Part shown: in pieces, positions 1 to 32,000 of the stretch
How the letters are laid out: the number at the start of each line of letters is the position of its first letter
Numbering within the stretch: position 1 is the stretch's first letter
Source of the DNA: Fibrobacter succinogenes subsp. succinogenes S85
Lineage (GTDB): Bacteria; Fibrobacterota; Fibrobacteria; Fibrobacterales; Fibrobacteraceae
DNA: 32,000 bases
NCBI RefSeq assembly: GCF_000146505.1
Contig: NC_017448.1
Coordinates: 3,540,001 to 3,572,000, forward strand
Reading direction: 5' to 3'
Program-made: the position numbers and the translations under genes
The notes under the pieces: generated by a model
Databases searched by the model: none
The model's input: the letters and a program-made list of their open reading frames with translations, nothing else
What the model was told of the DNA's origin: nothing

Positions 1-2211
1 GTCTATGACAAGACTGCTCTTTTACAGGGTGCGGGATTCAACGCTTCGTCCGTAAAGGAAAACTTGTCCCTTTGCATTCTCAGTTTCGATAGCCTGCGGA
101 GCCGCAACAAAGACAATCGCAATGCCTACAAGGAAAACGGCAACCTATTGTCTTTTGCGGAATCCGCTGATGAAGAAGTCTCCTTGATGTCGGTTTTCAA
201 GCAACTTAATCCCGTAATCGTTGTAGATGAAAGCCATAACGCGGAAAGCGAATTGAGTGTCGATATGCTCAAGCAGTTGAACCCGAGTTTTATTCTGGAC
301 TTGACGGCGACTCCGCGAAAAAACAGCAACATCATCAGCTTTACCAGTGCTTTTGAACTCAAAAAAGAAAGCATGGTCAAGTTGCCCGTGATTGTCTATA
401 ACCACCAAAGCAAGGACGAAGTCGTAAATTCGGCGCTGGAACTTCGCACCCGCTTGGAGCGAGCCGCTTTTGACGCTCAAAATCAGGGCGGAGCGCCCAT
501 TCGCCCCATTGTCCTATTCCAAGCGGAGCCCAAGACAAAAGAAGACAACGCCACTTTCGATAAAATCAAAGCGATGCTAATCGAAAAGGGAATCAAGGAA
601 AGCGAAATTAAGATAAAAACCGCCGATAAAAACGAGTTGGCTGGTTTGGACTTGATGTCGCCGGATTGCGAAGTCCGTTACATCATTACGGTGAACGCTC
701 TGAAAGAAGGCTGGGATTGCCCTTATGCGTACATCCTTGCTTCGCTTGCCGACAAGAACTCCGCTGTGGATGTGGAACAGATTCTCGGAAGAGTACTGCG
801 GTTGCCTTATACGCGCAAAAATCCGAACCCGATGTTGAACATGAGTTATGTGCTTACGGCATCGAACAAGTTCTTGGATACCGTGCAGAATGTGGTGGAA
901 GGTTTGAACCGCGCAGGCTTCAGCGGCAAGGACTACAGAATTGCGGATACGCAGGTGGTCAACGATTTGCCTAGTGAGGCTCCTGTCGCACCGTCGCCAG
1001 TCGATTTGTTGTCGCCGATTTCACCGGAAACTCAAGTTCCTTCGACAAGTGCCTTAGATGAAAACATATCGCCAGCAACAAGCTGGAATCCTGGGGCAAG
1101 TGTTTGTTCTGCAAGCCCTGCCGTGCAAGACATAGAACGCTTGGCAAGGCAAGAGAACGAAACGATGGAAAAGCAAATTCAGGAGAGCAAATCTACTGGA
1201 GCTGCCCCTACACCTGCAGATTTGGAGAAACAAGTGAAAAACGCCCACATCAAGGAAAACTTCATCGAAAGTGCAAGTGGAATTTGCCTGCCTAAATTCT
1301 TTATGAACATGGATGGCATTGAAAACGACTTGTTCGGTCTCTGTGAAATGGAATTTGAAAAGGACATGCTCCTGAAAAAATTCCCGCTTCGCACCTGCGA
1401 TACATCCATCAACTTCGACAACGTCGATGCGGAAATATACAAGGTCGATTTGGATGAAAGTTCCAAGGACAACACGCCGACCTTCTGCAAAGTGGGGAAG
1501 GATGTGCAGACAAGCCTTGCCCAATGGATTTTAAGTATCAAGGATGTTGAAAGTAAACGCAAGAAATGCGCCGAGATGCTAGTGGGGCTTGTCGGGAAAA
1601 TGTATCCCATTCCAGACCAGGAAATCAAGATATACATTGAACGAGTATTGGAATCGTTCGATGATGCTGCATTCAACCACATGCTGAACAACTCCACTCC
1701 ATACGCAGCAAAAATCAGAACAGCCATCCAGAATCATGCCGATACCTATGTGCGTGACGAGTTCCGCCGTGAACTAGATTCGGACAAGATTATCTTGAAG
1801 CCCTCCTATATGTTCAAAAAGCAGAAGCCATATTCTGCGAAAGGCAAGAGCATTGCTAAGAGCCTATACGAACCGGAAGAAGGTTTCAATGAATTCGAAG
1901 CCGAAGTCGTGAACGATATCGCCAATTTGGAAAATGTGGAATTCTGGACCCGCAACAAGGAACGCTCGGATTTCTGCATCAACGGGTTTATCAATCACTA
2001 TCCTGATTTCATCATCAAGACGAAAAAAGGAAAAATCGTTCTGCTGGAAACCAAGGGTGACCATTTGGATGCTGCGAGGAAAATTGAACTCGGGAACCTC
2101 TGGGCGTCAAAAGCCGGAAACGAATATCGCTATTGCCTAGTGTATAAGGACCGGAGCGAAGAGGGCGCATACACCAAGGAAGAATTCTTGAGCCAGATGA
2201 GGAACTGGTAA
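1..2211 (+). CDS. res: Type III restriction-modification Res subunit (SF2 helicase core plus C-terminal PD-(D/E)xK-like nuclease); 5' end lies outside the window
   Basis: Frame 1 is open from base 1, with no stop before the TTG at 64 used by the ORF track, so the gene is cut by the window edge. Helicase motif II VVDESH (D codon at 226-228), motif III LDLTATP, the Res-typical block ALKEGWDCPYAYIL, and motif VI QILGRVLRLP. C-terminal nuclease-like block HYPDFIIKTKKGKIVLLETKGDHL (about 1990-2065). Stop TAA 2209-2211. Confidence 0.8.
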   Translation, partial: VYDKTALLQGAGFNASSVKENLSLCILSFDSLRSRNKDNRNAYKENGNLLSFAESADEEVSLMSVFKQLNPVIVVDESHNAESELSVDMLKQLNPSFILDLTATPRKNSNIISFTSAFELKKESMVKLPVIVYNHQSKDEVVNSALELRTRLERAAFDAQNQGGAPIRPIVLFQAEPKTKEDNATFDKIKAMLIEKGIKESEIKIKTADKNELAGLDLMSPDCEVRYIITVNALKEGWDCPYAYILASLADKNSAVDVEQILGRVLRLPYTRKNPNPMLNMSYVLTASNKFLDTVQNVVEGLNRAGFSGKDYRIADTQVVNDLPSEAPVAPSPVDLLSPISPETQVPSTSALDENISPATSWNPGASVCSASPAVQDIERLARQENETMEKQIQESKSTGAAPTPADLEKQVKNAHIKENFIESASGICLPKFFMNMDGIENDLFGLCEMEFEKDMLLKKFPLRTCDTSINFDNVDAEIYKVDLDESSKDNTPTFCKVGKDVQTSLAQWILSIKDVESKRKKCAEMLVGLVGKMYPIPDQEIKIYIERVLESFDDAAFNHMLNNSTPYAAKIRTAIQNHADTYVRDEFRRELDSDKIILKPSYMFKKQKPYSAKGKSIAKSLYEPEEGFNEFEAEVVNDIANLENVEFWTRNKERSDFCINGFINHYPDFIIKTKKGKIVLLETKGDHLDAARKIELGNLWASKAGNEYRYCLVYKDRSEEGAYTKEEFLSQMRNW

Positions 2212-2402
2212 AAAAATACGTTAATCCGTAGCGTCTGCGTTAGGGATAGTGACCCCTTGGGGCCGAGACTCGCGGAGCGAGGCTTGGTTCTGGGTGGTGA
2301 GCGGCAAGCGATAGCGCAGCCGATTGCCCCCAGAATATAGCCCGACCCACGAAGTGGGGAACGCCCAAAAGAAAATGCCGCGTCAGCGTCGGCGGACTGA
2401 AT

Positions 2403-3164
2403 TTGACTTTGAAGATTTGGCGTCAGAAGGATGCCAAGACCAAGGGACAGTTCGAAACTGTCAAGATCAACGATGTTTCTCCGGACATGTCCTTCTTGGA
2501 AATGCTCGACATTGTGAACGAAGAACAGATGAAGCAGGGCAAGGAAGGCTTCGCTTTCGACCACGACTGCCGCGAAGGTATCTGTGGTATGTGCTCTCTC
2601 GTCATCAACGGTATGCCGCACGGTCCTGACCATGCAACGACTACCTGCCAGCTTCACATGCGTAAGTTCAAGGATGGCGACACCATCGTGATCGAACCGT
2701 GGCGCGCTGCCGCATTCCCGGTTATCCGTGACTGCGCTGTGGACCGTACCGCTTTCGACCGCATCATCCAGGCTGGCGGCTTTGTTTCCGTCAACACTGG
2801 TGCTGCTCCTGAAGCATCCACGATTCCGGTTCCGAAGGCCGATGCCGACCGCGCATTCGACGCTGCCGCTTGCATTGGTTGCGGTGCTTGCGTCGCTGCA
2901 TGTAAGAACGCTTCTGCAATGCTCTTCGTCTCTGCTAAGGTTTCTCACCTCAGCTTCTTGCCGCAGGGCAAGGTCGAAGCCAAGAAGCGCGTTTTGGCCA
3001 TGGTCGCTCAGATGGACAAGGAAGGCTTCGGCAACTGCACGAACCTTTACGAATGCCAGGCTGCCTGCCCGAAGGGTATCACCGTCGATTACATCGCCAA
3101 GATGAACCGCGAATACCTCGGCGCAACAGTCACCTACGCCGAAAAGGTTTACGGAAAGGACTAA
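2403..3164 (+). CDS. frdB: Fumarate reductase / succinate dehydrogenase iron-sulfur subunit
   Basis: Three Fe-S cluster Cys motifs are present: CREGICGMC (2Fe-2S), [11 protein letters not shown] (4Fe-4S) and CQAACP (3Fe-4S). The N-terminus TLKIWRQK...FLEMLD is typical of the Bacteroidetes/Fibrobacter-type FrdB. The start is uncertain: the only in-frame start candidates after the stop at 2298-2300 are TTG 2403 and TTG 2409, and there is no good Shine-Dalgarno. Confidence 0.88.
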
Positions 3165-3194
3165 TAGTTACTCCTGACCAAACCATTCAAAAAA

Positions 3195-3220
3195 GGACCG
3201 CAGCGATGCGGCCCTTTTTG
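3195..3220 (+). terminator. Rho-independent terminator after frdB
   Basis: Stem ggaccgca (3195-3202), loop gcga, stem tgcggccc (3207-3214) with one mismatch, followed by TTTTT 3215-3219. Confidence 0.7.
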
Positions 3221-3368
3221 TATGTAAACTGCAATCGTCCAAATCTCTCGGGAATCGGTCATTTTTTCGGGATGTCCCCAAAAGAAGTTGTAGCTCGGTC
3301 ACGCTTGCGGCGCCCTATAACCACTCTCTTTCCTATATTTCCATTAGAAATTAAAAAAGGAATCTAAG

Positions 3369-4160
3369 ATGAAAAAATTTTTTGCAATTCTTGCGGCGTT
3401 TGCGTGTGCCGCTGTTCTCTCTGCCTGTAACGACCAGAAGGCTGAAACGAAGACTGCTGCCGATGACTCCTTCAATAAGGTCAAGGCGGCAGGTGTGTTC
3501 GTGCTTGGCCTCGACGATTCTTTCCCGCCGATGGGCTTCCGCGACAAGGACAACAACATCGTGGGCTTTGATATTGACCTCGCGACAGAAGTTTGCGCTC
3601 GTTTGGGCATCAAGCTCAAGACGCAACCGATTTCCTGGGACGCCAAGGAACAGGAACTGAATACCGGCAAGATTGACTGCATCTGGAACGGCATGAGTGT
3701 TGATTCTGATCGCGCTAGGGTCATGAACTTGAGCGATGCTTACCTCAAGAACCGCATGATTTTCACGGTGAAGGACAAGGCTATCACGAACCTCGCTGCT
3801 CTCGCTGGCAAGAAGATTGCCGTGCAGAACGGTTCTACCGCCCAGAAGCTTTTGGAAACTTCCGAAGCCGGCAAGGCTGCCAAGGAAATCGTCCCGTTTG
3901 ACGACAACCAGACGGCTCTCATGGATTTGGACAAGGGCGGTGTCGATGCCGTATTCCTCGATGAAATCGTTGCCAAGTACTGGATTGTCACGAACGCCAA
4001 GCCGTACATCGTCTTGGAAGAAGGCCTTTCCGACGAAGTCTACGCTGTGGGCTTCCGCAAAAAGGACCAGGCACTCCGTGACTCTGTGAACAATGTTCTT
4101 GATGCAATGAAAAAAGATGGCAAGTTCGCTGAAATCTCTGCCAAGTGGTTTGGCAAGTAA
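3369..4160 (+). CDS. Polar amino-acid ABC transporter substrate-binding lipoprotein (SBP_bac_3-like)
   Basis: Signal peptide with lipobox LSAC (MKKFFAILAAFACAAVLSAC). Family-3 SBP hallmarks GFDIDLA, WDAKEQELNTGKIDCIWNGMS and FLDEIV. Followed by the permease and ATPase genes. Confidence 0.85.
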   Translation: MKKFFAILAAFACAAVLSACNDQKAETKTAADDSFNKVKAAGVFVLGLDDSFPPMGFRDKDNNIVGFDIDLATEVCARLGIKLKTQPISWDAKEQELNTGKIDCIWNGMSVDSDRARVMNLSDAYLKNRMIFTVKDKAITNLAALAGKKIAVQNGSTAQKLLETSEAGKAAKEIVPFDDNQTALMDLDKGGVDAVFLDEIVAKYWIVTNAKPYIVLEEGLSDEVYAVGFRKKDQALRDSVNNVLDAMKKDGKFAEISAKWFGK

Positions 4161-4178
4161 CGGTCGGCGCGCAATCTC

Positions 4179-4838
4179 ATGTCTGACTTGAACTCTTTAC
4201 TCCCGATTCTCTGGGGCGGTTTCTGCACGACGCTTGCGATTTTTGCGCTGACGCTCCTGTTCTCGATTCCGCTCGGCTTGCTTGTAGCGGTTCTCAAGAT
4301 GAGCCGCTACCGCATTGTGCGTTACCCGGTATCGTTCTACATCTCGGTGATGCGCGGCACTCCGCTTTTGCTCCAGATTGTGGCGATTTACTTTGGCTCG
4401 TACTACTTGAGCGAATACACGGGAGTGGAGTTCTCGTTTGACCGTTTTCCGGCAGTGATTGTCGCCTTCTCGATAAACTATGCCGCTTACTTTGCTGAAA
4501 TCTTCCGCGGTGGCATCCAGTCAATTCCGAAGGGCCAGTACGAGGCTGCAGCAATGCTCGGTCTTACGCGCGGTCAGACTTTTTATCGCATCATTCTTCC
4601 GCAGGTGGTCAAGCGCGTTGTGCCTGCCAGTGCAAACGAAGTCATCACGCTTGTGAAGGATACTTCCTTGGCGCAGGTGATTGCCGTGACGGAACTTTTT
4701 GCACTCGCGAAAAAACAGCAGGCCGCTTACGCAAGCATCTATCCGCTGTTTGTGGCGGGCGTGTTCTATTACATTGCAAATCTTCTTTTGAGTGTGTTGT
4801 TCGCTTACGTGGAACGTAAGTTGAACTATTATAAGTGA
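4179..4838 (+). CDS. Amino-acid ABC transporter permease (His/Glu/Gln/Arg/opine family)
   Basis: Multi-pass hydrophobic protein carrying the EAA-type loop EAAAMLGLTRGQTFYRIILPQ. Sits between the SBP and ATPase genes. Confidence 0.85.
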   Translation: MSDLNSLLPILWGGFCTTLAIFALTLLFSIPLGLLVAVLKMSRYRIVRYPVSFYISVMRGTPLLLQIVAIYFGSYYLSEYTGVEFSFDRFPAVIVAFSINYAAYFAEIFRGGIQSIPKGQYEAAAMLGLTRGQTFYRIILPQVVKRVVPASANEVITLVKDTSLAQVIAVTELFALAKKQQAAYASIYPLFVAGVFYYIANLLLSVLFAYVERKLNYYK

Positions 4839-4846
4839 GGCGTGTC

Positions 4847-5668
4847 ATGGATTCTCAAGTTCAGTCTGTTATTATCAATGACGCACCTCTAGATTCTTCT
4901 CCGATTCTCGAAGTCAAACATTTGAAGAAGTCCTTTGGCGACTTGCATGTGCTCAAGGACATCTCGTTTGACCTCAATGCGGGCGAGGTGCTCTCGATTA
5001 TCGGGCCTTCTGGTTCCGGCAAGAGCACACTCCTCCGTTGCCTCACGCAGCTTGAAACGTTTGAGGCGGGCGAGGTGCGTGTCGATGGCAAGGACATGGT
5101 GGTTCCCGGTTCTTGCATTGGTGGTAAAATCAAGTACGCTCCCGCAAAGACTCTCCGTGACATTCGCCTTTCTACGGGTCTTGTGTTCCAGAACTTTAAC
5201 TTGTTCCCGCACTTGACCGTACTCCAGAACTTGACGCTTGCGCCGATCCGCGTGCTTCACGATTCCCGTGAAGATGCCCGTGCGCTGGCTCGATTCTTGC
5301 TCAAGCAGATGGGCCTCGAAGGTAAGGAAAAGTCTTACCCGTGCGAACTCTCGGGCGGCCAGCAACAGCGTGTGTCCATTGCGCGTGCGCTTGCATTAAA
5401 GCCGAAGATTCTTTTCTTTGATGAACCGACGAGCGCCTTGGACCCAGAACTCACGGGCGAAGTCCTCAAAATCATCAAGAAGCTTGCCGAAGACCGCATG
5501 ACAATGGTCATCGTGACTCACGAAATGGCTTTTGCCCGAGATGTGGCGAACAAGGTTATGTTCATGGACCAGGGCGTTGTCGTGGAACAGGGAACACCGG
5601 ACTTTGTGTTCAACCAGTCTCAGAACAAACGCTTGAGTTCGTTCCTGGAAAGATTCTCGAGAACATAA
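4847..5668 (+). CDS. Amino-acid ABC transporter ATP-binding protein
   Basis: Walker A GPSGSGKST, Q-loop, ABC signature LSGGQQQRV, Walker B ILFFDEPTSALD, H-loop VTHEM. I prefer ATG 4847 (gagg at 4837-4840 as RBS) over the GTG 4835 of the ORF track. Confidence 0.9.
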   Translation: MDSQVQSVIINDAPLDSSPILEVKHLKKSFGDLHVLKDISFDLNAGEVLSIIGPSGSGKSTLLRCLTQLETFEAGEVRVDGKDMVVPGSCIGGKIKYAPAKTLRDIRLSTGLVFQNFNLFPHLTVLQNLTLAPIRVLHDSREDARALARFLLKQMGLEGKEKSYPCELSGGQQQRVSIARALALKPKILFFDEPTSALDPELTGEVLKIIKKLAEDRMTMVIVTHEMAFARDVANKVMFMDQGVVVEQGTPDFVFNQSQNKRLSSFLERFSRT

Positions 5669-5842
5669 TACATCCAAATTTGCCGTTCTTCCCCAAATTT
5701 CGACGTGTTGTAGACTTTTAAAACATTTTTGGGATTTTTTGTAAAAAGTTCTAGAAATGTTGTCTACCATTTTTGTATTTTATCCTTCAACTAACAAATT
5801 TTTAAATTTTAAATAACATTTGTGTTATTTGAAGGAGATTGA

Positions 5843-6748
5843 ATGAAAAAGCTCTTTATTGCATCTGCTATCGCCATGATGTGCCTTAGCGCAAACGCCT
5901 TTGCCGAAGATGACGGTTACGGTAACGACATCCCGGCTGCAAGGACCGAAGGTACCGTTGATGACGGTTACGGCAATAAGCTCCCGGCGAACGAACCTGA
6001 ATACAAGAGCTTTGACGAAGCACGTTCTTCTTCAAATTCTTCAAATGACGGTCAGCGTCCGAAGTCACTTTTCGGTGTCCACCTTGGCATTGGTTATGCT
6101 TCTTTCTGGGATTATCCGACAGATAAGGATTTTGAAATGTTCTTTGGCAAGAATGAATGGTCCGGTGTTTCCATGGACTTCGGTCTTGTCTTCAAGTATC
6201 GCATCAATCCGTTGATTTCTTTTGTCCCTGAATTCAACTTGGGCATTAGCTACTTCATGGAAGAAATTGAAGGTTCCGAAGACTATGACTTCCTCTGGGG
6301 TGCTTACAAGGTCAATGATACTCGTACCCTCATCAATATCAATGTTCCTCTTGCAATCCGTTTGACGGTTCCCTTTGTTTATCTTGAAGCGGGCGCTCGC
6401 CTCAATTTGAATCTCTCTACGTCTCATGACTATGAATATACGGACAGAGACGGCAATAATCTTCAGTACTATGATTGGGAAGACGATGAATACAAGAACG
6501 TGACCCGCAAGGCTGAAGATGAATGGAAGGTGAAAACGTTCATTCCGTCTATCATGGCAGGCCTTGGCACGACTATTCTCATCAATGGTCATGAATGTGA
6601 CTTCGGTGTCCGCGTGTTCTTTGACATGAATGGTATTGAAGAAAAAGACAAGTTCGTCATTGAAGATGATCGTAGCGACCGTATCAAGGTTGTTAAGGAC
6701 GAAACTAAGATTTACTCTATCCAGTTTGTATTCAATTACTTCTTCTAA
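5843..6748 (+). CDS. Outer-membrane beta-barrel protein, function unknown
   Basis: RBS gaaggag 5831-5837. Signal peptide MKKLFIASAIAMMCLSANAFA. Alternating amphipathic strands and an aromatic C-terminal strand ending FVFNYFF. A short internal duplication DDGYGN(D/K)(I/L)PA follows the signal peptide. Confidence 0.6.
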   Translation: MKKLFIASAIAMMCLSANAFAEDDGYGNDIPAARTEGTVDDGYGNKLPANEPEYKSFDEARSSSNSSNDGQRPKSLFGVHLGIGYASFWDYPTDKDFEMFFGKNEWSGVSMDFGLVFKYRINPLISFVPEFNLGISYFMEEIEGSEDYDFLWGAYKVNDTRTLININVPLAIRLTVPFVYLEAGARLNLNLSTSHDYEYTDRDGNNLQYYDWEDDEYKNVTRKAEDEWKVKTFIPSIMAGLGTTILINGHECDFGVRVFFDMNGIEEKDKFVIEDDRSDRIKVVKDETKIYSIQFVFNYFF

Positions 6749-6754
6749 TATTGT

Positions 6755-7540
6755 ATGAAAAAGTTCATCCTAGTTGCCGTCTTCGCCATATTTTGCCTTG
6801 GCTCAAATGCGCTTGCCAGGGGAGTGTCCGAACCGATTCTCCGTATTGGCGTGCATGTAGGCATAGGTACTACTGGTTATTGGGACTACCCGTCGGAATC
6901 TCTTGTGGGTAGCGATGACTGGGGCGGTGTCGCGGCAGACTTGGGTGGCGTGTTTAAGTTCCGTATAAATGATATCCTGAACTTTATTACTGAATTGAAT
7001 TTTGGCCTGAATGTGGTTAGCCGTGATATTGCCTTTGGCAGGAATCGGCAAACTTACTATACGCAAGAAGAAACGCGTACAATCTTGAAGACGGATTTAC
7101 CGCTCCTTATTCGTGTTTGGCCGTTGGAATACGGCTTCTTTGATGCGGGTGTCCAGATCAATGCCAATTTTTGGAGTACAAGCAACAAGGAATACCATGA
7201 TGCCGATGGAAATTCTTTACAGAGCGTGAGTGGCGATTTGGAAACATGGAAAGTGAGGACAAATGTCACGTCTCTTGTTTTCGGTTTTGGCCTCGGTGGT
7301 GTCATTGGTGACCTTGGTTTCCGCTTTATTCTGGACCTCGATCGCATCCATAAAAATGACAAGATTTCTTACTACAACGATGGTAAGGAGATTTATCCTT
7401 ACGATGAATATGTCAAGATAAAGTCCGAAAAAAATATTCCAGGACCGTCAGAGAAGCCTACGGTCTTTGAAAACAAGACAAAAATTTGGACCTTGCAGTT
7501 TGTGGTCAATTACTACTTTGATTTGAAATCATCCAGGTAA
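6755..7540 (+). CDS. Outer-membrane beta-barrel protein, tandem paralog of 5843..6748
   Basis: Signal peptide MKKFILVAVFAIFCLGSNALA. Shares blocks with the upstream gene (GVHxGIG..WDYP, GxVFKxRIN, ...LQFVVNYYF). Only 6 nt separate the two genes. Confidence 0.6.
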   Translation: MKKFILVAVFAIFCLGSNALARGVSEPILRIGVHVGIGTTGYWDYPSESLVGSDDWGGVAADLGGVFKFRINDILNFITELNFGLNVVSRDIAFGRNRQTYYTQEETRTILKTDLPLLIRVWPLEYGFFDAGVQINANFWSTSNKEYHDADGNSLQSVSGDLETWKVRTNVTSLVFGFGLGGVIGDLGFRFILDLDRIHKNDKISYYNDGKEIYPYDEYVKIKSEKNIPGPSEKPTVFENKTKIWTLQFVVNYYFDLKSSR

Positions 7541-7622
7541 AAATTTTTTTCAAAAAATTTTTAGACCAAAAGCCTGCGAAAAGCGTGTTTATATAATAGA
7601 ACCTTTTTGCAGGAGAAAATAG

Positions 7623-8324
7623 ATGATTCAAAATCAAGTGGCTCTGTACACGAAACCCGACTTCAATTTGATGCCGCGAGAAAAACTGGAATTCTCCGGC
7701 GTCAGCTCTTTAAGCAACGAAGAACTGCTAGCGCTGATTTTGGGGAGCGGTAGCCATGAATGCAGCGTGTTTGAATTGGCGAGGCGTCTTTCGGAATTCT
7801 TATCAACGGAAACATCTGTCCCCACACTTGCCCGTCTCAAGAGCATTCGTGGACTTGGAAAAGTCAAGGCCGCTCAAATTCTGGCATGCTTGGAGCTTTC
7901 TGGGCGCTTTATTTTAAGTGACAAGGCAATTCCCGTGGCTGTTCCCGAAGATGTGCTTTCTCGCGTGGCGTACATGAAGTACGAATCGCAGGAACATCTT
8001 GTCGTCATTTCCTTAAATTCTGCCAATTACATCATTCGCGTACACGAACTCACGACAGGGCTTGTGAACCAGACGCCCGTGCATCCGCGCGAAGCGTTTG
8101 CGCTCGCTATTGAAGACCGCGCCGTTTCTGTGATTTTTGTCCACAATCACCCTTCTGGATCGCTGGAACCGAGTCCTGAAGACATGTCTATCACGCGAGT
8201 CCTCTGCGCATCAGGTAAAATTTTGCAAATCCCAGTTTTGGACCATATTATCATTGGTAAAAGTGGGTTTACAAGTTTGTGCCGTCTTTACCCAGAAATC
8301 TTTGAACAGGCTTTTTTCAAGTGA
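7623..8324 (+). CDS. radC: RadC-family JAB/MPN domain protein
   Basis: N-terminal ELLALILGSGS helix-hairpin-helix-like block, and the JAMM motif HNHPSGSLEPSPEDMSIT near the C-terminus. Confidence 0.85.
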   Translation: MIQNQVALYTKPDFNLMPREKLEFSGVSSLSNEELLALILGSGSHECSVFELARRLSEFLSTETSVPTLARLKSIRGLGKVKAAQILACLELSGRFILSDKAIPVAVPEDVLSRVAYMKYESQEHLVVISLNSANYIIRVHELTTGLVNQTPVHPREAFALAIEDRAVSVIFVHNHPSGSLEPSPEDMSITRVLCASGKILQIPVLDHIIIGKSGFTSLCRLYPEIFEQAFFK

Positions 8325-8492
8325 AATCTTGTAAAAAAAAGACATAAATAGTAAAAATACAAAAAGTATGTATTATTTATCCATTATTTCGTGGGTGAAA
8401 AAGTGCGGACTTTTTTTTAAAGAGTTATATTTCACTTAAACATTACTATAAGGACCACTCTATCCAAGGGGTGGTTAAAACAAGGAGACTCT

Positions 8493-10817
8493 ATGAAACG
8501 AGTAGCAATGGGATTGGCCCTGGCTTTGGCAGCATCATCTGCCTTTGCTGGTCACGCCAATACGATTAACAAGACGGGTTTCGTCGGTGTCAATAAGACA
8601 CAGTCTGCCCAGTCTCTTGGTCATTCAAAGCTTGTGTTTACGGCTTTGGGCGATTACGCATTTGGCAATAGCATGTTCAAGGCTGATCCTGAAAACGGCT
8701 ATAACTATGCATTTGAAAATGAATACACGAAGCAGAAGGCTGAAGCAGCCCAGTACAGCGGCATAAGCGCTTACGTTGGTCTCGCTATCGGTCTTTTGGA
8801 CTACTTCGATATCGGTGTGACGTTGCCGGTCTTCTATGACCAGTTCAACGGCAACGCAGTTTGTGGTGAAGCAGAAGGCTGCAACCCGGCTGCTCTCGCT
8901 GGTACCAAGGTCGGTTACATTGGTAACGTGACTGCCAGCTTGAAGGCTCGCGCTCCGATTCCGGCAGATGTGCCTATCGACTTCGCTGCTTTCTTCAGAT
9001 ATTCTTTCAAGACATCCAAGAACTCCAAGCAGGGTGTCTGGATTCGTGAACCGGAATACATTGCCAAGGAAGTTGGCATGGCATTCCCGTACGGTACTGC
9101 TAAGTCTGTGATGACCGTCGGTGCCGCTTTGACGTTCGACCTTTCCAAGATTGACGTTATGCCTCTCCTCGTCCATATCAACGGTGGTTACCGTATGTCC
9201 ATGGACAAGGCTTACATGTCCTTCCCGTTTGCAAGCGCAGCTCTTGAATTCTATGTGCTTGACTTCCTCTCGTTCTTCGGTGAATTCTACATGGATATCC
9301 AGACCGAAGACTTTACCTGGAACGTTGCTCAGTATGGCCTCCCTGAAAAGCTTGACATGAAGCAGGTGACTGGCGGTGCTGTGTTCCACTTGCCGATTGG
9401 CCTCGACATCCAGCTTGGCGCTTCTGTCTACGTTGGCAATGACAACTATGTCCACTTTGCCCGCGTGATGGAAAACGAAGAAAACTTCCTCACCGGTATC
9501 AAGGCTACCAAGACTCGCGTGAACCCGCAGCTTGCCTTGTTCGGTGGTCTTACCTGGTCCGGCTTCCTCGCTCCGCAGGACCGCGATGGTGACGGCGTGG
9601 CTGACTCTGATGACCGCTGCCCGGATGACTATGGTCATCGTTTGAACGGCGGCTGCCCGATGGGTAACCCGGATAGCGACGAAGACGGTGTCTGCGACGC
9701 TTGGGTTTCTGAAAAGGGTATGCTTGACGAATTCCGTAATGTTTGCGAAGGCATCGACCAGTGCCCGACCGAAAAGGGTAATAAGTCTAATGGTTGCCCG
9801 ACGGATGATCCGGACCCGGATAAGGACGGCGTCTGCGATGCTTGGGTAAGCCAGAAGGGTGAACTCGACAACTTCAAGGAAATTTGCGAAGGCATCGACC
9901 AGTGCCCGGCTGAAGCTGGTACGCTCGTCAACAACGGTTGCCCGGAAGACAATCCGGATCCGGATGGCGACGGTCTCTGCTCTCCGTGGGTCACCGACAA
10001 GAACAAGCTTGACCAGTATGCCGGCGTCTGCAAGGGCTACGACATGTGTCCGGGTGAAGCTGGTGCTGCCGGCAATAAGGGCTGCCCGTGGGATGATCCG
10101 GACAGCGACGGCGACGGTATCTGCGACGAATGGGTTGTTCAGAAGAAGCTCGGCTACTACTTCGAAAAGGCTGCCGAAGACGAATCTGTTGCTAAGGAAT
10201 GGTTCATCTCCAAGACCTGTAAGGGTCTCGACAAGTGCCCGCTCGAACACGGTGTTGCCGCTAACGATGGCTGCCCGCTCCCGGATCCGGACCTTGACAA
10301 GGATGGCGTCTGCGATGCTTGGGTCACCGAAAGGAACATGTTCAACCTCTTCGAAGGTGTCTGCGCTGGTCTTGATCGCTGCCCGAATGAAGCTGGCGAT
10401 GATGGCTTCGGCTGCCCGAAGAAGAAGGTAGAAAAGCTCGAAGGTATCTCCTTCAAGAGCGGTTCTGCAACTGTCAACGCTAACGCTAAGAGAATCCTTA
10501 AGGGTATCGCTCAGAAGCTTAAGGAAGACGAAGCATACAAGGATCTCAAGATTGTGATCCAGGGTCATACCGACAACCGCGGTAAGGCTAAGAAGAACCT
10601 CAAGCTCTCTGACCGCCGCGCTAAGGCCGTTATGAAGCAGCTCACGAAGTTCGGCGTTGCCAAGAACCGTATCAAGGCTGTTGGTCTCGGCTCTACCTGC
10701 CCGGTTGACGACAACTCCACGGCAGACGGCCGCGAAATGAACCGTCGTATTGAAATGCACTTCGTCACACCGGAAAATGACGGTATGAAGTGCGAAAGCA
10801 ACTACGTTGGTGACTAA
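8493..10817 (+). CDS. OmpA-family outer-membrane protein: N-terminal barrel, Cys-rich thrombospondin-type-3-like repeats, C-terminal OmpA peptidoglycan-binding domain
   Basis: Signal peptide MKRVAMGLALALAASSAFA. Repeated DxDxDGxxD calcium-binding-type motifs. C-terminal OmpA motif GHTDNRGKAKKNLKLSDRRAKAV...NRRIE. Confidence 0.85.
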   Translation: MKRVAMGLALALAASSAFAGHANTINKTGFVGVNKTQSAQSLGHSKLVFTALGDYAFGNSMFKADPENGYNYAFENEYTKQKAEAAQYSGISAYVGLAIGLLDYFDIGVTLPVFYDQFNGNAVCGEAEGCNPAALAGTKVGYIGNVTASLKARAPIPADVPIDFAAFFRYSFKTSKNSKQGVWIREPEYIAKEVGMAFPYGTAKSVMTVGAALTFDLSKIDVMPLLVHINGGYRMSMDKAYMSFPFASAALEFYVLDFLSFFGEFYMDIQTEDFTWNVAQYGLPEKLDMKQVTGGAVFHLPIGLDIQLGASVYVGNDNYVHFARVMENEENFLTGIKATKTRVNPQLALFGGLTWSGFLAPQDRDGDGVADSDDRCPDDYGHRLNGGCPMGNPDSDEDGVCDAWVSEKGMLDEFRNVCEGIDQCPTEKGNKSNGCPTDDPDPDKDGVCDAWVSQKGELDNFKEICEGIDQCPAEAGTLVNNGCPEDNPDPDGDGLCSPWVTDKNKLDQYAGVCKGYDMCPGEAGAAGNKGCPWDDPDSDGDGICDEWVVQKKLGYYFEKAAEDESVAKEWFISKTCKGLDKCPLEHGVAANDGCPLPDPDLDKDGVCDAWVTERNMFNLFEGVCAGLDRCPNEAGDDGFGCPKKKVEKLEGISFKSGSATVNANAKRILKGIAQKLKEDEAYKDLKIVIQGHTDNRGKAKKNLKLSDRRAKAVMKQLTKFGVAKNRIKAVGLGSTCPVDDNSTADGREMNRRIEMHFVTPENDGMKCESNYVGD
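9579..10428 (+). repeat. In-frame coding repeats: one short plus about five long TSP3-like units
   Basis: Read from the translation: the unit GCPxxDPDxDxDGVCDAWVxxKxxLDxFxxVCEGIDQCPxExG recurs about 5 times after an initial DRDGDGVADSDDRCP unit. One unit carries a longer insert (KKLGYYFEKAAEDESVAKEWFISKTC). Confidence 0.75.
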
Positions 10818-10837
10818 TAACTTTTAGAGTCTCAACC

Positions 10838-10869
10838 AAAGCCCCGGGCATAAGCCCGGGGCTTTTCTT
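10838..10869 (+). terminator. Rho-independent terminator after the OmpA-family gene
   Basis: Perfect 9-bp stem gccccgggc (10841-10849) / gcccggggc (10854-10862), loop ataa, then a T-rich run ttttctt. Confidence 0.85.
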
Positions 10870-10897
10870 ATAATCGCAACTACGTTGCCATTTTGTC

Positions 10898-10919
10898 ATC
10901 CCGGCCTCCGTGCCGGGAT
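10898..10919. repeat. Stand-alone GC-rich perfect hairpin (REP-like element candidate)
   Basis: atcccggc (10898-10905), loop ctccgt, gccgggat (10912-10919): a perfect 8-bp stem with no following T-run, 30 nt downstream of the real terminator. Confidence 0.35.
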
Positions 10920-10948
10920 CGCCTTTATTAATTGCTAAATTATCGTAT

Positions 10949-11203
10949 ATGACAAAACTTGATGAAATTCTGACCGTAAATAACTTTAGCAATCACGATC
11001 TCGTTGAAATGCTCCCCGTGAACTTGAACCACAAGATGGTGCAGAAGGCGCGCCTCGGAAAGAAGCCTGTGCCAAAGCACACGCAAGACCTGATTCTGCA
11101 GGCTTTGAACAAACTCTTGCTGCAAACCGCGGCTGAAGTGGATGGCAAGGTTGTGAAGCAGTACAAGCGCGTGGAAGTGTTCGGAAACGACGAAGTCGCT
11201 TAG
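10949..11203 (+). CDS. Small hypothetical protein (84 aa)
   Basis: ORF with ATG at 10949 (MTKLDEIL...). The upstream extension to 10910 would run through the hairpin at 10898-10919. No recognisable motif; Lys-rich. Confidence 0.4.
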
Positions 11204-11225
11204 CAACTTTTATTACATTAACAAT

Positions 11226-12038
11226 ATGCAGCAATACTTAGATCTTCTTAAAGATATTATCGATAACGGTGTGGACCGTTCCGACCGCACTGGCACCGGC
11301 ACTCGTTCTGTGTTCGGCCGCCAGACTCGCTTTGACCTTTCCAAAGGCTTCCCGTGCCTTACAACTAAGAAACTCCACTTGCGCAGTATCATTCACGAAC
11401 TGCTGTGGTTCTTGAAGGGCGATACGAATATCAAGTACTTGCACGATAACAAGGTTACGATTTGGGACGAATGGGCCGATGAAAATGGCGACTTGGGCCC
11501 GGTTTACGGTCACCAGTGGCGCTCCTGGCCGACACCCGATGGCGGACATATTGACCAGATTGCAAATTTGATCAATAGCCTCAAGAATAATCCGGATTCT
11601 CGCCGTCACTTGGTTTGCGCCTGGAACGTCGCCGAAGTCGACAAGATGGCTTTGCCGCCGTGCCATTGCCTGTTCCAGTTCTACGTGGGCGGTGTTGGTG
11701 CTAGCGGTAAGCGTAAGCTCAGCTGCCAGCTTTACCAGCGCAGTGCCGACATGTTCCTCGGCGTGCCGTTCAACATTGCGTCTTATTCGCTCTTGACGAT
11801 GATGCTTGCTCAGGTCTGCGGTTACGAAGCTGGCGAGTTTGTCCATACTTTTGGCGACTTGCATTTGTACAGCAATCACTTTGACCAGGCTCGTGAACAG
11901 CTTTCGCGTACGCCGCGTGCGCTCCCGACGATGAAGATGAATCCTGATGTCAAGGATTTGTTTAATTTCAAGTTCGAAGATTTTGAACTTGTGAATTACG
12001 ATCCGTGGCCGACCATCAAGGCTCCGATTGCTGTTTAA
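11226..12038 (+). CDS. thyA: Thymidylate synthase (ThyA type)
   Basis: MQQYLDLL...[29 protein letters not shown], active-site LPPCH, and [16 protein letters not shown]. These are canonical ThyA blocks. Confidence 0.97.
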
Positions 12039-13036
12039 TGAACTCTTCGATTGACTTCATTGGCGATATTCATGGGCATTACGATGAACTCGTAGTGCTC
12101 CTTAAAAAGCTAGGCTACGAAGAACGCGGAGGCGCGTTCCGCTATCCGGGCGATGCTCGAACGGTCGTCTTTTTAGGCGATTATATTGACCGCGGGAGTC
12201 GTGTGCGCGATACGGTAAATCTCGTGCGTGCCATGCGCGATGCGGGTTCTGCTGTGGCTCTGCTGGGCAATCACGAGTTCAATGCGCTTAGCTTTTGGCA
12301 CGAGAATGGAGCCGGCGGGCGTCCCATAAAATCAATTCGCGGCGGTTATTTGCGTGAGCATTCTTTTAACAAAGTAGCGATTCACGTGAAGACTGTTGAA
12401 AGCTATCGCGGGCGCAAGGCGGAATTCCAGGAAATGCTTGATTTCCTCAAGACGCTCCCGCTTTACTTGGAAACGGACTTGTTCCGTGCGCAGCACGCTT
12501 GTTTTGACTTGAAATGTGCCGATGTGCTTAAAGCTGAAGGTATCCGTTCTTTTATGGATGGCGATTTTGACGAGCTTATTGCGCGTGCGAACGACAAGAA
12601 TGACGAATACGATGATTCGCTGTATTGGCCGATAAGTTTGTTCTTGAAAGGCCCAGAATTGGATTTGCCGGAGGGAGTGACGTTCCGCGATGCCGAAGGT
12701 GTAAATCGTAAACGTACGCGAATCCGCTGGTGGATTAATCCGAAAAACGTCACTTTGCAGGATCTCAGTTTCCAGCCGGGCGTGGAATTGCCTCCGCGCG
12801 AAGTTCCGCTTGAAATTCAGACTCGCGATTTCTATGGCGAAAATGAACGCCCGGTTTTCTTTGGGCATTATTGGTTGACGGGAATGCCTGAACTTATTCG
12901 TGATAACGTCTGCTGCTTGGATTACAGTGTTGCAGGTTATCGCGGTGATGGGCGCCTGGTTGCTTACCGTTTTGATGGCGAACAGAAACTTGATAACCGT
13001 AAGTTCGTCTCAGTCGAAGCCGGAACAGCATTATAA
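12038..13036 (+). CDS. PPP-family metallophosphoesterase (ApaH/PrpE-like Ser/Thr phosphatase or diadenosine tetraphosphatase)
   Basis: Motifs GDIHGH, GDYIDRG and GNHE in canonical order. ATG 12038 overlaps the thyA stop by one base (TAATG), implying translational coupling. Confidence 0.8.
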   Translation: MNSSIDFIGDIHGHYDELVVLLKKLGYEERGGAFRYPGDARTVVFLGDYIDRGSRVRDTVNLVRAMRDAGSAVALLGNHEFNALSFWHENGAGGRPIKSIRGGYLREHSFNKVAIHVKTVESYRGRKAEFQEMLDFLKTLPLYLETDLFRAQHACFDLKCADVLKAEGIRSFMDGDFDELIARANDKNDEYDDSLYWPISLFLKGPELDLPEGVTFRDAEGVNRKRTRIRWWINPKNVTLQDLSFQPGVELPPREVPLEIQTRDFYGENERPVFFGHYWLTGMPELIRDNVCCLDYSVAGYRGDGRLVAYRFDGEQKLDNRKFVSVEAGTAL

Positions 13037-13111
13037 AAAGCCCATACCCCATAGCCCAAAGCACCGAAGGTGCGACCCCATGGCTGATTGCCTTATTGCT
13101 ATATTTATTAT

Positions 13112-14419
13112 ATGCTACAATGGGATACGCTTCTTTCTGCAACGCGTTACGGTCACCCGGCCGATCCGGACCCGAACCGTTCTGACTTCCATCGCGATTA
13201 CGACCGCATCGTTTTTTCTACCGCATTTCGTCGCTTAGGCCGCAAGACTCAAGTTCATCCGTTCTCGGTGAATGACCACGTTCACAGCCGCCTCACGCAC
13301 AGTCTTGAAGTTTCGAGTGTGGGCCGTAGCCTCGCAATTACGGTGTATCACCTGATTAAAAAGCATTTGCCGAAGTACGTGAACGAATACCAGTTCGGTA
13401 CGATTGTGCAGTCGGCATGCCTCGCTCACGATATTGGAAACCCGCCGTTTGGCCATGCAGGTGAAGCCGCTATTCGCGAATGGTTCCGCAAAAATCGCCA
13501 TTCCGCACCGATGTCTGAACTGAGCGACAAGGAAATTGCAGACTTCGAAAACTTTGACGGTAACGCTCAAGGCCACCGCATTTTGAGCAAGCTCGAATAC
13601 CACTTCCTTGATGGCGGTATGCGTCTCACGTACGCAACAATCGGTTCGATGATTAAGTACCCGCGACTTGCGTATTACGGTTGCCCGACGAGTTTGTTCC
13701 GCACTGAGGCTGAACTCTATCGCGAAACGGCTGAAATTCTTGGCATTCCGGAAATTGAAAATGGCGTGTGGGCGCGCCATCCGCTTGTGTACTTGATGGA
13801 AGCGGCAGACGATATTTGCTATTCCATCCTTGACGTTGAAGATGCAATTGAACTTGGCATTTTGACGTTCGGCGATGTGCGCAACATGTTCAGTTTCTTG
13901 TGTGGTCCGGAAGTCGATATCGACCGCGAGTTCGAAGAAAACGGTCAGAACTTCAGAGACTTCCTCAGCAGCATTCGTGGGCGCGCCATCCAGAACTTGA
14001 TTGATGACGTGGCGGTGCTTTTTGTGAAGCATTACGACCGCATTATGGAAGGTTCGCTTGACAAGCACTTGATTGACCTTTCACGTTCCGATACGATGGA
14101 AGGTATTCGCATTGCGAAGCGCCTGGGTGTAGAACGCATTTACCCCGACCGCCGCAAGACGGAACTTGAAGTCGGTAGCTACACGACGCTTAGTACTGTG
14201 CTTGATGCGTTTATTAACGGCGTTTACGATTACCGCCAGAACGATCGCAATTCGTATCGTGCAAACCGCATTGTCCGCTTGATTGGACAGGCTAAGATTG
14301 GCCAAAGCGTTACGACCGCCGAAGCTTACCACCAGGTGCTTGACTTTGTGAGTGGCATGACGGACAATTACGCTACTTACCTCGCTCGTCAAATTGGCGG
14401 GCTTGCGATGGGCTATTAA
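13112..14419 (+). CDS. dgt: dGTPase-like HD-domain deoxynucleoside triphosphate triphosphohydrolase
   Basis: Blocks FHRDYDRIVFSTAFRRLGRKTQV, HSRLTHSLEV and LAHDIGNPPFGHAGE are the family signature. ATG 13112 (MLQWDTLLS) is preferred over the track start at 13088. Confidence 0.85.
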   Translation: MLQWDTLLSATRYGHPADPDPNRSDFHRDYDRIVFSTAFRRLGRKTQVHPFSVNDHVHSRLTHSLEVSSVGRSLAITVYHLIKKHLPKYVNEYQFGTIVQSACLAHDIGNPPFGHAGEAAIREWFRKNRHSAPMSELSDKEIADFENFDGNAQGHRILSKLEYHFLDGGMRLTYATIGSMIKYPRLAYYGCPTSLFRTEAELYRETAEILGIPEIENGVWARHPLVYLMEAADDICYSILDVEDAIELGILTFGDVRNMFSFLCGPEVDIDREFEENGQNFRDFLSSIRGRAIQNLIDDVAVLFVKHYDRIMEGSLDKHLIDLSRSDTMEGIRIAKRLGVERIYPDRRKTELEVGSYTTLSTVLDAFINGVYDYRQNDRNSYRANRIVRLIGQAKIGQSVTTAEAYHQVLDFVSGMTDNYATYLARQIGGLAMGY

Positions 14420-14431
14420 GAGGTTGGCTCG

Positions 14432-15130
14432 GTGAGTGCGCTGGATATCGGCATCAAGAACGATGCTTCAAAAATTTGGCTTTTTGATTACGACTTGACG
14501 CTTTACGGCGAAGAGGAACGCTTTGTCTTAAATTCGCTTGACCACCGCATTGCTGAATTTGTCCAAAAGACCGTGGGTGGAACGTTTGAAAGTGCTACAG
14601 AAATCCGCAAGGATTATTTGCACCGTTTTGGCACAACGCTTTCCGGGCTTATGGCGATGAATGGTACGGCTCCCGACGATTTTTTTGATTTTATCCATGA
14701 ACCCGAATACCTGATTTACCCGAAGGTGGCGCCTGAAAAGCTTGAACTTTTAAAGTCGCTTGTGGGACATCGCTTTGTGTTTACGAATGGGCGAGGGGAC
14801 TGGAGCCGCGCGGGCATGGCGCACATGCAGCTCGATTCTGCGATTGAGGATGTTTTTGACCTCAAGCTCATGGATTGGGAAGGCAAGCCTCACGTGAGCG
14901 CATACGATAAAATTGAAAAATGGCTTGTGGCGCGGGGTGTCTTGGCTCAGGAATCGTCGGAAAAGTCGCAAATTGTGCTGCTTGAAGATTCGCTACGCAA
15001 TTTGGAACCCGCTCATGAGCGCGGATGGACGACTGTTCTCGTGAATCCGAACATTCAAGCGCCCAGTTGGGTGGATTTTCATATCCCGCATTTACTAAAT
15101 TTAAAAGAGAAGCTAGTTACTAATCACTAA
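14432..15130 (+). CDS. HAD-superfamily hydrolase, pyrimidine 5'-nucleotidase-like
   Basis: HAD motif I FDYDLTLY (DxDxT), motif II FTNG, and the late acidic motif LLEDSLRNLEPAHERGWTTV. GTG start lies 12 nt after the dgt stop. Confidence 0.72.
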   Translation: MSALDIGIKNDASKIWLFDYDLTLYGEEERFVLNSLDHRIAEFVQKTVGGTFESATEIRKDYLHRFGTTLSGLMAMNGTAPDDFFDFIHEPEYLIYPKVAPEKLELLKSLVGHRFVFTNGRGDWSRAGMAHMQLDSAIEDVFDLKLMDWEGKPHVSAYDKIEKWLVARGVLAQESSEKSQIVLLEDSLRNLEPAHERGWTTVLVNPNIQAPSWVDFHIPHLLNLKEKLVTNH

Positions 15131-15158
15131 CCACTAATCACTAACCACCAACCACTAA
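15117..15158 (+). repeat. Six tandem heptamers, consensus YCACTAA
   Basis: ttactaa tcactaa ccactaa tcactaa ccaccaa ccactaa. The repeat spans the last codons and the stop (TAA 15128-15130) of the HAD gene and ends 4 nt before ATG 15163. Confidence 0.9.
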
Positions 15159-15162
15159 AAAC

Positions 15163-15969
15163 ATGCTCGATTTACTTTCCATGGATTTTATGCAGAACGC
15201 TCTCATCGCAGCGGTGCTTGTTGCCATTGCTTGTGGCGTTATGGGAACGTACGTCGTGGTGAACCGCTTGACGGCTCTTTCGGGCGGTGTGGCTCATGCC
15301 TCGTTTGGTGGGGTGGGGCTGGCTTGCTTTATCGGTTTTTCGCCGATGCTTGGCTCGCTTGGTTTTGCACTTGCCTGTGCGATGCTTATGGGTGCGCTCA
15401 CGTGGCGCGACCGCAAACATGCCGATACGTTTATCGGGATTATTTGGGCGGCAGGCATGGCACTTGGCGTGATTTTAACGGATTTGACGCCTGGTTACAG
15501 TGGCGAAATGATGAGTTTCTTGTTTGGTAGCCTTTTGACCGTGCCGACAGAACTCCTCTGGTGGATGGGGGCGTTGCTCGTGTTCATCTTGGGCGCTGTT
15601 TCGGTTTGCTTCCGCAATTTCCTTTCGATTTCATACGATCCGGAGTTTGCTCGCGTCCGCGGCATTCCCGTGCTGAATTACTACATGCTTTTGATTGCGC
15701 TGATTGCACTCACGGTCGTGATTGCCGTGCAGGCGGTGGGCATGATTCTCGTGATTGCGCTCCTCACGATTCCCGCTTACATCGCGGAATGCTATGCCAA
15801 AAATTTACTCCAGATGATGGTTATTTCGGTTCTGGTTTCGCTTGTACTTGTGGTGCTTGGACTCTTAGTCGCATGCCAGTTGAACTTTGTCGTTGGACCT
15901 ACGATTATCGCAGGTGGCGTCATCTTGTACTTGCTCAACTTTGCCGTTAAAAAGATTGTGAAAAAATAG
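15163..15969 (+). CDS. ABC-3 family metal (Zn/Mn/Fe) ABC transporter permease
   Basis: Polytopic protein with an N-terminus typical of ZnuB/MntB-type permeases (FMQNALIAAVLVAIACGVMGTYVVVNRL) and the conserved loop DPEFARVRGIPV. Confidence 0.8.
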   Translation: MLDLLSMDFMQNALIAAVLVAIACGVMGTYVVVNRLTALSGGVAHASFGGVGLACFIGFSPMLGSLGFALACAMLMGALTWRDRKHADTFIGIIWAAGMALGVILTDLTPGYSGEMMSFLFGSLLTVPTELLWWMGALLVFILGAVSVCFRNFLSISYDPEFARVRGIPVLNYYMLLIALIALTVVIAVQAVGMILVIALLTIPAYIAECYAKNLLQMMVISVLVSLVLVVLGLLVACQLNFVVGPTIIAGGVILYLLNFAVKKIVKK

Positions 15970-15979
15970 GAGAGGGAAA

Positions 15980-17092
15980 ATGTTTTCAATGTTGCGCGTT
16001 TCTGTAGCTTTAGCGTGTTCGTTCTTGGCGACGTCTGCATTTTCTGCCGTTGCCCGTAATTCGTTCGACAATATGGACGTCAAAACGTCTTATTCCGAAC
16101 TTTTGCAAGAGAAAAATGCCCGTAATGATTCTCTGTTGCCGGCATTTGATGGCGACAAGGCTTTTGCCGAAGTGCTTCGCCTGAATCCGAACTTCTGGAG
16201 TTTGGGTAGCGCCATCAACAAAGAAGAATCCCTCGTAACAAAGCTTCACGTGAACTTGATTTTTGTGGACGGTACCCGCGAGGAACCGTTCTGCGAACTT
16301 GACAAGGCTGCGAAAAATACCGCTGACGAATGGAATGTGCGCATCGGCGCGGACTTCGTTTCTGCAGGATCCAATACGGTCCACATTCACGTGCAGCAGT
16401 GCTTGGACTATGTGCGCGACCAGCTTGGTTACGCCATCAAGAAGGGCGATAAGATTATCCACGTGCCGCCCAAGGAAACGCTTGACAGAATCAAGAAAAG
16501 CGAAATTCCGGATGCCATTGACATTGACTTGCAGCAGACTCTTCTCAAGGCTCACGAAGATGTGAATCTCACCGGCAAATGCCCGAAGGATATTGAAGCT
16601 TACATCATCCTCATGAACGTCTACAATCAAGTCAAGAAGATGAAGATGGACTACGTGGTCATCAACGACCAGCTGAATAAGCAGCGTAATGGTGGTTCAC
16701 GCGTGCAGTCCTGTGCCTTTAGCCGCGAATGGAACAAGCGTTACCAGGAAAGCGCTAGCTTCGAATGCGATATCGATAACGACCGTTGCATCTACCGTCA
16801 GGAAAATGACGGCGATACGGAATGGTCCATCAACTACGAAAAAGACCGCTTTGAATACATCAACAAGAAGTTCCTCTTCTTCAATCGCGATCCGATGAGC
16901 ATCCACAAGGGCGGAACCATGATGGATTTGCGCCTAATCCGCCTCTCGACCACGCTTTACCTGGAAGCCTACATCAATTTGAAGGGCGAGCCGGTAACTC
17001 TTGGCCTTATCGTTGTGCCGGGCGACAAGACTATCAAGGATTACGAAGACGACCGCCCCTCTAATGAAGAAGCTCGTGAATTGACGGAATAG
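15980..17092 (+). CDS. Hypothetical secreted protein (370 aa)
   Basis: RBS aggagag 10 nt after the permease stop. Signal peptide MFSMLRVSVALACSFLATSAFSA. Several Cys residues. No recognisable domain. Confidence 0.55.
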   Translation: MFSMLRVSVALACSFLATSAFSAVARNSFDNMDVKTSYSELLQEKNARNDSLLPAFDGDKAFAEVLRLNPNFWSLGSAINKEESLVTKLHVNLIFVDGTREEPFCELDKAAKNTADEWNVRIGADFVSAGSNTVHIHVQQCLDYVRDQLGYAIKKGDKIIHVPPKETLDRIKKSEIPDAIDIDLQQTLLKAHEDVNLTGKCPKDIEAYIILMNVYNQVKKMKMDYVVINDQLNKQRNGGSRVQSCAFSREWNKRYQESASFECDIDNDRCIYRQENDGDTEWSINYEKDRFEYINKKFLFFNRDPMSIHKGGTMMDLRLIRLSTTLYLEAYINLKGEPVTLGLIVVPGDKTIKDYEDDRPSNEEARELTE

Positions 17093-17094
17093 AG

Positions 17095-17655
17095 TTATTC
17101 TAAGTACGTCAGCCCGCTGTAATTAAATTTAACGACATCGATGCTTGTGTCGGCCTGTTCGACCAGTTTTTGTTTCCATTCGCTCATCGGAATATCGCTT
17201 GCGATGAGCTTGCTTAATCGTTGACCGAACAGAATTTCTTCACGGGTGATTGTTTCTCCGTTTGATTTTGTACAGCCGTTGATGAGAGCTTCGGTGGGGT
17301 TGCTGATGAACATGGACGAGAAAAATCCGCTGAGATTCATGCTCTTTGCAAATGATGACGCGTAGCACCAGATCCCGATAACGCGTTTTGCCTTAATGTG
17401 GCGGACGTTCTTTTCTGATATAATAAATGGATTGCCGTGAGTTTGTGGGGATAAAAGTCCGCTCGGGTAGCCATGTCCACATAATATAATAGTGTCTTTT
17501 TCGGTGAGCAACGCTTGTTCAACTTTCTTTGACCATGGACCGTTGAAACCGTTAATCTCAATGACCTTGACGTTCGGGAGATCCTTCCAGATATGCTTGA
17601 GAACCAACGTGTCCGTGTCGCCCATGTTAGAAAAAATAACGGTAGCAGAATTCAT
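17095..17655 (-). CDS. Hypothetical 186-aa protein with a clan-CD (caspase-like) His-Gly...Cys pattern
   Basis: RBS aaggag on the minus strand just upstream of ATG 17655. A hydrophobic strand is followed by GHG (TIILCGHG; H61 codon 17473-17475), and 36 residues later a second hydrophobic strand is followed by Cys (RVIGIWCYAS; C97 codon 17365-17367). Confidence 0.55.
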   Translation of the reverse strand: MNSATVIFSNMGDTDTLVLKHIWKDLPNVKVIEINGFNGPWSKKVEQALLTEKDTIILCGHGYPSGLLSPQTHGNPFIISEKNVRHIKAKRVIGIWCYASSFAKSMNLSGFFSSMFISNPTEALINGCTKSNGETITREEILFGQRLSKLIASDIPMSEWKQKLVEQADTSIDVVKFNYSGLTYLE

Positions 17656-17729
17656 AAAAATCTCCTTTTTTTCTCTGTATCGTTGTTCTGTCTGAATTTG
17701 TCAACTAACATAAGTGACAGAAAATGACC

Positions 17730-17758
17730 TTGACAAAAACCGTAATTTTTACTATATT
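17730..17758 (+). promoter_or_regulatory. Sigma-70-like promoter candidate for the 17909 operon
   Basis: TTGACA 17730-17735, exactly 17 nt of spacer, TATATT 17753-17758, inside a 253-nt AT-rich divergent intergenic region. Promoter consensus for this lineage is not known to me. Confidence 0.4.
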
Positions 17759-17908
17759 AGCCCGGCTTTTATGAGTTTGGTTTTATAATTGTTTAATGAA
17801 AATATTGTTTAGGGTTTAAGGAAAATTAATTGTTTTTCCTGTTTCCCTCTGTCGTTTTTCCTTGACATTGTTGTTTGACTTTTAATCCATTAATTAAAGA
17901 GGTAAGTT

Positions 17909-18799
17909 ATGGATATGTCTTGTGCTGTACAGACAAATGACTCTCCACGCTTTAAGCTGGAGGAGAATGAAAAAATCTACGCATTGTTTGATGCGTTCAT
18001 CAAAAAAACTCTTGTTGAAGACCGCGCCATCGATTTTTCGGCACCCGCAATACTCAATGAAGATGGCACCATAGAATTTTACGAAAGCGACTATCGATTC
18101 TCCGACTTAATCCGGGGTGTCGGCCACAATAATACAAAGGCTTGCTTTGAACAACTAATCGCTAAGCGGGTCACGAAAGAATACAAGCTTTTGGCGACAT
18201 CCGAACCGTTCGTGGAAAAATTACTACTGCTGTCCGCTCATTTCTACTGGTTGTGGAGCTTGGGTATTTCTTTTTGCGAAACTTCTTGCGGTGAATATGG
18301 CAAGGCACTTTCTATCAATGAAGGTTGGGCTGATTACATTGATGATTACTATGTAGGACAAGGTCTCTGGAGTACATCGACAACTCGACCCGCTCGCAAA
18401 AAAGAACTGATGTTGATCTATTCTATCTTTGAACAGTTCATCACATGGCCGAAAAAGCCAACGTTTAAAAATTTGTTTGAACTGAAACAGGCTCTGGTCC
18501 ATTTCGTCTTCAAGACCAAGCTTGATTCAAACGCTCCAATCCGCAACGGTCTACTCCACTTCTGCAATCCCGACCGTTACATTGACTTCTACCGTTACGA
18601 ATCAAAAGTTCAGTACGTTGAAAATAATTCCAATCTGCTGCGAGATTACAAGGTATCGGACTACGCTCAAATGCTCACTCAGGATGGTCTCTATTTTTCC
18701 ACCAGAATTGGCAAGGTTGAAGACCACTTGGTCTACAAGGCAAACCGAACTGAAGAAAAAATTTGCTACATCTATGACAAGCTTACTCAAGTAGGTTAG
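17909..18799 (+). CDS. Hypothetical protein (296 aa), first gene of the LRR-A operon
   Basis: RBS aaagagg upstream. No signal peptide or TM segment. Stop TAG 18797-18799 abuts the RBS of the next gene. No confident motif. Confidence 0.6.
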
Positions 18800-18813
18800 A
18801 AAGAGGATTTATT

Positions 18814-21218
18814 ATGATCGCCAAAAATAAAGAACAACTTATTGAACTAATCCATAAAGCCATTGAAGAAAAGGGTTATGAATGCGACCTGAATTTTATT
18901 GACGTGTCGCAAGTGTATGATATGAGCGAATTGTTTAGCCATTCCCCGTTTAACGGCGACATTATAAATGGGATGTGTCGAATGTGTGGAGTATGAGAGA
19001 AATGTTTGCTTTCTCTCGGTTTAATGGCGATATTAGTGGGTGGAACGTATCAAACGTGACGGATATGGGAAGCATGTTTTGGAGGTCTAAATTCAATGGC
19101 GATATCAGTCATTGGGATGTGTCTAATGTGACGTACATGGCGTGTATGTTTAGCTGTTCTAAGTTCAATGGTGATATCAGCCGTTGGAATGTGTCTCGTG
19201 TGACAGATATGAGAGGCATGTTTGTTCATTCTCCATTCAATGGCGATGTCAGTCATTGGAATGTATCGAATGTGAAAGATTTTGGCTGTATGTTTGACGA
19301 ATCTGCTACGGAATGGGCGATGTGTTATCCGTCCTGGTATAAGGGTAAGCGAGTAAATGGGATTGTTGCCGAGAACCGCGAAAATCTTATTGAAATTATT
19401 AAAGCCGTAATTAAAAGAAATGGCTCAGAGTGTGATTTGAATTATATTGACGTGTCGCAAGTGACGAATATGAGATATCTGTTTGTTCATTCACAATTCA
19501 ATGGCGATATTAGTGGGTGGGATGTGTCGAATGTGACAGATATGAGGGGAATGTTTAGAGATTCTCTGTTTGAAGGTGATATCAGTCAGTGGAATGTCTC
19601 GAAAGAAACGGTTAAGGATAGTATGTTTTTCAACTCTGGTATTGAAAAAAACAATCGCTATCCATCTTGGTATGGAAAAGATGAACAGGTCCATAAGGTT
19701 GTTGCTCGGGATCGTGATCATCTTATCGAGCTTATTGATGCGGCAATTGAAAGAAATGGTCTTGAATGTGACTTGAATTTTATTGATGTGTCGCAGGTGA
19801 CGGATATGAGTTGGCTGTTTGGTTTTTATTCGCTTGATGATGAAACGGATGAAGAAATTCCCGAAGAAGAAATGGATGATTCGCAAAGAAAAGCTTTAAA
19901 AAGAAGTCAATTTGATGGCGATATCAGTCAATGGGATGTGTCGCATGTGACAAACATGAAAGCGATGTTTTTTTCCTCTTCTTTTAATGGAGATATCGGT
20001 CAGTGGGACGTGTCATGCGCGAAAGACATGAAAGGGGTGTTTTTCAATTCACAATTCAATGGTGATATTAGCGGGTGGAATGTATCGAATGTGACTGATA
20101 TGACGGGGATGTTTTGGTACTCTAAATTCAACAGAGACATTAGTAAATGGAATGTGTCAAATGAGACGGTTAAGGATAATATGTTTCTAGAGTCTGCTAC
20201 GGAATGGGCGAATTGCTATCCGTCCTGGTATGGGATAGATGAACGGAACCAAAAAGTTGTTGCTACTGACTGTTATAATCTTATGGAGATTATTGATGCG
20301 GCGATTGAAAGAAAGGGCTTGCAATGTGACCTGAATTATATTGACGTGTCGCAAGTGACGGATATGCGCAAGTTGTTTGGGTTTACGCGGATTTTTAATG
20401 ATTACGGTGAAGAAATTCCCGATGAGGAGTATGCTGAATGGAATAGAAAAACACTATTGAGAAACAAATTTAATGGCGATATCAGTGGGTGGGATGTGTC
20501 GAACGTGACGGATATGACGGATATGTTTCGCGGTTCTGATTTCAATGGTGACATCAGTCAATGGGATGTGTCAAATGTAACGAACATGGAAGGGCTTTTT
20601 GTCAGCTCAAAATTTAACGGCGATATCAGTCGATGGAATGTATCGAACGTGACGGATATGAACAATATGTTTGGCAACACTGAATTCAATGGCGATATCA
20701 GCGGGTGGGATGTATCAAACGTGACTAATATGATGGGAATGTTTTGGTGTTCTAAATTCAACGGCGATATTAGTCAATGGGATGTGTCAAATGTGACAGA
20801 TATGTATGGCATGTTTGAATGTTCTAAGTTCAATGGCGATATTAGCCATTGGGATGTATCTCATGTGACGAATATGAAAAACATGTTTTATAGTTCCGAA
20901 TTCAATGGCGATATCAGTCAATGGAATGTCTCAAATGTGACGGAAATGAGCAGCATGTTTCAATGTTCTAAGTTCAATGGCGACATCTGCCATTGGAATG
21001 TATCCCATGTGACGAATATGAAAGACTTGTTTCATGGTTCCGAATTTAATGGTGATATCAGTCAATGGAATGTCTCAAATGTGACGGAAATGAGCGGCAT
21101 GTTTCAATATTCAAAATTCAAAGGCGACATCAGTCAGTGGGATATGTCAAATGTTACAGATAAAGAGTATATGTTTGATGACGATGATGATGAAATGTTT
21201 GACGAAAATGATGAGTAG
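18814..21218 (+). pseudogene. DUF285 / BspA-type LRR protein (LRR-A), four capped modules, interrupted by a 1-nt frameshift at about 18961-18966 (or a sequencing error)
   Basis: ORF 18814..18996 encodes the canonical family N-terminus ([34 protein letters not shown]...FNGDI). It then leaves the repeat frame, which continues in the frame opening at 18954 (...[14 protein letters not shown]...). The text gac att at aaa tgg gat gtg looks like GDIS-KWDV with one base missing from the Ser codon. Confidence 0.65.
18889..21176 (+). repeat. Coding 72-nt (24-aa) DUF285 LRR repeat array, about 21 units
   Basis: My count from the translation: units of the form FNGDISxWDVSNVTxMxxMFxxSx. The array is broken by three cap/header junctions near 19362, 19698 and 20255. 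Confidence 0.8.
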
Positions 21219-21246
21219 AGAGGCGGGGTAGAGTCATTTTACATTT

Positions 21247-21283
21247 CCCACCCATTTAACGATAATATATGGGTGGGTTTATT
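21247..21283 (+). terminator. Hairpin terminator candidate after LRR-A
   Basis: cccaccca (21247-21254), 15-nt loop, tgggtggg (21270-21277), then tttatt. ATG 21269 of the ORF track lies inside this hairpin. Confidence 0.5.
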
Positions 21284-21313
21284 GTATCAATTTCTTTTTT
21301 ACAAGGAATTATT

Positions 21314-22051
21314 ATGATCAAAAAATATTTGGAAAATGAATACAAAGAAGACATCAAGAATGTCTTTAACACAGAACCAAGATGCGATAGTTGGTTCTGT
21401 ATAGACTACAATAGAGATCAATGGGCTGAAATCCAAGCTAAGAACTTGGCTTTGTCCAAGGAAAATCCGGATCGTCATTTTGTTCTATCTAGTGTATTTC
21501 TATTCCATTTTATAGTTACCATAGCCATGTGGGATGAATGTTCTTATAACCAAACGTTCAATTATGATGGATTTAAGGAGTTCTATGAAGGATTGACAGG
21601 ATGGCCGCAAATGCATCTGACGTACTGGAAGGAATTTTCACGAAAATACTCCGATGAAGAATTCCTGCTGGTAGATGTCAAAAAAATTCTAGACCGTTTC
21701 TCTCTGATGCGTAACGGCATTCAAAATCGAACAAGTGAATTTATGTTGTCGTGTATTTTTGCTGCTATGCAGGGACAATTGAATGATGCATTGATTAAAT
21801 GGAATGTTTCGAAAAAGTCTAAGGTCGCGGTTTCATCTAAAGTCCAGTACCTTCTGGACAGAATCAGGAATATTTTGAAGACTGGTTATATGCCGGACGA
21901 ACCGGAACAGAAAAAATCAAATCCAGAACCAAAACAGATTGAAGATAAACCGCAAATTGAATCAAAAAGTTCTGTTGGAAAAGATTCGGATACGGAGTTA
22001 ACTGATGATGAAATCGGTTTTAATGTGTACGAAGAACCCTTAATTTTATAG
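21314..22051 (+). CDS. Hypothetical protein (245 aa) with a low-complexity acidic/Lys-Pro-rich C-terminal third
   Basis: ATG 21314 is preceded by aaggaa and shares the start context ttattATGATC with the LRR genes. No signal peptide and no recognisable domain. C-terminus ...DSDTELTDDEIGFNVYEEPLIL. Confidence 0.55.
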   Translation: MIKKYLENEYKEDIKNVFNTEPRCDSWFCIDYNRDQWAEIQAKNLALSKENPDRHFVLSSVFLFHFIVTIAMWDECSYNQTFNYDGFKEFYEGLTGWPQMHLTYWKEFSRKYSDEEFLLVDVKKILDRFSLMRNGIQNRTSEFMLSCIFAAMQGQLNDALIKWNVSKKSKVAVSSKVQYLLDRIRNILKTGYMPDEPEQKKSNPEPKQIEDKPQIESKSSVGKDSDTELTDDEIGFNVYEEPLIL

Positions 22052-22191
22052 TAATATAGAGAATAAATCTCAAAGCTCCTCTGACTTCTAGGTTGGTGGG
22101 GCTTTTTCTTTAAACAGGATTTAATTAGGTTTTGAGCTTATAATCCTATTTTATATTGTATATTTCTAAAAAATATCAAAGAGGATTTATT

Positions 22192-24681
22192 ATGATCGCC
22201 CAGAACAGAGAACATCTCATTGAACTTATTGATAAAGCTATTGAAGAAAACGGTCTTGAATGCGATTTGAATTTTATCGATGTGTCGCAAGTGACTGATA
22301 TGCATGAGTTGTTCGGATTCGTTCCGATTGATGATGATATTCCTGAAGAAGAATTTGATGAAGAGCTTCGAAAAGCAAAAAAAAGAAGTTCGTTTAATGG
22401 AAATATCAGCCATTGGGACGTATCCAATGTGACAAGTATGAGCGATATGTTTAGACAATCGCAATTTAATGGTGATATTAGTAATTGGGATGTCTCTAGT
22501 GTGACTGATATGTGGGGTATGTTTAAGAAATCTCAATTTAAAGGAAATATTAGCAGATGGAACGTATCCAATGTAAAGAGTATGGGGTATATGTTCAGTG
22601 AATCTCAATTCAATGGAAACCTAAGTTGTTGGAATGTCTCAAATGTAACGGATATGAGTTATATGTTTGATGAATCCCAATTCAATGGTGATATTAGTAG
22701 TTGGAATGTATCCAATGTGACGAATATGAGTCTTATGTTTGAACACTCCCCATTCAATGGAAACATTAGTCAATGGAATGTGTATCGTGTTAAAAATTTT
22801 AGTTATATGTTTGCTGGTTCTCGGTTTAATAAGAATATTGACCGATGGTTTTTATCGCATGCTGCAAATGTGGAGGGAATGTTTGATGAATCTGTTACGG
22901 AATGGGCGAATTGCTATCCGTCCTGGTATAGAAATGAAGGACGGATAAATAGAGTTGTGGCTAGTGACCTTGAAAATCTTATTGAAATTGTTGATGCTGC
23001 TATTGAGAGAAAAGGTTTAGAATGTGACTTGAATTATATAGATGTGTCGCATGTGACTGATATGAGAAGTTTGTTTGGATTTGAAGGAGCTTATGATCCT
23101 GAACGAGATGCGGATGTCATTGCGGAATTTAATGATTTGGATCGAAAAGCATTTAAAAGAAGCAAGTTTAATGGGAATATCTGCCAATGGAATGTATCCA
23201 ATGTGACGAATATGAACGGAATGTTTGAAAATTCTCAATTTAAAGGAAACATTGGTCAATGGAATGTATTGAAAGTGACTGATATGGGGGATATGTTTGC
23301 TGGGGCGATGTTCAATGGCGATATTAGTCAGTGGGATGTATCTAACGTAAAATGTATGGCTCATTTGTTTTATGCATCTCAATTTGATGGTGATATCAGT
23401 CGGTGGGATGTATTTGGTGTGACTGATATGCATGCCATGTTTGAAGATTCCCAATACAATGGTGATCTTAGTCGGTGGGACGTATCAAATGTGACTGATA
23501 TGCATGCTATGTTTAAAGATTCCCAATTTAATGGTGATATTAGTTGGTGGAACGTGTCAAATGTGAAAAACATGCATGCTATGTTTGAAGGATCTCAGTT
23601 TAATGGTGATATTAGTCGGTGGAATGTGTCAAATGTAACGGATATGGGAAGCATGTTTGCTAATTCTCAATTTGACGGTGATATTAGTCAATGGGATGTG
23701 TCGAGTGTGACGGACATGAGTAAGATGTTTGCGTGCGATTCTGTTGTGTATGGAGAGTTCAATCCATTCTGTGGCGACATTAGCCTATGGAACGTGTCAA
23801 AAGTGAAGAATATGAGCGGGATGTTTCGGGGATCTGAATTCAATGACGATATCAGCCTTTGGAATGTGTCAGGTGTGACTAATATGAGTGTTATGTTTTC
23901 ATATTCACAATTTAACGGTGATATCAGCCAGTGGGATGTGTCAAGAGTTACTAATATGAGCTCTATGTTTGCGCATTCCCGATTTAACAAAGATATCAGT
24001 CAATGGAATGTGTCTATTGATGCCACATTGGGTAATATGTTTAATGACTCAGCCATTGAATGGGCTAACGATTATCCTTCTTGGTATAGAATTGCTAGAC
24101 CAACGAATAGGATTGTCGCTAGAGACAAAGATCATCTTGATAAAATTGTACGTGCTGTAATAGGAAGAAAAGGACCTAAATGTGATTTGAACTATATTGA
24201 TGTTTCAAATGTGACGGATATGAGCGGTTTGTTTGTTGATTCCAATTTTAATGGTGACATTAGTCAATGGAATGTCTCGAATGTGACGGATATGAGTGGT
24301 ATGTTCTTGGGTTCCAATTTCAATGGTAACATTAGTCAGTGGGATGTTTCTAAAGTCACAAATATGACTGGAATGTTTGAAGAATCCGAATTCAATGGCG
24401 ATATCAGTTCGTGGAATGTTTCTAAAGTCACGAATATGACTGAAATGTTCAAGAAATCCCAATTCAATTGTGATATTAGCGGATGGGACGTGTCTAGCGT
24501 TGTTGAGGCTAAGTCTATGTTTGAAAACTCTCAATTTAAGCGTAATATTCGCTCATGGAAATTGAAAATGCGAAATTACAGGGGCTCGATATTAGACGAT
24601 GTGTTCAATGGAACACCAAATTATAGTGCTCTTGAAAAGGCTGCAGAATTATTAGATGACGACTTTTTTTATGAAATTTAG
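22192..24681 (+). CDS. DUF285 / BspA-type LRR protein (LRR-B), three capped modules, 829 aa
   Basis: ATG 22192 with RBS aaagagg. N-terminus [37 protein letters not shown]. About 24 FNG(D/N)ISxW(D/N)VSxVTxM repeats. Internal cap/header junctions lie near 22954 and 24112. No signal peptide. Confidence 0.85.
22267..24560 (+). repeat. Coding 72-nt DUF285 LRR repeat array, about 24 units
   Basis: Counted from the translation. Same 24-aa unit as in LRR-A. Confidence 0.8.
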
Positions 24682-24700
24682 TGCCTAACTAAAAATCAAG

Positions 24701-24741
24701 TATAAAACCCGTCGGCGTTCATGCCGGCGGGCTTTCTCGTT
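24701..24741. terminator. Bidirectional terminator between convergent LRR-B and the AAA+ gene
   Basis: cccgtcggc (24708-24716), loop gttcat, gccggcggg (24723-24731), with one G-U pair. Flanked by tataaaa on the left and ctttctcgtttt on the right, giving a U-run for either transcript. Confidence 0.75.
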
Positions 24742-27027
24742 TTAGAACCCCATCTTTCTCTTGTTATCGCTGCCTTCCTTCGCTTCAACTTCTTTTTCAA
24801 GAGCGTCAGCAATGCAGTCGGTGGTGAGCTTATGTGCGGGCAAGTAACGCAACTGGTTGTAGACGGCACTGAAATCGCCCGGGGCGAGAGTCGTCATGTG
24901 CTTGACCTGTGCGGGGCATTCGAGCTTGGGGAAGAACGAGTGCCATACTGTTTCAATCCCTTCGCGGGTGAGGTAGTCAAATTTGACCTTGAGCGCAAAG
25001 CGGCGGCGGGAGGCGTTGTCAAGTCTTGCGTTGAAATTTGTGGCGGCGATGAAAATCCCGTTGAAGTTTTCCATCTGCGTCAAGAGTTCGTTGACCTGCG
25101 TTACTTCGAAATTGCGGACGGCTCCGTTGCGGTCGTTTAAGAAGCTATCGGCTTCATCGAAGAAGAGAATGGCTTTGCGTTCTTCGGCTTCTTCGAAAGC
25201 GGCCTTGATTTTGGCTTCGGTTTCGCCGACGTACATCCCGAGCAAGTCGCTAGCGCGCTTGACGACGAGATTTCTGTTCAGTTTGCGGGCAAGGAATCGC
25301 ACGAATTCAGTTTTGCCTGTTCCCGGTGCGCCGTAGAGCAGAATGTTCAGTGACTGCGCAGCGTCTTTGCCGTTTAACTTGTCCCAAATACCGTTGAAGT
25401 TCTCGGCGATTTCAACAATGTCGTCAATGTTCTGGTCTATGTTGAGCCCGGTCAGCGTGTAAGCGGGAGCGTGCGTCGTCTTTTCGCGGGTGTTGTCGCG
25501 GGCGATGTTGAGCAAGTTCGCATGTGCATCGAGCATTTTGCGGATGACGGTGACCGCGATTCCTTTGTCCTGCTTGGCGGCGGGGATGGCGTTTTGGACC
25601 GCCTTGGTGTAGCCGCCGACTGTGACGGGGTATTCCGCGGCGATGTTCTGGATTTCTTCTTCGCTGATCATGTCGGGAACGTGGAGCACGTTCAATACGG
25701 AGTGCAACTGCAAAGCGCGTTTTTCCGCCGTAAAGTTCTTGAATTCCATCGAAAAGTCAAAACGGCGGCGGGTGCTTTCTTCGACGAACGTCATGGAATT
25801 CGAAATCCAGATGATGGGCGTGTGGATGTCTTCCATGAGCATGTTGAGCATACCTTTTTCAAGCCAGTTGAGCATCTGGTCGGCTTCATCGACGAGAATA
25901 ATGGCGTTTGTGTTTTCGCATTGCCAGGCAGCGAGTCGGAGTGTGCGCACGCGGCGGCGGAGAATCGCATCGTACATGCCGCCTTCGCCACCGAATCGGT
26001 CTTGCTCCGCTGGCGCCTTGATGGTGTACATCTTGAGTCCGAGTTCATTGGCGAGTGCTTTTGAAAGCTCAGTCTTGCCGGTACCCGCGCGACCGTAGAA
26101 CAGAATGTTGAGCGGCTTCTTGTAATCGTGATTAGCGAGCAAGTACACGAGCGTATCAGCTTCCGGGCGGTCCTTGGCGAGTGTCTCGAACGGAATCTTG
26201 GAATCTTCGGCAATGCCGATATCGCCAACTTTAGTAATCTCGTTTTGACCGTTCAGGTGGCGGACAATGTCCCCGTCCAGATCCATATCGTTGTCAAGAA
26301 TGCCGAGCTTGGAAATGAGCGCATCGCTGTTGGTCAGTTCAGAAAGTCGCTGCTTGGAAAGTCCGGTGGCGATGGGAATGAGTTCCAAGTCTTTTTCCGT
26401 GAAACGGGTCCTCATCCCGCAAGTCAAGCGCTTCTTGATGCTTTTGACGTCCATTTCATCGTATTCCTGAATCCAGAGATAGAGAATGAGTTCAATTTCG
26501 TCGTCGTTCAGGTGGAACATTTCCTGGAGCTTTTCAACTCGCTGCATGGTGGAGTCGCTTTCGTCGGTGCCTTTGTTGAGTTCCTGCCAGGCGAATTTCA
26601 TGAACAGCGGAATGACAGTGTTGAGAAAACGCTTCCATTCATTATCGGTGAAAACGTCCTTGGAAAGGTGCTTGATATTTTCGATGCTGCGGGCGACCTC
26701 GACGTGGAAATCTTTGTGCGGGTATTTCTTGAGGAATATTGCTCCATGTGCGCCGCAGTAGTTGCCTCGTGCGACGGAGAGAGGTGCGGAACCGTCAAGT
26801 TTATTTTGTCTGTCAATTTGGGCGAGCGCGTTGACGAGTTCGGTTTGTGTTTCAAAATCCATGAGGCCGACGACTGCTTCGGGGTTGAGATAGTCGGGGT
26901 TTGCTTGCAAATAACGGACCCAGTATTCCAACACCTTCAAAAGCGTGAACTTGGAGCTTGTGCAGCCTTGCGGCGTGTTGCTCTGGAGCTTGTTGGCGAT
27001 GTTCTGGAAGTATTCTTTTTTATTCAT
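24742..27027 (-). CDS. Tandem AAA+ ATPase (two classic-clade AAA modules) with an unknown N-terminal domain of about 300 aa
   Basis: D1 has Walker A GRAGTGKT, Walker B ILVDEADQ and ...STRRRFDF. D2 has Walker A GAPGTGKT, Walker B ILFFDEADSF, ATNFNARLDNASRRRFALKVKF and the SpoVK/CbxX-like stretch GMYVGETEAKIK. Confidence 0.9.
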   Translation of the reverse strand: MNKKEYFQNIANKLQSNTPQGCTSSKFTLLKVLEYWVRYLQANPDYLNPEAVVGLMDFETQTELVNALAQIDRQNKLDGSAPLSVARGNYCGAHGAIFLKKYPHKDFHVEVARSIENIKHLSKDVFTDNEWKRFLNTVIPLFMKFAWQELNKGTDESDSTMQRVEKLQEMFHLNDDEIELILYLWIQEYDEMDVKSIKKRLTCGMRTRFTEKDLELIPIATGLSKQRLSELTNSDALISKLGILDNDMDLDGDIVRHLNGQNEITKVGDIGIAEDSKIPFETLAKDRPEADTLVYLLANHDYKKPLNILFYGRAGTGKTELSKALANELGLKMYTIKAPAEQDRFGGEGGMYDAILRRRVRTLRLAAWQCENTNAIILVDEADQMLNWLEKGMLNMLMEDIHTPIIWISNSMTFVEESTRRRFDFSMEFKNFTAEKRALQLHSVLNVLHVPDMISEEEIQNIAAEYPVTVGGYTKAVQNAIPAAKQDKGIAVTVIRKMLDAHANLLNIARDNTREKTTHAPAYTLTGLNIDQNIDDIVEIAENFNGIWDKLNGKDAAQSLNILLYGAPGTGKTEFVRFLARKLNRNLVVKRASDLLGMYVGETEAKIKAAFEEAEERKAILFFDEADSFLNDRNGAVRNFEVTQVNELLTQMENFNGIFIAATNFNARLDNASRRRFALKVKFDYLTREGIETVWHSFFPKLECPAQVKHMTTLAPGDFSAVYNQLRYLPAHKLTTDCIADALEKEVEAKEGSDNKRKMGF

Positions 27028-27300
27028 GATGACCTCATATATAGGCGAGAATACCGCACCTTTTATTCAAAAGGGTACAATATCCCCAAAATTTTTTTTC
27101 TCTTGGGGGCGTTAAAAAAGAATTTTATGGAAATTTAAAATTGAAAAATGAAATTTAGTGTATGCATGATTTTTGCATCACATTCCAAATATAGTAAAAA
27201 TGACTTTTTTTGTCAAGGGCAAAAATGAGAGACTGTCATTCGGAAAACAGTTTACAATGGCGATATATAAAACGATATTAAAATAAAAGAGGTGAATTGT

Positions 27301-28083
27301 ATGTCGGATAAAGTTGTGGTGCGCGATCTTGAAGAACTGAGAAGATTGGTTTATGATACCATTCAACGCTTGGGACCGAATTGTGACTTGAACTTTATAG
27401 ATGTATCTCCAATGGTGGAAATGACGGGACTGTTTACTTGTCCGAACCATACGTTTAATGGGGATATAAGCCAGTGGGACGTGTCCAATGTGATCAATAT
27501 GGACGAAATGTTTTCGGGCTCCGATTTCAATGGCGACATTAGCCGTTGGGATGTGGCAAACGTTGATAGTATGTACGGAATGTTTAAATATTCCGCATTT
27601 AACGGAGATATATCGGAGTGGAATGTTTCAAATGTTCAATGCATGAGTAATATGTTTGAGGGGTCAGTTTTCAATGGAGACCTTTCTAAATGGGATGTGT
27701 CCCGAGTGAATCGCATGGATGACATGTTCCGTTATTCTAAGTTTAATGGGGATATCTCTAAATGGGATGTGTCGCACGTGACATCTATGGATGATATGTT
27801 TCATGGATCCGTGTTTAATGGAGATATCTCGAATTGGGATGTTGGAATGTGTAGAAGTTTTGGCGGTATGTTTTATCGTAGTGCCTTTTGTGGCGATTTG
27901 GAGCGTTGGAATCTTGTTAATCCGGAACTCATGACTTTTGATATGTTGGAATGCTCATTGTTGGATTGGAATAATTGTCTTCCGCAATGGTATAAGGTTA
28001 TTTATAGAAATCAGAATGTTGTTGAAGATTTTAATGAATTGGACTCCATTGACGATGACGAGGATAAAAACCTGCCTTTTTAG
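27301..28083 (+). CDS. DUF285 / BspA-type LRR protein (LRR-C), single capped module, 260 aa
   Basis: ATG 27301 with RBS aaagagg. Header [32 protein letters not shown], 7 repeats, closing cap LDWNNCLPQWY, acidic tail DSIDDDEDKNLPF. No signal peptide. Confidence 0.85.
   Translation: MSDKVVVRDLEELRRLVYDTIQRLGPNCDLNFIDVSPMVEMTGLFTCPNHTFNGDISQWDVSNVINMDEMFSGSDFNGDISRWDVANVDSMYGMFKYSAFNGDISEWNVSNVQCMSNMFEGSVFNGDLSKWDVSRVNRMDDMFRYSKFNGDISKWDVSHVTSMDDMFHGSVFNGDISNWDVGMCRSFGGMFYRSAFCGDLERWNLVNPELMTFDMLECSLLDWNNCLPQWYKVIYRNQNVVEDFNELDSIDDDEDKNLPF
27388..27914 (+). repeat. Coding 72-nt DUF285 LRR repeat array, 7 units
   Basis: Counted from the translation. Confidence 0.8.
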
Positions 28084-28181
28084 GTTTTTGCGTCCTTTTG
28101 GGCTCTATTTTCTAGGTAAAGTCGCTTGAAATAACAAATTTTTAATGTATATTAAGGAAGTAAAATTTTAAGGAGATTATT

Positions 28182-28991
28182 ATGAATTCTTTTGTTAAGG
28201 CTTCTTTGATTGCCGCTATGATGACCGCTCCGCTCATGGCTGACGAATCCTTTGGTGGTGTCGGCATCACTATTTACCAGGTGGCGGAAGGCGTTCACGT
28301 GGCAGAAGTTATCCCGGGAACTCCGGCTGCAGAGTCCAATCTCCGTGCCGGCGACGTGATTACCGCTGTTGACGGTGTCAGCCTCAAGGGCCAGAACATT
28401 GAATTTTCCAAGGCTCAGCTTCGTGGCCAGGTCAATAAGCCGCTCGAAATCACTTACACGAGCAATGGCGAAACCTATTCTACAGTGGTTCGTCGCGCCC
28501 AGATTACCGTGAAGGACTTGGACAACAAGGCCGTCAAGAACTGGTATGGCGATAAGGAACGCGTAAACGCTCAGGAACTTGAAACTTTTGCTAGCGCTAC
28601 CGAAAATGACAAGCAGCTCGTCGCGGTGCTCAGCCGCGGAAACCTCATCAAGAACGATGTTTCTGTAGCCTCTGCTGATGTCAATGGCGTTTATGTGGAA
28701 AAGGCAAAGACCACTCCGAAGTTCACCAAGACGACTCCGGTCCGCACGGGTGATGCAAGCCTCCGTCTTTTCAACCGCAAGGCTGTTTCGTTTGCCCTCA
28801 AGTCTCCGGGCCGCGCTACCGTTACAATCCTGAGCGCTGATGGCGAACAGATTGCAACGCTTAGCCTCGACAACGCTGTCGCTGGTGTCAATACGATCAA
28901 CTGGAACGGTTCTCAGATTCCGAGCGGCCGCTATGTTATTTCCATTGACCACAATGGCGCTGTGAGCGGTGCAAACGCTGTGCTCAAGTAA
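28182..28991 (+). CDS. Secreted PDZ-domain protein with a C-terminal Ig-like (FlgD-Ig/sorting-domain-like) beta domain
   Basis: RBS aaggag. Signal peptide MNSFVKASLIAAMMTAPLMA. PDZ block GGVGITIY...VIPGTPAAESNLRAGDVITAVDGVSLKG. C-terminal block ATVTILSADGEQIATL...WNGSQIPSGRYVISI. Confidence 0.78.
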   Translation: MNSFVKASLIAAMMTAPLMADESFGGVGITIYQVAEGVHVAEVIPGTPAAESNLRAGDVITAVDGVSLKGQNIEFSKAQLRGQVNKPLEITYTSNGETYSTVVRRAQITVKDLDNKAVKNWYGDKERVNAQELETFASATENDKQLVAVLSRGNLIKNDVSVASADVNGVYVEKAKTTPKFTKTTPVRTGDASLRLFNRKAVSFALKSPGRATVTILSADGEQIATLSLDNAVAGVNTINWNGSQIPSGRYVISIDHNGAVSGANAVLK

Positions 28992-29044
28992 TTTGCGCCG
29001 TTCGTGGCTGCTTTACTAAATTCGCGCTTTAAACAAAAATTCGG

Positions 29045-29076
29045 AGAACGCTCTATATTTGGAGCGTTCTTTTTTT
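29045..29076 (+). terminator. Rho-independent terminator after the PDZ gene
   Basis: agaacgctc (29045-29053), loop tatatttg, gagcgttct (29062-29070), then TTTTTT 29071-29076. Confidence 0.8.
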
Positions 29077-29091
29077 CTATCTTGTGGAATC

Positions 29092-31572
29092 GTGATTTTA
29101 TCCAAAACCCATCGTTGTCTGTGGGCCGTTATCGCATTGTTTATCGCTGCGGTCTTTGCTCCTTGCTCTTTCGGCGAGGAAATGACCCGCTTTGAACTTG
29201 AAGAGCGCGAACAGCCTGTAGAAGATACGACCGAGGTGGATTGGATGAACGATACGACCGGGGTAGATACGATTGAATACCATGCGGTCGACCTTGTGTA
29301 CGATGTAGAGACTTCTACGTTCAACCTGAACAAGTCCGCCCAGCTCAAGTACCGCACGGCAACGCTGGAATCCGATACCATTTGGATGGACCAGAAAAAT
29401 CAGATTCTTGCCGCCAGCGGAAATCCTGTGCTTCGCGAAACCAAGAATCCATCGCTTTCGGGGATGCGCCTCAAGTACAACCTCAAGTCCAAAATCGGCG
29501 AGGTGTATTATGCGACCACGTTCCAGGATAACCAGCAACTGAATGGTATGGAAGTCCGCCGCCTTCCGGATACTCGAATCCAGATTGCGCGTGGCGACTT
29601 CAGTACGTGTAACGATACGACGCACCAGCACTTCTACTTTTATGGCCGCCGCATGGTGGTGAAGCCCAAGGAAACGATTACGGCAAGGCCGGTGGTCTTG
29701 AACATAGCCGATGTGCCTGTGGCGGTTCTCCCGATGATTGTGGCTCCGCTCAAGAGCGGGCGTAAGTCCGGTCTTTTGACGCCGAAGTTCGGTGGTGACC
29801 AAAAGCAGGGCTACTACTTGCGCAATATCGGATTCTATTACGCTGCGAACGATTATTGGGATGCGACTCTTTCAGCAGACATTATTGAAGGTGACGAGGC
29901 TCGGTTTGAAAAGTCTACCTTGTCGGGTGAAATCCGCTATAAGAAACGCTATTTGTTAGATGGTCACATCAAGTACACGAGCTACCTTGAGGAATTTGAC
30001 TTTAGTCGTAGCGGTTACGATATCGATTTTTCGCATAACCAGAACTTGACTCCCGATGCGAAGCATACGTTGAGTGGCCAGGGCTCGTTTGTAAGTAGCA
30101 CTGATGTCCGTAAAAAAAATTCCTTGGAATCTAGCACTATTTTGAACCAGCAGGCGAATGCCTCGTTGGCTTACTCCGGTAAATTCGGCAACAACAAGAG
30201 CTTGACGGTCAAGGTCTCGCAGAACCAAAACCTCACGACGGGGATGCTCGAAAGAGACTTGCCCGATATCCAGTACCGCATGAGCGGAAACCTTTTCAAC
30301 TTTGAACTGGAAGAAGGCGAGGTGGCTGCCGAAGACGGCTCGTTCCAGTCGTTCCTTGAAAAGTTCAACTACAGTTTCACGAACCGCTTTAACTACAAGT
30401 CGCATCGCGAACGTGATACAACGCTCAATAAGGATACGACGGCGCATTACCTGGGTTATACGGGAACATACACTTTGGATTACTCGGGTCGTCTTTTTGA
30501 CGTGATTAACATTACCCCGAGAGCGACTTTTACTGGGTATTGGACGGGTACGTCCTGGCGCAATCCGAATGATTCTTTGTACAAGAGAAAACGCTATTTG
30601 AGCTTTAATCCTGAAGAAGGGACTTATGGTAATGTAGCGTACAACCACAGTTATAGCTTGACTGCCGATACGAAACTTTACGGTATATGGGTTCCTGAAA
30701 TTGGGCGCTTTACGGGTATTCGCCATGTGCTGTCTCCGAGCGTGTCTTATACGTATGCTCCTGAAATTGATACGGTGAAAACTTTTGCTCCACACCCGTA
30801 CTTGGGACAGTACCCATACCAGCAAAAACAGCAGACAGTTGGATTCAGTTTGAATAACGACTTTGATATCAAGTACCTCAAGGTGGCGGGACATGTGGAT
30901 ACAAGTCGTGGAGATTCTGCCAAGAAGGCTAAGGCGGTAGAAGACCAGTATGGCACTCGTCGCTTGCTTACGACTAGGCATAGTTTCTCGTATAACTTTG
31001 CGGCGGACTCGCTGAATTTCTCCGATATTTCGTCTTCATTCGGCTTCCAGATTTTGCCGGATTACATGTTTACCATCAATACGCGCCACAGCTTCTACCA
31101 TAAGTATGATACGAACCCGAACAAGGTAAGGTTCCCAGAACTCACGTATTGGGGCTATGAGCTTTCAAAGAGCTTCCACTGGAGCGGTACGTTTAATGGC
31201 GGTCTTCCTTCACAGCTTGAAAAGTATGAAATGCTCAATTGGTCTTTGAGCTTGGATTACCGCTATTCGTTCAGCAGTACTCGTGTGGCGAAGAATTTGT
31301 TCAAGGATAACATTTCGCATTCAACGGGTATCTCGGCAACGTTCCAGCCGACGGTCAACTGGGATGTTTCTTATAGCACCCGTTACGATTATAACGAAGG
31401 CAAGTTTGTCTCGCATGAATTTACGTTCAAACGTGTGTTGCATTGCTGGCAGCTCGATTTCACATGGACACCGACTGGCCCTGCCGCAGGTTGGAGCTTC
31501 TCCGTGTATGTCCGCGACTTGCCTGATATCAAGCTCAACGCAGGCAGCACCGATACAAAGAGTTATGACTAA
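29092..31572 (+). CDS. lptD: LptD/OstA-like LPS-assembly outer-membrane protein
   Basis: OstA-N-like region (DTIWMDQKNQILAASGNPVLRE..., FSTC). LptD hallmark VPVAVLPMIVAPLKSGRKSGLLTPKFGG...GYYLRNIGFYY, followed by a long beta-rich barrel. GTG 29092 (MILSKTHRCLWAVIALFIAAVFA) is preferred because TTG 29059 lies inside the upstream terminator. Confidence 0.7.
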   Translation: MILSKTHRCLWAVIALFIAAVFAPCSFGEEMTRFELEEREQPVEDTTEVDWMNDTTGVDTIEYHAVDLVYDVETSTFNLNKSAQLKYRTATLESDTIWMDQKNQILAASGNPVLRETKNPSLSGMRLKYNLKSKIGEVYYATTFQDNQQLNGMEVRRLPDTRIQIARGDFSTCNDTTHQHFYFYGRRMVVKPKETITARPVVLNIADVPVAVLPMIVAPLKSGRKSGLLTPKFGGDQKQGYYLRNIGFYYAANDYWDATLSADIIEGDEARFEKSTLSGEIRYKKRYLLDGHIKYTSYLEEFDFSRSGYDIDFSHNQNLTPDAKHTLSGQGSFVSSTDVRKKNSLESSTILNQQANASLAYSGKFGNNKSLTVKVSQNQNLTTGMLERDLPDIQYRMSGNLFNFELEEGEVAAEDGSFQSFLEKFNYSFTNRFNYKSHRERDTTLNKDTTAHYLGYTGTYTLDYSGRLFDVINITPRATFTGYWTGTSWRNPNDSLYKRKRYLSFNPEEGTYGNVAYNHSYSLTADTKLYGIWVPEIGRFTGIRHVLSPSVSYTYAPEIDTVKTFAPHPYLGQYPYQQKQQTVGFSLNNDFDIKYLKVAGHVDTSRGDSAKKAKAVEDQYGTRRLLTTRHSFSYNFAADSLNFSDISSSFGFQILPDYMFTINTRHSFYHKYDTNPNKVRFPELTYWGYELSKSFHWSGTFNGGLPSQLEKYEMLNWSLSLDYRYSFSSTRVAKNLFKDNISHSTGISATFQPTVNWDVSYSTRYDYNEGKFVSHEFTFKRVLHCWQLDFTWTPTGPAAGWSFSVYVRDLPDIKLNAGSTDTKSYD

Positions 31573-31623
31573 GTTAGACGAGAGAACGGCTCTTTGAGCC
31601 TATAGACGAGAGACGAAAGATGT

Positions 31624-32000
31624 ATGATGACTGAATCTGAAATTGTACTGGCAAGCGGTTCGCCGCGCCGTTCCGAAATTTTAAGACAGTTGGGTGTTAA
31701 CTTCCGTGTGGTCGTCTCGGGCGAAGATGAAAAGCCCACAAGCACAAATCCGCTTGACTTCCCGCGTGAAAATGCCTGCATCAAGGCGTTGTCCGTATCT
31801 CGCCAGGAACGCGATGCGTATGTGCTCGGTTTTGACACGCTCGTTTTTTTGGACAACGTTCCGCTGGGCAAGCCCAAATCCGAAGCAAATGCTATTGAAA
31901 TGTTAAGCAAACTAAACAATCGTAGCCATTTTGTAATTACAGGTGTCGCCATTGCACGTAACGGCGAAATCCTTAGCGCGTCCGAAGAGAAAACAGAGGT
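31624..32000 (+). CDS. maf: Maf-like nucleoside triphosphate pyrophosphatase (septum formation protein), 3' end outside the window
   Basis: My own translation from ATG 31624: MMTESEIVLASGSPRRSEILRQLGVNF...GFDTLVFLDNVPLGKPKSEANAIEMLSKLNNRSHFVITGVAI. This matches the canonical Maf blocks (ASxSPRR, DT(V/L)V, GKP, H.V.TG). The frame is open to the window end. Confidence 0.85.
   Translation, partial: MMTESEIVLASGSPRRSEILRQLGVNFRVVVSGEDEKPTSTNPLDFPRENACIKALSVSRQERDAYVLGFDTLVFLDNVPLGKPKSEANAIEMLSKLNNRSHFVITGVAIARNGEILSASEEKTE

Follow-up and report, generated by a model that had tools for sequence, protein, structure and literature searches.

A block at positions 17095-28083 of the window, that is, of the whole 32,000-nucleotide stretch of Fibrobacter succinogenes S85 DNA analyzed here, raises the question of whether genes for LRR proteins, a tandem AAA+ ATPase and three small proteins of 186, 296 and 245 aa, interleaved on both strands, constitute a single system, as a preliminary description had hypothesized. 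The block proteins are identical to the S85 entries FSU_3085, Fisuc_2518, FSU_3088 and the AAA protein ACX76108. In our view, the block would probably be a composite variable island of the conflict type, built on an ATPase–candidate-cysteine-peptidase pair, and not one co-evolved LRR–ATPase system.

The gene order first reported holds throughout the block. The 186-aa gene (17095-17655, minus strand) is separated by a divergent intergenic region of 253 nt and 29% GC (17656-17908) from the 296-aa gene (17909-18799), which is followed on the same plus strand by LRR-A (18814-21218), the 245-aa gene (21314-22051) and LRR-B (22192-24681). The AAA+ gene (24742-27027, minus strand) converges with LRR-B and diverges, across a region of 273 nt and 30% GC (27028-27300), from LRR-C (27301-28083, plus strand). 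The AT-richness of the block was also borne out, with 34-42% GC in the cassette versus about 50% in the flanks, as was the closeness of the AAA+ gene to flank composition (52% GC, GC3 0.675). Cassette genes have a GC3 of 0.35-0.48 (0.349 for LRR-B) and host genes one of 0.58-0.68, so the AT bias exceeds the effect of the repeat amino-acid content. In agreement with the absence of mobility hallmarks already described, scans retrieved neither tRNAs nor Rfam families, no integrase or transposase domain was present in the seven block proteins and ten flanking proteins scanned, and no flanking direct repeat of at least 14 nt was found, the sole shared 12-mer resembling a chance match.

Judged by gene neighborhoods, the AAA+ gene followed by the 186-aa gene is the conserved core of the locus. 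In two relatives (L007, L018) both genes are adjacent and co-oriented, with gaps of 12-15 nt, and no DUF285, 296 or 260 gene is present; in a third (L088) they are co-oriented with a gap of 73 nt, and the cassettes lie outside the pair. Farther away, the 186-aa homologue has an AAA gene immediately before it in Bacteroidales (L038), whereas one gene comes between the two in L035 (α/β-hydrolase-like) and in the Spirochaetales loci L029 and L030 (a ClpP gene). In the simplest relatives the core genes are adjacent and their chromosomal position is unchanged, with the PDZ/LptD genes on one side and FSU_3084/ABC-3 on the other, and in L001 just a 296-like gene separates them. The pair itself would be facultative too, since 186-aa homologues are frequently found with no AAA gene (L005, L020-L025 and each of the 21 phage loci), and most of the AAA+ family members examined have no 186-aa neighbor, the family also occurring singly or in tandem paralogous copies (L003, L004 in both cases).

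The 761-aa product of the AAA+ gene contains two PF00004 domains, which upholds the tandem arrangement originally proposed, and corresponds to a type II classical AAA+ ATPase whose nearest solved structures are Cdc48/p97/VAT. Its D2 domain is nearest to IetA (PADLOC, 4e-39), and scores 122 bits for NF042959, whose cutoff is 510. Walker A/B motifs, Arg fingers and the D2 pore loop are conserved in the family, both rings being apparently active; a C-terminal R-x-M-G-(F) tail is also conserved, with invariant R, M and G.

The 186-aa protein has no match in Pfam, NCBIfam, PADLOC or PHROGs. Two of its residues, H61 (in CGHG) and C97 (in IWCYAS), do not vary among 21 homologues, and its AF2 model (pLDDT 95) places the His right after strand 3 and the Cys right after strand 4. 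The fold comes closest to those of a viral 'Caspase domain protein' (E = 1.9e-5, TM 0.53) and gingipain R (TM 0.50, prob 0.97), although TM values are only 0.50-0.53 and flavodoxin-like folds score close to them; neither a PDB match at E < 1e-3 nor a peptidase HMM match was obtained. Motif, model topology and fold matches thus lend support to the initial guess of a small clan-CD protease, and we consider this protein a candidate caspase-hemoglobinase-fold (clan-CD-like) cysteine peptidase. Huge phages commonly carry the family, which is present in 21 IMG/VR contigs with sizes up to 424 kb.

The space between and beside the core genes is filled very differently from one genome to another. Most genomes of the F. 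succinogenes group have DUF285, 296 and 260 genes at the locus; in L012 the slot is occupied by VWA, PP2C and kinase genes, and in L019 by Macro, NADAR and glycosyltransferase genes. LRR-B is missing in strain UWB7, where homology stops at 21906 and restarts at 24727, and in the 99%-identical L084. Homology to UWB7 stops again at 27223, within the AAA+/LRR-C divergent region, and LRR-C is missing in L001, L007, L011 and L013, where the AAA+ gene directly adjoins the PDZ gene. The cassette families constitute a Fibrobacter-specific and rapidly reshuffled set.

From an ancestral state in which the AAA+ and 186-aa genes were adjacent and co-oriented, as an old resident two-gene module, the S85 locus would have arisen by insertion between them of some 7 kb of cassettes, low in GC3 and carried on the opposite strand, in the order 296-aa gene, four-module DUF285 gene, 245-aa gene and three-module DUF285 gene, the single-module LRR-C being additionally placed between the AAA+ and PDZ genes. 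As a hexamer, the AAA+ protein would act jointly with the small cysteine peptidase as an ATPase–protease pair, with a logic resembling that of IetAS-type toxin/antitoxin defence modules or of AAA+ proteases. The site could in turn be a conflict or defence hot-spot gathering mobile cargo; the defence-island reading is weak, because PADLOC did not recognize the L012 triad and gave just a weak kinase match and a candidate NADAR match.

Could all these genes nevertheless work together, the DUF285 LRRs sensing, the AAA+ ATPase remodeling or activating, the 186-aa clan-CD peptidase executing, and the 296- and 245-aa proteins serving as adaptors? We regard this as rather unlikely. All five families occur together in S85, UWB7, L011, L084-L086 and L088; in UWB7, the stretch from the 186-aa gene through the AAA+ gene, without LRR-B, lies between different flanking genes; and a pairwise chain can be drawn from AAA+ to 186, from 186 to 296 (divergent promoters), from 296 to DUF285 (15-nt spacing) and from DUF285 to 260 (fusion). 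The recurrence of DUF285, 296 and 260 genes at the locus and the UWB7 stretch in new flanks would also fit a cohesive multi-gene unit. However, the core pair exists without cassette genes (L007, L018) and 260–DUF285 pairs exist without the AAA+ or 186-aa gene (L095, L097); the number and placement of cassettes change freely, LRR-B being dispensable between 99%-identical strains; the cassettes lie on the opposite strand with a very different codon usage; and unrelated cargo occupies the same slot in other genomes. Altogether, the comparative loci argue for three nested links (AAA+ with 186, 245/260 with DUF285, and 296 heading the arrays) instead of one obligate system. Of the system hypothesis in the preliminary description, the linkage of the companions to DUF285 genes proved real, but a single integrated LRR and AAA+ system is unsupported by these loci and by the phage modules described below; its idea of a sensor/effector arrangement could still apply to AAA+ with its 186-aa partner, the association with LRR genes being facultative.

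The composite island that we favor includes, as its most cohesive cargo, the 245-aa family (260 aa from the upstream ATG) and DUF285, which form a tight pair. In every one of the 14 informative metagenome loci (28-96% identity), a gene of this family adjoins a DUF285 gene of the same orientation, loci from related MAGs not being phylogenetically independent samples, and in L019, with the order DUF285, 260, DUF285, it is fused to DUF285 repeats in a single ORF of 462 aa. The 296-aa family, in turn, recurs at the head of DUF285 arrays, usually divergent from the 186-aa gene (L001, L008, L011, L013-L015 and L020 share the divergent arrangement), and the order 296, DUF285, 260 recurs in S85 and UWB7. 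This family is confined to Fibrobacter and comprises 72 clusters, with only 36 representatives among 1.84 billion proteins; its model (pLDDT 74) is all-alpha and has no PDB fold match, and in its two most distant relatives the domain is N-terminal to an AAA_5/McrB-like ATPase. Neither the 296-aa nor the 245-aa protein has a Pfam match. A HEPN RNase identity for the 296-aa protein was tested and rejected by fold and domain searches and by the domain architecture of distant relatives.

Such pairing across 28-96% identity, in paralogous arrays whose quick gain and loss and low GC3 are typical of conflict loci, would also suit DUF285 proteins acting as cytoplasmic LRR binders, each neutralizing the adjacent 245/260- or 296-aa protein, or a phage protein, for which the LRR ribonuclease inhibitor and toxin–immunity pairs are precedents. 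The lack of export signals in the DUF285 proteins and the existence of capped DUF285 modules in phages agree with it. Nevertheless, neither the 245- nor the 296-aa protein showed a toxin-like domain, the HEPN lead, which was the strongest, failed, and the L019 fusion is unusual for a toxin–antitoxin pair; we thus assign a low probability to this proposal. Under the composite-island reading, DUF285/245-aa pairs would be intracellular protein-binding cargo and not ATPase subunits, and might serve as decoys, inhibitors or sensors when phage and host are in conflict.

The DUF285/BspA-type LRR identity of the three proteins was confirmed by matches to PF03382 (E = 2e-157 for LRR-A, 3e-178 for LRR-B and 4e-50 for LRR-C) and to the TIGR02167 PARCEL repeat, above its cutoff. 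LRR-A has four modules, LRR-B (829 aa, from ATG 22192) three, and LRR-C (260 aa) a single one, made of an N-cap, six repeats, a C-cap and an acidic tail. LRR-A is split in the window because one G is lacking near 18965, a 1-bp deletion peculiar to this assembly, so that the mechanical ORF spans 18975-21218; the other S85 assembly (CP001792), an SRA assembly and UWB7 all carry the G, and the true start is ATG 18814, 15 nt past the 296-aa stop. Signal peptide, lipobox and T9SS C-terminal domain are absent from the LRR proteins, and all three lack the N-terminal hydrophobic stretch that the flanking FSU_3084 and PDZ proteins present; the reported lack of signal peptides is thus real, mis-called starts having been ruled out. 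AT-rich phage contigs encode the same capped, signal-less module, with single modules 39-58% identical to LRR-C and none of the companion genes alongside. From their sequences, the DUF285 proteins are hence best described as predicted cytoplasmic proteins in which autonomous capped modules are strung together, and AT-rich phages encode modules of this type as well.

PARCELs have been reported to be horizontally mobile, and their 'untargeted' ORFs to be possible pseudogenes (PMC2996958). It could then be proposed that these repeats and their companions are selfish or decaying DNA, spread by recombination or phages to a permissive site and with little or no function for the cell, in line with DUF285 fragments of 144-420 nt in L013, L014 and L017, strain-to-strain presence or absence and AT-rich composition. 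This is quite improbable, in that the large genes are intact (LRR-A is called as an 801-aa gene in CP001792 and is 92% identical to its uninterrupted 807-aa UWB7 orthologue), caps and repeat cores are conserved, and conservation of the companion families extends down to 28-30% identity. Least credible of all is the earlier idea of adhesins that leave the cell by a non-Sec route and have the AAA+ as secretion chaperone: Mollicutes display DUF285/PARCEL proteins as surface lipoproteins (NF045896 and TIGR02167 names) and EccA-type AAA ATPases, to which the AAA+ has a weak match (TIGR03922), are known in secretion systems, but NF045896 scores far under its cutoff (362 vs 500), export signals are absent from correctly called proteins, no secretion-system genes occur among the flanking proteins scanned, the AAA+ is found without DUF285 genes, and phages encode the same module.

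With regard to signals between the genes, promoter-like TTGACA-17-TATATT elements, consensus matches at 11 of 12 positions, occur in the 253-nt region (17730-17758, plus strand) and in the 273-nt region (27216-27188, minus strand). The terminators initially described correspond to two hairpins. A G+C-rich one at 24708-24731, with a 10-bp stem, eight G-C pairs and a T-rich tail, is likely a bidirectional terminator of the convergent LRR-B and AAA+ genes. The other, terminator-like and read directly in the sequence, lies between LRR-A and the 245-aa gene (21247-21277, plus strand), with arms CCCACCCAT and ATGGGTGGG, a 13-nt loop and a T-rich tail. Since the upstream ATG 21269 of the 245-aa gene falls inside its 3′ arm, ATG 21314 is favored as the true start, and the UWB7 orthologue begins at the equivalent position.

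On re-analysis, the gene layout given in the preliminary description proved correct: the 186-aa gene (minus strand) is followed by the 296-aa gene, LRR-A, the 245-aa gene and LRR-B (plus strand), the AAA+ gene (minus) and LRR-C (plus). The 186-, 296- and 260-aa ORFs, the AAA+ protein and the flanking genes are exact matches to FSU_/Fisuc_ proteins of S85, and the flanks have housekeeping character (thymidylate synthase, ABC-3 permease, a PDZ protein and LptD). The AT-richness first noticed from spot counts is real (34-42% GC in the cassettes vs about 50% in the flanks). GC3 values range from 0.35 to 0.48 in the 296-aa, LRR-A, 245-aa, LRR-B and LRR-C genes and from 0.58 to 0.68 in host genes; the AAA+ gene reaches 0.675 and the 186-aa gene is intermediate, with 0.535. 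The block is a mosaic in which an old AAA+/186-aa pair of host composition stands together with strain-variable, low-GC3 cassettes of three families. A hairpin with a 9-bp stem and a T-rich tail lies 3′ of LRR-A (21247-21277), and a G+C-rich hairpin (24708-24731) separates LRR-B from the AAA+ gene. As regards marks of integrative elements or prophages, there is neither a tRNA nor an Rfam family, no direct repeat of at least 14 nt at the block edges, and no recombinase (integrase or transposase) domain in the block proteins or in the flanking proteins scanned. Even so, in the Fibrobacter strain UWB7 the stretch from the 186-aa to the AAA+ gene has other genes on both sides. A literature search on the FSU_/Fisuc_ locus tags and on DUF285 in Fibrobacter returned nothing relevant.

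The core pair can be followed in other genomes. In two loci (L007, L018) the order is the PDZ gene, AAA+ and, after a gap of 12-15 nt, the 186-aa gene, then FSU_3084 and ABC-3, i.e., the S85 site devoid of cassette genes, and in a third (L088) the AAA+ gene adjoins the 186-aa gene downstream of it. In Bacteroidales, a sigma factor gene precedes the AAA gene and the 186-aa homologue (L038), with an α/β-hydrolase-like gene between the last two in L035. In two Spirochaetales MAGs (L029, 6365-9550; L030, 27-2852), an AAA gene (PF00004 and AAA_lid_6), a ClpP gene (E = 1.5e-67) and the 186-aa homologue form an apparent operon, continued in L029 by a SHOCT-domain protein and a 633-aa protein with no Pfam match; the AAA partner also matches IetA. 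The pairing is not an obligate one: no AAA neighbour accompanies other 186-aa homologues or any of the phage copies, and other AAA+ relatives occur without the 186-aa gene. The linkage of AAA+, orphan and DUF285 genes, which the preliminary description could follow in this stretch only, is recurrent across genomes, every link being facultative. A single machine in which LRR proteins and ATPase work together is a less probable alternative.

The slot between the two core genes is variable. In L001 it contains only a 296-like gene, with more paralogues beyond the 186-aa gene; in L011, two 296-family paralogues, with a DUF285 gene on the other side; in L012 (2328-7895), a triad of VWA, PP2C and protein kinase genes, a TerY-P-like architecture; and in L019 (549-9663, 13583-14086), Macro and glycosyltransferase genes, while NADAR is encoded on the far side of the 186-aa gene. 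Genes for ADP-ribosylglycohydrolase lie nearby in L001, according to Pfam, and the same N-terminal sequence is found in L012 and L013. LRR-B is missing from UWB7 and from a 99%-identical metagenome strain, and LRR-C is missing where AAA+ directly abuts the PDZ gene (L001, L007, L011, L013). PADLOC, run on the cargo of the other loci, recognised almost none of it and left the triad blank, so that the label of "defence island" derives solely from domain architecture. Like defence islands and integration hot-spots, the S85 site combines a fixed chromosomal position with strain-variable and compositionally foreign cargo; unlike them, it lacks integrase, tRNA and direct repeats, and none of the DUF285, 260 and 296 families is known for a role in defence. 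The site would be a conflict hot-spot. If the cassettes were inert cargo, the finding would reduce to an ordinary variable island. F. succinogenes S85 can be grown in culture, and LRR-B is the one cassette that distinguishes natural strains, which opens the locus to direct tests.

None of the 186-, 296- and 245/260-aa proteins gave anything significant in Pfam, NCBIfam, PADLOC or PHROGs. The 186-aa family comprises 61 clusters in a word-indexed search. Across 21 sequences with 37-82% identity to the S85 protein, H61 (in C-G-H-G) and C97 (in I-W-C) are invariant, and in the AlphaFold model (pLDDT 95, pTM 0.91) they follow strands 55-59 and 91-95, respectively. In clan CD peptidases, a His(-Gly) and then a Cys each come directly after a hydrophobic beta-strand, and the 186-aa protein presents this arrangement in both the sequences and the model. 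With this model, Foldseek retrieved no PDB entry at E < 1e-3; gingipain R had the highest TM (0.50) and probability (0.97). In BFVD, the list is headed by a "Caspase domain protein" from a giant virus (E = 1.9e-5, TM 0.53), and other caspase matches, as well as clostripain, follow lower down. No Pfam or NCBIfam model matched at E <= 0.1, including Peptidase_C14, C25, C11, C13 and CHAT, nor did a PDB profile search with the family give any match. The invariant residues, the model and fold matches of TM about 0.5 thus support the earlier guess of a clan-CD protease without proving it. The predicted three-layer alpha/beta sandwich and the His-Gly and Cys after strands recall caspases, metacaspases/orthocaspases, gingipain, clostripain and CHAT; the protein differs from the clan in being much smaller than most members, in lacking a family HMM match and in its TM of about 0.5.

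The family is also found in Spirochaetales, Bacteroidales and other gut or rumen MAG contigs, and in 21 viral contigs of IMG/VR (L041-L061), many of 120-424 kb and with up to three copies each, e.g., IMGVR_UViG_3300028832_000001 (415 kb); none of the 21 has an AAA+ relative near its 186-aa copies. It constitutes a caspase-fold candidate family absent from family databases, AAA+-linked in three phyla and abundant in huge phages. In one Fibrobacter MAG (L005, 7214-7879, minus strand), a homologue with 54% identity is divergent from a PF00545 (barnase/RNase N1-type) gene, which takes the place of the AAA+ or 296-family neighbour.

The 761-aa protein does carry two PF00004 domains, as expected from its description as a tandem AAA+ ATPase, and among solved structures it is closest to Cdc48/p97/VAT. 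In 12 homologues that share 36-77% identity with the S85 protein, the G-x-G-K (315-318) and D-E-A-D (380-383) of D1, the P-G-T-G-K-T (568-573) and D-E-A-D (624-627) of D2 are invariant, as are both arginine pairs (421-422 and 675-676), and the D2 pore loop M-[YF]-V-G-E-T-E is conserved. The same holds for the extreme C-terminus R-x-M-G-(F) (24742-24756), in which R, M and G never vary; it is also kept in members with no 186-aa neighbour and could serve to dock a partner. From these sequence features we infer that the protein is an active type II unfoldase that threads its substrates and has an uncharacterised 290-aa N-domain. The family exceeds 400 clusters, its named members being Fibrobacter, and viral scans returned no relatives. 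Tandem classical-clade AAA domains, the pore loop and the C-terminal tail recall Cdc48/p97/VAT, VAT–20S and ClpXP, as does the ClpP gene placed between AAA and 186-aa homologue in the Spirochaetales loci. In contrast to Cdc48, the protein has no CDC48_N or CDC48_2 match and scores 95.8 bits with TIGR01243, below the cutoff of 802.65; and in contrast to AAA+ proteases, the partner in the putative complex would be a caspase-fold cysteine peptidase. To our knowledge, no such peptidase is established as the partner of an AAA+ protease.

By analogy with AAA+ proteases and IetAS, the AAA+ and the candidate caspase-fold protein would cooperate as an ATPase–protease module. IetAS (Ietis) is described as a protease toxin paired with an ATPase antitoxin, its mode of action against phages being unexplained (PMC13069673). 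The S85 core is likewise a two-gene module of an ATPase and a protease candidate in a variable region, and its D2 is closest to the IetA models, those of PADLOC matching residues 529-711 (4e-39). Nevertheless, the IetA equivalog NF042959 aligns with D2 only and gives 122.4 bits, far below its cutoff of 510; the S85 ATPase has two AAA rings and the 290-aa N-domain; and the 186-aa protein is a caspase-fold candidate instead of an S8 subtilase, no S8 or other peptidase HMM matching any of the seven block proteins. A bolder version, to which we give little credence, is that AAA+ and 186-aa mini-caspase are an undescribed ATP-dependent cysteine-protease or abortive-infection module having the DUF285 and 245-aa proteins as dedicated clients. 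Such a module would be shared by Fibrobacterota, Spirochaetota and Bacteroidota, its peptidase half borrowed by huge rumen phages; the DUF285 "polyproteins", along with the 245-aa proteins, could serve as sensors or as decoys for the binding of phage proteins or, alternatively, could be substrates cut at basic C-cap/N-cap linkers into phage-like single modules. Should the AAA+ unfoldase and the putative clan-CD peptidase be partners, they would represent a new ATPase–protease pairing in bacterial proteolysis or immunity.

Turning to the cassettes, the DUF285 identity of LRR-A, LRR-B and LRR-C is confirmed (PF03382 E = 2e-157, 3e-178 and 4e-50; 515, 582 and 169 bits vs a cutoff of 25). TIGR02167 (PARCEL) also exceeds its cutoff of 30 (243, 195 and 57 bits), and NF045896 (Mbov_0838 lipoprotein family) gives 362, 360 and 136 bits, below its cutoff of 500. 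As precomputed Pfam annotation was blank for DUF285 proteins, even at a PF03382 E of 1e-170, all loci were scanned again by tblastn. The LRR gene starts agree with CP001792, the other S85 assembly, and with UWB7; according to CP001792, LRR-B starts at ATG 22192 (829 aa) and LRR-C at ATG 27301 (260 aa). In LRR-A, the mechanical ORF begins mid-repeat at GTG 18975, and the true start is the ATG at 18814, upstream in another frame and 15 nt past the 296-aa stop. Alignment reveals that one G is absent from the window near 18965 (18960-18970), splitting the 801-aa gene. Since this G is present in CP001792, where the intact 801-aa gene is called, in an SRA assembly and in UWB7, the deletion is private to the window's assembly and LRR-A is not a frameshifted pseudogene; the missing G is a variant of the lab strain or else an error of the assembly.

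A hydrophobic N-terminus, present in FSU_3084 and in the PDZ protein, is missing from all three LRR proteins, in agreement with the signal-peptide-less proteins first described: the helical cap lies directly at the N-terminus and the longest hydrophobic run is of 3 residues, vs 10-19 in the flanking secreted proteins. Export of the LRR proteins as adhesins by a non-Sec route, one of the initial ideas, found no support. The proteins are chains of self-contained modules (four in LRR-A, three in LRR-B and one in LRR-C), each composed of a helical N-cap (…[DE]xLIELIDxAIExxGxECDLN[FY]IDVSQVTDM…), 24-residue repeats with a 72-nt period, and a C-cap "(Y/L)P(S/Q)WY", which reads …NNCLPQWY… in LRR-C. 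The N-cap recurs inside the proteins, which shows that it belongs to the fold rather than being a degenerate signal. Acidic tails with a few aromatic or hydrophobic residues end LRR-A (21174-21218, …DDDDDEMFDENDE), LRR-B (24652-24681), LRR-C (28054-28083, …DDDEDKNLPF) and the 245-aa protein (22007-22051, …DDEIGFNVYEEPLIL); that of LRR-C resembles the C-terminal tip of SSB (DDDIPF). They could be a common docking or recognition tag. Furthermore, AT-rich phage contigs of IMG/VR (29-37% GC, some above 150 kb) encode single-module DUF285 proteins with the same caps, no signal and 39-58% identity to LRR-C. These cytoplasmic modules would be protein binders of phage-related origin; that they are LRR inhibitors, as initially proposed in view of the ribonuclease inhibitor, is possible, with a lower probability.

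The 24-residue repeat and the above-cutoff scores with PF03382 and TIGR02167 are shared with the PARCEL/DUF285 ("BspA-like") surface lipoproteins of Mollicutes and Listeria, from which the S85 proteins differ in having no signal peptide or lipobox, one, three or four capped modules, and acidic tails. Long stop-free antisense frames (131-156 aa) cross the DUF285 genes (19491-19886, 22138-22608 and 23017-23454, minus strand) and encode a repeat of their own (…HI[SR]HI…); they are probably not genes, and are consistent with the "palindromic" coding behind the PARCEL name, as in the title of PMC2996958. A reading of the DUF285 genes as selfish repeats is also possible, with a lower probability. 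An unexplained class of "untargeted" PARCEL ORFs was reported earlier (PMC2996958), and the S85 proteins correspond to it. The "untargeted" proteins of 2010 gain a context, being built of autonomous capped modules, shared with phages and provided with a companion family of their own.

This companion is the 245/260-aa family. The start of the S85 member at ATG 21314 (245 aa), rather than at the upstream ATG 21269 (260 aa), is in line with the UWB7 orthologue. With the family as its anchor, a metagenome scan yielded 15 loci, 14 of them informative, and in all 14 (28-96% identity) a co-oriented DUF285 gene lies about 0.2-2 kb from the family gene; two loci (L095, L097) have the two genes without AAA+ or the 186-aa gene. 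Moreover, one ORF of 462 aa in L019 (10885-12273, minus strand) encodes, behind a Lys/Ala-rich, histone-H1-like N-terminus, DUF285 repeats (E = 9e-42) fused with a domain of the 260 family (33% identity, E = 6e-29). The DUF285 and 245/260-aa families are a genuine pair.

Among 1.84 billion proteins, only 36 represent the 296-aa family. Its gene usually heads the arrays, in divergent orientation to the 186-aa gene, an arrangement seen even in L020, without AAA+. Pairwise comparison detected no relation between the 245- and 296-aa proteins, and viral scans with both found no relatives. In the two most distant 296-aa relatives (P0384 and P0385), the sole ones outside the core family, the domain is N-terminal to an AAA_5/McrB-like ATPase, with the common motifs HLxWLWSLG … P[VI][RK]N[GA][LF]LH[FL]C[ND] (hmmsearch E = 7e-6 and 8e-5; hhalign 90%); no Pfam model exists for this N-terminal domain. 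The conserved core aligns with the N-terminal region of these two AAA_5 proteins, whereas the 296-aa protein is stand-alone, without an ATPase domain, and the link consists of two distant sequences. Their architecture hints at a recognition domain used by AAA motors. An HEPN RNase, suggested by the family-invariant RNGLLH (Rx4-6H type), was rejected: 19 members gave no HEPN Pfam match, there was no fold match, and distant relatives fused to AAA_5 have Lys or Gln in place of the motif Arg.

Taken singly, AAA+ proteins, the clan-CD fold, PARCEL repeats and variable islands are known kinds. Three elements appear to be undescribed: the 186-aa family with its link to AAA+ genes; the cytoplasmic DUF285 architecture of several capped modules, together with the companion family dedicated to it; and the 296-aa/McrB-N-like domain.

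Elsewhere in the window, a 774-aa OmpA-family gene (8493-10817, plus strand) is overlapped almost entirely by a 711-aa antisense ORF (8625-10760, minus strand), in a region where GC content rises up to 57%; the antisense ORF is probably a compositional artefact.

Follow-up and report, generated by a model that had tools for sequence, protein, structure and literature searches.

Strings of putatively capped repeat modules in DUF285 proteins of Fibrobacter succinogenes

The LRR-A, LRR-B and LRR-C genes and their surroundings

Three genes for DUF285 proteins, LRR-A, LRR-B and LRR-C, lie in the window, the whole 32,000-nucleotide stretch of the Fibrobacter succinogenes subsp. succinogenes S85 genome analysed here (Table 1). 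Their products score 515, 583 and 169 bits, respectively, against the DUF285 model (PF03382; gathering score 25), and they also belong to the PARCEL proteins as defined by TIGR02167, which asks for multiple matches above 30 bits to a 26-residue repeat model, with 243, 196 and 57 bits and 13, 10 and 2 matching stretches. The 'palindromic' coding of PARCEL genes is present as well, since inspection revealed antisense ORFs of 83–156 aa within LRR-A and LRR-B.

Translation bore out the original prediction of eight modules in three genes, four in LRR-A, three in LRR-B and one in LRR-C, all eight of which open with a shared header of about 37 aa. Of the predicted module starts, that of A4 moves from 20255 to 20256. 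A closing motif, expected in most modules, is found in six (A1, A2, A3, B1, B2 and C) as the tail MF..S..E....P.WY, with MF..S........P.WY as the pattern used for coordinates; A4 lacks it and terminates in an acidic tract, and B3 has a variant ending. In LRR-C the tail is followed by a helix and then by an acidic tail ending in LPF. Consecutive modules are separated by linkers of 7–8 aa, and as the modules are only 37–61% identical to each other in protein and 63–83% in DNA, the arrays must be old.

LRR-A had been taken as a single open frame, but in this genome it is broken by a one-base frameshift just past the first header. The frame from the ATG at 18814 terminates at 18994-18996, and the repeat resumes at about 18966 in a different frame. 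The independent Logan assembly SRR29904083 has a contig that codes for the identical 60 aa, and intact orthologues exist (P0108, P0247 and a 770-aa frame of the Fibrobacter genome G135).

LRR-A and LRR-B lie in a low-GC block that G135 also has but that is missing in G018, the closest of the relatives searched; neither direct repeats nor an integrase were found at its boundaries. A neighbouring 186-aa ORF is kept in G018, where the arrays are missing at this site. ORF260, between LRR-A and LRR-B, has no family match and is homologous to the domain that a paralogue at genome positions 2127387-2128646 carries C-terminally, in fusion with a DUF285 module (33% identity over 175 aa, E 2e-23). A tandem AAA+ ATPase gene, considered here as context only, separates LRR-B from LRR-C, and a second AAA+ paralogue (genome 1428764-1430641) likewise adjoins DUF285 genes. 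PADLOC and PHROGs returned no match for ORF296, ORF260 or ORF186; PADLOC gave none for LRR-B, and LRR-C matched only PHROGs families of unknown function.

Table 1. Positions, within the window, of the genes, modules and motifs discussed in the text
Feature	Position	Strand	Description
Low-GC 7-kb block	17751-24732		GC 0.34-0.42; ORF296, LRR-A, ORF260, LRR-B
LRR-A 5' part	18814-18996	+	start codon, A1 header, first repeat, then out of frame; 60-aa product
LRR-A frameshift site	18960-18968	+	1 base missing relative to intact homologue L055 (..GAC ATT A-T AAA TGG..)
LRR-A main frame	18966-21218	+	rest of A1 (to 19361), A2, A3, A4; Pfam DUF285 E 2e-157
Header A1	18814-18924	+	from translation
Tail A1	19290-19340	+	from translation
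A2 + A3 piece	19341-20255	+	two modules, modelled with AlphaFold2 for the junction
Module A2	19362-19697	+	112 aa, 2 repeat cores
Header A2	19362-19472	+	from translation
Tail A2	19623-19673	+	from translation
Module A3	19698-20255	+	186 aa, 4 cores
Header A3	19698-19808	+	from translation
Tail A3	20181-20231	+	from translation
Module A4	20256-21218	+	320 aa, 10 cores, no tail, acidic C-terminus
Header A4	20256-20366	+	from translation
ORF260	21269-22051	+	between LRR-A and LRR-B
LRR-B	22192-24681	+	829 aa, 3 modules; Pfam DUF285 E 3e-178
Module B1	22192-22953	+	254 aa, 8 cores
Header B1	22192-22302	+	from translation
Tail B1	22879-22929	+	from translation
Module B2	22954-24111	+	386 aa, 12 cores
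Header B2	22954-23064	+	from translation
Tail B2	24037-24087	+	from translation
Module B3	24112-24681	+	189 aa, 5 cores, variant ending
Header B3	24112-24222	+	from translation
Antisense ORFs (examples)	22138-22608, 23017-23454	-	open frames in LRR-B region
Tandem AAA+ ATPase	24742-27027	-	761 aa, IetA-like second AAA domain
LRR-C	27301-28083	+	260 aa, one free-standing capped module
Header C	27313-27423	+	from translation
Tail C	27943-27993	+	from translation

Headers, tails and the predicted structure of a module

An HMM of the first 33 aa of the header, searched against all six-frame ORFs of the 3.84-Mb genome, gave 26 matches of 50–72 bits, every one of them inside a DUF285 frame, and the runner-up scored 13.7 bits (E 0.16); the header is far beyond chance and specific to DUF285 frames in this genome. 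The original prediction also gave each motif one invariant Cys. In the header this residue is present in all 26 genomic copies but substituted in many homologues (e.g., ADLNHIDVS and ANLNFIDTS), and in the tail it is not invariant even here, with Cys in four of six tails, R in A2 and D in B2. The disulphide Cys clusters that mark eukaryotic LRRNT and LRRCT caps are lacking, as are export signals, the header having one Cys and the tail none or one; with one Cys per cap, disulphide-type caps such as those of eukaryotic LRRs are impossible.

Structures were predicted with AlphaFold2 from shallow alignments (17–20 rows), and the independence of modules was judged from pTM, pLDDT and secondary structure. 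The single module of LRR-C gave a pLDDT of 90.7 and a pTM of 0.84, as compared with 90.0 and 0.66 for the two-module piece, so that pTM fell while mean pLDDT stayed at about 90. Residues 113-116 of the two-module model, in the linker GKDEQVHK (19674-19697), had pLDDT below 50, and this linker is predicted to be flexible. The modules opened alike at free and internal headers, with a short strand, a 15-residue helix and then the solenoid (strand and helix at residues 5-6 and 10-24 in LRR-C, 8-9 and 13-27 in A2, and 120-121 and 125-139 in A3), and the solenoid part of all three had one beta bridge every 24 aa. The fall of pTM at equal pLDDT, the low-confidence linker and the repeated header start support, as far as models and sequence can, the view that each protein is a series of independent capped solenoids and not one long solenoid. 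At eight residues the linker is short, and it could still hold the modules fixed relative to each other. Further supporting the proposed role of the two motifs as N- and C-terminal LRR caps, many one-module homologues begin directly with the header, and where they bear a tail, this lies close to the C-terminus and is followed by a short acidic extension.

That the arrays instead form a single continuous solenoid, with the headers as helical insertions or bulges in one long superhelix, appears most unlikely to us. Linkers of only 7–8 aa make tight end-to-end stacking conceivable, but all junctions in the models have a 15-residue helix and strand pairing inside their own module, just as at the LRR-C N-terminus, and the low linker pLDDT, the two-module pTM and the terminal header and tail of many one-module proteins point the same way. 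We also give little credence to a polyprotein from which a protease would release single capped modules by cutting the linkers. A K or R precedes the VVA strand at four of the five junctions, and arrays and free-standing single modules do exist side by side; the K, however, is no cleavage mark because it belongs to the header and in some proteins comes right after the start codon, and no match to a protease family was found.

Returning to separately capped solenoids, the N-cap would be composed of a short strand, (K)VVA, followed by an amphipathic helix of 15 residues (D..HL..LI..AI...G) and then by the first repeat in degenerate form. The core of 2–12 repeats of 24 residues (F.GDIS.WDVS.VT.M..MF..S) would fold as an LRR-like solenoid in which each turn contributes one strand. 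For the C-cap, the final MF..S would combine with a short helix and with P.WY as an aromatic plug. Such units would follow each other in frame in the long genes with 7–8 hydrophilic residues between them, giving a string of separately capped solenoids. Foldseek searches with the LRR-C model returned LRR proteins for all of the best 50 matches; LRR proteins of known structure for comparison are plant LRR receptor ectodomains, SDS22, the Nogo receptor, internalin A, a repebody and the BspA-like 4h09. The last of these ranked first with the two-module model, but no match was below E 0.79, and the LRR-C sequence matched none of the PDB chains.

Origin, variation and selection of the arrays

A survey of homologues found headers and tails in related proteins, with concatemers common and module number varying between species at the same locus. 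The header matches 1373 clusters (50% identity) at E<=0.001, and about 45 of the best 150 cluster representatives have 2–6 header stretches. Among the best 120 matches to LRR-B, 33 have 2 to 9 headers and 74 have none, and 22 multi-header frames occur in the genome-contig loci; a 1785-aa frame of G135 comprises ten capped modules. The LRR-B locus itself has three modules here, as compared with two in G135 and two in Fibrobacter sp. UWT2. The spread outside the Fibrobacteraceae is uncertain: at least one contig labelled 'Gastranaerophilales' (L006), on which the AAA gene occurs with 94% identity, is probably a mis-binned Fibrobacter contig.

The long genes had been proposed to be head-to-tail fusions of once-separate genes. 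Direct evidence for such a fusion comes from a paralogue, in which the start codon ATG and some 22 nt of 5'UTR are still in frame at the internal junction at genome position 1432473; for LRR-A and LRR-B themselves the evidence is suggestive. A search of the linkers of these two genes for relics of ribosome-binding sites gave a weak purine-rich similarity, which is not counted here as evidence. The arrays probably arose from tandem genes fused in frame, followed by the duplication or exchange of whole modules. A tree of the headers (44 columns), which was to separate duplication within genes from duplication between them, supports the groups A1-B1 and (A2,(A4,B2)) and is otherwise poorly resolved.

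Comparison of LRR-A with its G135 orthologue, at 89.6% identity over 689 aa without gaps, gave a dN/dS of 0.27 (0.14–0.37 per module), consistent with arrays maintained by purifying selection. These values bear on the reading that the arrays are decaying, non-functional repeat DNA with frames that stay open merely because PARCEL repeats are stop-poor, in favour of which one could name the LRR-A frameshift, the open antisense frames and the accessory nature of the block. Against it are this dN/dS over four modules with no indels in 689 codons, the preservation of caps and repeat register at 37–61% inter-module identity, and the repeated occurrence of the identical architecture in many genomes, and we regard it as extremely improbable. 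In our judgement LRR-A, LRR-B and LRR-C are probably signal-less DUF285/PARCEL proteins built of autonomous capped units, strung in frame through gene fusion and kept under purifying selection.

Cellular location and relation to known proteins

Neither a signal peptide nor a lipobox or transmembrane segment was recognised by hydropathy in any of 16 paralogues (Kyte-Doolittle; top 15-residue mean of the first 60 residues <=0.99), and every 19-residue window of LRR-A, LRR-B and LRR-C is below 1.1. Pfam finds no sorting domain in the LRR proteins, which thus lack the export features implied by the name 'BspA family leucine-rich repeat surface protein' that homologues bear in databases. With 362, 360 and 136 bits, they also fall short of the 500-bit cut-off of the Mbov_0838 lipoprotein family (NF045896). 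Exported surface adhesins, reaching the surface by a non-classical route with the modules as multivalent adhesion units, are therefore an unlikely alternative, although the database name, the expressed surface lipoproteins among Mycoplasma PARCEL proteins (PMC2996958) and the conserved acidic C-terminal tails, which could act as some signal, speak for them. Besides the hydropathy and lipoprotein-model results, it weighs against export that proteins with PKD or T9SS sorting domains are among the LRR-B matches without a header, and that header-bearing modules sit behind cytoplasmic domains, a TIR domain (P0045) and an FtsK-type ATPase (P0122), in fusions.

For the signal-less capped arrays, we infer a function in multivalent intracellular binding or recognition, in which every module would present its own variable surface. 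A bolder version, to which we assign only a slim chance, would make the modules the recognition units of an undescribed accessory, possibly defence-type, system, in which the arrays sense or trap foreign proteins together with the IetA-like AAA+ ATPase, perhaps via the conserved acidic tails with their terminal aromatic residue. It derives from the TIR and FtsK-type ATPase fusions, the second AAA+ paralogue beside DUF285 genes and the strain-variable low-GC insertion.

Slit, a secreted eukaryotic protein, contains several LRR domains, each with Cys-rich, disulphide-bonded LRRNT and LRRCT caps. By analogy, the Fibrobacter proteins are predicted to resemble it in having several separately capped LRR solenoids with short linkers in one chain; they differ in that a helix and an aromatic plug, with no more than one Cys, would serve as their caps, and the sequences are unrelated.

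Closer relatives are the PARCEL proteins described by Roske et al. 2010, whose repeat tracts occur in lipoproteins and membrane proteins, with some ORFs lacking targeting signals (PMC2996958). The Fibrobacter proteins share with them the 24-25-aa repeat, strong HMM matches, open antisense frames and a patchy accessory distribution suggesting transfer, but have no export signal, and caps, module boundaries and concatemers of capped units are not mentioned in that paper. In Mycoplasma feriruminatoris, a conserved 16-residue motif found only in DUF285 proteins lies just before the first repeat (Microb Genom 2023, PMC10634449) and, compared by description, may plausibly correspond to the header. 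Unlike the header, it occurs once per protein, in lipoproteins, was not read as a cap and was not reported to recur internally. The claim that the architecture is undescribed thus holds for the concatemers of capped units, of which we found no description in the literature searched on DUF285 and on Fibrobacter BspA/leucine-rich repeat proteins, but an upstream motif as such had already been reported.

The module layout is genuine, is subject to selection and occurs commonly across the family; it is a matter of domain architecture. DUF285/PARCEL is a large family with no solved structure, generally annotated 'surface protein' wholesale, and a defined folding unit of N-cap, repeats and C-cap would give correct domain boundaries for constructs and family models. 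The capped unit sets a signal-less, modular and probably cytoplasmic class apart from the exported one, and whole-module gain and loss would explain the length variation of its members, with gene fusion documented in a paralogue by a preserved start codon and 5'UTR.

Modules with predicted caps in three DUF285 genes

Pfam DUF285 is matched by three plus-strand genes, LRR-A, LRR-B and LRR-C (515, 583 and 169 bits), in the single-contig, 3.84-Mb genome of F. succinogenes S85; all three also match the NCBIfam PARCEL repeat model. Translation confirmed the eight modules originally predicted from the sequence (A1–A4, B1–B3 and LRR-C) and their starts, except that A4 begins at 20256, not 20255. All modules open with a header, (K)VVA.D..L.E(I/L)(I/V)..AI.R.G..CDLN(Y/F)IDVS.VT.M, and they are 112–386 aa long with 2–12 repeat cores. 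A closing motif, MF..S........P.WY, terminates six; A4 lacks this tail and has an acidic tract at its end, and the ending of B3 differs from it. The idea that each motif has one invariant Cys held only in part, as the header Cys is kept in all 26 genomic copies but substituted in many homologues, and the tail Cys is present in four of six tails only.

A search of all six-frame ORFs of the genome with an HMM built on header residues 1–33 found these 26 copies at 50–72 bits, all within 16 DUF285 genes (16 first in their gene, 10 internal; one is the N-terminal fragment of LRR-A); the next best match scored 13.7 bits.

Coordinates of features in the window or, where marked, the genome
Feature	Position	Strand	Remark
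LRR-A module starts	18814, 19362, 19698, 20256	+	translation
LRR-B module starts	22192, 22954, 24112	+	translation
LRR-C	start 27301, header from 27313	+	translation
Acidic insertions in A3, A4, B1, B2	19801-19890, 20370-20460, 22300-22390, 23065-23160		
Tandem AAA+ ATPase, IetA-like second domain	24742-27027	-	between LRR-B and LRR-C
Further concatemer	genome 116622-117725		2 modules
Further concatemer	genome 2137285-2139384		3 modules
Further concatemer	genome 1431615-1434014		3 modules
Antisense open frames within LRR genes	22138-22608, 23017-23454, 24205-24534, 19491-19886	-	long
Acidic C-termini	28039-28083, 24640-24681, 21170-21218		aromatic or hydrophobic last residues

A shared acidic insertion of 20–35 aa (LFGF..DDE..EE..RKA.KRS.F) separates the header from the first full repeat in modules A3, A4, B1 and B2; part of it is predicted to form a helix (H180-189) in A3. 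Acidic C-termini also occur: LRR-C terminates ..DDDEDKNLPF, another C-terminus in the window reads ..DDDDDEMFDENDE, and homologues end ..DEAENLPF, ..DADLPF and ..GDDLPF. This LPF-type ending may resemble the SSB C-terminal tip. The long antisense open frames within the LRR genes correspond to the 'palindromic' property of PARCEL DNA (Roske et al. 2010, PMC2996958).

LRR-A is a split gene here. The frame of its ATG at 18814 hits a stop at 18994-18996 and the repeat resumes in a different frame from ~18966, the gene being one base short of intact homologues at 18960-18968. Intact versions are found in an ENA metagenome (L055/P0108, with one additional base at this site), in the Logan protein P0247 and in a 770-aa orthologous frame of the Fibrobacter genome G135. 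The frameshift is probably real in the lineage rather than an assembly slip, because the independent Logan assembly SRR29904083 has a contig that codes for the identical 60-aa truncated protein. Public assemblies contain both intact and truncated (60-aa) alleles.

Predicted structure of modules and junctions

A search of PDB chains gave no sequence match. AlphaFold2 models were made of A2+A3 (19341-20255, 20-row alignment; mean pLDDT 90.0, pTM 0.66) and of the free-standing LRR-C (17-row alignment; pLDDT 90.7, pTM 0.84). A2 and A3 both begin with a short VVA strand and a 15-residue helix (H13-27; H125-139), followed by a solenoid with one bridge per 24 residues and short helices at the end, and LRR-C likewise begins with a strand (E5-6) and a helix (H10-24); towards its end come two more helices, one belonging to the tail (H220-223) and one beyond it (H229-246), and the acidic terminus is disordered. 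Since the second half of the header is a degenerate first repeat (cf. GDIS.WDVS.VTDM..MF), the cap proper is the strand plus helix, ~24 aa. Linker residues 113-116 of the A2+A3 model have pLDDT <50. The same cap at terminal and internal headers, this low-confidence linker and the lower pTM at equal pLDDT fit modules that are separately capped solenoids. The core of the original interpretation, that header and tail are caps and each protein a string of independent solenoids, is supported by prediction (LRR-C versus A2+A3) and by sequence comparison. With Foldseek, all 50 best matches to the LRR-C model were LRR proteins, albeit weak (E>=0.055, TMq<=0.42), and the A2+A3 model gave no useful match. 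The nearest architectural analogue is presumably Slit, with several capped LRR domains per chain.

Distribution and evolution of the modules

Surveyed for header, tail and module-number variation, related genomes have both motifs, frequent concatemers and varying module numbers. The header stands at the N-terminus of many one-module homologues, and where these have a tail it lies close to the C-terminus, with a short acidic extension beyond it. Among the best 120 database matches to LRR-B, 33 have 2–9 headers and 74 have none, the latter including the PKD- or T9SS-sorting-domain proteins; multi-header frames number 22 among 49 genome-contig loci. The header profile matched 1373 clusters (50% identity) at E<=0.001, and ~45 of the best 150 have 2–6 header stretches. 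Named relatives are Fibrobacter (P0033 is from Fibrobacter sp. UWT2), and the majority of related loci come from Fibrobacter MAGs. Of 151 sampled genomes of the phylum, 26 have the header, all of them members of one family (12/34, 12/14 and 1/3 sampled genomes in three genera); it was not found in the 95 sampled genomes of the other families. Copies per genome range from 1 in the closest relative searched, G018, to 40 in G135, with 26 here. A 1785-aa open frame of G135 has 10 capped modules (L056 1313-6667 (-) = G135:C8), with two alternating C-cap types, ..SPLE..PPEWY and a longer helical ..NQPKDNLDAIQNLYQK.LDS.. A 4.4-kb contig of a 'Gastranaerophilales' MAG (L006, JAEEHV010000075) carries a two-module DUF285 gene, a homologue of ORF260 and the AAA gene (94% aa identity); mis-binning of a Fibrobacter contig is the probable explanation, so apparent spread outside Fibrobacteraceae needs care.

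ORF296, LRR-A, ORF260 and LRR-B form a low-GC block (~17751-24732; 7 kb, GC 0.34-0.42), which is absent from G018, where the flanks are joined precisely, and present in G135 at ~90% identity; other Fibrobacter genomes have different DUF285 cassettes at this site, between a 186-aa ORF and the AAA gene. The G135 orthologue of LRR-A is intact, with the same four modules (89.6% identity over 689 aa, gap-free; Nei-Gojobori dN/dS 0.27 overall, 0.14-0.37 per module), and LRR-B has three modules here versus two in G135 (622-aa frame) and in UWT2. The arrays are old: the window modules share only 37-61% protein and 63-83% DNA identity. A weak header tree (44 columns) paired A1 with B1 (97/89), grouped (A2,(A4,B2)) (96/90) and united LRR-C with two further paralogues that have a single module (92/93).

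For the proposed fusion of once-separate genes, direct evidence comes from the paralogue at genome 1431615-1434014. Its internal junction (1432450-1432475) preserves the ATG and ~22-nt 5'UTR pattern found at the starts of two neighbouring genes; the Shine-Dalgarno has decayed, and loss of a single base puts the junction in frame. It is a direct footprint of head-to-tail tandem-gene fusion. In LRR-A and LRR-B themselves, the similarity of linkers to their own 5'UTRs is too weak to count as a fusion trace.

Neighbouring genes and putative function

The AAA+ ATPase has three paralogues in the genome, one (1428764-1430641) directly upstream of DUF285 genes; in G003 and G012, whose ATPases are 58% identical, no DUF285 gene lies in ~20 kb around the ATPase gene. 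ORF260 (21269-22051) has a homologue, 33% identical over 175 aa, in the paralogue at genome 2127387-2128646 (-), where it is a domain fused to the C-terminal side of a capped DUF285 module; this domain contains a strongly hydrophobic stretch (KD19 1.98) with a counterpart in ORF260. DarT-DUF285 fusions (P0164, P0231) have no recognisable header.

The PARCEL paper (Roske et al. 2010, PMC2996958) does not mention caps or concatemers. A 2023 Mycoplasma study (PMC10634449) describes a motif that is specific to DUF285 proteins and precedes the first repeat; this motif may be the same element as the header. The capped-module concatemers are an architectural variant within the known DUF285 family. 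As the 16 paralogues have no hydrophobic N-terminus or TM segment within the repeat part, the lipoprotein family model scored under its cut-off, and header-bearing modules stand behind a TIR domain (P0045) and, five of them, behind an FtsK/HerA-type ATPase (P0122) in other genomes, we infer that the capped DUF285 proteins would be cytoplasmic binding arrays.
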